Assembly: GCA_965112155.1 (NCBI GenBank)
Contig: OZ218102.1
DNA length: 64,000 nt
Origin: Podarcis liolepis
Lineage: Eukaryota
Strand: one strand, 5' to 3'
In this document: positions 1 through 64,000 of the stretch, piece after piece
How the letters are laid out: each line of letters opens with the position of its first letter
Numbering within the stretch: the first letter of the stretch is position 1
Translations under genes and position numbers: made by a program
The notes under the pieces: generated by a model
What the model saw: the letters and a program-made list of their open reading frames with translations, nothing else
Told to the model about the DNA's origin: nothing
Database searches by the model: none

Positions 1-242
1 TTTCCGGCTGAAGGCAGAAATGCATTTTGCATTAATAAATTGTTTTGAAATGGGTTTAAGGAATATTTCATTATAGATGAAAGACAGCTAACAAACTGTA
101 TTTGGTGGTCTCTCAATCACGCCTACCTGTGGCCTGTTTGTGGGGCTAAGCATTTATCAGTGTGGCAGGAAATATTATACATGTGATAGACAGCTATTAG
201 TTCTCCTCAAGCAGAAGTCCTCATACCTTATATTCTCAACGC

Positions 243-390
243 NNNNNNNNNNNNNNNNNNNNNNNNNNNNNNNNNNNNNNNNNNNNNNNNNNNNNNNNNN
301 NNNNNNNNNNNNNNNNNNNNNNNNNNNNNNNNNNNNNNNNNNNNNNNNNNNNNNNNNNNNNNNNNNNNNNNNNNNNNNNNNNNNNNNNNN
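243..390. other. Assembly gap (N run)
   Basis: 148 consecutive N. Confidence 0.99.
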
Positions 391-774
391 ATTCCATGAG
401 TCTGGAGACATGCTGGTTTCTAATAGAAAAGCTTGCACTGAGGCCTTCCTGCCAGTGACCACTTCATCTGAGGTATTTTGCACCTGCCTCAATCCAATTA
501 GATGACATAATTAATGAATCTCAATGCACTTGATAATTTGTTATACAAAAGGAAGAATGTTTTGGCACATCCATTAAATTCTGATCTACAGCCCTTTACA
601 GAGAGGGAGAGTGTTGAATGAAACCAAACATGAGAGTACAGTTGAAGCCTTATTGCTCAGAGTGGTGTGTACTGCATGTATTTTGTGAGTAAATAGTCAA
701 ATGAAGGTTACCCAAATGAATGGGTTTCCTCTACTAGCAAATGGAAGGAAGCAAACTGTGTGCGCGTGTGCAGC

Positions 775-776
775 CA

Positions 777-846
<70 letters not shown>
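775..846. repeat. Compound (CA)n(GA)n microsatellite
   Basis: Direct reading. Confidence 0.97.
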
Positions 847-848
<2 letters not shown>

Positions 849-3800
849 CACTCAAGCCATCTTGCTTCTTTTATGACAAATTAAATGGTATGATTAGAGT
901 AAGTAGTCAGGAAGTATTGTTTCCCAGCCAGTCTAATCAATGTTTCCTTGGTTAAGTATCAGTTACAGTTTTACATATCGCAGTCCTTTTGCACCTGTTC
1001 TATGGAACCAACAAATAGGCACTCAGTCTATTTTACAGCAAGAGAAAGCATGCCCAAGATAAAGAGAGAAGGCAGGCCACTGGTAATTCTGTCACTAAGA
1101 GACGACAGGAGCAGATTTTGTTTAGAGACTTTGAAAAACAATTAGCCGAGGATTAGAGGACTAAAAGGCCTTTCCTAGCAGTACCTGGAAAATACTTTGC
1201 CCATTTAATGCCTTCTAAGCTGTCATTGTGCTTGAACTTCAGTCCTAGTGATTAATGAAAAGCTGGAGGGCACAGCTTGGAGCTAAAGTCTCAATTATGA
1301 AAAAGCAGTAACTAGTTTAATGTGCTGATGCTTTTATACGTAAAGTGACAGCTGTGAAAAATGGCAATATTTCCAATCATGCTTTAATAATTTATCATTA
1401 ATTTATTGGCATGTCCAACATACTTCCAGTCCCCCCCCCCCCTTCATGGTGGCTTGATGTAGGGAAGAACAAGATCTGTTGCAAGTCTGGGAGGCTCAAC
1501 TTTCTTTTAATGAATAACAGCCCAGTCCTCAAAATCTGCTTCAGTTGCAGGAGCAAGGTTAGTAACTGACTAGTATTGAGGAAATTGCTGCTGCCGTTAA
1601 CACTACCACTATTGTATCTACTACCACTAGTAATAGTGTCATTCAGGGTACTTCGAAAATCAGCCTACCCATCAGTTAAGATCGTCATCAGAGGCCCTTC
1701 TCCATCTGCTCCCTCCATGGAAGGTTGCATGGATGTCTAATGGATAAAGGCAGCAGCAAGGAGCCACAACCCTGAAATTCCCTCTCACAAAAAATTCGAC
1801 AGCATTGCCAAGTCCATTCTGTTGACCAAAGCTTTAAATAGCAAGCAACATCAACTGCCTTGTTGTGCATGTATTGTTGTTTTACCAGTATCAACGGTTT
1901 AGTTTTTGGAGAATAAACAACAACAACAACAACATATATTAATATTAATATTAATAAGATTTCAAAATAATCCATTGGGTTAAAAAAAATTGGTTGCAAA
2001 CTGCCTTGGAGACTTCTGTAGTGGAAAAATAGGATATCATTTTAAATAAATAAGTACTATTACCACTGCCAGCATATTCTATCTGTGCCAGGTATAACAT
2101 AGAATAGCAGTGGAGCGGTTTCAATCTTCTACTTGACAAAATAAAAGAGTGGTTCTTCTTGAGGAGGAGTTGACACTGATTCTGGGATTTAATGGTCATG
2201 ATTTTACTGTGGAACATTCAACTAATTATATACCCATCTATTTTAGTCTATTCTTGGTTTTAATTATCTTTTGAATGTTTTGAATGTTTCTAAATACCTG
2301 TTTTTAACAGTCTTTTATTGATTATTTTAACGCTTTTTTGTAAACTGCTGAGAGGTTTTAGTACAATCAAGATGGATACAGGCATATACATTTTGTGCGC
2401 ATTCAAAGAACGCATGACCGTGCACACATGCGCCATTTTTGGACCAAGAAGAGGGCATGATGGGGCAGAGCAGGCTTATGCATGCTCCACCGAGGCATGC
2501 AATGACTGGGAACATGACCCCCACGCAAAACAGGGGTTTTATACAGGGGCTGCTGTATACATTTTGTTAAATTAAAAAATACAATATTGCGCGCAGCAAT
2601 ACCAAGAAGCTAATTTAACTGCTTAAAATAAGCAACACTGTATAAAACAGCACAAATAAGCCAACATAATTAAATAACTGAAACTAAAAGGAAGAGAATA
2701 TGTTACCAGTACAAAAGTAGAAGAAAACCTGAGGCAAACTGTATCCTGGAAAGTCTTGCAGGCAAAATGGGCGCTTTACTTCTTTTAAAACAAGAACACT
2801 CAAATGGTTTCATCTAAGATTACACGTGTTTCTTATTGATTTGAATTGAGCTTTAGTCTTGCTATCTTGATTGATTTTTATCTGACTCTGTTTTGTGGGT
2901 TTTAATTATGCTCTTTCCTTTATTATTATGCTGCTGCTGTTTTATTGTGAATTTGTATTTTAAGTACTCTTGTGTGAGCCACCTTGAGGGCCTTTTAGGG
3001 GGAATGACAGGAAATCAGGGCCCAGTTTACTGTTAGGCAGAGTGAGGCAGTGGAAGAGTGGCAGCTGGAAGACCGTTGTGGGGTGGCTGCTTGTCAGGTG
3101 AAGTGCTGCAGTCCGACTATCTGGTGTTGAGGTAAGATTCAACTGCAGCTTGGAGCAGGGCTTTCAGTATGGTTGCCTCTGCTCTGTGGAACAGCATTCC
3201 TGTCAAGATAGGAAGACATTTTTGTTCTGACATCCTTTCCCAAATGGATGACTAAATCTCTGCCAAAGGTATTTATTTTGTATTGTTTTAAAAATTATCT
3301 TCTGATATTTTTGTGCTATTTTAAACTGTTTTCCAGCAGTTTTATATCTTTTGCACATTGCCTTGGGACCATTGTGGAAGGGAATTAATTGTTGTTGTTG
3401 TTGTTGTTGGTAATCACTATCATCATTAGCTGCCAAACCGGTCGACTTCTATGTATGGGTGGGAGAAGACGACAGTAGTGTAGCATTGGGGGTGGGGGCA
3501 AAGGGACAGTTGCCTCCAGTGCAAAATTGTCAGAGGTGCAAAACTTCAACAACCTTCCTCAATACAGCTGCACACTTCCATTGCTGGGTTCTGTTGAAAA
3601 TGGCTTCTCCATGCAAACCAGGAAATGACCTCTCCAGGCAACAGAACAACTCTTCTATTCTTATCTATGTGGCTGTGAACTCCTGGGTGATGTGGATGCT
3701 GTTAGGCAGTTGAATGCTCATGTGTACTCCATTCGTTTCCCTCCCACTCACCCACTCCTCCACGTAGCCCCGGTCACTGGCAACACACGCTACACCACTG

Positions 3801-3972
3801 GAAGTTGATATCATTTTGCCCTTTGCCAGAAGCAGCAATATGTCTTGGGTCAACCCTGAAGGAAATAAGTGTTTTGAGTACTGAAAGAAACATGAACATA
3901 TCCTGCACATGTGCATTGGATACTAAAGCAATTCTGCCACACATGGGTGTCAAATAGCCTTGATATGCAGAA

Positions 3973-4143
3973 GAGGGGCTGTAGCAAAGTGGTAGCACAT
4001 CTGCTTTGCATCGATCCCTGGCATCTCAAGGTGTGGCTAGGGGTGACCCCTGTCTGAAATCCAGGAGAGCCACTGCCAGACACTGTAGACTATGTTGAGC
4101 TAGAGGGACCAATGGCTTTACTTAGGTATAAGGCAGTTTCCTG
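3973..4143 (+). mobile_element. tRNA-derived squamate SINE, degraded
   Basis: Box-A-like head GGGGCTGTAGCAAAGTGGTAG; body and tail shared with copies near 9525-9690 (-), 50896-51185 (-) and 57700-57905 (+). Confidence 0.65.
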
Positions 4144-5591
4144 TATACCAAGTTCATGGGGGTGGAAGGGCACACCTGGCTGTTAGAATTCCTGCTCCAT
4201 GTTTGCAGTCATGGGATTGTTGTCTCTGCTAGGGTGCTACTTGAGTGTAGGCTGAGCTCCTGACACTGGCATCCCTAAAACACCTTCCCTAGTACAAGGG
4301 CAGGCATTTCTGAAGCAAGACTGAGAGGACAGCTTCCGATGACCTTGTGAAGGCTATTGATCACACTTGTGTTCTCTGGCTTCCAAAAAGAGAGTTCCTC
4401 TCATCCTAATAAATTTCTGTGAAATTTATTGGCTTTCTCCTTTTCATAAAAATATTTTCAAAACCAATAAAAGGTGCGTTAGAAAGAACCAATACTTGAT
4501 TATGTGTAAATTTAAACCAGAAATGAATGAATATTGCATTGCTTTAAAAATAATCAGCAATCCATTTCAACAATCCATTTCAGAACTGTATACTGAATAA
4601 TAGCAGGCTTTATGGAAATCAAAGAGAGAAAGCTAACGTCCAGCTCCAGATGTTGACCATACACCAGATGACCAAACAGCTACATTGGAGGCTAATATTT
4701 TAAATTTGAAAGCAGTAAAACTCTACATAAATGTATGCTTTCCCATACAGAGGCACCAACTTCTCAAGATGACTGAGGGGGCCCAGCCCCCTAAGAAAAA
4801 TCAGGTTGGGACCCAAAGTGCCTCGGCCCCCAGGAGCTGGTGCCTATATTCCAATATATTATCTCAGTAGTCTATAATAGCATACGGATATTATTGGCCA
4901 TATATATTACAGAATGGGTGGGACTAAGGATGAGATGAGAGTGTGCTTCTCTATGGAAAAATTTGAACCTGGGTCCCCCTGATTCACAGAATACTCTCTT
5001 CATGCCATCACTCTACTGAACTACATTTATTCCACTTCTTCTTCAGAAAAACTAAATATATCTTGTGAGTCTAGTGGTTGTTATCAAGCTTGGTGTCATG
5101 CAAAATCCTTGGGCAGCTGGATCTAGTCATCATCTAGGAGCCACTATCTGAAGATTTGCCAGTGCCCCAGAGCAATGATGCATCATGGGCTTCATGGAAA
5201 ATTAATTTCGTACTTCTCAGGTGTCCAGTAGTGACTAGGGTAGTTCTGGGGCTCACTCAGATAAGAAGAGGCCCACTGACAAAGTACCACCCGAGGTCCC
5301 TCTGATGCCCCCATGTCAGTAGTGAACAGTGTGATAAAGTGGTGGTGCTCACCTGAAAGCTGAGTCTGCCACTTACCAGGAAGAGTGCAGCAGTGGTGGG
5401 GTCAGTGCAGTGCAAATGCTCTGGCAGAGGCAATCCGCTCCCCCTATTGGTGTGTTTGCACCATGCCAACCTTCCCACTGCCTCCCCCTCCCCTCCCTCA
5501 GCTGATTGGGAGGTCAAGTGAGCACTGTCAACCCAACATAGTGTCCACTATTAAGAGTGCTTCCAGACAGGGACTTAATATTGCAAATGGG

Positions 5592-6109
5592 TATCAGGGA
5601 CTGGGCAGAGGAGGAATGGTGGAGACTGGCTCCCCATCCTGACCCTTTCAGGGAGGAGGAAGAAGAAGACAGTATAGATTTACAACAGTGGTTTTTGCAG
5701 GAGGTCGCAGCTGAGAGGCAGATGAGGGGGAAAGCTGGGAAATGGGAGAGGAGGAGGAGGGAGAGGAAGCACCAGGGGGGGGCAACAGCTGACTGACACA
5801 GTGTCTTTAGAAAGCATTCCAGACCCCACTCCTCTCCCAGAACCCAGTGAGTCTAGAAATTAGGAGAGCAAAGAACTCAGAGACAGAGGGCACTTCAGCA
5901 CCTGTAGAAGAGACAATGAAATTGACAAATGAGGAAGTGGAAAAGATGGTGGGTAGAGATTCACTTGAGACAACGCCATTATGCAAGAGGCTGGGTTCTA
6001 TAGCCGCTCTCTGTAAACACTGAATAAAAAGCGGACGGTAAGAAACATTTCCTTGTCTTTGTATGTTCCTGGGCAACTGGCCGTGGGAGTTCCTGGCAGC
6101 AGTCTGACA
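5592..6109 (+). mobile_element. Solo LTR (Gypsy-like), 518 bp
   Basis: Ends TATCAG (TG>TA)...CTGACA; 5-bp TSD ATGGG at 5587-5591 and 6110-6114; AATAAA at 6023-6028; homologous to 21552-21983 (-). Confidence 0.8.
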
Positions 6110-6352
6110 ATGGGTCACTGAGCCATTGACAACAGGGTTTTTATTTGTTAGTTTTTGTTTTTGCAGAAAGTGGCCATCCTGATTAAATGGGGGGGGGGGA
6201 GGTAGGGCTGACATTTTGGTGCTGATGGCGTCGTATGGATGCTGCAAGAAGCTTCCATGCATGAGCAGCACTGACCCCATGACAAATACCCACCCAGAAG
6301 CAGCTTCAAGTATAGGACACCTGCCTCTTTTTGAACATGACTGCCTGTCAGT

Positions 6353-6812
6353 TAGGGATGGGTGAATCTGTCAATTTCTGTTCCTCTCCCATTCTAATTC
6401 TTCCAATCTCAAAGGTTCTTTCTCCATATTTCCACATCAGTTTGTGGGTGTTGTTTTTTTTTTAAAAAGTTCTCATGAAAATTAACTAGTATTTTAGTGA
6501 ATTTCTTGTAACGTACACATTTTTCTGTGCAGTTTTACTTAATATACACATCTTCGTCCATCAGTTTCCCCTAATATAAGTTTTGTATGCTAGTTTCACT
6601 AACAGATATCCATTTTTAATTCATGTTCTGCCATAGTATATGCTTGGGGTGTGGTGTGGTATACATTACTTGGCTGGAGAACTGCATTACAAAATTCAGA
6701 GAAGTGAAACTTTTGAAGGATATCTGTGTTTTGGTCCACATACTGTTTCAGGAAGTGCTGTTTAGGTAGGTTTAAATGGGAACTGGGATCCAATAATACA
6801 ATTTCTCCCCTA
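6353..6812 (+). mobile_element. Old non-autonomous DNA transposon (TAGGGATG-type end), degraded
   Basis: Starts TAGGGATGGG; internal sequence resembles about 49990-50360 and, in reverse, about 42380-42790; boundaries approximate. Confidence 0.4.
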
Positions 6813-9385
6813 ACCCTACTGTCAGCACATTCGTGTGAGTGGACATGAGCAGCACGTTTGATGCCTTTGTAAGATAGCTTGTGTGTAACGTATGATGGGA
6901 CAGTGCAGCAGTAAGAAGGTGGTGATGCTAATCTCCATGATGTAAGACACTTGACATCATTGCAATAGACTGCTCCCACTCTTAAGAAGTAGGCATAGCT
7001 GAGTGCATGAGTGTAACTGCAAGTGTGATGGGGGTGGCTATAGAATCCTCTGTGTGTGACAAAGGGAAGCCCACTCTCATATACATATGCACCCAACTCA
7101 CTTCTTGGTACCACTAGCTTCTCCTTTGTGTAAGTCTCAGAGAAATTTGTGTGCTTGGGCTAGCAGTGATGCCTGTCTCTACAAAGAACACACTAGAATA
7201 GGAAAATTACGGATTGCTTATATTTGATCTAGGAAGAATTCGAATGAAAACAGAACCTTGTTTGGGTTGGACCTGAGAGTACTGGAGAAAGGAGTTTGTT
7301 TGGCTGGTTGGGTTTTTATGTGACTGGCTCAATGCCATGCAGAAGAAAAACAATCAGGGTTGCCAACTTTTCACCAGACGCTGCACCTGTGCCTTTAGCA
7401 GTTGTCTGATTGCCAGATATGCAAATGCAAGCTATTAATTTATCAATTAATTGTCCAAATTGCATTAATTAGGTGACATACCTCATACATGCATATCTTA
7501 TACAAACCAATATTAAATAATGGGTTCAGTTGCTGTGTTATTTTAGTGGTGAAATATATTACGAGATTGTGGTTTTATCTTTATTTGTAATATTTATTTA
7601 TTTGTAATATTTTATTGCGCTTACTGTGTTTTGTTTGAAATACTTGTAAACTGCTTAGAATATTGTGTGCTGTTTTGTTCTTGATAGCTGGCAACCTTAA
7701 AACAAAGCATATTATTATTTAGCACTGGTTTATATGTGTATTAGGGATGTCACCTAATTAATGCAATTTAGGCCATAACTTTTTGAGCTTTAATTAGTAG
7801 CTTAAATCTGAACGGATGTGCCCATGAATTAAACAAATGTGTGCGTGCTTTTGTGTATAATAATGTGAACCTTTTTAGAATATACTTATGCTCCCAACTT
7901 TTTTTGAGAAGGTGAAGATTTTATTACAAGTGTACATACAGTTAAATTCCTCTTCAGTGAGAGTTGCCCAATTCACTAAGGGCATATTTATTTTAGATAA
8001 TAAAAATGTTTTACAGAGCTGTCCGAACTACAGCTGGTGAACGCTGGAACAGCAGATCCACTACTACGTCCCAAGCCATTTCAGGGCAGAAGTGAGAGTT
8101 TCCTGCCTCGCACCCATGTCACTATACCAGCTTAAAGCTAGCATAGCTGGGGGCCTAGACTGGACCCCACTCAGGGCAGCTGAAAAGCTTTGGGTCCATT
8201 GGGTCGTGGGTTGCTTTCTCCCACCCTTGCCCTGCTCCATTAACTTGAGATCTCCCAGTGATAGTGTCTCCACTGCTGTGCTTTCTACAGGGACAGCAGG
8301 GGCCTCCTTTGTGACTGAGCCATCCCACCAGCAGAGGTGTGTGGCAGAGGTGGATTTAAAGGAGTGTGGCCAGTTCAGTCACACTAGGCATGGAAGCCTC
8401 AGGGGCACCTCAGAAGATGGCGCAACTATGATTAAGGAACGGAGCATCAGAGGCGGAGGGTGCAACCTTTTGGCGTTGCATGGGATTCCACTGAAATCTG
8501 AGACCCCCCCAAGGTCTTCCACTGTGATCAGTCACCAGACAACCACCTCTGCCATACCCTTATGCCTTCGTGTAGCCAAGTTCAGGGAGTTAGGATTGCC
8601 TCTTAGCTTAATTACATTTATTAATCAAATCAATGCAGTCAAATAAACCAAATGTATTGTGTGGTAGGATTGATAAATTAGCCACTGCAGCTCTAAAATC
8701 ATTTTTTTATATATATAGAAAGCCCATGGTGTTGAATATAGGACCATGTTTTGAAGGGGTCTTGATGTGGTGCTTTCTTGTTAAGGTCAGGGCATACAAT
8801 AAGCTGTTTATTACTCTTATTCAGAAACAAACGCATTTCATCTTTTCTTTTCTTTTCTTTAGAAACTGGTGCTGGTTTCATAACTCTTGAATATTCATGA
8901 GCACAACCTTTTTCAGAGTGCTCTTTTACTATCTTCAGAGCCATTTGAATCTTTCAAGATCCCCCTTTTCTGCTGCTAAGAAGGATCAGAACAATGCTTT
9001 ATTCTGTGTGAATAATGTCTGAAAGAGGGATTTCTCTGTTTTTTACTCCCACTGTTTTAACATGACATTTTGAGGCTCCATTGAATTAATGGTACCTTAA
9101 TCCAAATGTTATTTGTAGAAGAGGCACCAGGTATCTCATTGGTGCCATTAAATACAAAGAGGTCTGGAGAGCCTGCAAATCCAGTCTAATAAGCTCTTTG
9201 ATAGTGTTAAGTATGTGCTCTCACCCAATTCATGACTGTTTAAAGGGAGATAGAAAAGATTATGATATCAGACTTAAACATCAAGTAATGAGTTATTGAT
9301 GGAACCCAAGATATGCCTTTAATGTATGTTACAATTCTTACATCAGCCTTGCCTGGAAGAAATGCTATGGTGCATTCATGTACTG

Positions 9386-9521
9386 CAGGACTGCGGAACA
9401 TTTAACCCTCCAGGTGTTGCTGAACTACAACTCCCATCATCTCTGACATTTGGCCACTCTAATGGGCTGATGGAAGGTGTAGTCCAATAACATCTGGAGG
9501 GCTACTGGTTCCCCATCCCTA
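9386..9521. mobile_element. Palindromic hAT-type MITE, degraded
   Basis: CCCTCCAG..GAACTACAACTCCCATCA / TGATGGAAGGTGTAGTCC..CTGGAGGG arms; same family as 50941-51076. Confidence 0.6.
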
Positions 9522-11869
9522 GTATATAGGAAGTTGTCTTCTATTTAGTTTAGACCATTGCTCCATCTAGCTCAGTATTATCCGGATGGCAGTGACTGCC
9601 CAGGATTTCAGACAGGAGATTTTCCCCATCTGGAGGTGCCATGGATGAATCTTGGGACTTCATGCAGATCATATGCTCTACCACCAAGTTTCCTAAGTTG
9701 CACAACCAGTGCAATCCTAGCAATAGTACAAATTGGTAATCAGTGCAGGTTTAAATCACCAGTGTGTGAGAATGATGGACTTAAATGCACAATGGTCTTT
9801 CTTTGAATTTCTATGCAACTATATGCAGAGTTGCAGTCTTCTTTTTGCAGGGCTCAGGTGCCTTTAACAGCTGACATTTAACAGCAAACATTTAGTACCT
9901 AAAATTTGTTATGCGGATAGAGCAATGAGGAAACTTGATTCCCCCCCCCCTCATTATGCAAATATGAAACGGACAGCATGCCTTTCACAAAACAAAACTG
10001 GCAACCCTAAATAAATTCCAATATGCTGTGGGCTGGATTAAATGAGGCTACAGCTGTGGATCTGTGAACATATTGTGAGCTACTGCATAGGGAAATAGCA
10101 CTGTTTCCTCTGTCTCGGTAAGGCATGCATCAGCAGCAAATACATCAACTCCACCCCACTCAGACCTTTTTGCATACCTAGCAACTAACACATGGCACTA
10201 ATGGAAGGGCAAAAAGTCTGGTGCGCTTAGCAAGACAGAAAGCAAATAAAGGAATATGGTCACTGAGAAATGAGCAACGAGAACACAATGGGGGGAAAGC
10301 AGGCCTGCCCTCCCATTAGGCCGAGTGAAGCAATTGCTTCAGATGACAGATGGTTTGGTCATTTCTCCTGAGCCACCTGTCCATTCCTCTCTAATGGAAG
10401 ATACAGCTCTATGTGCTCCTTCTGTGGAGAAAGGAGGAGGCTGCCTCAGGTTCTCAGGAGCTTGCAAGGTCTTCCTGGCCCTTTCTGGTATCAGAAGTTC
10501 TTACTGGGAGAAGGCATTCTCCAAAATCCCAAAAGATCTTGTAAGACACAGATGCATGGTGAGATGTCTAGCTGCATCTAGACACTCAGTGGGTTTGTGT
10601 GTTGGCCTGAGGAATGGTTGGCCTCAGGTTTGTCCTGATAAATATGAAGTGATCTGAAATCAAGGGAGTGGAGAGAAGATGGCTCCCTGACCCTAAATGG
10701 CACCTTTTGATTTTATTTGCAAAAAAACATATGTCTACCTTGCCAACATTAAGGGGAAAAATATCACAGCAGTGAACAGCATAAAATCGTCAATAACATT
10801 ACATTCATAACACAAGTGCAAAACACATCGCAAATCAGTAGGTCAGCTTAATGCATCAGCATAGCTGGATCCCACCCCTTGGGGAAAGACAGGTGAGTTT
10901 CATGGAGGTGCTTAAAAGCCTGTATTGTGCTTCCCTACGTACCTAATGTTCATTGGTGGTATGATGGGGTGGCAATCCAAATGGCAGGTGCTGCTACACT
11001 AAAGTCCCTGAACTACAAACTTTGGGAGCATACAATACTACTAGGAGTGATTGTCTCAAGGATCAAAGTGACTGGGTGCGGGGATAAAAGGTATGAGGCA
11101 TTTCTGGAGGTAACCTTGATCACACACAGACATCTTTGGAAAAATAAGATGCATTGAAATCAATAGGATTTATCTAAAAGTGTGGTTAGGACTTGGGATG
11201 CCAGACACTCCTTGCATTTCAGAGAAGCTTGCATCTTGCTGGAGAGGGAGAAATAAAAGATGCATATCCCGCTCTCTTCCTTTCACCTGTTGGATTTATT
11301 TGTGAGATTTATCTTGGGGTCCTTCGGAACACTCACAACGTCTCTGATAATTCAATGGTTCCATGTAGGAAAATATAGCACAGGCTAGTAATAACACTGT
11401 GTTATAATGGCCTGTAAAACAAGACATCCAGATTTACACTTTGAGAGCTCTGTTAGTAGTTAATCTGCAGCTGACCACCTGCAGAGGGGAGCTGGAAGAG
11501 CCGCCTTTTGATCTTCTTTGTGAAAGGACCTTAAAGGGTGGGAAGAAAATAGAAGAAAAAATAAATGTGGATGAACCTTAAAAGGTTTTGGTGGAAATAT
11601 TCTGTTTGGAGCCATTTGGTCCTTTGAACAAGAAAAGTCCATATAGGACATTAAATGTATGGCCGTGGAAGGGGAGGGGAAAACATCTGTGTTTTAGGTC
11701 AAGTAGGATCAACATACATTTAATGTAACTCTGCTAACTTCTCACAGGTCACTGCCTGTCTGCTAGACTCATTTGTATGGTTTCTCTTCTCTCAGAGTGG
11801 GTCAATAAAGACACGTCATTTTTCAAACAGAATAGAGGAAATGTGATGAGAATCTCCCCCCTCTCTGAG

Positions 11870-11903
<34 letters not shown>

Positions 11904-14545
11904 AAAGAGAGAGAGAGAGAGAATGTTTGTGTGAATGGGGTATGGTGGGTATGTATGTTAAGATCCCACCCACATTGGCCACCATTGAGAGATCTAAAGG
12001 TTACCGAGACCCACCAGGCACAAAGCAGCTGTGGAAGGGCAAGGCTAGTACCAAAATGAAGGTGGGGATTGGCATGATTACTTGCCACTTAATGATATAA
12101 TTTTCTATTAATACCTAATTCCCCTTTAGGCTTCACCGGATGATCTATTTATTGAGAATTCAGTCTGATTTCCTTGTCTGGACTTTGTTGCGTATTTGTT
12201 GAGCATTGTATGACAATGAACATTCAGCCTGATTTGCTTGTGGGGTGTTTTCCTGTTAAATATTAATCCAGCCCACGCTTTTCAATGCATTTCCCTGTCA
12301 CTTTCCAAACTGCAAAAAGTCAGCTTCTTTTCAAAAGTAGATTTGTTATGCAAGGGTGACAAAAACCCTTAATCCTCTTTAATTGCAGAAACCGAAAGGA
12401 ATTTTAACCTTTAATCTGTTATGTGCTTGAATTCCTCCTGCAACATACAGGTGGTCTGGAGGCACCTTTTGGAAATTGCTAAAATCTTTGTGACTGTGAT
12501 TTCCTTGTGGCAGGGAATTCCATTCCATTCCCTTCCTTGTGGCTAAGATCAGATATTGGTTCTAGAGGCATTGACCCAGCCTCCCTGTCTGAAGCAGAAT
12601 ATACTGATTCAGTGACACCAAATGGAGGCGGCTTTTTATTTTATAGTGTTATGGTTTGGGGAGTCAGTATGCATGGTACCTGTGGTTCCTTTCCAAACCT
12701 GTGATCCTATACCCGTGAGGTTACAATCTACAGGAGGAAACCTGGTGAACCAGTCAAACCAGTTCCTTTGTTAAGGTAATGGCCTTGGCCCGCCTCATCA
12801 GCATCTTAAAGAGTTAGTTTAAAAGATATGTATTGCCATAGCAACAATTGAAGATGCTTTCAGATGCACATCCCTACCATGGGGAGTGTGCAAATTTTGG
12901 CTGATGCAGACAGTTGCAAAGGCAGAGACTTTTCTTGCTGTGTGCTGGATCTCCCTGGGCATTTAATGGGAAGGCAAGCTCTGAGGAATGCTAATGCCGT
13001 GAGACCTTCCAACCGATGCTGAGGTTGTATGTATGTGTAAATAAAACCATATATCCTAAAGACAACACAGTCTCCAGTGATCTTCAGTCCAAGGAAATTG
13101 AACTCTGAGTAAACACTGGAACGCCTAGAGTCTCTCAACTTTCAAAGTTTGGAGTGTGTGCAACAATAATTTCCCTCCTCTCCATATAGGTATATTTTTA
13201 CTTATCTTTTGTTACTTCTTCTCCCCTTCACCTTTCATGCTTCATTTGTACCCTATTCTCACCCCAAACTGCCAGTTTCTTTCGTCCCTCCTCCATGGCT
13301 CCTTTTACACCTACTTCTTCCTGCTATAACTGTTTTCCCCTCTTACCCCCTTCCTCTCTCTTCCCAGATGATGGTGAAGATGATGATGGTTCATAGAACA
13401 GCTGCTGCTAGTCTAGACCAGGGATTGGGTTGCTCTCACCTGGAAGTGAGCTGAGAAGATTCACTGGAGGCGGTCCCCATCCCACAGCTTGAGAGATGTT
13501 GCTCTGGAGCAATGTGTACGACTTTCCCCTTATTCTTTTGGTTGCCTCTCTTGCCCCGTCAAGATCACCTTGAGAACTGTACAGATGTAAGAGGCTGCAG
13601 AGCCGAGCATCTCTGCAGTGGAAACATTTTTCCTAATTGCAGCCGCTTCACCCCCACTACAGTCCCACATAAGGCCATGGAATAATGAAATTGAGTAGAC
13701 CAGATGGCAAGCAGCATCTGGTCTGGCGGTCAGATGAATATATAGACATCTGAACATAAACTTTAACAAACACCTGCAAAATAGAGAGGCAATCTCAGAG
13801 CAGTGCTATATTCACAAAGAGCTGATCTGGTGGATGCAAATTCAACCTATTTTTTAAAAATATGATAGCTACATATAAAATATATCAAGTCAATGAGAGG
13901 GGGGTAACCTCAAATATAAACAGTCTCTGAAACAATAATTTACAAATCAAATGATAGTCCTAAATTCAGTCTTAGAAGTCAACTTCCAGAGCTGCCAAAT
14001 GTGTTTCGACTCCCAGCTTCATCAGCAGCTATTGTACAGCACGCAGGACTTCAATTCATCTTCTTCCATGTATATTCATGAAGAATAATTCATATCTTCT
14101 TCAGCTGCGGAAGAACATTTTGCTGTTCACATGGGGCTTTAAAACACTGAAAGCTTCCAGACTAAAGCATAAAAGATATTCAAAACAAAATGGGACTCAA
14201 AAGTTTCCATGTTCTAAGAACATGTTCTCAGTAAAGTTACCTCACCTGTAGAGCTCAGCGATTGATTGTGTAGATAAGCAGTGGGATAATCTTTGAGGTA
14301 TGCTGGACCCAAACTGTCTTGGGCTTTACATGCTAAAACCAGCACCTTGAACTTGGTAGCTGATTGGCAGCCAGCCTTGAACCTCCTGGCTAGAGTTGTT
14401 AAGGGTTTATGTAACTAACTCTTCACTTCCCCATTTATTTTCAGGTTCCAGTTTCCCCTTCTACTGCCCTTTCAATGTTCCATAGATCCAGTCCTTGTCA
14501 GGCAATTTGGAAGGTGTGTAAGAAGTTTTTATTTTTATGTTGACA

Positions 14546-14675
14546 GGGGCCACCCAAAACCAAGGTAGCCATTTCTAGATGTTCAGGGGACTCACTAACT
14601 AGACAAAAGTATACAACTTTGTGTTAGTGAGTCTACTGAGCATCTAGCAATGCCTAGCTTGTTTTGGGTGGCCCC
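14546..14675. mobile_element. Fold-back (hairpin) MITE-like element
   Basis: GGGGCCACCCAAAAC...GTTTTGGGTGGCCCC ends; arms stay complementary towards the centre (GACTCACTAAC/GTTAGTGAGTC). Confidence 0.65.
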
Positions 14676-15809
14676 ATTCTGCTCCCAGACTGATAGGCCC
14701 TTGACTACCTGAGTTAGTTATTAGGGGAAGTTTTATGCAATCTAATTTTATTTCTGGGCCTTTTCTATTCTTAAGCCTTCCATTCCAACGAGTTTTGAGA
14801 AAGCATCACGCAACACTCACTGGCACCTGTACCGATTACTCAGAGGGACTTTAGTTCTGTGAATTGATAATCTGGGGCTTGTAATTCTGTGCAGAAAGAA
14901 GAAAATATGCTGCCGGTTCATTTACACAGCAAATGGGAATGGGAATATAATTCTGTGGGGACTAATGTTGTTTGGTTAGCTACAAACCATGCCTGACATT
15001 TACTGTTCTGCCTCTTTTTGTGTGTGCTCCTGTAGTACACTGTTTAGAGAGATACTGCAATAAATCTGGGGGGAAATTGTTTTTACAAAGTTCATAGCTG
15101 CATTTGCCACCTTTAATATTAATAGGAGAGTATCTTTAAAGTGAGCAAATTGAGAAAGTGGCTGAAAGTATAGTTTATAAAAGAAGATTAGTGGGTTTAA
15201 TATGCACTGGAGAGTCAAAGAAAAATCTTATTACTGTATGGAGAAATTAGCTCATAAAGAAGCTAATACAGCAGGCTGGGGAGTAATTTTTAACAAGGGT
15301 TTTATGATGCACAAGTGTAGGCAAGCTAATGAACTTATCTTTCTGGTTATTTTCAGACTGAAGCAGTGTTGTTGTTGTTTTTTTATTGTATTTTCCCAGT
15401 ACTTGTCTTTTTTAAAAAGTAAAATACATTTAATCACTTTCAGTAAAAGGAAGTGATTACTTTGATGAATTAAATACAATCTTGTGTTTTGCCCTTCACT
15501 GGGGTGGCAATAAAACTGCGATCAGCTGATAATCAACAGGAAAAAAACACAGTTTGGCATTATTATTTGGGGGTTAAGGGCCACCTTTGGGGTGGATATT
15601 CCTTTCCAGAGAGTATCTGCTCCTGCCTAATTTACCAAATGCACCAATCTGATTAAGCAATCCTATATGTTAGCTCAGGCCCGACCTGTTTATTCTAGCT
15701 TCTTTCTAGGTAAACGTGCCAAGTATTACAGCATCAGAAGTAAAGTCCTAAGCACAGAACCAGATCAAGCATTTAGTTTTATTATTGTAAACGTTTTCAA
15801 TAACAATTA

Positions 15810-16061
15810 CAGTGGTACCTTAGTTTATGAACTTAATCTGTTCCGGAAGTCCGTTCTTAAACCAAGGCGTTCTTAAACTGAGGTGTGCTTTCCCATAGCA
15901 GCGGGGGACTCAATTTACAAATGGAACACACTCAACAGGGAGCGGAAGATGTTCTGCTTCCAAGGCAAAGTTCACAAACCAAAACACCTACTTCCGGGTT
16001 TGCAGCGTTCTGAATCCAAGTTTTTCATAAACTAAGCTGTTCTTAAACCAAGGCATCACTC
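15810..16061. mobile_element. Tc1/mariner (Tigger-like) MITE
   Basis: TA-flanked; CAGTGGTACCT...AGGCATCACTC imperfect TIRs. Confidence 0.7.
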
Positions 16062-17279
16062 TACAAGGAAAGAGAAGGTAGAAAAAGTCAAACAGGAGCA
16101 ATAGTGGTAACAACAAAATAACAAATAGTAGCCCCTTATTTTTAAAAAAGAAATGTATCTCAAATGCTTGAAATATCAGTAGCTACATTGTGTTCTTTAC
16201 AAAACTGACAAATAAGTATCAATTCCAAAGTAAAACACTTTTTAAAATTTAAGTTGTTTCTATACCACATCATTACCAAGGTCTCTGCTAGTAATACGTT
16301 CTTTTAGTCAAAGTTAAATGTATATGCTTTTATTTTTTGAAAAAGTGCCATGTTTGAGGGTGAATGTTCTTTTCTGGAGAGAACAGACTCCTGCTTCCAT
16401 AACCAGATTTAGATGTGAAGTACAGAACCATTGCAACCTTTTGTCTCAGCCATGCCGTTGTGCGTGAAAGAGCCATGTGACCTTTGACATCCATAAAACA
16501 GACATCTGAAGAATGTCATCTCCAATAGCAGGAGACCATGTAGAGGAGGGGATTGGTTAATACAAAGTGTCCATCTGTCAGCACCCCAGAATGTTCAGAA
16601 GGGGGAATGAGCACATTTTCCTGCCCGCGGCTGAATAAAGCCTAGTCCTTCTTTACACTGTTCTGCAATGTGTGCTGTTGAAATTAATTACAGTAAGCCT
16701 GCAACTTACACACATTTAGCATGCACCCATTCAACTTCATGCACTTGGCAAAAAAAATTAAAAGGAGAAAGAAAGGTGGCGGAAATGGGGCAGGTGTCTG
16801 GGGAAAAAGACTTTGGCAATTCCAGTCGCCATCAATTCCATTGTCTTTTGACTACGTGCAATTTTTGCTTTAGGCGCGATCCCTGGAACATAACCTGCAT
16901 GTAAATTGCAGACATTCTGCAATTCATACTCTGAAGGTTGCATCTAAGTTCTACTCAAAGTCGACTCATTGAAGTGAATGGACCTAAGAAAGACATATCC
17001 AGCAATTTCAATGGGTCTGATATGAGGAGCTCCAACACTGACTGGATACAAACCTGAAGGTTTAGAAGATTTTCACTGTTGTGTTTTCATTATGTTTTTA
17101 GGCCACAAACTTTTCACAACATGGATTGCAATGATTTTAAGAACACTTAACTCTGTGCTGCATTGGGCACTTACCAGGTTGCAACCTATTGATACATACC
17201 TGAGAATGAGTCCTGTTGCATCTCGTGGGACTTGATTCTGAATAAGCAAACACAGGCTTGAGAGACAGGACTAGGACCT

Positions 17280-17712
17280 TGTCAGGGAACTGACATCGGA
17301 ACGAGAGGCGAAGGGGAGGCTCCCAGATGATGCTGGCGAAGGACCCAGCAGCAGGGGGAGAAACAGCTCAGTAGAGGGGGAAGCCAATCAGCGCAACACC
17401 AGGGATAAAGGGGGACAGATGGGGGAATTGGAAAGAGGGCTCCAGGACTCTTCACTGGACATCAGTGAGGAGAGCCCAGGTCCTCCGCTACCCACGCCTT
17501 CCCTGAGCAGAAGACTCCCGCGCAGTGAGAGGAGGAGACTGGGTGTCAAACAACTTTTATGTTGGAAGAGGTTCAAGAAACACCCACTGACGGATTCTGC
17601 CAGTGACTGAGGCAGCCACGATGAGAAGGGGCTGTGCAGTCAGAAAGGTTTAACAAGGCAAATTAACCGAGAAAGGCACCAGTTTACGCACGAGTAACTC
17701 ATACCTATTACA
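17280..17712 (+). mobile_element. Solo LTR, 433 bp
   Basis: TGT...ACA termini; 5-bp TSD GACCT at 17275-17279 and 17713-17717; inserted into the head of a CORE-SINE. Confidence 0.85.
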
Positions 17713-17870
17713 GACCTGGAAGATCAGAGCTCAAATCCACACTCAGCTATGAAATTTGCTGTGTGACCTTGGGCAGTCACTGTCTTTCAACCTAACCTAC
17801 CTCAGAGGGTTGTGGCGAGGATAAAATGGGAAGCAGGGAGTGGCATACATTCTACCTTGATATTTGGAAT
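17713..17870 (+). mobile_element. MIR-like CORE-SINE fragment, interrupted by the solo LTR
   Basis: CORE-like TGTGTGACCTTGGGCAGTCAC...ACCTACCTCAGAGGGTTGTGGCGAGGATAAAATG. Confidence 0.65.
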
Positions 17871-20800
17871 TTGCTGTGTATCAAATTTATTTATAACATG
17901 CAAGATGTTAAAGAATTCTCTTGTACATTAAAAAAAACAGGCACCCACGCATCGGTGAAAGAAATCACTTACGGCTGTATTTTATTTGTTTTATGTTTTT
18001 TATATTTACTAATCCCATCCCCACAGGAAAAGCGTCAACTCAAACACTTTATGAGATTATTCGCTACCCAGCATCATTCTGTATGGAGTATATCATTAAC
18101 AATCTATGCATAGTAAACACAACAGAGATAACTTGCTCTGTTGTCTATTCAAAAGTGTTTTCATTTGTGACAGAATTCCTCTACAGAGGAACTGGAAATA
18201 CCACGTCTGTTAATCTTGTGGACATCTGTGACATTGATTGATCACTTTGCAATATTGACCTTTAGTAATCATTGCATGACTCATGTGACTGAAGGGTGGG
18301 ATTATATCTACCTGGAAGACTGTCTTGTTGAAATTAATAGGAATTACGTCCGAGTAGACTTGCAAATGATTGTGCTGTAAGTCTTATAACTCTTTTGTCT
18401 ATTCCACTGGTCACTGGAAATCCAGATGCCTGCCTGGTGTTTTCTCTGAGTAGTGGTGATGCTGAAATTCCTTATTAGACTGTCCACAATACAAACCTAG
18501 CCAGTTGATAGTTCTCATGTGTATAATAAACCTAGACTATGATATACCAAGATTGTTTTGTAATTGAAAATAAGATATACTATAATCATGATTATTTTGT
18601 GTGTGCGTGGCTATGTGGTCTGAGCTGCTGGTGCGACTCAGCAGCAAAAGCCAGGTGGTATCCACCATCTTTTCATGTTGCTTACTTTAGCCCTTCAGTT
18701 GCACCATGTCTGCGTAGTAAACTAAACACAAGTGGCAATGGCTAGTGAGAAACCAATGTATGGCAATGTGTGACCCATAAGGGTAGAAAAGAAACATTCT
18801 ACATATGTGCTGAAATTCAGCCATGACTCAAAAGCTGGGAATATAGTGTAGGTTTCTTCTGAGCTTTCCTTCAGCTGGGTTTGTAAACCATGCCCATCTC
18901 TACTCCTGATTATCCTTCACCAGAAGCTTGCTTCCTCCTTTTTTCATAACCAGTGTGGTATATTCAGACACACAGTTCTTTTTCACATGCCTTTAGCTTC
19001 TTAGGCACTGAAAATAAGCATGAGGGTATATCAAGATAAATGTCTTCACAAAATTTGGAAGCAGGATTCTATGGGGGAAGGTGCGGTGAAATGGTTCTAG
19101 AGAGCATAAAAAGTGTCTACTCAATTTGCTATGTATTCTGGAGAAAGTCAAAGATCCTGGTTTCTGTTTTATTTGTTTGTGGGGAGCAGTTATAAGAGTT
19201 CATTTGTGGACTAGGGTGGTGGGATGTCTACATTTTTAAACAAGTGTGTGGGGTGTATACACACACACACACACAACCACAACAACATCAGTTATTGGAA
19301 AGATTAGAAAATCTGGTGCCCATTACAGGAAGAGCTATAATTCCTCATATTCTTTCTGCAGATTACTAAAACCATGTAGCATTTCAAACATGCACAGAGA
19401 CCAAATCTGTAGGATGAATACAAATGAAGCTTAGGCAAACAATGTGATGGTGGTTTCACCTAAACGTGAATGGGAATATTTATACGATAAGAGGATGCTA
19501 ACCAAATGGTACAGATAAGTGTGACCTTGTCAGAGGCATGTCTGGAAATGGGGAAGGGGAAAAAATGTTGGCAGGAGACGATTTTCTCCTTGCTGCTTCC
19601 CTGTTTTCTTGCTGCTCTGACCAGCTGAGCGAACCATCCTGCGATTTTGTAGAAACAGCTTGCTACTCTCTCTGGTGATATTTCCATAAGTTGTTCCAAG
19701 ATCGTTGAAGTGTGAGGAACTGGCACCAAGGAGGTGGGGCACTACCCTGTGGATTTTCAAGCACAGGAAGTTCTGGATTTATATTCTAAAATAATCCTCA
19801 CGTTCACAAGGATGAACTTCTTGGGGAGAGTAGGTTGGTACTACATAGTCAGAAATTGCTGGCAGCTATTTGGGAGAAGGAGGCCTGGTTTCTTTTGTGA
19901 CCCAGGATTCCTGGCCCCCTTCCCTTCCCTAGGCTATTTAAACGGAACTGGCTGTCATGCCGAGAAGAGCTGGCTTGCCCTGCCAGTAGAACCATGGCTG
20001 AGGCTCATCTTACTACAGAGAGACCATCTGCTACCACTGTTCCGCACAGGAAATGATCTCTGACTGAAAACAGTTCACACGGTATGTTGCCTCCTGAAGA
20101 AAAGCAGAAGTATATGGTGATTACTGAGGTACAAGACCTAATATATAATTAAAATGACGCAGTACTGCTCATTCAGGTGAGTAGTTCAGTGCGAAACCAG
20201 CTAAACTGAACTGCTGCAATGTAAGATTATGTAAGCAAACAGAGAGAGACAATCTGAGCTCTTCTTCTGCTTTAACTGAAACTACTGCCCAACCAGAAGC
20301 TTGCAAGACAGCAACAGTGGAGAAGAGGTGTCTGATTCTGCCCTAGTTATGGCGTTGAACAGGAAGTATGAGTTAAAAGGTGATACTTGGGCAAAGGAGT
20401 AAATAGGAGGCTGTGGCTTAGGTTTGTTGATGATGAAAATTTACCCTTATTGGTCATTTGTCATTTTACAAAAAAATCCGCCAAAGTGATTTACTAAGAT
20501 AATACAAGCATAAAACTAAATATAACCAAACAAAATAAAAGCTAAATACCATCCATTACATCTATAAAAAGGCAGGCCTACCCTATTCCATAAAAAAGGC
20601 AAGGAAGAGGCATATTTAATACCCTCGCTATTAAGGGCCAAAAGTCTGAGTATAAAGAAATGTTTTTGCCTGGTGCCTAAAAGTAGATAATGATGCTGTC
20701 AGGTGTGCCTCCTTGGGAAAAGCATTCCACAAGTGGGGAAACACCACTGAACAGGATCATTCTCATATTGCCACCTTTATTCAGGGCATCAGTATTATGG

Positions 20801-21551
20801 GTAACCTATAGTATTCCATTATTGTAAAATTCCCATCCCCATGAGGTTTGCTTGGCCCCTATACTTGCCTCCTCTCAGAGACAGGTAAAACATGTTTGTT
20901 CTCCCAGGATTTTGAAAATGAGGAGCCTATGCTACTGAAAGGCATCGAGGATTAATGCTGTTGATCTGCTGAATTGTTTTAGATAGTGTCTATTTCATTG
21001 CTTTTAATGGATTGCACTTTCGTTTTTAATGTTGTGAAGTGCTTTGTAAATTAGACAAGTGAAAAGCGGCATAAAAATATGGTCTGTAGATAAAGTGGCA
21101 ATTAGGCATGATAAGCTGTCCAATAACTGAGCTGCTTAGTTATGAGCAGAGTTCCACGCACAGCCCTTCTGCAACCGATTAGCCAATATAGTGCCATGAA
21201 TATGGTTGAATGAAAGGTGAGATTTGCAAACCTGCTAGAACTTTCAAATGGAGCAAATGGAATAGCGACTGGCAATGGGGAAATGTACCATACCACATTA
21301 GGCTGCGGCTGGGGAGTCACCATTTTTAAAGGTGCTATTACATAGGGCTGACATAAGCAGCAGCATAGCTAGCCACGCAAGCACCCAGGATGGTGTCCAC
21401 GGGGTGGGGTGAGCCAGGGCACGGCGTGCTGTGTGGAGCCTCCATTGAATCCACCACCACCTCCCTCAGCTGAGAGAGAGCCGGCAGGCAGACGCACGCC
21501 CCAAGCTGCCGTTTTGGGCAGTACAATGCTTGCATGCATTTAACCCGCCAC

Positions 21552-21983
21552 TGTCAGGGTCCTGTCAATGGCTCCCAGTTGTTGGTCCAGGAAATTATAA
21601 ATACAAGGAAAAGGTTCTTACAGTCGTTTTTTATCTCAAACTTACAGAGAGATGCTACAGAACACAGCCCCTTGGATAATGGCATTGTCCCGAGTGAATC
21701 ACCACCACCCCTTTTCTCTCGCTTCCTCATTCGTCATCATCATCACCTTCTCTATGGGTGCTGCTAAGGGCCCTCTGTCTTTGAGCTCTCTGCTCTCCTA
21801 CTTTTAAGGCTTGCCAGGTTTTGGGAGATGGTGGGTCTCAAATGCTTTCTAGTGATGACGTGTCAGCCAGTTGCCACTCCGGTTCTGCCTGCTCCTCCTC
21901 TCCTATTATTTCCCAACTTTTCCCCTCATCTGCCTCTGAGCCATGACCTCCCGCAAACCACTGTTGTAAATCTATACTGTCTT
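21552..21983 (-). mobile_element. 5'-truncated LTR, same family as 5592-6109
   Basis: Reverse complement shares AAGACAGTATAGATTTACAACAGTGGTTT and downstream sequence; terminal CTGACA; abuts a CORE-SINE tail fragment. Confidence 0.75.
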
Positions 21984-22210
21984 AGAAGAAGAAGAAGAGT
22001 TTGGATTTGATATCCCACTTTATCACTACCCGAAGCTCAATAACTTCTGGTGGGTGCTCCCCCTAAAAAAAAGTCAGTGGACATTATGATGGTGTTATGT
22101 ATGTCATGATTGCCACAGCAATGCTGAGGCAACTGATGGCAAATTGTCCTTACGGATACCAGCTTGGATAGTTTTAAAAGAGGGTGAGTCATGTAGGATC
22201 ATGCTATCAG

Positions 22211-22348
22211 CAGGGCTTTTTTTCCAGCTGAAACTCACCAGAACTCAGTTCTGGCACCTCTTAGATGGGTGCCATTGCCATTCCAGGAGAACAAGGGAGG
22301 TGTTCATGGTGAGTTCTGGAACCTCTTTTTTCTAGAAAAATAGCTCTG
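22211..22348. mobile_element. hAT MITE
   Basis: 8-bp TSD GCTATCAG (22203-22210, 22349-22356); CAGGGCT..AGCTCTG ends; second copy at 56117-56253. Confidence 0.85.
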
Positions 22349-23290
22349 GCTATCAGTAGCTACTAGCTGCAATGGCCTCCATTACTGAAGGCAAGATTTC
22401 TCTGAATTGCTGAGGAATGGAAGTGGGGAGATTGCCATGGCTCTCAGGAATTGCTTGCAGGCTTCTCATGGACCTCTGGTTGGCCACTGTGAGAACAGGA
22501 AGCTGGACTAGACGGGTCATTGGCCTGATTGAGCAGGGCTGTTCTTAAATTTTATAAGGTATATTGCAGCCCTAGTCTTTTGAGAATGGATCGCTCAAAC
22601 ACGAATGTGCTTTGTCAGCACTACTAGGTCTGCAAGGAGAGACCTGTAACTGAGAGTTCAGGTTCTTATTTCCAAACCCTTCTCTTGGCATAGACTCTGC
22701 AAGGCCAACCCTGAAGCAGCTGAGGAAATTTTGCTTATTTATCATGGCAGGTGTGTCCTGTTAATCGCCAGGGTATTAAGGGAGATGAGAAGAGGGAGGC
22801 AAGTCTCCATGACTGAGATTCTTCTAAAAAGAAATCTTAGAAACAACAAAACAGATGAAGAAATCTTAAGTTTATACACACATGTATCCAAATACTGATA
22901 TAAAGTCCAACCATAAGGACGTCAGATAGGTTTTGGTCTCTGAGCTATGCATATGTTACAGGAGAGGGTGGGAACTCCACCTGCTCACAGTCCAGCTCTA
23001 TTAAAAGCAACTAATCCTCATAAAACTGACCTTTCTGCTCCCCCCCATCTCTAATTTCCTGCATTCCTCGCACTCCTCTATTCTCGCTTCTCCCCATCCA
23101 GTTTGCTTTTCAACATACTTATTCATAAACAGATGTTATAAATTACCTTTCTTGTCTCTGGTAACTCATCCCACATGCCTTATGTCATTTTATGAAATAG
23201 TTTTCCTTAACCTTTCCATTTGCCTCTGTTTTCCAATGCTTAGAATATAGTCTCATTTTTTCCCCTTTCAAGTATTTTTCCCCCCTACAG

Positions 23291-23369
23291 AAAACAATGT
23301 ACTGCAGATAAACAGCGAGGACTTTAATGCAGTCCAGAAGCATGGAAGACCTTCTTCTCTTCCTCCTAG
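23291..23369 (+). other. Candidate host exon, 79 nt
   Basis: Polypyrimidine acceptor TTTTTCCCCCCTACAG and donor AG/GTATGA; one open frame (ENNVLQINSEDFNAVQKHGRPSSLPP) or a Kozak-context ATG (AGCATGG) giving MEDLLLFLL; gene not recognised. Confidence 0.35.
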
Positions 23370-26300
23370 GTATGAGAGCAGAACTTGCCCCTTCGTTACA
23401 TCCCTTTGAAACATGAAAATAAATTAAAATAAAATCAGCTTCAACTCTCTATTATATATTTCTTCAAAGGCCTGAAATATTGTGGCACTTTGCTCTGGTT
23501 TCAAACCTATCTGTGATTTGGCTGCGCATATATTTTTTCATAATAAGACTACAGTTGTTGCTTAAAAAAAAAGCTTATCGAGAAACCAGTCCCTATTATC
23601 ATTATGTAACATATGTGTGATTTATGAGGACAGCTGTATAAGGTGATTGTCTCTACCGTAAATCATCTCCATAGATAACAGTTCTCATCTTTATATCTTT
23701 TTCGCACTCTTTGCAGTGTCATTCTTGAATGTAATGGCAAATCTGGTTTTCTACTTCCTCATTGGGCTGGTCTATATCTCACTGACTTACATCTTGGTTA
23801 AGTATTAGGGAGAAACGCCTTGACGATTAAAAATTTGGTTTGACAATGGAACCATTACCTAAAGGTGTGGTGGGCCCTCCCACACTGAAAGTCTTTGAAG
23901 CAGATGCTGGACAACTGTCTGTTGAGGAAGCTGTCCTTCTGGATCTCCTTCATCAAGTGGGGACTGAATTGGATGGCCTGTCACATCCACACATATAGTT
24001 AAAGCACATTTGAACCACATGGATTCTTACAAAGAATCCAATGGGCTCCAGAAGGTTGCTGGCAATGGTAGCTTTGTGAGGAATAAACTGTAGTTTCCAG
24101 GATTCCCGGGGGGAGCCATGTTATTTCAGTGTGTTTTCAATGTGGAATGGCTTTAAAAGGGGATTAGACAAATTCATGGAAGATAAGGCTCTCAGTGGCT
24201 ACTAGTTTGATGGTTATTGCTCTGTCTCCATAGCCTGAAGACCACTTGCTGGAAACTACGGGATGGTAGAGTGCTCCTGCGCTTTGGCCTGACTTGTGGG
24301 TTTCCCACAGGCATCCGATTGGCCAGCTGAATGGAGGTTGCTGCTCAGCCTACAATTTCAGACAGGGGGCATTCCCAGCTGTACCTTGAGATGGCAGAGG
24401 TTGAACCAGAGACCCTCTGCATGCAGAGCAGATGCTTGGCCACTGAGCTATGGCCCTTCCCTCTATGAGGAGTAAAACATGAAATTCAGATAATGAAAAC
24501 ATATGGACAAGGGCGTTTTGGATAATGAGTTTTTCTATTTATGATCTTAAATTAAAGCCATCTTTAGTGATAGCCAGCAATTATGATGTCTTTAATTGCT
24601 AACATTATGGACATTTGCCACAATATAGAAAACTATTTTTAGATATGCCCAAGGGCTTACTTGCATCCTGTTTGTTTTTCTCCCCACCCCCCACCTGCTG
24701 CAACTGAGCCCAAGTGCACAGAAATTCACCTGAAAAACACATGGAAATTCACCTGGAAAAAATGCAGGTCCAAAGATCTGTTGCATGTTTGTCATTCAGT
24801 TCTCTGAATTGTGTTCAATACCTCTCCTCAGAATATTATTGTTAATAAAAACAAGAACAAAGCCTGTTTTTTTAGATGGACAGTGTGCCTTAAAATATGA
24901 TTGGGGCATAACTGAATAGCTAATAAAGCAATATTCTATTGAAAACTGTCTTCAGTTTTCCAATTCCCTCAAGGAAGCTAATGTGAGGTTCAATTAAACT
25001 GAATATTTGATAAGCAAGCAATGAAAAGAATATTTGATAAGCAAGCTTGCCAGCTGAAAAACAAAACCTAACAATGGGCCTTCTGGTTAGATAAAGTCTG
25101 TCAAAACATTTAAAAAGTGGAGATGGAAATTGTGGTGTATATGCATTTACATGGAGCAGAATAATCTTGTTGAGGAAATGAGTGCAATTTCTCCTTGGAC
25201 ATCTCACTGAGATTTCAGCTCTGCATGGCCAATCTTAACTTTTTATCCATTAAAAGGGGTGCAGAACCTCTTCAGCCCAGTGGGCTGGATCTTTAGCTCC
25301 CCCGCTCCCAATAGACAGCTTTAGCAGGTGGGTGGGGTCATCCACCAATCAATCACCACATATCATGGTGACCAGTTTTCCCTTTGCGTGCTGCTCATCC
25401 TCACTGACTTCAAACCTTGCTTTGAAAGTTTAAAAATAATAATAAAAGAATTAGAATGATAATTACAGAAGGAAAGACTGCCAAGATCAGGTTTGGGGGT
25501 GTGTGTTTTTCTCTCCACAGGAGGAGACATAGCAAAAAATGGGAGATACCAGGAGACAGTAATAAGTTTAAATTATGCAGTTGAAAAATAAGAAGAATAG
25601 GTGCAAGTATTTTTAAAATAAAGAACTGAAGAGTGTGAAGTGCACACAAGTAAACTTTATAAACACTCCCTGGCTGTGTTGTATAGTGCAACAAACCACA
25701 TGTGTCAGGGACAAGACATAGGAATTTCACACCAATAACTCATATTGGTAATATTTCATGGAGATAGCAGAAAGATTCACAACAAAATAAACCCAACTCA
25801 TGCAATGATATAAATTAAAGTAAATGGACTACCCAAAAGACAAACAAAAACAAATTCAACATGAAGATGCTGCTTCTCCATGCTGAATGCATCATGCCGA
25901 TGGAGTCTGAGTAGATGCATTACCAGAACTATTTTCATATTTATTCAGCCATAGCAGTCAAGCAGGCAACCATGTCCTCTGACAGGAGTTCTAGTTTGTT
26001 GCTGCACTGCCTGGTGCATATCTAAAGGGCACCATGGTTATTTTATAGCTTAAGGTCTTCTCAAACCTTTTCATCGCTACACACTCTTTCATAATGCAGT
26101 ATCTCAGCAGCTTCTCTGTCTCTTTCCCCTCAGTACAGGAACATCCAGAGTCTTTTCCTTCCCCCACACTCCCCTTTTGACAACCGAGGAGTTTGATCAC
26201 CTGGCAAATGTAGGCGTAAGCTACAGACACCAGAAGAACAACCAACACCATCTGAGCAATCGTATCACTTGCAGATGATGAGGATGCCGTTTGGCAACTT

Positions 26301-27136
26301 GGTTTTCTGGCCCAATTGGAGACGGTGCCTCGTGTGATTGGGCAGATGGTCATCCAGGCATTGGCTAAAAGGGGTGACTTCCTCTTGAGCCAGCACATCG
26401 TTGGATTCCCAGCATTGGCACAGCAATCATGGCTGCTGAGCTGCTGTTCCACTTGGCCTTAACATGGTGTAGCTGTACTCTGCAAGCTACTTTACCCATA
26501 GTGCCAGGATAAAGTCAGGGACAAAGGCTTGGAAAAGACCCTTAGGCAGCAATGTACAGAATGTTAATCGGCACAGCTAGGAATAGCGGCGCTTTCCTGC
26601 AGTACTGCTCCTTGATCATTAAGGATGTGTCGGGAACATTTGCCCAGTGGATGAGGATTTCTCACTGTCAGTGAAAATCGATCCATAGGATTGGGCTACC
26701 TACCACCAGCCTGTCCATGAAAACTGTAACATCCCAGATATCACCGTGCAAGGCCAGTTGGCATTAAATTCCGGTGCGGTAATAGGCAGCATTGTAGTTC
26801 GGCACCTATAATCCCATGTTTAGATATCCGCATTTCCCCTGCAAACAATCTGAATAATGAATCAAATGGTCTCAGCAGTAATTGGATCTTTTTCTGTGTA
26901 ATTAGCCATTTCCCACCCTGCATTATAATTTTAAGTAGTATGGCTGAATTGAGCAACTCGCGAAATGAGTCATTATGTGAAGGCTTTTAGGGAAGTTATT
27001 TCTGGAGGTCTTGCTATGGAGGCTAAAATCTGTCTAAATTAAAAGAACTGACAAGCAGCAATCAAGGCTGCAAAATAAAGGTGCTCAGTAAGCAGCCCTA
27101 TTACAATCAGAAAGAAAGGGGAAGCAGATCCCTGTC

Positions 27137-27396
27137 NNNNNNNNNNNNNNNNNNNNNNNNNNNNNNNNNNNNNNNNNNNNNNNNNNNNNNNNNNNNNNNN
27201 NNNNNNNNNNNNNNNNNNNNNNNNNNNNNNNNNNNNNNNNNNNNNNNNNNNNNNNNNNNNNNNNNNNNNNNNNNNNNNNNNNNNNNNNNNNNNNNNNNNN
27301 NNNNNNNNNNNNNNNNNNNNNNNNNNNNNNNNNNNNNNNNNNNNNNNNNNNNNNNNNNNNNNNNNNNNNNNNNNNNNNNNNNNNNNNNNNNNNNNN
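27137..27396. other. Assembly gap (N run)
   Basis: 260 consecutive N. Confidence 0.99.
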
Positions 27397-28899
27397 TATA
27401 GTGCCTTCTTTTCCTGAACTATTGACCCACTGGTACATAAAAAAGATTATTTTTATGACTAATATAACTTGTGCAGATAGGTTTAACTCTTTCTTGATTG
27501 GTCATTGCACTCCTATTTATTTATTTATTTATCTAGTGAAAAACAACAACCAGATATTGTGAATAATGGCTTTAACAACCGTTCATGATTTGCATGAATC
27601 ATCTCTTTAGGGGATATTTATTTCACGTGTTGAATGCCTAAAATAAGTTTTTAAAATGTAACAATCCTTATGCAGGCTTATTTATTACCTCTTTTTAAAA
27701 TTCTCCCATTTCTCCTGAGGAGCAAAAGAGAAGGTGTATAGTTATACACCCTTCCCTTTTATACTTATATCAACCAGTGATATGGTAAATTTTGAAGTGC
27801 AAGAGCTCATCACGACAGTTTCCACTAAGTCAAGCGTACCCCACCAGCTATGGCTGGCAGCCTATTGAAGACTCAAGAAACCTGCTTTTTTTGCTGCCTG
27901 AGTTAGCAAAAAACAAGACACACAAAAACTAAACATTCTGTTTGATTCTGGGAAAAGGTCTTAAACTTCCCTGCAAGGAGCATTTAAATTCTGGGTTCAA
28001 CCACAGCTTTCTTTTCACTGACTCACTCGTAAGGTCTCTCTATGCGTGATGAACCAAGGGTCAAACTGTTTGATCATGGGAAATCAAAATAACATAGCAA
28101 TCAATGAAATGAACATATTCTAGTTTTTATTTATAGATTCATATTTAGCATTGCAGTTTGCATTCTGCTTTTTACCAACTTTTAAAAAGAGATTAAATGC
28201 ATTAGTCAATCAAAAAACAACAACAACACAAAAAAAACAAAAACCCAAGGAGCCTATAATGGCACTTTGAGAGGATGGACAATTATTAATTAGGTAACAC
28301 CTATCATTCTGCTATTGCTGCTACTTGTGCAATAGATGCATTTTACACTAAAGAGTATACAGTGTGGCGTTATTCTAGTATTATGAAGAGGAGAAATGGG
28401 AGTAGCAGTAGTTTTTAATGCCTAGGTTATTGCCAAATCTGCAAACACTCCTTTTGCAGATGCAAGGGTGAACAAAAGATGAATGGCCCACTCTGTCAGC
28501 GAGTACTTTTTGCTAATTGATCGCATTTCCATTTTAATTAAAAAGCCTGCACTCAGAGTGGGTGGGATCACAAGATGTCATCAGCTCTGTTTTCCTTAAT
28601 CATGGAAGGTGAATGGAAAATTTGAAGTGCCTGCAATCTCACCGGCTCTGAATACAGCTTGTTGCTTTGACCACTGCTTGTCCCACCTATATAGAGTGGC
28701 ATTCTGAATGATAAGAGGTGGAATGTGTTTTAATGTGAAATAAACACTAGCCAGCTGATTACTTTCTTTTACTGAGCATCCCAGCTGGTCTCTAAGGCAT
28801 ATCTTTAGAAAGCACATCCTAGCATCATATCCCCCCCTCCCCACTTTACCTGAGCAACCCACAGGTCTACCAGCAAGGCCAATATCACTATATCTAGAT

Positions 28900-29148
28900 C
28901 AGGGGTCAGCAAACTTTTTCAGCAGGGGGCTGGTCCACTGTCTCTCAGACCTTGTGGGGGGCCGGACTATATTTTGGAAAAAATGTGAACACATTCTTAT
29001 GCCCCACAAATCACCCAGAGATGCATTTTAAATAAAAGGACACATTCTACTCATGTAAAAACACGCTGATTCCCGAACCGTCCATGGGCCGGATTTAGAA
29101 GGCGATTGGGCTGGATCCAGCCCCCGGGCCTTAGTTTCCCTACCCATG
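28900..29148. mobile_element. hAT (Charlie-like) MITE
   Basis: 8-bp TSD ATCTAGAT on both sides; CAGGGGTCAGCAAAC / GTTTCCCTACCCATG imperfect TIRs. Confidence 0.85.
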
Positions 29149-30735
29149 ATCTAGATCCTATGTGATAGATGCAAAGAACAATTATTTCAAGGCAATAGGC
29201 ATCCAGTAGAGTAATATTTCTGTCTCCACACCCCTTTTTTTAAAAAAGCTAGAAGCGTACAGTGTTAGAGAGAATCAGTTAGTTCCCAGATGGAGGAGAT
29301 ATTATGGGGGGTGGGGGAGTGAAAACAGGATCTTCTCCACGTAACAAGGGGGGGGAAGCAATCCAACAAAAGTCCCAAGTACCAAAAATCCGTAAGAAGA
29401 ATCTGGAAACTTACCAATATGAACAAACTGGACATTGTCCTGATAGTTTTTGGATAGGATGGCCAATTCTACATTTTCCCTGACAATCTGATAAGTAACC
29501 TCACGTGTTGAAACTGGAAATGTTAATTTAATACACATGCAGAATTGATTGATGGATAGTTGTCTGGAAATGAATTAAGTCCAAAAGCAAATATATTGTA
29601 AAGTAAGGTCATCTGTAAGGTTTGAAGATAAACTATAATTAATTGAGGAATATGATGCAGCACTAAAGAGAACCGTGGACAAATCTGCGGGAAGCCAGAT
29701 TTGGAGACATGTTAAATTGTTTAAATTTAAATTGTTAAATTGGAGAAAATTGTTTAAATTTAAATTGTTAAATTGGAGAAAATTGTTAAATTTGTCTTAA
29801 TTTAATTTGTTTTAATTAGTGACCAATTTGTAAAAACTTGAAAATCAATAAAAAAGTTTTGTTTAAAAAACAGACACACACATTTTCGTGCAAATATGAA
29901 ATACATCATCAATAGAAAGAGGACAAAATGTACATTTGCTAATTTATATGTCTAGGTGCACATTTTGAAACTTTACCATGATTAAAATAGAAATATAGTA
30001 CATCTGACCATATTGGAGAAGACTGATGACCTGTGTCCCTGCTCAATCTGCTGTCCAGGTGGGAATTGCATTCGAATGTAAGTAAATGTAAGCAAGCAAA
30101 TAAGGAGGAACTGAAAAAAGCAGGCATACTTATCTACTTATCTACAATTTGGTTGGTGTACAAAAGGCTGAAGAATGGAGAGAAATGTTTCTCGAACATT
30201 CTTGACAACCAAAAGCCACTAGCAGAAGGTATCTTCAGAAGGTGTCTGTTATTCCAGGAGGAAGAGATGTATGTGAAAATCAGGACTTCATGGGAGACAT
30301 CCCATTTAGTAAAAAAGTGGACACATATGCTTATTAGTCCCATTTAAGGGTTTTTAAGCAATGTATAAAATTTTATGGGGAAAATTAAAAACAATTATCT
30401 GAAGTAATTCCATGGATCCATGCTGCCAGGGCCCTGCATTCCAAAGCAGAACCTATATATTTAATCATACACAATTTTATGTATATACAATACATGTATA
30501 CATGATGATATATGGCTACCAGTTATACTTGTGGAAGATGGTCTTGAGAGATATCTCCTGCAAATGCTGGTTACCAAATCCTCTTCTATTTCCCCACTCC
30601 ACTCCATGTTACCTGAAATAGGGGAAACCATCTCTCTGGTGCAATTAAGTCTAACTGGCTTTGCTACTTTTTCTCAGCAGACATAATGGAAGGAAAACTG
30701 AGGCTGATCTCTCAAGCAAGCAAAGGATTCCCTCT

Positions 30736-31420
30736 GAGAGCCAGTGTGGTGTAGTGGTTAAGAGCGATAGACTTGTAATCTGGTGAACCGGGTTCACGTC
30801 TCCACTCCTCCAGATGCAGCTGCTGGGTGACCTTGGGCTGGTCACACTTCTTTGAAGTCTCTCAGCCTCACTCACCTCACAGAGTGTTTGTTGTGGCGGA
30901 GGAAGGGAAAGGAGTTTGTGAGCTGCTTTGAGACTCCTTAAAGGTAAAGGGACCCCTGACCATTAGGTCCATTCGTGACCGACTCTGGGGTTGTGGCGCT
31001 CATCTCGCTTTATTGGCCAAGGGAGCTGGCGTACAGCTTCCAGGTCATGTGGCCAGCATGACTAAGCTGCTTCCGGCGAACCAGAGCAGCGCACAGACAT
31101 AACATTTACCTTCTGGCCGGAGCAGTACCTATTTATCTACTTGTACTGCATGCTTTCAAACTGCTAGGTTGGCAGGAGCAGGGACCGAGCAACGGGAGCT
31201 CACCCTGTCACGGGGATTCGAACCGACGACCTTCTGATCGGCAAGTCCTAGACTCTGTGGTTTAACCCACAGTGCCACCCGTGTCCTCTTGAGACTCCTT
31301 AGGGTATTGATAAAGCAGGATATCAAATCCAAACAACTCCTCCTCCTCCTCCTCCTCCTCCTCCTCCTCCTCCTCCTCTTCTTCTTCTTCTTCTTCTTCT
31401 TCTTCTTCTTCTTCTTCTTC
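30736..31420 (+). mobile_element. CORE-SINE (Squam3/Ther1-derived type) with (TCC)n(TTC)n tail, interrupted by a Sauria SINE
   Basis: tRNA-like head GCCAGTGTGGTGTAGTGGTTAAGAG; CORE GGGTGACCTTGGGC; microsatellite tail about 31337-31420. Confidence 0.75.
30941..31288 (-). mobile_element. Sauria SINE
   Basis: 13-bp TSD TTGAGACTCCTTA (30928-30940, 31289-31301); box B GGTTCGAATCCC on minus strand; ACCTTT-type tail. Confidence 0.85.
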
Positions 31421-33013
31421 TCTGCTTAGTGAAATGATCCAGTGTATTTATGGATATAGTAGCACAGGTTGAGAGGTCTTGTGTCTTAGGAGCTCTTGAT
31501 ATATGGTTCTTTTAGGAACGTTCAGCCTTGTTTTAGGGAACCAACTTTCTAATTATTTTCGAGTGTGTTTGGCATCCAAGTGGGTACCGAATTGTGATAC
31601 TTGCCCAGTCAGCTTCCTGCAGGCTTCTTCCCAAGCATCCTAAAACCAATTTCCAGTATGGCACCACCACCACAACCCACCTGGGACTGAGATTGGCAAG
31701 AAGTGAAAACTTTTCAATGTGCATCTGCTCGGTCCATGTATGCTGTCTTGATGGGACTTGTCAGGACACATTGGCTGTGTGCAGTCAGGCCGAAGATTTC
31801 CTACTGGCTGGGGCCGAGTCATTTGCCAGGCTCTCCTTGTCAGGGAGAGTTAAACCAGTCACTGATCCTAATTCTAACACTGTTTGTTTCAGCATTCCAA
31901 TTTTTAATCGCTACATGACTTGTCAGGTTGAATACAACCTGCATGGATAAAATTAAAAAATCTTCTAATAATAAGAGCATACAAGATTGCCGGCTCTAAA
32001 ATCTGTTGCAATTGTACTGTGTTAAATAATACATAAAACATGGGTTTCCTTTTTTATTTTGTAATTTTTGTCCTCCTTCAATTTCCCAAGAAGCCTCTTT
32101 TGACATTTCAGTAGAAGGAAGTACATGTCCCAAATAAATCACAGTCTTAGTGAAGCTAATCTCACTTCGTTTCATAATTGATCCAAAATTCTGCCCTTCC
32201 CTGTGTATGTTGACAAATGGTCAGTTATTGAGTAAAAGCTGGGGTTCCCAAACTTGAAAATAACAATAATGCGAGACCATGACAATCCCTTCATGAAGGG
32301 ACTCTTTCTGAAGAGTGACCTCTCTATACCCATAGTGGGTACCAGTTTTCTCCTTCTGCCTTACTTCCTCAGTCCACATGCTGTTACACTTGCTTGTGAT
32401 GCAAGCAGCTCTGAAAGGGTTTCTGACTTCTCAACCCTTAGGTCATTAAGCATTCTCAGTCCTCATTGGACTGTTTTTCTTTCTTTGTGTGCCTGTGTGC
32501 ATGCCCCTTTAGGAATTTTTCTCATAAAGGTTTCTTTCTGTTTCTAAAAACTTTGGGGTTTCCCAAAGCCTACTGATGCCTCGTTCTTGTGATACCTCTT
32601 TCTTTTTTGCCTATACACTGGGGAAATGGGTTATTAGTATATGATCACAACGTTAACCTTAAACAAATTAAAATTAGGAAGTTTAAGAAAAAATCTAATA
32701 CATTGGCATTGGTATGATTTTTCCAGGAAGAAGAAAACTGATCTTTTTCATTTTAGCTTGTGGCAATAATGGGAGGGCCATACTCCGAGATTTACAGACG
32801 TCTCAGGTGGAATCTACACACATATAAAAACCATTCTGAAAATGCTTTTTTAAAAAGGTGTTTTTAAAAATACATTGAATTTTCCATAAGGCTCAGCATT
32901 GCCATCTAGTGTCACATAGTATATTGCACTTAAAACACACTTAAAATGTTTTATTTGCAGCTGTATAGCTGAGTCCTCAGCCTTTCCTTTCATAGTTACA
33001 CCTTTAATATCCT

Positions 33014-33050
<37 letters not shown>

Positions 33051-34258
33051 CACATGCAAGTTCAGGGCTTCTTACTGCAATTCATTCTCACCTTGCCTGG
33101 CAAGTTTCCAACATTAACAGATCATTGTTGCATTGGTAACCCATGACAGACTCATCCTATACCATTCCAGTCCACATTCATAATTGGCCAACGTTGTTTA
33201 ATAGAAATCATCAAAAGATAAATGATCAAAAGATAGATATATTGCCAACCTCTGATCAGGATATTCAGCCTGGCATTGCCAGCACACATGGCCAGGAGTT
33301 GCCAGCATCACACATGCAAGTGGGTTTGGGGCCCTCTGTTTTCTCCCCACCTTGACTTGTGCCATGCCTCTTCACTGCACAGTTATGGCCGCAGTTACAA
33401 AGTTGTCCATCCTTACTATATATAGCCTGTGCTGAGGTTCTGTAGAACAAATATTCTATAGAACAATCATCCGTTACAAACAAAAAGAAATCTCCAGAGG
33501 ACTTGGAAGCATATTCTGGACCCATGCACCTCTCCCACCCCCTTTTCTTGTTACTTGATTCACTGGAGGACACACATCAATGAGAAAAAGGCAGCCGGGC
33601 CATCTGTCTTCTTTCCTTGCATACACCTGGAAAAGCAGTGCCTTCCTTGTTACCAATTTATTGTTAAATGCCTAATGTCAGAGCTGGTTATTTGGAAACT
33701 GAGATACCTGACCCATTCCAAAGCAGCAGCTTGATACATATGCACTGACACTCCCCACCTACATGACAAAGTATGGTTAGGGCAGATGTGCCTCCTGCTA
33801 CAAGTTCCCAGTTGCTGACAAACCAATCAATATCCAGTAGTCTCTGGGTCCTCAGCTGCAATTGAACTAATTTGCCATCTTCATCTGCTGTGTGAACGAA
33901 GTGAATTAACATACCACAGGACTCCATGGGATCAAATGAGGAAGACTTTGAAAAGGGTTTGCCAATATCACACTGTTTTTAAAGCCATGAAAATACCTCG
34001 AGCCTTTACTTGGCTCAACAGCCCCTGGTTCCATGGGAGGTATGTGAATTAGGGCAACCCTAGCATAGGAAGGGGCCGCTTTGTGGGTTCTTCCTAAACA
34101 CTCTCACTATATATGTTAAATGACCACTGAAATTTAGGAGGGGCACATTGCAGTAGTTCCTATCCTGTAAATTTATTAGGCCAAACATAGAATGAATGGA
34201 CATCATCATCATCATCATTTTATTTGTTTGCCACCTTTCCATAGTTATCCCCCTTAAT

Positions 34259-34855
34259 GAGCTGGAAAGTGTGCAGAGGAGAGCGACCAAGATGATCAAG
34301 GGTATGTCAATCAAGCCTAATGAGGAAGGGTCGAGGGAGCTGGGTATGTTTAACCTGGAGAAGAGGAAACTGAGAGGAGATATGATAGCTATCTTCGCAT
34401 GGCTATCACACAGAAGATGGAGCAAGCTTGTTTTCTCCTTTTCCAGAGGGCAGCACCCAAACCAACGGCTTCAAGTTATAAAAAAGGAGATTCCAACTAA
34501 ACATCAGGAAGAACCTTCTGGCAGTAAGAGCTGTTTGACAGTTGAACGGACTCCATTAGAAGGTGGTGGACAGTGGCGTAGCGTGGGGGGTGCAGGGGGG
34601 GCCGGCCGCACCGGGCGCAACATCTGGGGATTAGGGTTAGGGGGCAGAAATCCACGGGTTAGGGGGCGCAAATTACTTGCCTTGCCCCGGGTGCTGACAA
34701 CCCACGCTACGCCACTGGTGGTGGATTCTCCCATTGGAGGTTTATAAGCAGAGGTTGGATGGCCATTTGGCATGGATGTTTTAGTTGAGATTCCTGCACT
34801 GCAGGGGGCTGGACTAGATTACTCTTGGGGTCCATTCCAACTCTATTATTCTATG
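34259..34855 (+). mobile_element. CR1 LINE 3' fragment
   Basis: Translation ELESVQRRATKMIKG..RELGMFNLEKRKLRGDMI matches the CR1 ORF2 C-terminus; ends TTCCAACTCTATTATTCTATGA. Confidence 0.85.
34571..34717. mobile_element. hAT MITE nested in CR1
   Basis: 17-bp perfect TIR CAGTGGCGTAGCGTGGG; 8-bp TSD GTGGTGGA. Confidence 0.9.
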
Positions 34856-35607
34856 AAACCAGTAGGGGCCTTTTTGGTTAGATACAGGGGGCTGGTGCCC
34901 CTAGTATTTCTCCTTTCACAGTCTCTCTCATGATTGTTTTGGATCTAGAAAGCTTGGCCATGTGTTTGTGTATGAAGGTGAAAAGGACAGGTGCTATTGT
35001 ACCTGACAGACATTTTGTGATTTCCCCCCACCCCACAGCACAAAAACATTAGTAGAAATGGAATGTCATAAATAATTTTGCTAATACATCCATGCTCGGT
35101 AAAAAATGTTATTTTATAGTCACACTGAAAACTCTTTGTGTATCTGGAAATTATCCATCAAGAGGCAGAAATACCATATGACTTAGATGACTAATCACAC
35201 AGTATGAACTCCTAATTAGAAGAAGTTTATACTCAAAGTAGCAGTCTCTGTGAACAGCTTCCAAGCAATCCATATGCTAAAATATGTTTGCATAAACCAT
35301 CTTATCAAAAACCTTCAGAATACTTTTTTTAAAACCTACAAAAACACTCCACAAGAACAGAAATAAAGTTTTCAATTTTTGGTGTGAAACCAGGAGCTAC
35401 AAGTAATTCCACCAGCTCTAAGCTACAGGAACATTATTCATCATGATACAGTAATATTTGCGGTTATCACTTATTTTCAAATGTGATATTGCTCCTTTTG
35501 AAACAAACGAACAAGGAAATAAACAAACAGGACACAATCAAATGAACTGGACAATTCCTATGTAAATTAAGCATACATTGATTATTTTCCTTTATTTGTA
35601 TTTTGCA

Positions 35608-36388
35608 TGTTCAGACCCAGAGACCTCCCCCTTAAATAAAGACACAGTTGACTCAAATTTTAGTTTTGGTTTTTGGCAGAATTTAGGCCACAACTTTACT
35701 GATTACAGAAAAGTGAGTGGTTGCATAGGCTCTGGTTCAACTAGCTCCCTACACCCTTGCAGGTAGTGCTGACCCAGTGCTCTATCAGAGGTCAGCCAAG
35801 GGTGGACACCTGAGGAAGTTGAAAAGCCTGGGAACAGACTCTGTTCACTTCCCAGATGCTCCCCTGGACTCAGGCACGGGCACAACTCCCTTTCGGGGGT
35901 TGACCAAACCAAGTTGAGTCCCTGGATTCCTTTAACGGAATACCTTTCACATAGGGATGGCGAGAGCGTTCTCCCATCCCTATCACCTGAACCAGAGCCT
36001 ATCTGCAACCTTACAAGTTGTGATGAATTGATACGCGGCAGGCGAAACCCAAACGGCAACAGCAAATTAGCCAAGTGGGGAAATTCCTGCAATGTGTCCC
36101 AATGACAGACGACACACGACGGCATAGCATGGTCAAGCACAAAGCCCTAAAAGTAGGGAGAGGCGGGCAGGTGTTCCGATGCACAAGCCGAAAGAGGAAG
36201 CTCTGGGTCACGTGCATGGGTTTAGATAGGTCCCTCGATCGTTTTACACTGCACCCATTGGCCAGATTACACCCAGCAACGATGGACCTATCAGTCGGGT
36301 GTTGTGACTATCCAATAGACCCACCCACAACCAGGAGGTCAGTCTCCAGGTCTCACTGCAACGCGTGCCCTCTTTTAAGGAGGACACA
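35608..36388 (-). mobile_element. Possible solo LTR or other insertion
   Basis: Abrupt GC/CpG-richer block with TG...CA ends; no clean TSD found; strand tentative. Confidence 0.3.
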
Positions 36389-37280
36389 ATTTGCTGCATT
36401 ATGCATTTTTTTTTTTTTTTTGCTTAAGCTGAATGACTCAATTATTTGATTGCAACCTGCTGGACAAAAGGTGGACCTCTTCAGGATTTTTCATCCTTGC
36501 TATCATCGTAATACAACAATCTCTGCCAAAACTCTATGCAACTCTAGTCAACTCCATTTTTGCTTTAGAATCAATAGTGTCGAGATGTGAGGGCAGAAGT
36601 GATATGAAAAGAAATGTTAATCTGAAGCTGAAGGGAAGATTGTGTATAATTGTTAGAAATGGAAATGGCTTGATGTGATTGCCACATTTTTCACTCTTGC
36701 AATTAAATGGATGCAGAAAGATGTGCCATTGTTATGTTCATGTTTTGATCTCATCAGTTATCTCTCTCTGCACATCAACACCCTTTGCTGCTGATTCAAA
36801 ACCTGCCGTCCTTTTTCTGGAAAGCATTTTTTCTGCGAAAGAAGCTTCCATCTTTCTGTCTCTTTTTCAGGGCACCTCAGAGTTTCTTTAAAAGATTGAT
36901 GATTGTAGAACTTAGCTTACCTGTGGTGGTTGTGGGTGGTGGGTTTGTTCCACACTCCCTCAGTCCTCTGACATTCCTCCAGTGTTTTGCAGCCTCCCTC
37001 CCTGCCTGTGCCTCTGTCACATCTTTCCTTTTATCTTACCTTAAAAATGCTTCCACACTGATTTCTTTAAATATCCTAAGTTTCTTCACTTAAAAATGAC
37101 AAATCTATTAGGTGCACAGTTCCAACCTCCACATCTTCCTGTGTGTACGAGAAAACCCTGCTGCGGTCATGCGCTTTCCAAGAACTGAAGGCACTTAGGA
37201 GGGTGACAAGACCATCTTTAGTATGAATTGAAATAAAATACACAAAGCATCTCTTGGACACACTGAATGTAAGGTAAAGG

Positions 37281-37418
37281 CAGTGATTTTTTTCTTTAAA
37301 AAATGTTTAGGGGTACTCTCATTTTCCTACTCATATTGAAATACGGCCCCTCAATGAGGACAAACTTAGATTCACAAAATGTTTAGGGGTATGCGTACCC
37401 CCAGGAAAAAAAACACTG
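37281..37418. mobile_element. hAT MITE
   Basis: 8-bp TSD GGTAAAGG; CAGTGATTTTTTTC / GAAAAAAAACACTG TIRs. Confidence 0.85.
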
Positions 37419-39617
37419 GGTAAAGGCAACAGAAACCTTGCATCTCAACCAATGAGAATGCCATGGACATTTTCTCTTCCCTTTCCCCTCCTAATTTTTG
37501 AATGCAATAGTTTAATTGATTAATAGATGAGTCAAAAATGCAGGAATATTTTTCAGGACAGTATTAATCAGAATAAAGGTGGCATGCAGGGTCTTGTCAG
37601 TTTCTTGTCAGTTTTGCCCCCTTCTGAAGATTAGATTAATATTGAAGGGGAGGGGAAAATCTAAGAGGTGTTATTTTGTGTGTGTAAGGGGTGATTTTTC
37701 CTTTAAAGATGAAGTGCCTGAGACCTTACATCCTTCATTCCTTCTTTCTCCAGAAGCCCTGCCGCCACTTTAAGTAGCAGCTTGGTTGCCCTTATCAGAG
37801 CAGTGGCATTTCAGGGGCAGAAGACCCCATGGGAATTATGATCTGCCAGGCAGAGTCATTCCAAGGGGCATTATTGGGGAGGGGGAAGAGTCTTGGGACT
37901 TTATTTTACTCCAAGAAACGCATGGAAGTTGAGTTGTTGTTGTGGAGCATGGTGGTGAGAAATATTTATCTGGGTGCCAGTGTCAACAAACACCAGGGCT
38001 TCCAGCCATACTACAGAGAGGCACCAGTGCTGACTGAGGGTTCCTCAACTCAGGCATAAATCCTGATCTTTTTGGAGGAAAGGTTTCCAAGGCATTCAAA
38101 CACACCTGAGAACTGGGGGTCAGCAGAGTTTGGAATGCAGGTTTCTGATTTCACAAAGGCACGGATGCCTCTGTAGAGGAAGTACTATGCTTCCAAACTA
38201 GTTGTGCGGGAATTCCTCTCCTCTGAAAGGAAAGGTTGTTGGTTATCCAGTCTACTCCTCCCTCTCAACTTTTCTGGGATACTTGCCCTTTTGTAGCTTA
38301 TGCTGCAGTAGAAGGCGGGCAGACCAACTCACAGAGGTGTAGGTCATATTATATAACATTGTGCGAAATAATAATGGTGTTTTAGACAGCCCTGCTGTTT
38401 TATTTTCTTTTTTTATTGATTGGTTGTTTTATTATTCTATTATTTAAATTGGTTTTAAGTGATTGCAATGCTACACTGGGAGTAATTTTCTACTGAAGGT
38501 GTGGAGTATAAATTGTACAAATAAATAAATGATAACCTTCTTGAAAGGACACTCTTGATTTTTTATTTTAAAGTTAGGTTTAATTTGCAAAACAAAAGGG
38601 TTGGGAGTTTCAGTGTGAATGCACTCCAGCCAGTCCCAAGTCCATCTGGTCAGAGTAATTGAATTTGGAAAGGAAAAGGAACAGAGAGAAAGGCCTGTTT
38701 GAAGAATCACTTTTGCCAATCTCAACAAATAACCCCCAAGTACCTGAACTTTCTTTAGCTATTTCAGCTCATCTCTTTAACTGTAAAAGGATCCAGGATT
38801 AAATGTTCATGCTCAGCAGGGGCTGGGATGGTTTGATGAGAAAAATATTTATTTTATACATCACGGTTTTGATCTTCTCCTGAGAGAAAGAAACTGATCT
38901 TGCTCTCGTAGCAGTATGTTCCCAGAGTTGCTTTACTGCCATCTCCATATTTGAGAAAGCCATAAATTTATATGAACAGTTTGCTGGGCTGTTTTATTAG
39001 CTCTTGTGCAAATTAATGCATTAAAATGCTAAGACGGTTTCAACATCAAGTGTTTAGCTTTGGCTTCCTTTTGTGAAACAGGAGTAAAATACAAATGGAA
39101 ATGAAATCTAAGCATTTATGTCTATTTAGCAAGGATAGTACCTGCCCAAACACCTTTATCCATCTTCACGTTGTCATAGGTTGAGATTGATTGTGTCTTT
39201 ATACAGAGGAGGAGAGGGCATGCCTGCTAAAAGAATGGCTTAATCTTTATTTGCCTAGAGCAGTTAACAAAAATAAGTGAAGCAAGCAGTCTCCTGTGAC
39301 TGATTTCTGCTCACTTAAGGCATTTCAACCTTGTAGAAGAGGATAATTGTTCCATTTCCCTTTTCAGGCATGGCTTTCCCTTTCAGGCACTAGAGCCAAA
39401 CAATCTTTAAGCTACTGCTGCCTGTTCTCAGACCACATACACAGTCCACAGGTGCCTCTTTGCAGATCAGATCCAAAAAATACTGGTGTGAGTGGGATTT
39501 GGGTATAAAACGCTCAAGGTCTATTTTTAGGTACCTTATAAAGGGGAAGAAATTGTTAAAATGTACCTTATCAAATTGGAACAGGAGTAGGATTTTTTGC
39601 TGCTGTTTGTAATGTGC

Positions 39618-41830
39618 ATAGAATCATAGAATCAAAGAGTTGGAAGGGACCCCAAGGGTCATCTAGTCCAACCCCCTGTAGTGCAGGAATCTTAGCTAAA
39701 GCATCCATGATAGACGGCCATACAACCTCTGCTCAAAAACCTCCAAGGAGGGACAGTCCATTCATTATGAGCTCTGGCTTGCCTGACCTCCCTGCAACTG
39801 TTGGTTACTCATGTATACTCTTCCTTCATGATTTCCTCTTCCTTCCATTTTTTATACATGCCCTTCTTGAACCTGTAAGCTCCTTATGCAGCCACTTATT
39901 ATGCTCTTATTATGTTGCTGTAATTGTCTGCATCTGTGACTTCAATATTTCACCTATAAGAAACTCCCATCCATTTTGGACTCCCTTCTCTTTAAAAATT
40001 ACTGACCATGGGATCTCACCTTTACGCTTTTCAAAATCAGCCTTCTTAAAGTCCAGAGTGCATGTCTGACTACACTCAGCTTTCCCTTGCCTCTGTATCA
40101 TGAAATGCAAGAGGACACAATCACTTCCTCCCAAGGTTTACAGTAATTCCACTCTGTGGATCAGTTCCTCCTTGTTGGTGAGGACCAAGTACAAGATAGA
40201 TGATCCCCTTGTTGCTTGTTTGGTAATCTGCTCCAGGAAGGCAACATTCAAATCTTCAGCCTGGCTTAGCGGTCTACAGCAGACACCCATAGTAAGGTCA
40301 CTGTTTGTTCCATCTCCTACAATTTTTACCTATATACTCTCAATCTGCCTTTCATGCTCCTGGTCATGGAGCTCTTCACAAGTGTACACAACCTTTACAT
40401 ACAATGCTGCTACTCCTTCCTTCCTGTTTAGTCTATTCCTTTTGAACAGGTTATACCCCTCAATTTCTACATTCCAGTCATGAGTCTTATCCTACCAGGT
40501 TTCAGCAATGCCTATTAGGTCATATTTGCCATCCTGTATTAAAGAGCTCACATTCATCTTGCTTGTTGCCCATATTCTGGGCATTAGCATAGAAACAAGT
40601 GAAACCATGACTCATTCCCTCTAGCTGCTTCCTTCTTGTAGTTTTCTGTCCTTTGGCAGGTTTCTGGAGCATCCCCTCAATTTTGTGTGCATCAATGAGG
40701 CTATTATCCCCAGTACAGATGTTTCCCTGTACTGTCTCCCTGCCTCTCAGAATTTAATTTAAAGATTTCCTGATCAGGTTTGCAAGACTCTTAGCAAACA
40801 CATTCTTGTCAACTGCTGTTGCGAGAAGTCCTTCCTCAAGGAAGCAGAGACCATGGGCTGATAAGCCAAACCTTTTGTGACACCACCTGCACAGCCAGTG
40901 ATTTACTTCCAGTATTTTCCTCTTTTCCTGGTCCATGACCTTCAACAGGAAAGAGTGGTGAGAAAGCCATGTGTGCCTCAAGGCTCTTCAGATTCCTGCC
41001 CAGAGCCTCACAGTCTGTTGTTATACATTGAAAGCTGTGTGTGGCAGTACAGTTGGACCCATGTGAATAATAATGAGGAGGTTGTGGTCAGTGGGCTTTT
41101 TAAGACTTGGCAACTTCTCTGTCACAATGTGAATCTTTGCACCTGGAGGACAGCACACCTCCTGGGACATCCTATTAGCCTCCTCTGTCCCCTACAGTAG
41201 GGAGTCACCTACCACCACCACCACCTGTGTCTTCCTCTGGGGAGTGACAGGAATCATTCTGTGCCTCTTGCCTTCCACAGCCACCTCAGGGTGTGCTGAG
41301 GTCTGCAACTGCTGCCCTTGCTCCTCTGGCCCAGAATTGATATCTGAGGTGAGGGCATGGAATCAGTTTTGCAGCTCCAATGACATAGCATGGCTTCTGT
41401 GTGTCACTTTCCTCCAGGGTTTTGTCTCCTACACTGGGTGATCTTCTCCCTCTCTAGGGGCATCCTCGCCCTGCATTGCTGTTCCAGGGCAGTCTACTCT
41501 GCTCTACTGAGAAATTCCTCATCTTGTCCAATAGCTCGAAGTGGGGATAGGTGGGCCTCAAGTTACTGTACCTTCCAACAAGTTGCTCTTCCAACAAGGC
41601 AACCAGCTTGCACTTGCTGTAGGTGAAGTTTTGCACATTCTCAAGAAGGAAGACAAACATGGCACCGGTGTTGCAAGTAACTACAGGAGGTCCCTTGCTG
41701 TCCATGTCTCTTGGTCCTATGTACACCATGAGACAGCACTCCAGGCCTTCTCCTCGAACTTCCCTGCTAAACATCCTTGCCAATGCCCCTGTTCACAAGT
41801 CTTGGTCACAAGCTCCCAGAGGCTAAATAG
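39618..41830 (-). mobile_element. Degraded CR1 LINE: ORF1 (Zn-finger/zipper and esterase), ORF2 endonuclease region and 3' tail; RT region absent
   Basis: Minus-strand peptides VVTCNTGAMF..SKCKLVALLEEQ, KNVFAKSLANLIRKSLN and GSDCVLLHF..LDFKKADFEK; (ATTCTATG)n tail at about 39618. Confidence 0.75.
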
Positions 41831-42079
41831 AGCTTCTGCTGGCAGCTAAAATTCTACTTTATTATTTCTATTGTCATCATTCCTCCTAAAGCTCAAAGCA
41901 GTTAGTTACAATTTAGCGAGGGAAAGCAATATAATGAAAAAGTACTGTTCTCTATTTGAGAACCCCTTTATGACATTCAAGTGCACATTATGAAAGCATA
42001 TTGGGTGTGGTATATGGGTTGCAGGCTCCTCCCATGGTGAAGTGTGTTCCTTTCAATGTCTGAAGTATGCAAAAGTATA

Positions 42080-42305
42080 CAGTGATACCTCAGGTTACAT
42101 ACGCTTCAGGTTACAGACTCCGCTAACCCAGAAATAGTGCTTCAGGTTAAGAACTTTGCTTCAGGATGAGAACAGAAATCATGCTCCGGCGGTGCGGCAA
42201 CAGCAGGAGGCCCCATTAGCTAAAGTGGTGCTTCAGGTTAAGAACAGTTTCAGGTTAAGTACGGACCTCCGGAACGAATTAAGTACTTAACCTGAGGTAC
42301 CAATG
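42080..42305. mobile_element. Tc1/mariner (Tigger-like) MITE
   Basis: TA TSD; CAGTGATACCTCAGGTTA / TAACCTGAGGTACCAATG TIRs. Confidence 0.8.
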
Positions 42306-42804
42306 TACGTATGTAGGAATCTCCCTGCATGATGGAGATGCCTGATTTTTCAGATCATGTGGAGAAGTCCACATGAGCATAAGACGGATGGGGGATAAAA
42401 CTGTTCACTTTTAATGTGCACCGACTGAATTTGCACTTCCCACCCAAACAAATGAACAAAGCAAAACACAGCTGTGCTTCAGAAATCACATTTCCCTGTG
42501 TTCTGTGATGCATTTCTGCAGCCCCCCAAAAAAGTGTCCCCAAAAAGTGTGCATTAGAATAAGTGCATGGGGTGGGAAATGCACATAGTGAAGATAACAT
42601 ACAAATATGCATTGTATTGGGGGAAGCTGTTTGACAAAAAAAGTGCATATTAGAAGTGTACACAAAATATGCACAACTTTTTATGCAAATTTTATGCAAT
42701 TTTTTTTTTTGGAAAAAACAGAAAAAAGATGACCAGCTAAGTTAAGGTTGCAAAATGAGAAGCTGAGAGAAACTGGAACTTATCCCTAGCACAAACAAGT
42801 AAGT

Positions 42805-42840
<36 letters not shown>

Positions 42841-43382
42841 GGTAATATAGTATATACCGGTAGTTCAGATACTGATGCAAAGCAGTACATGCTGTTATGG
42901 TCCGTGCTGCCCCCTTATGTTCATTACACCCATGCCCACTTTGAGCATCTTGAAAGGGTTGACATGTGTATATCTCAAGCATAAATTGAAATCACCTGCT
43001 TAATACTGGTTGTGAAGCCAACCCTAAGATTAAAGCTTTATAGCACTTTTGGAAAGCATGGCATCAGCATTGTTGGCAGGCATGCACTTAGGTAGCTGTC
43101 TGTAGTGCCATGCCACGTTGACAGGGCAACTGGCATGCCTGGACATTTCATGGGAAATCTAAAAAAGCAGAAGGGTGGCAAAGTCCACCATGCTCAGTTT
43201 CTGCCCAGCAAACCTTCATCTGTTTCATCCATGGCTACCTTCCTTACAGAACCGATAATTCTGCATGGTTTGGTTGAACCCATCTCATGTTACCTGGTAT
43301 GTGCCTTACAAATTCCTCCGAAACAAGGTGGGCGTTCACATACTTTCTTCTTTTATTTAGACACACACACAAACACTGTGTG

Positions 43383-43733
43383 ATGGCCTGGGATTCCGAT
43401 TCGGAGGATGAAACAGAGGAATCCCAGCCTGCACAAGAGTCCCCGCCTCCAGGGCCGGCTGAACTGGGGCAAGGCCTAGATGCTGAAGAACCTGCACCTG
43501 TGGCAGTGCATCAGGAGCTGGCCCCAGGTGAAACCCTTCTGGCCCCAGAGAGGCTTGACGACTCAGTGGCCACAGGTGAGCCTCCTCCAGGGCCCAGTAA
43601 CCCTTCGGCCTCTCCTGATCTGCAGAGGCTTAGGGCAGAGAGGCGAAGGGAACTGGTTGCCCCCAGGAGGAGTGCTCGCCTTAAGGCCAGAGGAGGCGGG
43701 GCTCCTGGGGGCCGGGACCGCCCCTGGCCTTAG
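43383..43733 (+). CDS. U3-encoded 116-aa acidic/Pro-rich then basic ORF; same sequence as the Pol C-terminal tail except one residue
   Basis: MAWDSDSEDETEE...PRRSARLKARGG...RPWP*; ATG in GTGATGG context; independent translation unproven. Confidence 0.4.
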   Translation: MAWDSDSEDETEESQPAQESPPPGPAELGQGLDAEEPAPVAVHQELAPGETLLAPERLDDSVATGEPPPGPSNPSASPDLQRLRAERRRELVAPRRSARLKARGGGAPGGRDRPWP

Positions 43734-43738
43734 AAGAG

Positions 43739-43780
43739 GACAAAAGCCCAGTCAGCCCGGCCCCAGGTTGCGGGAGCAAC
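43739..43780 (+). promoter_or_regulatory. Putative TATA-like box (GACAAAAG) and transcript 5' end/self-primer GCGGGAGCAA
   Basis: Related solo LTR at 60401 has GATAAAAG...GTGGGAGCAAC with similar spacing; GC-box-like elements upstream. Confidence 0.55.
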
Positions 43781-44002
43781 GTCATTGTTGGCTTCGGACC
43801 TCCCTGTGTTCCTGATTCCTGCTCGGCCTCCTGTTCCTGACTATCCGGTACTCCTGTTCCCGACCATCCGGTGTTCCTGTTCCCTGCACAGCCTCCTGTT
43901 CCAGCGTACCTGTTCCCCGCCCGGCTCTCTGCCTCGGACATTGCCCCTCTTCGTGTGGACTCTACTACGCCCAAGGTACCTTACCCCCGGGACCAGCACA
44001 GT

Positions 44003-44012
44003 TTGCTCCCGC
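44003..44012 (+). promoter_or_regulatory. Primer-binding site, self-priming type
   Basis: TTGCTCCCGC, 2 nt after the LTR end, is the exact reverse complement of LTR 43770-43779; no TGG tRNA-type PBS. Confidence 0.75.
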
Positions 44013-44063
44013 CACACCCGCACTCCCCCTTCATAGGGGTGCGTTCGGGAAGAGCCAGAGGCC

Positions 44064-44960
44064 ATGGCTGAACAGGCGGCTACACTGGTGGCTTTGGCCC
44101 AGGAGAACCAGGCCTTGACTCACACCGTGCAGCAGCTCAGCGACGCGGTTGTGGCACTTCAGCAACGCTTGGAAGCCCTACCGGCTCCTGGGGCCGACGC
44201 CCCGGCTCCGGGCAAGTACCCAGTGGCTTTGCCTGAGAAATTTGATGGAGCCCCGGCCAGCTTTCCCATGTTCCTGGCCCAGGCCAAGCTGTATATTCAG
44301 GGGCGAGCCCGGAACTTTCCTGACGACCGCACCAAGGTGCACTTTTTGATTAGTTTGTTAAAGGACCAGGCGGCCAAGTGGGCGTTGCCGCTACTCAGGC
44401 AAGACTCCCCCTTGCTGGCAGACTATACGGGGTTTTGCAATCATTTGGAGGCCGCGTTCGGCAACCCCCAGAAAGAGAGTCAAGCCAACCGGGCGATTCG
44501 GCGTTTGAAACAGGGCAAGTCCACGGTGGCCACATATACCACGGAGTTTCGGCTGTTGGCACACGACTTGACCTGGAATGACTCGGCACTGCGGGACCAG
44601 TATCTCGAAGGGCTTTCGGACGAGGTACTGGACCAGTTGGCCACAATGGAACGCCCCACCACGCTGGACACTCTCATTCAACGGAGTCTACAAATAGACG
44701 ACCGGTTGGAGGATCGTCGTCAGGCCCGGGGTCGCCGACACTCCCAGTTCACGGCACCAGCTTTTTCCGGCAGCCCCACGGTCACAACTGATTTAACGGA
44801 GGAGCCTATGCAGCTCGGGGCAGTGCGGCCACGCCTTTCCCCCGCAGAGAAGGCGCGGCGTCGGGAGGGAAATCTCTGTCTTTACTGTGGCGGAAGTGGA
44901 CACTTCGCTCGGTCCTGCCCTGAGAAACGCCAGCCGCAGGGAAACCGCCAACCCCAGTAG
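44064..44960 (+). CDS. gag: Gag (PEG10/RTL-like capsid and CCHC nucleocapsid), 298 aa
   Basis: N-terminal coiled coil, LPEKFDG, EEPMQLG, zinc knuckle CLYCGGSGHFARSC. Confidence 0.93.
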   Translation: MAEQAATLVALAQENQALTHTVQQLSDAVVALQQRLEALPAPGADAPAPGKYPVALPEKFDGAPASFPMFLAQAKLYIQGRARNFPDDRTKVHFLISLLKDQAAKWALPLLRQDSPLLADYTGFCNHLEAAFGNPQKESQANRAIRRLKQGKSTVATYTTEFRLLAHDLTWNDSALRDQYLEGLSDEVLDQLATMERPTTLDTLIQRSLQIDDRLEDRRQARGRRHSQFTAPAFSGSPTVTTDLTEEPMQLGAVRPRLSPAEKARRREGNLCLYCGGSGHFARSCPEKRQPQGNRQPQ

Positions 44961-45006
44961 CTGATGGCCCTAGCTACCGGGGGTCCCAAACCGTACAGAA
45001 TGGGCC
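44939..45006 (+). promoter_or_regulatory. -1 programmed ribosomal frameshift signal (G GGA AAC plus H-type pseudoknot)
   Basis: Heptamer 44939-44945 is in gag phase and the -1 frame is open into pol; stem 1 ACCCCAGTAGCT/AGCTACCGGGGGT; stem 2 GGCCC (44966-44970)/GGGCC (45002-45006). Confidence 0.8.
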
Positions 45007-48000
45007 CGCACCAATGGACTTGCAACATCTTATGGTTTCGGTACGTTTATACCCTCCAGGGGGGCCCTGGATCCTCACCCATGCTTTGGTAGATTCAGGG
45101 GCGACCCGCTCCTATATGGACGCTGCTTTTGCCACCCGTCATCAGGTGCCACTTCGGAACAAGCCAGTACCGATCCAGGTGGAAGCGATTGACGGACGAC
45201 TTCTGCGTTCAGGTGCTGTTACTCAGGAGACCCAGCCCCTGGTCCTGTGTCTCCAGCAGCACCGGGAGTTGCGAACTTTGGACATTGCTTCTATGCCCCG
45301 CTTCCCCCTGGTGCTCGGGATGGACTGGCTGGAAGCCCACAACGTTCAGATTGACTGGGTCAAACGGACCGTGCACTTCCCAGACCCATGTTCCCATGCT
45401 CAATCCGGAACGCTGGCGGCCGCGCCCTCAGAGGAGGCAGCACCCACGCTCCCAGCCGTGTACCAGGACTACCAGGACGTGTTCGAGGAACGGGGGGCAG
45501 ACCAGCTGCCGCCGCATCGGCCTTTTGACTGCGGCATAGACCTCCAACCCGGAGCGCCTTTACCAGTGAGTCGCTTATATTCCCTAACAGAGCCAGAGCG
45601 CGAGGCTTTGCAGGACTTCTTGCGCAAGAACCTGGAGCGTGGGTTCATTAGGCCTTCCACCTCGCCTACCGCGGCACCAGTGCTTTTCGTTAAGAAGAAA
45701 TGTGGGGAACTCCGCCCTTGCCATGATTACCGAGCCCTGAACAAAATTACCGTCCCAGACCGGTACCCCTTACCCCTTATCTCGGAGCTGCTGGAGCGGG
45801 TGCAAGGGGCACAGGTGTTCACCAAGCTGGACCTCCGAGGGGCCTACAACTTGATTCGGATCCGAGCCGGGGATGAGTGGAAGACAGCGTTTGGGACCCG
45901 GTACGGGCAGTTCGAATATTTGGTTATGCCTTTCGGTTTGTGCAACGCGCCTGCTGTGTTCCAACGCTACATCAACCACGTGTTTCAGGACTTGTTAGAC
46001 AAGTACGTGGTGGTGTATTTGGATGACATACTGATTTACTCCCGTGACCCGGCTCACCATGAGGGACATGTCCGGACCGTGCTGCAGCGCTTGCGTGAGC
46101 ACCGTTTGTACGCAAAGCTCATCAAGTGCGAGTTCCATCAGCGGACTGTGGACTTCCTTGGTCACCGGCTCTCTCCAGATGGGGTGCAAATGGACCCGGG
46201 GAAGGTGACAGCGGTTCGAGAATGGGCGGCACCCCGGAACCGCAAGGACCTACAGCGTTTCCTGGGGTTCGCCAATTACTACCGGACCTTCATCGCTGAT
46301 TATGCTCATCGCACCACCCCGTTGACCCGGCTACTGCGCCCAAAGACGCCGTTTTCCTGGGACAAGGAGGCAGAGGAGGCGTTTCAGGGGTTGAAGGCCT
46401 GTTTCCAGAGGGCACCAATCTTACAACATCCTGACCCCTCTCGACCTTTTGTGGTGGAGACCGACGCCTCCAGTACGGCTCTCGGTGCCGTCTTGTCTCA
46501 ACAGATTGGGCCTGAAGCGCCACTCTTACCCTGTGCCTTCTATTCCCGCCAGCTCCTACCAGCGGAGCGTAACTATACTGTGTGGGAGCGGGAACTACTG
46601 GCCATCAAGGTAGCCTTTGAGGTCTGGCGCCACCATCTTGAGGGGGCACGACATCCGGTGGAGGTGAGAACCGACCACCGGAACCTGGAGTACCTCCAGA
46701 CCACCCGCAAGCTGAACCAAAGACAGATCCGGTGGGCGTTGTTCTTTTCCCGGTTCCAGTTCCGGATCCGCTACATCCCTAGCTCTCAGAATCAGAAGGC
46801 GGATGCCCTGTCCCGGAAACCTGAAGACAACGCAGACACGGTACAGCAAGCAGAACCCACCACGATCCTACCTCCGGCTGCATTCCTGGCCACCCAGGAG
46901 GCGCAGCCACTGCAGGTTCGGGTGCGGGAACAGCAGCGGGTCGACGCTTGGGCCCAGGATCGGCTCCGGGAGCTGGCTGAAGGGTCCAGCCCACAGTATC
47001 CGGGACTGGTCCTGCATCAGGGCCTTCTGCTGCATCACGGTCGTCTGTACATCCCGCCAGGGCCACTACGGCTGGAGGTTCTCCGGATGGCCCATGATGC
47101 CCCAGCAGCGGGGCACTTTGGACGGTATCGGACCACCCATCTGGTCAGTCGAGAGTTTTGGTGGCCCCGCCTGAAGGCTGACGTGGCTCGCTACGTTGCT
47201 GGTTGTGATGTCTGCCGGCGCGCCAAGGGACCTACCGGGCGACCCCCCGGCCTACTTCAGCCATTGCCAGTTCCACCGCGTCCTTGGCACACGGTTTCAT
47301 TGGACTTTATAGTGGACTTACCCTCGTCTCGTGGCTGTACCTGCCTTCTGGTTTTCTCCGACCATTTCACCAAGATGGTGCACTGCGCTCCCTGTCCATC
47401 TGTACCCACAGCCAAGGAAACTGCTCAGCTGTACCTTCAGCATGTCTTCCGCTTGCATGGCCTACCTGAGCGTGTGGTGTCCGACCGGGGCGTTCAGTTC
47501 ACATCCCGGTTCTGGCGAGCATTACACCAGACCCTCGGGACAGAGGTCTGCCTCTCGTCAGCCTACCACCCACAGACCGATGGCCAGACGGAACGGGCGA
47601 ACGCGGTGCTGGAGCAGTACCTCCGGTGTTACTGCAGTTACCAGCAGGATGACTGGGTCGACCACCTGGCATTGGCAGAGTTCGCCTATAACAACGCGGT
47701 GAATGCGTCCACCCAGCAGACCCCGTTCCAGGCCAGTTATGGTTATCATCCACGGCTGTTTCCAGAGGTGCTGCCGGCGTCCGCAGTCCCGGCGGTGACG
47801 GAGTGGCTTCAAGAGCTCCAGTCCCAGCAACAGCTTTTGGTGGAGCAACTGCACCAGGCCAAGGAAGCGTACAAAGCCCAGGCCGACCGCCACCGCCAGG
47901 TGGGGCCGGAACTTCGCGTTGGTGACCTGGTTTGGCTCTCCACTCGCCACCTCCACCCCTCTCGACCTTCGCGGAAGTTGGACGCCCGCTTCACCGGCCC

Positions 48001-48736
48001 GTTCCCTATCGTAGACCAAGTCTCTCCTGTGGCATTTCGTCTCCGGTTACCCGCAACACTGAAGGTTCACCCGGTCTTCCACAGGTCCCTTTTGAGTCCG
48101 GTGGCCCCACCCGACGAGTTCCACCCGAACCGTCCCCGACCGCAGCCAGTGTTGGTTCGGGGAGAGCCTGAGTACGAGGTGGAACGCATCCTGGACTCCC
48201 GATACCGCAGGGGAAAGCTGCAGTATCTCATTGACTGGAAGGGGTACGGACTGGAGGACCGTTCCTGGGAACCAGCGGCCAACATCCACGCACCTGCCTG
48301 CCTCCGAGAGTTCCATGCGACGTACCCCGGCAAGCCGGGTCCGGACCCTCGGTTGAGGGGGGGGCCTGGGAGGGGGGATGGTGTGATGGCCTGGGATTCC
48401 GATTCGGAGGATGAAACAGAGGAATCCCAGCCTGCACAAGAGTCCCCGCCTCCAGGGCCGGCTGAACTGGGGCAAGGCCTAGATGCTGAAGAACCTGCAC
48501 CTGTGGCAGTGCATCAGGAGCTGGCCCCAGGTGAAACCCTTCTGGCCCCAGAGAGGCTTGACGACTCAGTGGCCACAGGTGAGCCTCCTCCAGGGCCCAG
48601 TAACCCTTCGACCTCTCCTGATCTGCAGAGGCTTAGGGCAGAGAGGCGAAGGGAACTGGTTGCCCCCAGGAGGAGTGCTCGCCTTAAGGCCAGAGGAGGC
48701 GGGGCTCCTGGGGGCCGGGACCGCCCCTGGCCTTAG
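44939..48736 (+). CDS. pol: Pol: protease, RT, RNase H, integrase, chromodomain and LTR-encoded tail; expressed as Gag-Pol by frameshift (first ATG at 45014)
   Basis: ALVDSGA (DSG 45092-45100), YLDD (46016-46027), VETDAS, HHCC (HDAPAAGH..CDVC), SLDFI/SDRG/GQTER, GPF motif, chromodomain EYEVERILDSR..YLIDWKGY..SWEP; no stop codons. Confidence 0.95.
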   Translation, partial: GKPPTPVADGPSYRGSQTVQNGPAPMDLQHLMVSVRLYPPGGPWILTHALVDSGATRSYMDAAFATRHQVPLRNKPVPIQVEAIDGRLLRSGAVTQETQPLVLCLQQHRELRTLDIASMPRFPLVLGMDWLEAHNVQIDWVKRTVHFPDPCSHAQSGTLAAAPSEEAAPTLPAVYQDYQDVFEERGADQLPPHRPFDCGIDLQPGAPLPVSRLYSLTEPEREALQDFLRKNLERGFIRPSTSPTAAPVLFVKKKCGELRPCHDYRALNKITVPDRYPLPLISELLERVQGAQVFTKLDLRGAYNLIRIRAGDEWKTAFGTRYGQFEYLVMPFGLCNAPAVFQRYINHVFQDLLDKYVVVYLDDILIYSRDPAHHEGHVRTVLQRLREHRLYAKLIKCEFHQRTVDFLGHRLSPDGVQMDPGKVTAVREWAAPRNRKDLQRFLGFANYYRTFIADYAHRTTPLTRLLRPKTPFSWDKEAEEAFQGLKACFQRAPILQHPDPSRPFVVETDASSTALGAVLSQQIGPEAPLLPCAFYSRQLLPAERNYTVWERELLAIKVAFEVWRHHLEGARHPVEVRTDHRNLEYLQTTRKLNQRQIRWALFFSRFQFRIRYIPSSQNQKADALSRKPEDNADTVQQAEPTTILPPAAFLATQEAQPLQVRVREQQRVDAWAQDRLRELAEGSSPQYPGLVLHQGLLLHHGRLYIPPGPLRLEVLRMAHDAPAAGHFGRYRTTHLVSREFWWPRLKADVARYVAGCDVCRRAKGPTGRPPGLLQPLPVPPRPWHTVSLDFIVDLPSSRGCTCLLVFSDHFTKMVHCAPCPSVPTAKETAQLYLQHVFRLHGLPERVVSDRGVQFTSRFWRALHQTLGTEVCLSSAYHPQTDGQTERANAVLEQYLRCYCSYQQDDWVDHLALAEFAYNNAVNASTQQTPFQASYGYHPRLFPEVLPASAVPAVTEWLQELQSQQQLLVEQLHQAKEAYKAQADRHRQVGPELRVGDLVWLSTRHLHPSRPSRKLDARFTGPFPIVDQVSPVAFRLRLPATLKVHPVFHRSLLSPVAPPDEFHPNRPRPQPVLVRGEPEYEVERILDSRYRRGKLQYLIDWKGYGLEDRSWEPAANIHAPACLREFHATYPGKPGPDPRLRGGPGRGDGVMAWDSDSEDETEESQPAQESPPPGPAELGQGLDAEEPAPVAVHQELAPGETLLAPERLDDSVATGEPPPGPSNPSTSPDLQRLRAERRRELVAPRRSARLKARGGGAPGGRDRPWP
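48355..48381 (+). promoter_or_regulatory. Polypurine tract
   Basis: GAGGGGGGGGCCTGGGAGGGGGGATGG immediately before the 3' LTR. Confidence 0.8.
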
Positions 48737-49003
48737 AAGAGGACAAAAGCCCAGTCAGCCCGGCCCCAGGTTGCGGGAGCAACGTCGTTGTTGGCTTCGG
48801 ACCTCCCTGTGTTCCTGATTCCTGCTCGGCCTCCTGTTCCTGACTATCCGGTACTCCTGTTCCCGACCATCCGGTGTTCCTGTTCCCTGCACAGCCTCCT
48901 GTTCCAGCGTACCTGTTCCCCGCCCGGCTCTCTGCCTCGGACATTGCCCCTCTTCGTGTGGACTCTACTACGCCCAAGGTACCTTACCCCCGGGACCAGC
49001 ACA
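48382..49003 (+). repeat. 3' LTR
   Basis: Direct repeat of 43379-44000 (offset 5003); differences at 43608/48611 and 43784/48787. Confidence 0.95.
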
Positions 49004-49290
49004 CACTGCTTCTTCTCATCATATGTGTATGAGGCAGGCCTGGATAGCTATGGATTTTCTGAGATGAGCACAACCCGCTAGCCTACCAGAGGCTTGATGT
49101 AAACAGCCATTTTTTGCTTAAATTGAAAGGAACCAAAAATAAGAACTTTACTGACCTCCTTGCATGCCACAATACATTGCTGGTATACTGTGTTCACCAG
49201 CTTGGTGGATCACCAGTTATTAAGTCTTGTGTTTGGCATACTGGTTCTGGTAAAATAAAAATATATGAACTAAATTTCCCAACTACAACT

Positions 49291-49646
49291 AAAGGTAAAT
49301 GTAAATGTAAAGGGACCCCTGACCGTTGGGTCCAGTCGCGGACAACTCTGGGGTTGTGGCACTCATCTCGCTTTATTGGCCGAGGGAGCCGGCATACAGC
49401 TTCTGGGTCATGTGGCCAGCATGACTAAGCCGCTTCTGGCGAACCAGAGCAGCACATGGAAACACCATTTACCTTCCCGCTGGAAGTATTTATCTACTTG
49501 CACTTTGACATGCTTTCGAACTGCTAGGTTGGCAGGAGCTGGGACCGAGCAACGGGAGTTCACCCCGTTGCGGGGATTCGAACCACTGACCTTCCTATCA
49601 GCAAGCGCAGGCTCTGTGGATTAGACCACAGCGCCACCCACATCCC
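49291..49646 (-). mobile_element. Sauria SINE
   Basis: Homologous along its length to 30941-31288. Confidence 0.85.
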
Positions 49647-50940
49647 TAACTCCCAGACTATTTTCAGGTAGGATTCAATCACATTCAGGCAAATTCAGTT
49701 TATGCAATTAGTTGATCTGGTGTTCTTGCACAACAAATTCACCGCCCCGCCGTGGCCTTTTTCTATACAGAAAGTGATGGGAAATGAGGACAGTTGTTGC
49801 TTGATGGAGCGTTATAAAATTTTTAAAAATGCTGTCTTTAATGCTATAATTCACCTTGTAACCTTGTGAAGGGTGGGTAATAAGATACCAACAACAATAA
49901 CAACAACAATAACAGCCCTCCCCACAAACAAATCAGAATGAAACCTCGCCAATTAGTCAGTGGTGTCTAACCTGCCAGCAAAGTTTGTGCAGGATGAACA
50001 TTTAAAATCTGTCAGGTTTTGTTTCTCTCAGTTTCTCATTTGTCCAACCTGAAGTTCAGTTTGCCGCATTTCCACATCGACTTGCAATTTTTGTTTTTAA
50101 AAGTCCACATGATAATTAATCAGCATTTTAGTGTGAATTTCCTCCAATATACATATTTCTGTATGCAATTTTGCTTATATTTTTGAAAGATGCTTCCCCC
50201 AATATAATGCATGTTAATTTCATCAATATATGCAGTTTTATCCACACTTAACTTCAGTAAATGCATTTTGCACACACTACTTGGCTGCAGAACTACATGG
50301 GAAAATTTGGAGAAGTGTGAATTTTAAATGCAAAGTGAATTAAATTTCTGCCCTTTCCTTAATGGATATAATGTTGTACACAGGCCAGAGGATTCAAGAT
50401 CTGTTTAATTCATGGGGGCCCTGCTTTGTTCTTGAAATGGAAAGATAAAATAAAGAGAGGAAACAATGATTTCTTATGCAGTCTCTAGATAGCCCGATAT
50501 TTCTCACAGATTTGCCTATTAGGAATGCATTTTTATCTCCTTAGGGTTGTCAGAACCAAAATGTAAAGAACCCTTGAGCTGTGAGAGCTCATCAGAAGTA
50601 ATAGTGCCTAATCATTTTAGGGTTAAATGAAGATAATCAGACAAAAGGACATTATCCCCCAGGCATACAATGTTACAAAGGCTGGTTGCAATCTGAAAAT
50701 ATGGAATTCAAGTCAATCATGCTTTCTTGATTAACATATGCAGTGAACGTGACCTTGATATACATAGGATAATCCTACAGTCTAGCAATATTGGTGGGCA
50801 CTAACATTGGTGTAGATTGGCCAGCAAAATTGACAGCAAACTGATAATTCTGTACACAAATTAGGCACTGATGGCAATACTGCAGACACCATACATAGGA
50901 ACATAGGAAGCTGTCAATCATATCCCTGGTCCATCTAGCT

Positions 50941-51076
50941 CAGGCATAGGCAAACTCAGCCCTCCAGAAGTTTTGGGACTACAACTCCCATCATCCCTGA
51001 CCACCGGTCCTGTTAGCTAGGGATGATGGGAGTTGTAGTCCCAAAACATCTGAAGGGCCGAGTTTGCCTATGCCTG
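50941..51076. mobile_element. Palindromic hAT MITE nested in a tRNA-derived SINE
   Basis: TIR CAGGCATAGGCAAACTC / GAGTTTGCCTATGCCTG; TSD ATCTAGCT/ATCTTGCT. Confidence 0.88.
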
Positions 51077-52822
51077 ATCTTGCTCTCTGACTGCCAGTGG
51101 CTCTCCAGGATTTCAGACAGGGAGTGAACCTGGGATCTTCTGCATGCAAGGCAGATGCTGTCTCACTGAGCTACAGCTCTTCCCCTCCTGACTAGCTCCT
51201 CAGTCATCCATCAATTTCTATTGCACATGCAAAGAAAAAGAAAATGTTCAGGGAACACCATGCCTGTTACTGATTGTCTGTGTGGTTTAGCGGATGAAGA
51301 ACAAAGACTCCATCTGCTAGAAATGTGTACATTTCTTGTAAGTTGATTAGTGGTCTTAAAAGAAGAACAAAATAGTTTTCCAAGAGACAAAAAGAGATGT
51401 TGATTTAAAGACCTCAATTTAGCACCAGGAGACATGGGAGAAATACATAAGAAGATGGACCTTCCTGAGATATGTAAGAGAGGAATACAAAGGAAGGAGA
51501 CAAGGTGCAGACAGCTGTATCGTTCTAGTGAACCTTGAAAATGAAAATGCTCAAATACAATATGGGGGGGAGATAGAAAATTAGGAAAGTGACATGGAGA
51601 TCCAAGAGGTGACAGGGTTCCAGTATTGGTTTTATGGTGGGAATGTGCTAGACAGGTTTGTGATAATTGGACAGGTAGACTATTTGGGAGGATATCTGCC
51701 TAGCTGACATCAAAGAGTGAATTAAAAAGTTCTTGTGTTTGGAAAGTCAGTCTTTTCTTCATAGAGCTTGCTTTGGTCAGAAGGAGTGTGTGTGAGAGAG
51801 AGGCATTCATGAATAAAAAGAGGAACAAAGGTGACAAGAGGAGGACTGGGAATTAGCTGGGACAGAGGCAGAAACTGATAAAGTGGAAACAAGGGCAAAT
51901 TTCTCAAGAATGTATTGGGGACAGTTTTACCCCAGAGCTGAAGGCACTCACAAAAAAATCCCCTCAAACGACTGAGTAGCTTAGCTGCCTGCTGAACCTC
52001 CAGTTAGCTTATATAATTAAAAAGATAGCAATAACTTTTCTTTAATACAATTTGCCTTTAAAAAACCCCAAACCAAACTAAATTCCACCTCACCCTTTCA
52101 GTGAAGTGTGTCGCAAAGTGTCTCAAACCGTTTTGAATTCTGTCATTTCCTCTGTCGCCAACAAATGCTTCTGACCTTTTTAAAAAAGGTATCCTCTGGA
52201 TTTATTGTACAGGAGGCCTCCCTCTCTTGATATGTTTTGTGTGTTATTTCCTAAAAATTTACATACTGCTTGATTGTAGAAACCAAGCAGTTAACAAAAA
52301 GAACAAAACAATGAAATTGTCAGTAAAAGCAATTAAAAGACAACTATGTGAAACATTCAAAAGATAATCAAAATCAACAATAAGCTAAAAACCTGATTGA
52401 AGCACATGTCAACATTCTCTATATCGGCAGGTGCTGAAAAGGGCAGAAAAGTCGCTTCACTGTATTTCTGTACTGAATTCTTAAGAGCTTGGCCTATGCA
52501 AAATGTTTCCTGTGTATGTGCATGTCTATAAAGATTCCTGCAGTTGATTCCCATGGCTTCAGTGCCTTCTGGATATATTTCTCAAATATCCTACACCATC
52601 ACAACAATTCTTTCCCAGATTTCTTAGGGATTTTTAATTTGTAACCCTTAGTTACCCACTCCATCTATTTTTCCCTTCCCCAGCATCTCTCTCTGTTTTC
52701 CACGCTAACAGGACTGCTGGAATCCCCCTCCTAAATTAAACCAGCCAAGTCACTGGCGTATGCATTGTTCTATTCCCACAGTTTCTGGTAGCTCCCCCAG
52801 AAAATGAAGCAGACTCAAAATA

Positions 52823-53151
52823 CAGTGGTGCCTCGCAAGACAAAATTAATTCGTTCTGCAAGTTTTTTCGTCTTGCGAAGCACGGTGTCGGAAAAGTTTT
52901 GGAAAAGCTTCAAAAATCATCCAAAACCTCAAAAAAGGCTACCACACCGCGTTCTATAAGTTGCTGCTCGAAGTCAAGTCGCAACTGTATTAACGGTGTT
53001 AAGAAAAAGGAAACAAACTTGCAAGACGTTTTCCTCTTGCGAAGCAAGCCCATAGAGAAATTCGTCTTGCGAAGCAGCTCAAAAACCGCAAAACCCTTTC
53101 GTCTAGCGAGTTTTTCGTCTTGTGAGGCATTCGTCTTGCGGGGCACCACTG
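52823..53151. mobile_element. Tc1/mariner (Tigger-like) MITE
   Basis: TA TSD; CAGTGGTGCCTCGCAAGAC / GTCTTGCGGGGCACCACTG TIRs; internal TCGTCTTGCG repeats. Confidence 0.85.
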
Positions 53152-55244
53152 TAATCAGCATATTATATCCTCCAATAATAGGAATAGTAGTGTGTTTCTG
53201 TGAGGTATTTAGGCTGTTAAACAAATAATAGCACGTGAAAGAATGCCTTTTATATAGAGGCCAGGTTAAGGTTACCAGATTTTTTTCAATTAATCCAGGG
53301 AGACTTTTCAACTTCCTATTTAATAGATGGATTTTGTCAGGGGACTGATTTGTAAATCTGGGGACTGTCCCCAGGAAACGGGGAAGTCTGATAACCTTAG
53401 GCCAGGTCCTTTCCATCTAAGCAGTTTTGGGTGCTTATATTTTGTGTTGCTTTCCTCAGAAGGCTACATCAATTTTTTTATTGCCAGCATAATGTGCCTC
53501 TCTTCTTCCTTTAGCAATTAATATCAACATGGTGGCAGTTGTTTACAAGAGCACTGGAATATCTGTGGCAGCAGCTTCTGAAAGCCAGAGAGCAACAAGA
53601 ACATCAGGCGCAAATATGGTTTTATAAATTTTGTCACTATAGTGTGTGTGTGCACCTGCTTGCTATTTCTGAGTTCTTCTAAATAGATGTACATACTTCT
53701 CATTTTATTTTATTGTGTCTGTTAGCACTAATATTCCATAACCTTTCATTAACACCCACGTTTAAAACATCTGCATTGGCACTATTGCATGCAACTGATA
53801 TTGTGAAAGGGGTTAGACCAGGAAATGGGCCATCATAATGTCATCAAAACAGAAGCCTCTCATAGACCCAATCAGATGCTTGAGGGGCAGGAACAGGGAA
53901 GATTATTTTAGCAGCAGCAGCAGCAGCAGTCATCCTCATCACAGTATCTCATTCAGTAGTAGTAGTACTAATTTGTTGTTGTTGCTCCTGCTGTTGTTGT
54001 TACTATTTTGCTATCTATGATGATGATGCCACTTTGAAAACAGGATGCTAGATTAGATGGGCCATTGTTCTGATCCAGCAGGCTATTCTTATGCTGTTTT
54101 TGTTGTCCTCCTTGGCTCAATAACCGATAACAAATCATTTCCTGAATGCTCTTTTTCATATTTCACATGCAATGTAAAACAAATGCATCTCAGGTTAGCA
54201 AAGTTTAATCCTTTGTCCAAAGTCTAATGGGCCTCCACATCTGAAGCTCTGTGACCCTAACGTTCATTTGCTCTTGTCATCAAAATGTCATCAAAATGTA
54301 TTACTCTCACGTATCAAGCAGCATTAGTCAGGAGCTGGTGGTTGCACTGATGTGCTCTTAAGTCTCAGAAAGCTTTCCACAGAATCCAAGGAATAAGGTA
54401 GCATCAGTTTACAGAAGAACGTTCTTATGGCACCAGTCCAAAGCTGTGTTATTGGTCAATGAAGCTTATACTTTACATTCATGGCCAAGTCTGTCATGCT
54501 TGACATGTTGCGTCAGCTGCTTCTTTAAAAAAAGGGGGAGAAAGATGCTGTTGATACAGCTGTGATACAGCCCTTCCATTTCCCTCTATTCCAAACAGAT
54601 ATTTAACTAGACAGAAACTGCACAACTCTTAAATATGTTTATCGCCTAGCAAACGTTCTGAAAGAGGCAGAAGTTTAAGATTATGGCTCAGTTTCCCATT
54701 TCCCCTCCTGCATCATTCATTGGGGGGGAAACATAGCTCAGCTGTGGAGTATCTGTTATGCATGAAGTTCCCAGAGGTAGACCTACCTGAAACTTGGGAC
54801 TTGGTGCATGCAGAGTAGGCACTGACCTAGGTTTCAGTGAATGCTGTTGACTCTCAACATGCCTTTGAATGCCCCATTTTGGCCCCAGCATACACAGAAC
54901 CCCACATAGGGGGCAGCAATGGCAGCTAAGCTTTCCACCAGACCAGGGGACCTCTAGCACCAAATATGTTGTCCCACCAGCAGAACTTCCCCTTCTCTGG
55001 CAAGGTGGCAATTCCACCACATTCTGTGGCTCCTTAGCCACCCTCCTGGGAAGCTCTCTGAAATCAGATTCCTGATCCCACTAAATTCATAGGGTGAGAT
55101 CCAACTGTGGCAGCCCACTTGCATAACACTTGTGTAATAAGTCCCAGAACCCCCTGCAGCAGCTGTTGGGGCTGCAGGGGAGAAGAAGGAGAAGTCCCAT
55201 TGAACAAGTGGACACCTGCTTAAGCCACGTTGCACCTCACCCAT

Positions 55245-55443
55245 GTTGTTGTTTAGTCGTTAAGTCGTGTCCGACTCTTCGTGACCCCATGGACCAGAGC
55301 ACGCCAGGCACTCCTGTCTTCCACTGCCTCCCGCAATTTGGTCAGACTCATGTTTGCAGCTTCGAGAACACTGTCCAACCATCTCGTCCTCTGTCATCCC
55401 CTTCTCCTTGTGCCCTCAATTTTCCCCAACATCAGGGTCTTTT
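55245..55443 (-). mobile_element. Bov-B/RTE LINE 3' fragment
   Basis: 10-bp TSD CCTCACCCAT; (AAC)n tail; homologous to 62988-63172. Confidence 0.85.
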
Positions 55444-55635
55444 CCTCACCCATAGGATTTCTCATTTTTAAAAAACCTGTTGGATTATGCTTACACGATC
55501 TGTCTGAATGTAAATGTATAAGTCAAAGCAAAATGCTCATCACCTCTTCATTTCCCATGATTTCTGAGACGTCTGGCATGATTGCAGTGGAAGAGCAAGT
55601 AGTTCTTCCACAACAAGGGGTTGTTGCTTTGCAGT

Positions 55636-55928
55636 TGTTAAGCTTGTAAGGACACAGTGATAACAGCAAGAGCCTTTATTGAACTAACAGAACTGGGCAA
55701 CTGCTTATATACATTTCTGAAGGCCTGGGCCACTCCCACTCTCAACGTGATTGGCTGTCTAAACTTCCTAGCTGCAAATCATAACTCAGGGTTTAAGGGC
55801 CAATGGCAGAGGCCTAAATCCTGAAATGTTCTGTGATTGGATAACATGTATCGAATCAGAACACAGGGGCTCAGGAGCCTTAGTCCAGACTCAAGCTCAG
55901 GCAAACACACACCACTGAATACATAACA
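55636..55928 (-). mobile_element. Probable short solo LTR
   Basis: Minus strand starts TGTTATGTA, followed by CCAAT boxes, TATATAA and AATAAA in LTR order; TSD not resolved. Confidence 0.5.
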
Positions 55929-56116
55929 GTCTGGATTACCTAGGTACCTCTTTCTTGCAATTTAGCAGTCATGACCACAATGTGAGGGATTAGTAGACTG
56001 GTGTCCCCTAAAGATTCAGCTGTGGAATCATTAAAGATCTGGATAGTGGCTTCTGGAGGCATTGGCTGAAACGAGACCTCACTTTATTCTGTCCACTGAA
56101 TATTTTGTATTTTGTT

Positions 56117-56253
56117 CAGTGCTATTTTTCTAGAAAAAGAGGTGCCGGAACTCACCATGAACACCTTCCTTGTTCTCTTATAATGACAATAGTGTGCATC
56201 TGATAGGTGCTGGAACTAAGTTCTAGTAAGTTCCTGCTGGGAAAAAAGCCCTG
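56117..56253. mobile_element. hAT MITE, inverted copy of the 22211-22348 family
   Basis: CAGTGCTATTTTTCTAGAAAAAGAGG...GAAAAAAGCCCTG. Confidence 0.7.
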
Positions 56254-57349
56254 CCTGTGTTACATATTGACTGCTGCTTGGCTCATGCATCAGTTCCATA
56301 GTATTTTGGACTTAGATTGCCTTAAATCCATGTACTTCCATTTACCTCGGTTGCAGATCATGTTGACAGTCTAACCATAAGGGTGGAACTAGTCAATTAT
56401 TATAAACCTCCTGTTCTAAAATAGCAACAATGAGCCTCCCGTAACCTCCTGCCAGGCAAATGGAGTTTTTATTATTCTGATAGTGATAACCACACAACTT
56501 TCTCAGCAATTCCAAGAATAACAAAATAACAACAAATGCATGATGCTGTCTCTGAGGTACTTTTAACCTTAATAAGAGCTCCATTAATTTTTCATATTAT
56601 TGATAAAGCAAATGAAGAAAAGCCTATTTTCACATGAGCTACACATAAAAAGTCAGCAGATATCAAATTGAAGTAATTTAATCTTGTTTCTGGAGAATGC
56701 AATTAAAATAATGCAAATTAGGTTCATGCATAAGTAGGTATGATCAACACAAACATCAACCTCTGTATTGATATTAATATTGACATGCATTTTAATAACC
56801 TCTTAGGGGGTTAATTTAATGCCACTATAAAATATTGGTGTTTAACAACATAAAAGCACACAGTGTTACCTCTGGGAGAGACCTCATTCATGAAAATGGT
56901 GAAGCCAGTTTCAGACTACTAAAAGAAAGGATAACCTCACATATTCTGTTGTTCAGGAGCATCAGTATCTGTAAATGTAATATGGAATGGAAGTTGGGGG
57001 ACTCTGTACAGCTATAGATTCACTAGTAAAACTACCCAGGCTTAGCAGTGAATTTTCCCTCTCCTACCGGCTGACTAGCAATTGCCCCGAGATAAGTGTT
57101 CATGTGACAAAGAACATCATAACCATGTGCACCATGTTTCCATTCCCTTCCCTCCCAAGAGAGACTAGTGTGGCAACAATTTAGGGCAGCACTATGGTAG
57201 CTCAATATATGGGAAATTCTTAATCTCCTCAATAGCCACAAGCACTTGAAAAGAGGAAGGGAGAAAAAGAGGAGTGGGGTGCAGCCTTTATAATGCTAAC
57301 AAAGGCCTTCTAGCCTTAACACTCTAGTGAGAACCATTATGTGCAACCT

Positions 57350-57352
<3 letters not shown>

Positions 57353-57429
<77 letters not shown>

Positions 57430-57630
57430 TTTACATGCCACCCATCTGACTGGGTTGCCCCAGCCACTATGGGCAGCTTCCAACAATTTAGAAAACCAAG
57501 GTAAAACATCAAACATAAAAACTTCCCTACACAGGGCTGCCTTCAGATGTCTTCTAAAAGTCAGGTAGCTTATTTCCTTGATATTTGAAGGGAAGGTGTT
57601 CCACAAGGCAGGAGCGAATACCAAGAAGGC
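57353..57630 (-). mobile_element. L2-type LINE 3' end with (TTA)n tail
   Basis: Minus-strand peptide APALWNTFPSNIKEISYLTFRRHLKAAL; microsatellite 57353-57428. Confidence 0.7.
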
Positions 57631-59372
57631 TGGCCCTCTGCCTGGTTCCCTAGAACCTCACTTCTTCCTATCAGACTTCCTATCAGTCCCCCCCCCCCGC
57701 CCCACTGTACCTCTCAGTGCTGTTCTGTACATCCTGGAAAACCATACACTTTGCCTGCAGGAGGTCCCAGATCTAATCCCCAGCATCTCCAGCTCTAGGA
57801 ATGTCTCCTGTCTGAAAACCTAGTGAGCGTCTGCCAATCAATGCAGACGATGCTGAGCTAGATGGAGAAATTGTCCAAACTCAGTATAAGGCAGGTTCTC
57901 TAAGCACTGCAAAGATCCCTGTCCACTGTCTTTTGCACTGGACTTGCGGCAATCAACAAAGCAAAAAGGTCCTAAATGCATGTTCTGCTTTTCCCAAGAC
58001 ATACTGAGTTCTATGTTCGATAGTTTGTTCCCTCATGTCACATGTCCAAATGAAAGTACTTCTACCTGGCTCAGATCAGTTGCATGAGGTTGATTTGAGA
58101 ATCAACTGTTATGGATTTCTGAGAAATATAAACACTTAGTTTGACATTTGTATCTCAAAGAGGTTTCCCTAAGCAGTAGCTCATCCGCTGGTCAAATCTA
58201 GACCTACTTAATTTAGTAAAGAGAAGGAGCCACATGTAGCACTTTCGTGGGATATGAAGTTACCCTGTGCTTGGCTAATTTGTTGGGATAGCTTCATATA
58301 TTCAAAATTACTGTGGATGTTAGCTTTTAGCATGCTAGGCAGTGCCTTTGAGATTCCATCTTCAGCAGCAATGTGATGATTGGCTCAATTTGTACGGGGA
58401 GTAATGTTTGAGCAAAACCTAATCTATTTTTCCTGCCAGTCACCAGAGTAAACAATCTACTCTTTGGAAAGCATGTACATCACTTGAAACTATATGCACT
58501 TTAAAAGCACAGTATTTGTAGCTGGAGCAGTAGCATAAAGTTGTTTGCCTCTGATCCAATTGGCACCAGCAATAAAGTGGATTTTAGTACATCTCTGGCA
58601 AACCCTTGGTAGCACATCTGGGAAGTGTGGACATTGCTCATTAGAAGAGTTTTTCCACCTAATAACATGCCAGAATCATGACAAAAATACTTATACTTTA
58701 TGTCAATCATTTTTCTTTGCCAGTTTAAACATATACCCTTCTGGGAATAATTCTGATCCATTTATGGACCTGAAATTGAATGAATGGACAGAAGTAAAAG
58801 CACTTAGATGAAACTCTAGAATTGTGGGGTGAGAATGAAAAGACTTTCTGTATATGCTTCAGTTGTTGGAAAACTCAGAGTCAGATGACAGCTTGGGTGA
58901 GACCAGGCATTCTGACCCTTCAATCCCAGTGGGGTATTCCCTGTCCATCATACTCACAATCTGTTTGTTTATTTCCACAAAACCACTCAAAGTGGCTCAC
59001 AACATCTAAAACAATATTAAATATCTATCTAGATCTAGATCTATAATCTATATCTATATCATCACAATGTCAATAAAGACAGAGATTAAATCCATCCATT
59101 ATATAAAATATTATATAAAGCAATACAAATAAGCTAACCTAGCGTAACTATTTTAGACTAAAGACAGAAATGACCAAGTCCTGGCTGAGAAAGATTTCAC
59201 AAGGGGTTAAAATGTTGGTGACTAATTGTCTGTAAAGAAGATAGTTGGTTCAATGTTGTGTTTTATGAATTAAATTAGTTGTCAAAGACAGATGTTTGAT
59301 ATGGGGAAAAATGCCTCCTACCCCAAGTTGTAGTGATGGCCACCAACTTGAATGGCTTTGAATGGGTTAGGC

Positions 59373-60378
59373 CAGTGTTTCCCAACCGGTGTTCCGCGGC
59401 ACACTAGTGTGCCGTGGAACTTTGCCTTGTGTTCCGTGGAGGCGGGCGAGGCGGGCGAGTCGGGCGGTGAGAGGCGGGGCGGCGGTGGCGAGCACACGCG
59501 GGGCGGCAAGCGAGCGAGCTCCCACATCCCATCGCCGCTCGCTACTGGGCCTGCGCATCCGCTCGCTACTGGGCCTGCCCCAGGAGGTGGGGTTGCGGGC
59601 ATCACGCCCTTCCCCATGTGAGCGGGGAATCCCATCCGCCCCCACGTGAGCGGGGAATCCCATCTCAGCCCCCGCGAGAGCAGGGGAATCCCATCCGGCC
59701 ACGCCTCCTGGCCAGCCAATCGGCTGGCTGGAGGGGGCGTGGCTTGCCCTTTTTAGGGCCGGAGCGGAGGGGGCTCGCCCTCTCTTCTCCGGCTAGCCCC
59801 ATCGCCGCTCGCTACATCCTATCACCGCTCGCTACTGGGCCTGCGCATGCTCGGCGAGCACACGCGGGGTGGCGAGCGAGCGAGCTCCCACATCCGACGG
59901 CACCAAGCAGGGGCCCTTGGCCGTGCCGGTGCCCACCGTGCCCGCCTCCGCCCAGGAGGGCGGCAAGCAGCCACCGCCACCACCACCCCCGCCGCTGCCC
60001 GGCAACCGCGCCGCCGCCCCCGGCTCCCCGCGGCGGGTGATCGTGCAGGCTTCGACGGGCGAGCTGCGAGCTCGGCGGGCAGCGCCTCCGTCCGCAGCGC
60101 CCGCCTCGCGGCTCTCATTCCCTGCCCCTGCCAAAGCTCACTCAGCCAAGCCGCGCTCTCCTTCCTGCCTCGCTTTGCTGCCTCCTCCCCCCCCCCACCC
60201 CCAAAGCTTGGAGGTTCCCCGGCAAGGGGGAGGAAAAAAAATTGAAAACTTTCACTTTCGTGCGTCCCTCCCGGCGTGACGCTGCGCGCTGACGTCACGG
60301 GGCTGTAATGGTGGTGTGCCGCGAGATTTTTTTCATCAAACAAGTGTGCCTTTGCCCAAAAAAGGTTGGGAAACACTG
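59373..60378. mobile_element. Non-autonomous hAT element (1006 bp) with GC/CpG-rich interior
   Basis: 15-bp perfect TIR CAGTGTTTCCCAACC; 8-bp TSD GGTTAGGC (59365-59372, 60379-60386). Confidence 0.93.
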
Positions 60379-60400
60379 GGTTAGGCCATCAGTGTCTACT

Positions 60401-61017
60401 TGTGCTGGGCCTGGGGGTAACCCATGCAACGCGGTCCAGGACCAGTCCAGAATCCAAAGGTTCCACTAGGAGACAGTCCGACAGGGCCAAGGCAGGACAC
60501 AAGGCAGGAAACCAGGCAAAGACAGGTACAGGATCTCAGGAAGGATCTAGCATACAGCAATGTTGCTCCCACAACCTGGGGCGGGGCCCAACAGCCTTTT
60601 ATCTTTGTCGGGGTAGTGGCCGGTCCTGATCCCCCGGTGACTCACCACCCTGTTTTGCCCGAAGGCGAGCACTCCTCCTGCGAGTACTCAGGTCTCTCCT
60701 TCTCTCTGCAGCTTGGGAGACGTCGGTGGGTTACTAGACCCAGGGGCTGCCTCAGCCTCCCCGACCAAACCGGTAGTGGAGCATCTGTAAGCGATGGCCC
60801 AGCTGAAGGCAATGAGGTAATCCCCGCATCTGGAGCCAGGGCAGGCTCAGGCCCCTGACTCAGCTCAGCTGGTGTTTGTTGCAGGGGAACCTGTGCAGAC
60901 TGGGACTCTTCAGGATCAAGCCCCAGACTTGGTTCAGGTGATGCCTGAGGCAAAGGATCTGGTGCAGACTGAGTCTCCTCTGGTTCCGAGTCCGAGCCCA
61001 AGTCCCAGGCCATCACA
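60401..61017 (-). mobile_element. Solo LTR (617 bp) related to the full-length element
   Basis: Minus strand TGTGATGGCCTGGGA...TTACCCCCAGGCCCAGCACA; TSD CTACT (60396-60400, 61018-61022). Confidence 0.92.
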
Positions 61018-61048
61018 CTACTATTCATGATAGCTATGTACAATTGTC

Positions 61049-61180
61049 AATCATAGAATCAAAGAGTTGGAAGAGACCACACGGTTCATCTAGTCCAACC
61101 CTCTGCAATGCAGGAATCTTTTGCCCGACATAGAACTCAAACCCATGACCTTCAGATTAAGGGTCTCGTGCTCTACCGAG
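61049..61180 (-). mobile_element. SINE with tRNA-Lys(CTT)-derived head and CR1 3' tail
   Basis: TCGGTAGAGCACGAGACCCTTAATCTGAAGGTCATGGGTTTGAG resembles tRNA-Lys; followed by GGTTGGACTAGATG..TTCCAAC..GATTCTATGATT. Confidence 0.7.
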
Positions 61181-62114
61181 CAGGAGAGGACAATTACACT
61201 CTTCTTCTGCTTGTGGACTTCCTACTGGCATGTGGTTGGCCACTGTAAGAACAAAAAGCTGGTCTAGATGGGTCTTTGGTCTGATCCACAGGGCTGGTCT
61301 TATGATTTAAGAAGGTATTTTCCAATGTTATTCAAATATTAAAATTCTGTCATTGGTATAATTTATAATGTAAAGGATAGGTTTTTACTGAGACACACTA
61401 TCAAATGTTGAGCAATTCTGCTCTTCTATGTGAATATGTAAAAACTTGTTTCTCTTTCCATTAGCACTGGATTGAAGGGGATCTGCTGAATACAGTAGGT
61501 ATTATTTATGCTTTTATTTTAAACATGATTCATAAATTATTCATTTTTACTCATACCAAACATGCCCATTATAGCATGGATATTGTCTTACCAATTTACT
61601 GTAACTAAGTATGCATCTTGGCGCTTGAGAAAGAAAGGCTGGTTTTTGACCTAAGAGACAATAATGGAACTTTTTCAAGCTAGTGTTAATGCAGCTGCCA
61701 TGTCGTGAAAATCCATGTGAAATACTGAACATAAAGAAAAAATGTATGTTCAGTATAATGTGACAGTAGGTTCAAATGTTCTTTAAATAAACAAAGTCAC
61801 AGGCCCACATTACTCAGTAATGACCAGAAACATTCCAAATTTGAAATGGAAGGTTGTGCCAACCGGCAGATGTGAGTTGGGTACTTTTATACCTGAGGAT
61901 GGGAAGAGCTCAAACAGGTTTCAGGGTGAGCGACTAACCTCATCCTAAGCAGACCTCTGTTTTTATGTGGAATATGAAGCAGAAAGAAAAGTATTTCAGG
62001 GCAAATATATCTGGGGGCTTCACTAGCTAGCCTTTCCCCACTCCATAGAGGGCAAAAAAAATGAACCAAAAGGAAACAAAGTGTGCTTGTTTATTAATGC
62101 TAAGAGTTGCTGCA

Positions 62115-62116
<2 letters not shown>

Positions 62117-62165
<49 letters not shown>
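62117..62165. repeat. (AAT)n microsatellite
   Basis: Direct reading. Confidence 0.95.
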
Positions 62166-62166
<1 letters not shown>

Positions 62167-62987
62167 TATTTTCCTCACCTCAGTTTCAGAATTTTCTTCT
62201 ACTGGGCAAAGAGCATAGAAGAAGTGACTAGGAAAGAATCAGGCCCCTACTCCCATTCTGGTGCAAAAACAGGCCTTTTAACCACATGCCCATCATTGTT
62301 AACGCAATGTCTAAATTTTAAATGCCCCTTTAAAATGTATTGAAATGCAGAAACTGCTGGTGCTGGCCCTCCAAAAGTGTGGGGCGTAGGGTAGTCATTC
62401 TTATTGGCACCCCAAGGGACAGAAGGGTGCATAGGGACTACTAGGGACATAAGTGTGGCTAAATTTGATGAAGTGTTCAGTTTCTGCATATCTGGTTGGT
62501 AAAACACAATTAAGAGATTATTAAATCAAGTTTAATAATCACAGGGTATATTCTTCAGGCAAACAAAATCTTGGTGAAGTTAAGCAGCCCTGGGTTTGAT
62601 TGGTGCCTGGATGCATATATGTCAGAAAATAAAAGAAATGAAAACAAAAACGTTGGAGAACTTGCCTTGGGCCCATGGATATGGATGTAATACAGAGCTC
62701 GCCCTAACATTTTGCTGCCTGAGACAAATCAAGAAATGGTGGCCCCACAAGTAAAGGTGCATAATACCCAGGGCTGGCCAATTCCTTTTTGCAACTGAAG
62801 CAGAAAATCCCACAAGCACTTCTTCCTCAAATAAAAATGAAATGGAATAAAGAACCGTTTGCTGCCCTTTCCGTCTGACAATCAAAATCACCTGTGTGAA
62901 GCAGCTGGTTTACTCCGCCAAATGGTAGGGCCAGCTATCTCACAGGAAGAAAAAGAAATCTCAGGTGTAAACCCACCTGCCCCAGTT

Positions 62988-63172
62988 GGGAAAGATTGAG
63001 GGCACAAGGAGAAGGGGACGACAGAGGATGAGATGGTTGAACAGTGTTCTCGAAGCTACCAGCATGAGTTTGACCAAACTGCGGGAGGCAGTGGAAGACA
63101 GGAGTGTCTGGCATGCTCTGGTCCATGGGGTCACGAAGAATTGGACACGACTAAACAACAACAACAACAACA
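62988..63172 (+). mobile_element. Bov-B/RTE LINE 3' fragment
   Basis: Peptide GKIEGTRRRGRQRMRWL..LREAVEDR..WHALVHGVTK; (AAC)n tail. Confidence 0.88.
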
Positions 63173-64000
63173 GCAAGGTGCCACAAAGGAAGTCACTCCT
63201 CCTCAGCCTAATTTAGAGAAGTACCTTGTGCTGGGAGCATAGTAATCTTACGAATCTACCCTTGATACTGTTTCATGCCACCATATTATAGGTATGTGTG
63301 TGTTGAAAACTATTTTCTCATACCCCAGCTCAGCCATGTAATGTAATACCTTCTACATTAACATTCCATTATGCTGAACGACATCTTACAGTCTCGGCTC
63401 TGGCAGACTAAGGGAAAGATGGTCCACTGGAAACTCAAGCTAGCTAGTGGACTTTAGCAGCAGAACACTGGATCTCAGCCAGTTTCCTTGTCTCTCGTCA
63501 ATATTTCGTAATTTACTCTTCATATACGGTATCTATTTTATGGCGAGTCCTTGACAAACATTGCATATCATCACAACAGATTAGCATAAATAAATTGTAC
63601 CCTGAAAGCTACTGAAGACCTACTTGGAAGACCTTATTCACTGGCATGTAATGCTGACTATCTGAAGAATGACTTATTATATCCTTGTCAAATTTTAAGC
63701 ATCATGCTGTTAAAAATATTAGTCACACAGAGTGCTATTTAAATGCAACGGAGCAGCAAAACTCCCTTGTCTATACAAACGTGGATAACCTGATAACGTG
63801 ATACTTAATACTATGTATCAGTTGGCGTATGACAGCCAGTGGAAAACCCAGAGATATGTAAGTGCAGTAAAGGTTACCTCAGAGGCTGTCAATACCCTGC
63901 CAATAGATAGACTAGGCTTGTCATTTAAGCCAGCTGAGCTGTGCCTCGCCTCTCCCTCCCCCCAGTTTTGATGTTCCCCAAGGGGCAACACTTTGGAGAA

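Follow-up and report, generated by a model that had tools for sequence, protein, structure and literature searches.

The closest described systems are the Tf1/sushi chromoviruses, whose vertebrate V-clade includes Sushi-ichi and Amn (classification in PMC6317226). The lizard families described here (A, B and C) have in common with them gag followed by the order PR-RT-RH-IN-SH3-chromodomain, TG..CA LTRs, a 5-bp duplication and a PBS that can pair with the LTR of the same element. However, most homologues end near the chromodomain while the lizard families have long, partly LTR-encoded tails, and the Y-W-Y cage of a group I chromodomain is complete in family A but not in families B and C. A pol that reaches into the 3' LTR, carrying a targeting part, is described for group A of the plant centromeric CRM elements (PMC3059260, PMC3605345), and this extension of the frame is common to CRM and the lizard families. 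In CRM group A, however, a CR motif replaces the chromodomain, which lizard family B keeps upstream of the polypurine tract (PPT); CRM group A uses tRNA-Met priming whereas family B appears to prime itself; and the hosts are plants rather than vertebrates. The lizard element is not a CRM.

Two further comparisons concern host tethering. According to a review and related reports (PMC9987994, PMC6877644, PMC10854676), a TND-interacting motif (TIM) consists of a short helix, an acidic linker of 8-16 residues and FxGF, the last being essential in all known LEDGF/HRP2 partners (PMC9987994). The TIMs of MLL1, JPO2, IWS1 and JIL-1 share with the lizard motifs an aromatic helix, an acidic Ser/Thr-rich linker within that length range, FxGF and a disordered context, but they belong to host proteins, whereas the lizard TIM-like pair lies in tandem on a retrotransposon integrase. 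Lentiviral integrases are tethered by LEDGF/p75, and the lizard integrase would bias its integration through that host domain too; HIV-1 integrase, however, offers a pre-arranged folded LEDGF site, unlike an unstructured FxGF motif (PMC9987994, PMC10854676).

Our literature search, with most subscription papers, supplements and repeat databases outside its scope, turned up no description of pol overlapping the LTR in vertebrate chromoviruses and, within the same limits, no FxGF motif described in retrotransposon integrases. To our knowledge, little is known about insertion-site choice by vertebrate Gypsy elements. For the locus studied here we favor, with a probability of roughly 0.6, the reading that a solo LTR is what remains of a chromovirus of the Tf1/sushi type, with a pol that terminates within the 3' LTR, and that its open frame is a selected integrase tail, which likely docks the integration complex on host chromatin.

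The solo LTR and its open frame

The window, a stretch of 64,000 nucleotides from Podarcis liolepis, contains a 433-bp family B LTR (TG..CA) at 17280-17712, between identical GACCT duplications at 17275-17279 and 17713-17717; the solo LTR, its frame and the family A element described below are all on the + strand. It is likely a relic left by LTR-LTR recombination. A first-pass annotation had proposed a frame open from LTR base 2, and we reproduced both the frame and its peptide: 109 codons are open from 17281 to a TGA at 17608-17610. Its head lacks a start codon, the one internal Met is codon 47, and a Pfam scan of the frame found no domain. In 5,000 shuffles of the LTR, 109 or more open codons occurred in some frame of 26%, and in the same phase from the LTR start in 0.5%. 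Taken alone, the solo frame is modest evidence for coding.

Family B solo-type candidates numbered 3,509 at first look across the 1.57-Gb genome, whose nearest protein matches come from Podarcis. The best 30 are 97-100% alike, and the frame persists in every one at 109-110 codons; an exact 5-bp duplication flanks 27, and 26 have LTRs of 436-437 bp rather than 433, a 3-nt difference that stays in frame. All 30 are solo-type while only about seven internal regions match at 88% or more, which suggests a very high solo-to-full-length ratio in this subfamily. The solo copy itself is likely inert and probably makes no protein.

Full-length parents and the three families

The parents of the solo LTR were sought with an unbiased junction pattern, which found 1,002 family B PPT-LTR junctions genome-wide, with in-phase spacing in 99 of 100 among the matches listed. 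At the first 30 of the 1,002 loci the LTR frame has at least 98 codons in 29, and in 25 the frame stays open without a break from chromodomain to PPT and on into LTR base 2; pol is not stopped upstream of the LTR, and the suggested continuity of pol with the LTR frame was borne out. A first search, which required a long purine run, had returned 10 loci rather than 1,002, with unbroken read-through in 1 of 11 junctions; the pol end 16 codons into the LTR that it suggested was overturned by the unbiased pattern.

Six elements are nearest the solo (LTRs 91-97% identical). In four of them pol enters the LTR in phase: L133, whose LTRs match the solo at 96-97% identity, and L135, L137 and L138. The other two carry a frameshift after the chromodomain and before the PPT, and all six lack an intact pol. 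Four younger sister elements (L139, L140, L142 and L146) with LTR pairs 100% identical each have a single pol frame of 1,327-1,374 codons that ends inside the 3' LTR. Pfam places PR-RT-RH-IN-SH3-chromodomain in this order in family B Pol, the C-terminal chromodomain lying upstream of the PPT. Family B junctions among the matches listed are scattered along C1 and C2. The older internal region of family B was matched at 41 places, 21 of them on one 40-Mb contig (G000:C20), which makes up 2.5% of the genome and is possibly a W or another low-recombination chromosome. At several loci (L133:1-1640 on the element strand; L061, L069, L070) elements of the three families adjoin or nest in one another. 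A search of sequencing runs returned half or more of the query words in 14 of 24 rows, with no RNA runs among the rows listed.

The window also holds a full-length family A chromovirus at 43379-49003, with 622-bp LTRs (43379-44000 and 48382-49003), a CACTG duplication, gag at 44037-44960 and pol at 44924-48736. Its 3' LTR begins at 48382 and the pol codons within it run from 48383, so that here too they start at LTR base 2, as had been claimed, and 117 residues (48383-48736) are LTR-encoded in an acidic, Pro-rich and Arg-rich tail. The R-R-S-A-R-L word at the end of this tail (48660-48700) is reminiscent of the HMGN nucleosome acidic-patch motif. Many family A copies have a 1,564-codon frame, compared with 1,270 in the window, which points to a subfamily whose gag and pol share a single frame. 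The two LTRs lack similarity in DNA, as first described, their best blastn match being 13 nt; to call them unrelated is right at this level, but the families group together in the RT tree described below. The proposed match in charge pattern holds for the last ~55 residues (acidic, Pro-rich, basic) and not for the first 50, where net charge per 20 residues is near neutral in the solo (-2 to +1) and -8 to -4 in family A. The tail peptides align weakly over 31 residues (SW 55, a score reached by 42 of 2,000 shuffles).

Elsewhere in the window, 58 other frames were scanned with Pfam, and the family A gag alone scored above cut-off. An AT-rich kilobase (27001-28000; GC 0.27) has long frames on both strands, a GC-rich island (59300-61000; 0.57-0.61) has many long frames and zero Pfam matches, and dispersed repeat pairs 86-90% alike (30939-31245 with 49302-49605; 39622-39693 with 61049-61120) are probably SINE/LINE fragments.

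Reading into the LTR is found in all three families. Family C has 1,804 junctions, LTRs of 753-792 bp and 208-221 pol codons within the LTR, and pol enters the LTR in frame at 9 of 10 full-length loci; family A has 305 junctions and a full LTR tail in 52 of the 58 loci with a chromodomain match. Many LTR pairs in families A, B and C are 99-100% alike, and the families are abundant and young. In an RT/RH tree of 73 rows, made by a quick method and midpoint-rooted without named reference elements or outgroup, SH-aLRT support was 100 for B+C, 91 for A+B+C and 95 for their clustering with fish and frog elements. In most homologues from fish, fungi and metagenomes, no more than a few dozen residues follow the chromodomain, while the lizard families extend about 130-370 residues past it, 100-220 of these LTR-encoded; some fungal-type homologue rows have long tails, and frog rows resemble chimeric gene models. 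Because the three families group together, a single shared beginning is more probable than a feature of Gypsy elements at large, and since most homologues also end soon after the chromodomain, we assign the LTR-encoded Pol tail to a single lizard chromovirus lineage, in which it is probably one inherited trait. The view that such tails characterize several Gypsy families is supported for the three families of one lizard lineage sampled here, and probably does not hold for Gypsy in general.

Searches with the tail itself returned little: 2 matches only with a tail profile against 1.84 billion representative proteins, and no usable match in the Atlas. A query from outside for further chromovirus families recovered only family A among the loci examined. 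A 148-residue ENA product (P0127; E 3.5e-4) has the same VREL...LLCW...PL-DS layout and is perhaps a more distant solo LTR of the lineage. Family C tails (L194-L203) end in an Arg run and [KR]-A-R-[IV]-L-S-W, which aligns with the family B K-[QE]-L-L-C-W as a motif common to both. Head-to-tail arrays sharing LTRs occur in family C (G000:C1:139.35-139.44 Mb, 5.8-kb spacing) and family A (G000:C2:104.475-104.485 Mb, 5.0 kb), their junction spacing being about the element length minus one LTR, and family C junctions also crowd the initial 2 Mb of C1.

The integrase tail and its candidate tethering motifs

Under the favored reading, Pol would be translated through the PPT into the LTR, and protease would then free an integrase with a long disordered tail. 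From the SH3 domain on, its C-terminal order would be a chromodomain with a partly lost cage, two TIM-like motifs, a Gly linker coded by the PPT, a disordered spacer of variable length, and two LTR-coded helices, one rich in Arg and one with LLCW. LTR-LTR recombination would later have left the solo copy, with a frame that has no start codon at its head. In the predicted fold of the tail (mean pLDDT 58) the chromodomain is confident and the remainder disordered except for low-confidence helices, at both motifs (residues 56-64 and 94-97; pLDDT about 45-70) and, twice, in the LTR-coded end.

The two motifs sit in the parent integrase upstream of the LTR, and are absent from the window's solo LTR. 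The family B segment that joins the chromodomain to the PPT contains two repeats, each made of aromatic-x(2-4)-F, an acidic Ser/Thr-rich linker (8 residues in one, 8-9 in the other) and [FLM]-x-G-F. Both are present in 27 of the first 30 family B loci and are conserved across subfamilies while the spacer between them varies. The second motif ends in FxGF in all 11 aligned copies; the first does so in five, on the solo's side of family B, and as L/M-x-G-F in the other six, which include the youngest subfamilies. Family C has one such motif, whose 8-residue linker is Ser/Thr-rich but not acidic, and the family A LTR tail has no FxGF motif. The family B pair fits the published LEDGF/HRP2-binding pattern. 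A TIM-type pattern matched families B and C only among 125,578 residues of 106 homologues, and arises by chance in 0.08-0.14% of tail shuffles; as family B itself had served to define the pattern, and family C was seen after it was framed, only the family C match is independent. PDB sequence and profile searches with the motif region gave no match to solved TIM peptides (FTO appeared at E about 1). The chromodomain cage is eroded in the same families: the third residue is lost in family B, the first as well in the solo's subfamily, and the first and second in family C.

Judging from these sequences, the motifs may tether the integrase to LEDGF/HRP2 on transcribed chromatin, and we put the chance that they bind the IBD/TND domain of either protein slightly below even. 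Genes for both host domains are present in the genome. A predicted complex of the Podarcis LEDGF IBD with the first motif, made without alignments or folded controls, scored 0.29 (mark 0.34) and speaks neither for nor against binding; chromosome-1 positions of families with and without the motifs, compared by eye with 14 family A sites, gave no clear difference. For the basic LTR-coded end, the odds are about even that it would serve as a nuclear import signal, a grip on the nucleosome or DNA, or both. More tentatively, this lineage may have let its chromodomain cage decay and come to mimic host TIMs to ride LEDGF/HRP2, converging on the lentiviral cofactor through a different interface, with an LTR that would be promoter, self-primer and integrase-module gene in one.

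The strongest alternative, which we consider unlikely but deserving of real weight, is that the tail is a genuine protein with another job, such as import only, particle assembly, RNA binding or stability control, and that the FxGF-like motifs bind a partner other than a TND. The Arg-rich end is compatible with an import signal, the family A tail exists without FxGF motifs, and Pfam, profile and Atlas searches gave the tail no family or structure match. However, helix, 8-9-residue linker and FxGF occur twice in family B and once in C, invariant despite the varying spacer, and directly behind a chromodomain whose cage is missing residues.

Selection on the LTR frame

That the LTR frame encodes protein is supported by its divergence. 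Among nine hand-chosen family B copies, one or two per subfamily, dN/dS was 0.13 at the integrase end, 0.10 in the chromodomain, 0.28 in the motif region and 0.32 in the LTR frame, and pN was below pS in 36 of 36 pairs, which are non-independent. In shifted frames the ratio was 1.36-1.89. Pairwise values for the LTR frame were 0.15-0.41 in family B (14 of 15 pairs computable), 0.24-0.52 in C and 0.42-0.72 in A. In family B the frame is retained across LTRs only 67-76% identical; its length varies from 99 to 127 codons by whole codons, and the stretch after the stop stays at 97-106 nt in the ten copies with an unbroken frame. Conservation is best at window 17476-17607, which covers a Pro/Ser-rich stretch, the Arg-rich helix, K-[QE]-L-L-C-W and a P-L-[TS]-D-S end; dN/dS is 0.16 over the last 42 columns. 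These data support the LTR frame being the C-terminal end of pol, under purifying selection.

The same codons also carry signals for the nucleic acid. An 11-nt site at 17586-17596, within the last codons, is complementary to the parents' PBS. It lies 24 nt ahead of the stop, and in each of 12 family B elements examined 9-11 of the 11 bases that follow the 5' LTR can pair with it; seven pair perfectly, and 10 different PBS words are represented, indicating covariation. Two of two family C elements have complementarity of 10 and 11 nt, eight rows with a mis-called LTR end being left out. Complementarity between the PBS and the LTR of one and the same element is the self-priming signature of Tf1/sushi elements (PMC6317226, PMC4600332), and we infer self-priming for family B. 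The site would also mark the U3/R border, with the RNA start at 17586; because of that placement, the frame would cover all of U3, ending about 24 nt into R, and its last eight codons would lie over the primer. Part of their conservation is therefore at the RNA level.

Could DNA or RNA constraint from promoter, self-primer and att site explain the whole frame, the protein being a tolerated by-product? The covarying self-primer site in the last codons, VREL codons that overlap the LTR tip and a TTTTATG word 31 nt upstream of the inferred RNA start in the solo all speak for it, but the last 42 columns diverge by 0.45 at third positions and 0.15 at second positions, indels preserve frame, and LLCW, with synonymous variation among copies, is kept where the TATA-like word is not. 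The latter rules out a TATA-box account of LLCW. Codon-position divergence and the LLCW comparison largely refute this explanation, and we regard it as very unlikely.

Neutral read-through, with a lost stop and a purine-rich LTR that happens to stay open in young copies, could draw on the 26% of shuffles, the close likeness of the best 30 copies and the fish relatives whose frames reach a stop a few codons beyond the chromodomain, but it is refuted by the dN/dS on the LTR frame and across families, with a frame kept over strongly diverged LTRs, and is highly improbable. LTR accessory genes such as Nef and Sag offer a last comparison, to which we give next to no weight: thousands of solo-type candidates might suit a separate gene expressed from an RNA that is spliced or driven by the LTR, solo LTRs included, but the frame is continuous with pol, its head has no Met, the codon-47 Met is missing in most relatives, and the RNA would start near the end of the frame.

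We thus return to the reading of the frame as a selected integrase tail. That the LTR encodes this tail explains why solo LTRs by the thousand resemble small genes. The canonical chromodomain of family A, set against the eroded cages and FxGF motifs of families B and C, provides a natural comparison. Should LEDGF/HRP2 be bound by the motifs, a retrotransposon integrase would mimic the motifs of a transcription-elongation hub. Even without that link, the plant CRM design of an LTR-coded integrase tail is extended, with codon-level evidence, to a vertebrate lineage.

Follow-up and report, generated by a model that had tools for sequence, protein, structure and literature searches.

A Tf1/sushi-type chromovirus of Podarcis liolepis with an LTR-encoded integrase tail that carries a candidate HMGN-like nucleosome anchor

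The window, that is, the whole stretch of 64,000 nucleotides of Podarcis liolepis DNA that was analysed, contains a Ty3/gypsy chromovirus of the Tf1/sushi type that is young and apparently unbroken. The element extends from position 43379 to 49003, with both gag and pol open, and comprises the following features:

43374-43378 and 49004-49008, strand not applicable: the two copies of the 5-bp target-site duplication CACTG, read at the LTR edges
43379-44000, plus strand: 5' LTR of 622 bp (TG..CA), delimited by LTR-LTR alignment
43770-43779, plus strand: predicted first 10 nt of the transcript, GCGGGAGCAA, the self-primer, a perfect complement of 44003-44012
44003-44012, plus strand: self-priming primer binding site (PBS) of the Tf1/sushi type, 2 nt past the 5' LTR
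44064-44960, plus strand: gag, 298 aa, with DUF4939/PEG10-like, Retrotrans_gag and Ty3 capsid matches and a CCHC knuckle
44939-44945, plus strand: heptamer G_GGA_AAC in the gag frame, its phase derived from the coordinates
45014-48736, plus strand: pol ORF, 1240 aa, from the ORF list and Pfam
48173-48316, plus strand: chromodomain, pol aa 1054-1101 (Pfam PF00385, E 1.3e-14, 54 bits against a cut-off of 25)
about 48355-48381, plus strand: polypurine tract inside the coding frame, encoding RGGPGRGDG
48382-49003, plus strand: 3' LTR of 622 bp (TG..CA), with U3 at about 48382-48772 and R from about 48773

Gag, protease, reverse transcriptase (RT), RNase H and integrase are arranged in chromovirus order, with every Pfam match above its curated cut-off; within pol, protease, RT, RNase H and the integrase domains (H2C2, core and SH3) are followed by the chromodomain and the LTR-encoded tail. 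The LTR ends and target-site duplication, the domain order, the C-terminal chromodomain of the integrase and the self-priming PBS are those of the Tf1/sushi group of chromoviruses. The 5' and 3' LTRs differ at two positions (43608 G versus 48611 A, and 43784 A versus 48787 G). The heptamer G_GGA_AAC is likely to be the site of a –1 frameshift into pol, the frame of which is open from 44924. The chromodomain has what we take to be, by comparison with HP1, an intact aromatic cage, with all three positions occupied (Y in EYEVE, and W and Y in DWKGY). Self-priming has been stated for the Tf1/Sushi group (PMC6317226). In both the minimum free energy and the centroid folds, 43770-43779 pairs with 44003-44012, and the same GCGGGAGCAA block, situated about 30 nt downstream of the TATA-like box, recurs at 48773-48782 in the 3' LTR, where it marks the U3/R border.

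An earlier reading made from the sequence only (the sequence-only reading) had proposed that pol lacks a stop after the chromodomain and runs on across the polypurine tract into the LTR for 117 codons, with all of the added residues encoded in U3. All coordinates of this proposal proved correct: the pol frame passes the chromodomain and the purine tract and enters the 3' LTR at 48383-48733, to end at a TAG codon (48734-48736) which is adjoined by the TATA-like sequence GGACAAAAGC. In all annotated Podarcis copies that extend this far, the frame stays open up to the same stop. With R beginning near 48773, as the 10-nt self-priming complement indicates, U3 contains the entire tail, and the TATA-like box is 3' of the stop; the U3/R border rests on this complement, as RNA reads, which were sense and covered the integrase at a depth of 1–5, gave no clear transcript start or end. 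The same frame is present in the 5' LTR, where it starts with ATG and comprises 116 codons (43383-43733). The features of the 3' LTR are:

48383-48736, plus strand: LTR-encoded integrase tail, 117 codons and TAG, about 90% of U3
48386-48430, plus strand: acidic N-terminal tail module MAWDSDSEDETEESQ, kept in the Podarcis lineages A, B, D and C
48599-48658, plus strand: SNPSTSP and, next to it, the basic stretch DLQRLRAERRREL, with the tail's single predicted helix
48668-48694, plus strand: HMGN-like motif RRSARLKAR (RRSARL at 48668-48685), a candidate arginine anchor for the H2A-H2B acidic patch
48741-48750, plus strand: TATA-like box, GGACAAAAGC here, GATAAAGG in most genomic copies (as judged from loose ends at 48737 in DNA runs) and GATAAAAG in the sister LTR

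From its N-terminal end, the tail consists of VMAWDSDSEDETEES, a stretch rich in proline and glutamate, SNPSTSPDLQRLRAERRREL and VAPRRSARLKARGGG; the modules that had been described for it, including RRSARL at 48668-48685, are present in both the sequence and the translation. The DNA depth at the acidic module exceeds that in mid-tail 10- to 15-fold, and the pattern PG.SNP..SP.LQRLR.ERRR.L is invariant in four Podarcis lineages. A single-sequence AlphaFold2 model of the SH3-chromodomain-tail fragment (pLDDT 40), used for the one helix only, places this helix at residues 243–256 of the folded fragment with low confidence and predicts, likewise with low confidence, that the flanks of RRSAR are non-helical. 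The motif was also considered as a by-product of the polypurine tract, which was rejected as it lies 285 nt inside the LTR.

Two further LTRs of chromoviruses are found in the window:

60401-61017, minus strand: diverged solo LTR of the sister family C, flanked by the target-site duplication CTACT, with RRSARL at 60662-60679
17281-17607, plus strand: solo LTR of a second chromovirus family, with a 109-codon frame that corresponds to the LTR-encoded pol tail of that family

The family-C solo LTR contains the same tail modules as the element, broken by two frameshifts, and an intact family-C frame is present in P0032 and P0034. The frame of the LTR at 17281 aligns end to end with the last 115 aa of P0133 (BLASTP, E 4e-12); it has a different basic end without RRSAR, and BLASTP of the tail of the element against it gave no significant similarity.

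Protein-level purifying selection has acted on the tail. Comparison of the window tail with the sister solo LTR yielded a dN of 0.26 and a dS of 1.25, hence a dN/dS of 0.21 (Fisher p 2e-8) as against 1.5–1.7 in the wrong frames, these values deriving from one sequence pair which represents the two families in the window and of which one member is a decayed solo LTR. In a frame-blind DNA alignment of the same pair, 58 of the 124 differences in the tail fall on third codon positions (p 0.0013), while the non-coding remainder of the LTR has 27 of 88 at the corresponding positions. Among the variants listed as common to genomic copies in three DNA runs, third positions account for 10 of the 15 in the tail (p 0.0085; a further 163 variants are spread across the stretch) and for 9 of 16 in the integrase, which served as control and behaves much like the tail. 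Subfamily indels in the tail are in frame. The test suggested by the sequence-only reading, dN/dS of the U3 frame, thus gave a value of about 0.2, with third-position periodicity. No synonymous change separates families A and C in the six codons of RRSARL, compared with a pS of about 0.6 elsewhere (p about 0.014), so some constraint may act on the DNA, e.g. on a cis-element of U3.

Given the composition of the tail, about 1e-4 occurrences of RRSARL would be expected in it. In 120 related pol proteins, RRS[AS]R occurs 4 times in 3,393 tail residues, but not once in 137,342 non-tail residues. The Podarcis form of the motif is RRSARL[KQR]A[KR], with an invariant core in four lineages. Chromoviruses of Anolis carolinensis, whose integrase is only 61–62% identical to that of the Podarcis element, have tails of 105–117 residues, and 15 Anolis tails, which fall into four length classes, keep the form RRS[AL]RIAA[KR]; some Anolis copies carry RRSLR or RSSAR. 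These tails were found via the integrase search only, and not by searches with the tail alone. From the common GD[GS]VM junction we infer that they are LTR-encoded. In alignments of Podarcis with Anolis tails only RRS[A/L]R[L/I]xA[K/R] can be matched; the motif is kept in the diverged sister family and in the Anolis elements, whereas the rest of the tail is not. None of the eight hits of a phmmer search with the tail alone against 1.84 billion representatives was an HMGN protein; tail-only phmmer and word-indexed searches retrieved only Podarcis LTR-derived proteins and two low-complexity matches. There was no match in a PDB sequence search with the basic end, in an ESM Atlas search, in exact-pattern scans for the motif DNA in metagenome and viral contigs, or to Pfam HMG14_17, and the tail as a whole had no Pfam match at E 0.01.

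RRSARLKA agrees with the HMGN consensus RRSARLSA in 7 of 8 positions and is closer to it than either of the validated non-HMGN motifs. That RRSAR is the acidic-patch anchor of HMGN, as stated in the sequence-only reading, is confirmed in the literature (PMC12487698, 10.64898/2026.01.14.699602): cryo-EM places HMGN2 RRSAR and Dsup RRSSR on the H2A-H2B acidic patch (PMC12487698), and in Dot5 the arginines R6, R7 and R10 mediate nucleosome binding by RRSARIAT (10.64898/2026.01.14.699602). AlphaFold 3 is reported to model the HMGN2-nucleosome complex poorly (PMC12487698). A selected, U3-encoded tail with an HMGN motif suggests that the integrase probably grips nucleosomes directly. The tail would be a mostly disordered, acidic and proline-rich linker which ends in a basic module, and RRSAR[L/I]xA[K/R] would act as in HMGN, Dsup and Dot5, inserting arginines 1, 2 and 5 into the H2A-H2B acidic patch. 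The chromodomain, with its aromatic cage intact, presumably reads a methylated H3 tail, so that chromodomain and tail together would provide the integrase with two contacts on one nucleosome, which may hold the intasome on chromatin or on the target nucleosome. Since the tail is encoded in U3, the U3 DNA would have to serve as promoter as well; the TATA-like box directly follows the stop codon, and the last residues, which are poorly conserved, are encoded by GC-box-like sequence. As a whole, this explanation, i.e. a selected LTR-encoded tail with an RRSAR acidic-patch anchor and two nucleosome contacts, appears to us to have a somewhat better than even chance of being correct.

A selected tail might act in another way. 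Its basic end (RLRAERRREL...RRSARLKAR) could be a nuclear localisation signal (NLS) or a nucleic-acid-binding patch, with a merely coincidental likeness to HMGN, a reading that we consider unlikely. Arginine-rich C-termini could equally be NLSs, the tail has two arginine clusters about 10 residues apart, and yeast Ty1 integrase bears a C-terminal bipartite NLS; besides, the second Podarcis family, with its other basic end and no RRSAR, suggests that a basic C-terminus may be a general need. However, an NLS tolerates K/R exchange and needs neither Ser nor Ala, whereas R-R-S-A-R is fixed while its flanks swap K, R and Q. Moreover, the RLRAERRR cluster was lost between Podarcis and Anolis, and only RRSAR[LI]xA[KR] survives.

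It is distinctly unlikely, in our view, that RRSAR[LI]xA[KR] docks on some other acidic host surface or host factor instead of the nucleosome acidic patch. Short arginine motifs are promiscuous, and specific host proteins are bound by other integrase tails (Ty5-Sir4, MLV-BET, Ty1-AC40). Yet the three motif-bearing proteins so far tested all use this motif to bind the acidic patch (PMC12487698, 10.64898/2026.01.14.699602).

A very small probability is assigned to the LTR frame being a separate small protein, not fused to the integrase, which would start from the ATG at LTR bases 5–7 (MAWD...) and be made, at the same low probability, from spliced or read-through transcripts like the U3 accessory genes of retroviruses. 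The ATG is retained in all families, and the models P0002, P0026, P0027, P0028, P0032 and P0034 begin with MAWD in the LTR and splice onward, but such models are automatic predictions. The ATG itself is explained by the attachment site, because the terminal repeat of the LTR reads TGTGATG, and TGATG is also the start of CRM LTRs. In addition, the frame in the 5' LTR lies upstream of the inferred transcription start, and all copies with both chromodomain and LTR keep them in one frame.

Hardly probable, too, is that the conserved blocks are cis-regulatory DNA of U3 (enhancer or promoter) and that the frame is a by-product of GC-rich sequence, the tail being functionless. Since a 117-codon frame was open in 158 of 5000 dinucleotide shuffles (3.2%) of this GC-rich stretch, the open frame alone is only weakly significant; other frames are almost free of stops, families A and C have the same DNA sequence in the RRSARL codons, no DNA segments are more highly repeated than the two conserved modules, and GC3 is 0.54 in the tail, unlike the 0.68 of pol. 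Against this stand substitutions that follow the period of the frame, a dN/dS that exceeds 1 only in the other frames, in-frame indels, and a conservation in Anolis which is peptide-like (L/I, K/R, free x) and fixed near the C-terminus of otherwise unalignable tails. A common ancestry of the retroelement motif and the vertebrate-specific HMGN motif, through capture in either direction, seems extremely improbable.

The nucleosome-anchor explanation leads to a broader reading, to which we give even chances: a squamate chromovirus lineage may have put an HMGN-type anchor on its integrase, which would be the first acidic-patch-docking integrase of a retrotransposon, combined with a chromodomain and overprinted on U3; as part of this reading, the anchor-bearing lineage would be at least as old as the split of the Podarcis and Anolis elements. 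Chromatin targeting by retroelements and retroviruses is usually explained by host adaptors (LEDGF, BET, Sir4, TFIIIB) or by chromodomains. If true, an acidic-patch anchor on the integrase would be a third, adaptor-free targeting route, to which the tethers of LANA and foamy-virus Gag would be natural counterparts, and would add a mobile-element member to the HMGN-like motif proteins anticipated by a 2025 cryo-EM study. A vertebrate U3 of which about 90% is coding places promoter and protein under joint constraint.

The domain order of the element is that of the Tf1/sushi group, which comprises Tf1, sushi-ichi and vertebrate relatives including the PEG10/RTL ancestors; SH3_Tf2-1 and the chromodomain after the integrase core, the PEG10-like gag (DUF4939) and the self-priming PBS are likewise shared. 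However, the sampled Tf1/sushi relatives mostly end about 13 residues past the chromodomain (median tail of 121 relatives), whereas about 100 LTR-encoded residues have been added in the squamate lineages.

The precedent for such an addition that the sequence-only reading had named holds: plant CRM elements were already known to encode an integrase tail in the LTR, as the LTRs of CRM group A and of Bingo of the Reina clade encode a putative C-terminal targeting domain of the integrase (PMC3059260, PMC3605345). As in CRM, the polyprotein frame of the lizard element runs across the polypurine tract and stops within the 3' LTR, and the LTR termini are of the TGATG type. CRM elements have the LTR-encoded CR motif in place of the chromodomain, whereas the lizard element has a complete chromodomain upstream of the polypurine tract and the tail is extra; the CR motif has no reported similarity to the lizard tail, and the CRM hosts are plants, while that of the lizard element is a vertebrate.

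With HMGN (RRSARLSA), tardigrade Dsup (RRSSRLTS) and yeast Dot5 (RRSARIAT) the lizard tail has the core R-R-S-A-R-[L/I]-x-A in common. Arginines 1, 2 and 5 and Ser 3 of this motif class are invariant in Podarcis and dominant in Anolis, and, as in HMGN (RRSARLSAK), the core is followed by K or R and lies in a region that is predicted to be disordered. The likeness to HMGN is limited to 8–9 residues, with neither family-profile nor whole-domain homology in the lizard tail, and, as judged from the sequences, it is a shared motif and not HMGN homology. Unlike the motifs of HMGN, Dsup and Dot5, that of the lizard element is at the C-terminus of a retroelement polyprotein, and its bearer is a putative nucleosome binder.

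The chromatin-binding sequence of prototype foamy virus Gag is an acidic-patch tether with a single arginine anchor. LANA 1-22 of KSHV has also been cited as an acidic-patch binder (10.64898/2026.01.14.699602). As in the lizard element, a short arginine-anchor peptide is carried by a chromatin-seeking protein of a mobile or viral element; but whereas LANA employs an RLRS hairpin on a latency protein and foamy virus a single arginine on Gag, the candidate anchor of the lizard chromovirus is situated on the integrase, beside a chromodomain.

Judged from sequence comparison, the integrase of the Ty3/gypsy chromovirus (Tf1/sushi type) in the window carries a selected tail, encoded by the 3' LTR, with a conserved motif resembling the HMGN nucleosome-binding core RRSARLSA. 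The element is a complete LTR retrotransposon (43379–49003, + strand), bordered by a 5-bp duplication, CACTG, and comprises the following parts:

43379–44000, +, 5' LTR, 622 bp, starts TG and ends CA
44064–44960, +, gag, with PEG10-like, Ty3-capsid and zinc-knuckle matches
45014–48736 (open from 44924), +, pol frame, 1240 codons
pol residues 1054–1101, chromodomain
48382–49003, +, 3' LTR, 622 bp, starts TG and ends CA
48668–48685, RRSARL, within the tail

The two LTRs show 2 mismatches in 622 bp (0.32%); if squamates have a neutral rate of roughly 1e-9 per site per year, the insertion dates back about one million years, to an order of magnitude. The pol domains are protease, RT, RNase H, integrase zinc finger, integrase core, a Tf2-type SH3 and the chromodomain; a slippery heptamer, G_GGA_AAC, in gag phase at 44939–44945, within the 34-nt gag/pol overlap, suggests –1 ribosomal frameshifting from gag to pol. 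The nearest proteins are models from Podarcis muralis and P. lilfordi, and near-identical DNA was found in sequencing runs of five organisms. Copy-specific changes in the chromodomain of the window copy, at 48252 and 48284, put Leu for Pro (GYGLED vs GYGPED) and Ile for Val; at both sites, the other base makes up ~100% in all three DNA runs.

The sequence-only reading had the integrase-chromodomain run through U3 and gain an HMGN-like motif, PRRSARLKAR, and its description of the read-through, the tail layout and the position of RRSARL is accurate. Past the chromodomain, the frame crosses the purine tract (~48355–48381) and the LTR edge at 48382, and continues for 117 codons to a TAG stop at 48734–48736. 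An acidic start, MAWDSDSEDETEES, is followed by a Pro/Glu/Ala-rich middle, SNPSTSP, DLQRLRAERRREL and VAPRRSARLKARGGG. The stop is adjoined by a TATA-like box, which reads GGACAAAAGC in the window copy, GATAAAGG in most genomic copies (as seen in loose ends of DNA reads) and GATAAAAG in the sister LTR. About 30 nt past this box, at 43770–43779 and 48773–48782, lies a conserved block, GCGGGAGCAA, the perfect 10-nt complement of 44003–44012, 2 nt beyond the 5' LTR; 43770–43779 and 44003–44012 are paired in both the minimum-energy and the centroid fold of the R-U5 leader. The element is without a tRNA-type PBS, and the complement agrees with the way in which Tf1/Sushi-group elements are described to self-prime (PMC6317226). 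From this complement we infer that GCGGGAGCAA marks the transcript start and the U3/R border; U3 would then extend over ~48382–48772, and the tail would occupy ~90% of it. The RNA run contained low-depth sense-strand reads over integrase and LTR, with no sharp transcript start in that region. GC-box-like GGCGGGGC and CCGCCCC occur at 48697–48727, just 5' of the TATA-like box. This GC-box-like DNA encodes the final residues of the tail, GGAPGGRDRPWP, which show little conservation at the protein level, only DRP (GACCGCCCC) being kept; this may be a sign of promoter and coding function constraining the same DNA.

The tail frame stays open in 3.2% of dinucleotide shuffles, and adjacent frames are also stop-poor; openness is weak evidence of coding status, which is decided here by the pattern of substitutions among the sequences compared. 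The main partner in this comparison was an LTR of the sister family (family C):

60401–61017, –, solo LTR, bordered by the duplication CTACT

It shows 73% overall identity and the same peptide modules with two frameshifts; the family C frame is intact in the P. muralis models P0032 and P0034. Over the alignable modules, the window tail and this one sister LTR gave dN 0.26 and dS 1.25. The ratio of 0.21, not near 1, overstates the true dN/dS of active lineages, as the sister solo LTR is decaying. The two wrong frames of the same modules gave 1.5 and 1.7 (Fisher p 2e-8). When the DNA was aligned irrespective of frame, third codon positions held 58 of 124 tail differences (p 0.0013), as compared to 27 of 88 in the equivalent phase of the rest of the LTR. 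Among the best supported variants that 8% or more of the copies share across three DNA runs (163 more occur across the stretch), 10 of 15 in the tail (p 0.0085) and 9 of 16 in the integrase control were third-position changes. Indels between subfamilies are in frame, and every annotated copy reaching the region continues past the chromodomain to the same stop. Compared with the tail middle, DNA depth is 10–15 times as high at the acidic start and at the basic end, indicating that these parts are common to many more LTRs. The RRSARL codons are identical between the element's own family (A) and family C, with ~60% of synonymous sites changed elsewhere (p ~0.014); a DNA-level U3 function may overlap the motif here.

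Four Podarcis lineages share the invariant pattern PG.SNP..SP.LQRLR.ERRR.L...RRSARL.A..GG. Chromoviruses of Anolis carolinensis, retrieved by an integrase query rather than a tail query, are 61–62% identical over SH3-chromodomain (clusters of 94 and 366 members); their tails of 105–117 residues start at a GD[GS]VM junction shared with Podarcis and close with RRSARIAAK or RRSARIAAR and a further four or five residues. Fifteen Anolis tails in four length classes comprised ten with RRSARIAA[KR], four with RRSLR and one with RSSAR. Barring scattered columns (junction VM, acidic D.EE), the Podarcis–Anolis tail alignment showed no match besides the motif. Most relatives stop ~13 residues past the chromodomain; in 120 representative relatives, RRS[AS]R was absent from 137,342 pre-tail residues and turned up four times among 3,393 residues of the tails. 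Three metagenome-derived chromovirus pols (P0109, P0184, P0116) have short post-chromodomain tails with P-R-T-R-R-S-A-R-Q or P-R-P-R-R-S-S-A-R, and may represent independent RRSAR-like ends in non-squamate chromoviruses; such an end is not kept across the metagenome-derived cluster (RRSRR in P0180).

Cryo-EM structures place RRSAR of human HMGN2 (residues 22–26) and RRSSR of tardigrade Dsup on the acidic patch of H2A-H2B. There, contacts to H2A E56 and H2B E113 come from the second arginine, and the arginine at position five serves as the canonical anchor, seated in the pocket of H2A E61, D90 and E92; the serine bonds E61 or E64, and its phosphorylation is predicted to repel binding (PMC12487698). 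Yeast Dot5, with RRSARIAT, acts likewise, and R-to-A changes abolish its nucleosome binding (10.64898/2026.01.14.699602). By analogy, we lean towards a tail that would act as a flexible linker and present its arginine anchor at the acidic patch while the chromodomain reads a histone tail, giving two contacts on a single nucleosome. The aromatic cage positions of the chromodomain (Y, W, Y) are all present; a single-sequence fold of the tail region gave a poor model. No HMGN similarity was found in the tail outside the motif, which makes convergence more likely than capture.

A role as localisation signal or nucleic-acid-binding tail is unlikely, since Ser and Ala are fixed in the motif and the upstream arginine cluster is absent in Anolis. 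There is a slight chance that the motif docks on another acidic partner, and a slighter one that the LTR encodes a separate protein from the ATG of its TGTGATG terminus, an ATG which the attachment site accounts for (CRM LTRs likewise start TGATG). Six automatic gene models (P0002, P0026, P0027, P0028, P0032, P0034) take the MAWD ATG of the LTR as their start and are spliced to gag or to host exons of unrelated genes, one of them a GPCR-like gene in P. lilfordi; the models may reflect exonisation of LTRs or errors of annotation. In family C, a GGTGAGT donor lies directly past the motif. That the tail DNA is conserved as a U3 cis-element only is the least probable, given the codon periodicity of substitutions.

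The read-through of pol into the LTR has an architectural precedent in plant CRM group A and Bingo elements, whose ORF likewise extends past the PPT into the 3' LTR and supplies the integrase targeting domain (PMC3059260, PMC3605345). A second Podarcis chromovirus family is represented by a further LTR:

17281–17607, solo LTR with a 109-codon frame

Over its full length, this frame matches the C-terminal 115 residues of P0133, a pol model from P. muralis (E 4e-12), so that the family shares the read-into-LTR architecture but has a different conserved basic end (LLCWKRF...). The P0133 tail contains EELEGF and SFRGF, and all Anolis tails (P0035, P0036 and 13 other pol models) an acidic D-E-E-E-N-[LM]-G-F block. 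LTR-encoded tails may differ between families in the tether motif that they carry. Another LTR-like stretch, with an acidic-aromatic frame, has been flagged at 5592–6109. In the full-text literature searched, a limited collection, no paper on an HMGN-like motif or acidic-patch anchor on a retrotransposon integrase was found. An LTR-encoded integrase end is already established, and the content of the tail is what is new: lizard RRSARLKA, RRSARLQA and RRSARIAA match seven of the eight positions of the HMGN consensus, and are nearer to it than the validated non-HMGN cases, Dsup and Dot5.

Follow-up and report, generated by a model that had tools for sequence, protein, structure and literature searches.

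An LTR-coded Pol tail in Podarcis chromoviruses ends in an HMGN-like motif and may anchor integration complexes to nucleosomes

The window analysed here is a stretch of 64,000 nucleotides from Podarcis liolepis (contig OZ218102.1). Near its end lies a solo LTR (60401..61017, minus strand; 617 nt with TG...CA ends) of subfamily B of a Ty3/Gypsy chromovirus. It is flanked by the 5-bp target-site duplication AGTAG, with the upstream copy at 61018..61022 and the downstream copy at 60396..60400 on the same strand. The U3 of this LTR holds the remnant of a Pol C-terminal tail frame (60599..61013, minus strand). Read on the minus strand from 61013 it gives MAWDLGSDSEPEETQSA..., and APGSSNPPTSPKLQ and ERRRDLSTRRRSARLRAKQGG follow in two other frames. 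Within it the codons for RRSARL, an HMGN-like motif, occupy 60662..60679 (minus strand); in a predicted hairpin they also make up the 5' arm. A segment at 60561..60572 (minus strand), downstream of this frame, is complementary to the primer-binding site of B elements, and RNA would start there if the element primes itself in the way that PMC6317226 describes. The tail stop codon of subfamily B sits inside a TATA-like GATAAAAG box (60596-60603, minus strand); in the full-length element described below it comes just ahead of the equivalent TATA-like box.

The first-pass annotation had called this a diverged sister solo LTR that keeps U3 peptide motifs, and the ends, the duplication and our rereading of the motifs bear that out. 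It had also described the peptide as broken by two frameshifts on the minus strand, which we place near 60765 and 60705. Aligned pairwise, all 29 of 29 sister copies give a gap near 60765, and 24 of 29 agree on the second frameshift, near 60705, in both its size and its 6-nt bin, so both are private to this copy. At least 40 sisters were scored among 1983 DNA candidates, the other 39 at 89-91% identity, so the solo is not a chance resemblance. It is a dead, ordinary decayed solo, and the interest lies in the tail and motif that it records. What the earlier description did not give is a cause: the U3 peptide is the end of Pol, copied into both LTRs. Two other probable mobile elements can be seen in the neighborhood. 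A 1006-bp element at 59373-60378, with CAGTGTTTCCCAA inverted ends, the 8-bp duplication GGTTAGGC and a GC-rich interior, ends 22 bp from the 3' end of the solo; it looks like a non-autonomous hAT-type DNA transposon. At 50937-51080 a 62-bp inverted repeat (94%, 20-nt spacer) is probably a small hairpin-like transposon.

The source of the peptide is clear from a full-length young sister element of subfamily A at 43379..49003 on the plus strand, flanked by the duplication CACTG. Its LTRs are 622 nt each and differ at 2 sites. The 5' LTR (43379..44000) carries a copy of the tail codons at 43383-43733, with the motif at 43665-43682, and is followed by a primer-binding site (44001..44012) that is complementary to LTR positions 43770-43781 and not to a tRNA end. 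Next come gag (44064..44960; Retrotrans_gag, Ty3_capsid and zf-CCHC) and pol (45014..48736), all on the plus strand. The 1240 codons of pol cover protease, RT, RNase H, integrase, a chromodomain (aa 1054-1101) and the tail. Beyond the chromodomain the frame crosses the polypurine tract and continues for 116 codons in the 3' LTR (48382-49003), so that the tail lies at 48386..48736 and RRSARL at 48668-48685. The tail is laid out as an acidic disordered linker, then a basic helix, then RRSARL, and its end reads ...RRELVAPRRSARLKARGG.... The annotation had reported matching peptides in the full-length element and 18 nt at 60662-60679 identical to it at the DNA level; we recovered both, with PGPSNPSASPDLQ in the 5' LTR and PSTSP in the 3' LTR.

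Pfam finds the PR-RT-RH-IN order of a Ty3/Gypsy chromovirus in element A and a chromodomain at the integrase C-terminus (PF00385, E 1.3e-14), while the tail matches no Pfam family at E 0.1. Judged by eye, Tyr, Trp and Tyr presumably occupy the aromatic-cage positions of the chromodomain. Among named proteins the closest are Podarcis Gypsy Pols, at 97%. A pattern for the pol-LTR junction matched 485 times in the genome with forward places mostly counted twice, so there are roughly 300 A copies. A chromodomain-plus-tail query found full-length matches in at least 150 copies, most with frames of 1270 or 1566 codons. Three A-type junctions about 5005 bp apart at G000 C2:104475369-104485403 suggest a tandem array with LTRs in common. 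The gag-pol overlap of A contains GGGAAAC at 44939-44945, presumably a -1 frameshift site of the PEG10-like kind, and other A copies have gag and pol in a single frame of 1560-1564 codons. The self-complementary primer-binding site is seen in A and in two B loci (L080 and L081). If RNA starts at the primer-complementary segment of the LTR, then all of the tail codons would lie in U3 and be read solely from the 3' end of genomic RNA.

Subfamily B has 1983 candidates by DNA and 6485 by protein, of which the best 40 and 150 were scored. The 30 copies that we fetched are 8.4% apart on average, and 25 of them have a 5-bp target duplication when no more than one mismatch is allowed; most are therefore old solos. 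In 21 of the 30 the frame has no interruption between its first codon and the end of the motif, its length being 142 codons in most. RRSARL is intact in 16 of the 30 and altered in 14, as against intact in 37 of 37 A copies. The losses fall mostly at the CpG of the third Arg. B solos are not under protection at present; they are decaying. The coding regions seen for B are gag, part of pol and the integrase end. L080 and L081 have a B-type 5' LTR followed by the primer-binding site and gag; in the relic L116/L154 a single frame takes in integrase, chromodomain and polypurine tract and continues into a B-type LTR, with 2 stops in the compared stretch; and the junction is shorter in L119/L155. 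B was thus built like A, with pol extending into its 3' LTR. We came across no intact B element, and no frame longer than 265 codons among the best 150 of the 6485 protein matches. The exact pattern of polypurine tract plus B start had no match in the genome; a looser one matched 6 places, which are 2 B LTRs behind pol remains, 2 A-type junctions and 2 solos.

Comparing A with B allows the tail to be tested as protein. Over the alignable tail net dN is 0.22 and net dS is 1.22, which is near saturation (pS 0.62). The resulting dN/dS of 0.18 (bootstrap 0.08-0.34) is averaged over pairs drawn from 35 of 37 A and from 34 of 43 B LTR copies, many of the A copies being near-identical, after copies with a net frameshift or without a recognisable start were dropped. 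None of 1934 bootstrap replicates reached a net dN/dS of 1. The ratio is 0.14 in the 28 codons ahead of the motif and 0.39 in the middle, which aligns poorly. Outside the motif, 23 of the 46 residues common to A and B are written with different codons. With a net ratio of 0.18 between A and B, the tail was selected protein. The annotation had suggested protein-level constraint before the LTR went solo, naming a closed subfamily frame as contrary evidence; the low ratio, the differing codons and the 21 open B frames all agree with it. Within B the pairwise ratio is 0.51 (0.39-0.70), below the 1 expected of pure neutral decay. CpG decay, common source lineages and the choice of in-frame copies may account for this.

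The motif is conserved beyond Podarcis. An integrase search returned 165 proteins, the best 120 of which were examined. Among the matches listed, the closest outside Podarcis are Anolis Gypsy Pols, 58% identical over the integrase, with acidic tails ending in the motif. The end of the tail is present in 17 of the 30 Anolis proteins listed: 12 have RRSARI, 4 RRSLRI and 1 RSSARI. In these proteins (proteins alone were compared) the residues upstream of the motif vary widely and RRSxRI-AA[KR] is kept. The Podarcis and Anolis tails have no significant alignment (E = 0.22), and the chance of RRSAR[LIVM] in a shuffled Anolis tail is 3.5e-5. RRS.R occurs in none of 108 non-squamate Pol tails, of which just 9 are at least 100 aa long.

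An integrase tree of 41 sequences, with no named reference element among them and with P0139 excluded as too short, groups the 14 squamate sequences at 98/94. All of those with a tail have an acidic linker and an arginine-rich end. Within this group RRSxR[LI] is confined to the Podarcis A/B and Anolis lineages, which are not sisters, and the inner support is weak, so common ancestry and convergence of the motif are indistinguishable here. The Rhineura, Vipera-containing and second Podarcis lineages have acidic tails and arginine-rich ends without RRSxRL, some of the other squamate tails being single gene models that are possibly decayed. Since the lineages with the motif are not sisters and three others lack it, a generic basic end may be what matters. 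Long acidic tails are also found in P0224 and P0236 (Podarcis), P0049 (Rhineura), P0139 and P0160 (snakes) and P0177, with ends such as RRESRRRVSVK and RGRPVSLRPKR. These differing ends may be alternative chromatin tethers. The distant chromodomain protein P0125, the one match among 160 proteins screened, has the tail end LPLRRSARLAAAH, possibly an independent origin of an RRSARL-type end.

We also asked whether the genome contains a further RRSARL family, more distant than A and B. A junction pattern matched 7 places, one of them an A copy and none with the tail motif. An alternative-codon RRSARL pattern matched 6 places as against 2 for controls; 2 are B copies and 4 have no pol or LTR match. 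An Anolis tail query gave a best E of 3.3 in this genome, and a Rhineura protein query gave matches of A-type length alone. No Anolis- or P0125-family DNA turned up in metagenome and viral scans, and all ESM Atlas matches were below 0.8. Three truncated relics of another chromodomain family (L147-L149) have the LTR start TGTCATGGGGCA, each beside a LINE-like fragment.

How do these elements compare with known ones? They are like the Tf1/sushi group (V-clade) in their PR-RT-RH-IN-chromodomain order, 5-bp duplication and self-complementary primer-binding site, as PMC6317226 describes that group. They differ in having a tail of 116-142 residues after the chromodomain, in the 3' LTR, whereas most fungal, frog and other relatives stop within about 30-70 residues. 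Going by sequence, the element is a vertebrate chromovirus with what appears to be Tf1/sushi-type priming. The closest parallel to the tail is in plants. In group A of the CRM elements the pol frame enters the 3' LTR, where it encodes a CR motif that takes the place of the chromodomain and directs the element to centromeres (PMC3059260, PMC3605345 and PMC6317226). The lizard elements likewise extend pol into the 3' LTR with an LTR-coded, presumed targeting motif. However, they keep a chromodomain upstream of the LTR, they have a self-complementary primer site instead of one for tRNA-Met, their relatives are in lizards and not in a plant host, and their motif is HMGN-like, the CR motif being compared here by description.

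The resemblance of the motif to nucleosome-binding proteins is close. RRSARLKA in A and RRSARLRA in B each share 7 of 8 residues with the HMGN core RRSARLSA, and RRSARIAA of Anolis shares 7 of 8 with RRSARIAT of Dot5. The tail end has the RRS.RL core, the three arginines and the disordered setting of an HMGN-like acidic-patch motif. Such motifs are RRSARLSA in HMGN, RRSSRLTS in Dsup and RRSARIAT in Dot5 (PMC12487698, PMC13347269 and PMC12480509). HMGN2 and Dsup insert the arginines of RRSAR and RRSSR into the H2A-H2B acidic patch, according to PMC12487698, and yeast Dot5 needs RRSARIAT to bind the nucleosome acidic patch, according to PMC13347269. All of these have the motif within a disordered protein, as here, but on the retrotransposon polyprotein the binding is a prediction. 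The Pol tail is not a member of the HMGN family: its motif is a part of Pol and there is no HMGN domain in a small stand-alone protein.

AlphaFold2, run on a single sequence of 188 residues, gives a folded chromodomain, a low-confidence linker of about 90 residues, a helix at 150-164 and then the motif (mean pLDDT 61.5). A complex prediction of the last 45 residues with H2A/H2B of this genome, in which peptides are outside the calibration, scored 0.42 as against 0.02 for the best of 3 controls. Run contact agreement was at least 40% and partner pLDDT at least 45, with no interface given. In the calibration, 51 of 78 solved complexes reach the mark, as do 2 of 108 mismatches; the passes at or below 0.60 are 5 of the 78 solved complexes and all 4 passing mismatches. 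The score of 0.42 may reflect memory of solved HMGN-type complexes, and the model speaks weakly for acidic-patch-dependent binding of the tail to nucleosomes.

We believe these data are best read as a tether, with a probability of roughly 0.6: the RRSARL end of the tail would hold the integration complex on the nucleosome acidic patch. The tail would stay on integrase after proteolysis, the acidic disordered linker would provide reach, and the arginines of RRSARL would insert into the H2A-H2B acidic patch as those of HMGN2, Dsup and Dot5 do. Beside the chromodomain it would act as a general nucleosome anchor. It is likely that these lizard elements carry an undescribed second chromatin anchor beside the chromodomain. 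U3 is copied into both LTRs during replication, and recombination between LTRs leaves solos, which carry the tail codons as a fossil. As RNA would start downstream of those codons, the promoter of a solo would not drive production of the peptide.

Three other explanations need to be weighed. The one we give almost no weight is that the solo LTRs themselves express the peptide, starting from an ATG at LTR position 5, and that the host keeps them open. It would suit the 21 open B frames and the within-B ratio of 0.51, but two frameshifts interrupt the solo at 60401-61017, 14 of 30 copies have an altered motif, RNA would start downstream of the frame, and open frames are expected from age since the copies are just 8.4% apart. 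A stronger rival, though we think it unlikely, is a selected tail whose basic end acts as a nuclear-localisation signal or as a helix that binds nucleic acids in general, and whose likeness to HMGN is incidental. The different arginine-rich strings of the other squamate lineages fit this, as do the net charge of +7 in the last 30 residues as against -18 for the rest, the basic helix that AlphaFold2 places directly before the motif (150-164 of 188), and the C-terminal NLS of Ty1 integrase named in titles that PMC3605345 cites. A localisation signal fits less well with Anolis, where the residues before the motif vary freely and RRSxRI-AA[KR] is kept. A basic NLS does not require a conserved Ser or Leu/Ile, but here both are conserved and match the HMGN core, which agrees at 7 of 8 positions.

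The third possibility, improbable in our view, is that the 18-19 identical bases were kept mainly as a DNA or RNA element, with RRSARL riding along or the two constraints overlapping. The candidates are a promoter site, about 100 nt upstream of where RNA would start, or a hairpin close to the 3' end of genomic RNA. The annotation had raised a cis-element as a caveat and proposed looking for synonymous variation in the RRSARL codons. There is some: a silent change at the Leu third position, the sole motif variant above 5% in related organisms, recurs in the contigs of all 4 runs, which represent four organisms. None is fixed between A and B in the six codons. The other 5 of 6 third positions are invariant at the 5% threshold in the four related runs, and together with the lack of a fixed silent change this fits an overlapping DNA or RNA element. 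Variants at 48622-48658, in the helix ahead of the motif, are in the same kind of contigs all at third positions, 4 silent and one an Asp-to-Glu site, and we count them in favour of a selected protein. Unadjusted, the chance of six unchanged motif codons is 0.016, or 0.0045 when four- and six-fold codons alone are counted, but we picked the run post hoc and six in about 50 shared codons is not rare. All 10 A variants and most B copies are predicted to form a stem in which the motif bases make up the 5' arm, and the Leu variant preserves its pair (U-G to C-G). However, the hairpin z-scores are unremarkable, at -1.40, -1.42 and -1.03 in three copies and +0.29 in the solo at 60401-61017; longer windows give -0.03 for A and -1.84 and -2.52 for two B copies. 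The peptide is also kept in Anolis despite Leu-to-Ile and Ala-to-Leu changes, and a cis-element as the sole cause gives no account of a dN/dS of 0.18 over the tail. The caveat thus stands as far as the 18 nt identical in A and B and the predicted hairpin go, and is weakened by the Anolis replacements and the z-scores. That an overlapping promoter site or hairpin acts as a second constraint on the motif we regard as a little less than an even chance.

Returning to the tether, the fullest form of our proposal is that a clade of squamate chromoviruses grew a U3-coded Pol tail which in at least two lineages, lacertid and anole, ends in a true HMGN-type acidic-patch anchor. It would stand beside a chromodomain, overlie a promoter or RNA element with the shared bases serving both, and be the first of its kind on the integrase of a retrotransposon. 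We see this whole combination as a coin toss. In the openly accessible literature searched, as judged from listings and abstracts, there was no report of an HMGN-like motif on a retrotransposon. To our knowledge, the hold of vertebrate LTR retrotransposons on chromatin is barely known beyond the chromodomain. Viruses have acidic-patch tethers in prototype foamy virus Gag, KSHV LANA and CMV IE1 (PMC9040877, in an excerpt from which the word retrotransposon is absent) and in MLV p12 (excerpt of PMC5053271). These are likewise short arginine-anchor peptides that would hold an incoming genome on chromatin, but they sit on Gag or on proteins of DNA viruses and use other motifs, whereas here the peptide is at the Pol/integrase end of an LTR retrotransposon. 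An HMGN-type integrase anchor, if true, would be a counterpart to the foamy virus Gag tether and the plant CR motif, and mobile elements would join the short list of HMGN-like motifs with HMGN, Dsup and Dot5. Each solo LTR preserves a dated sample of the tail, since U3 encodes it, and if the proposal is true, thousands of solo LTRs would record the evolution of a chromatin tether.
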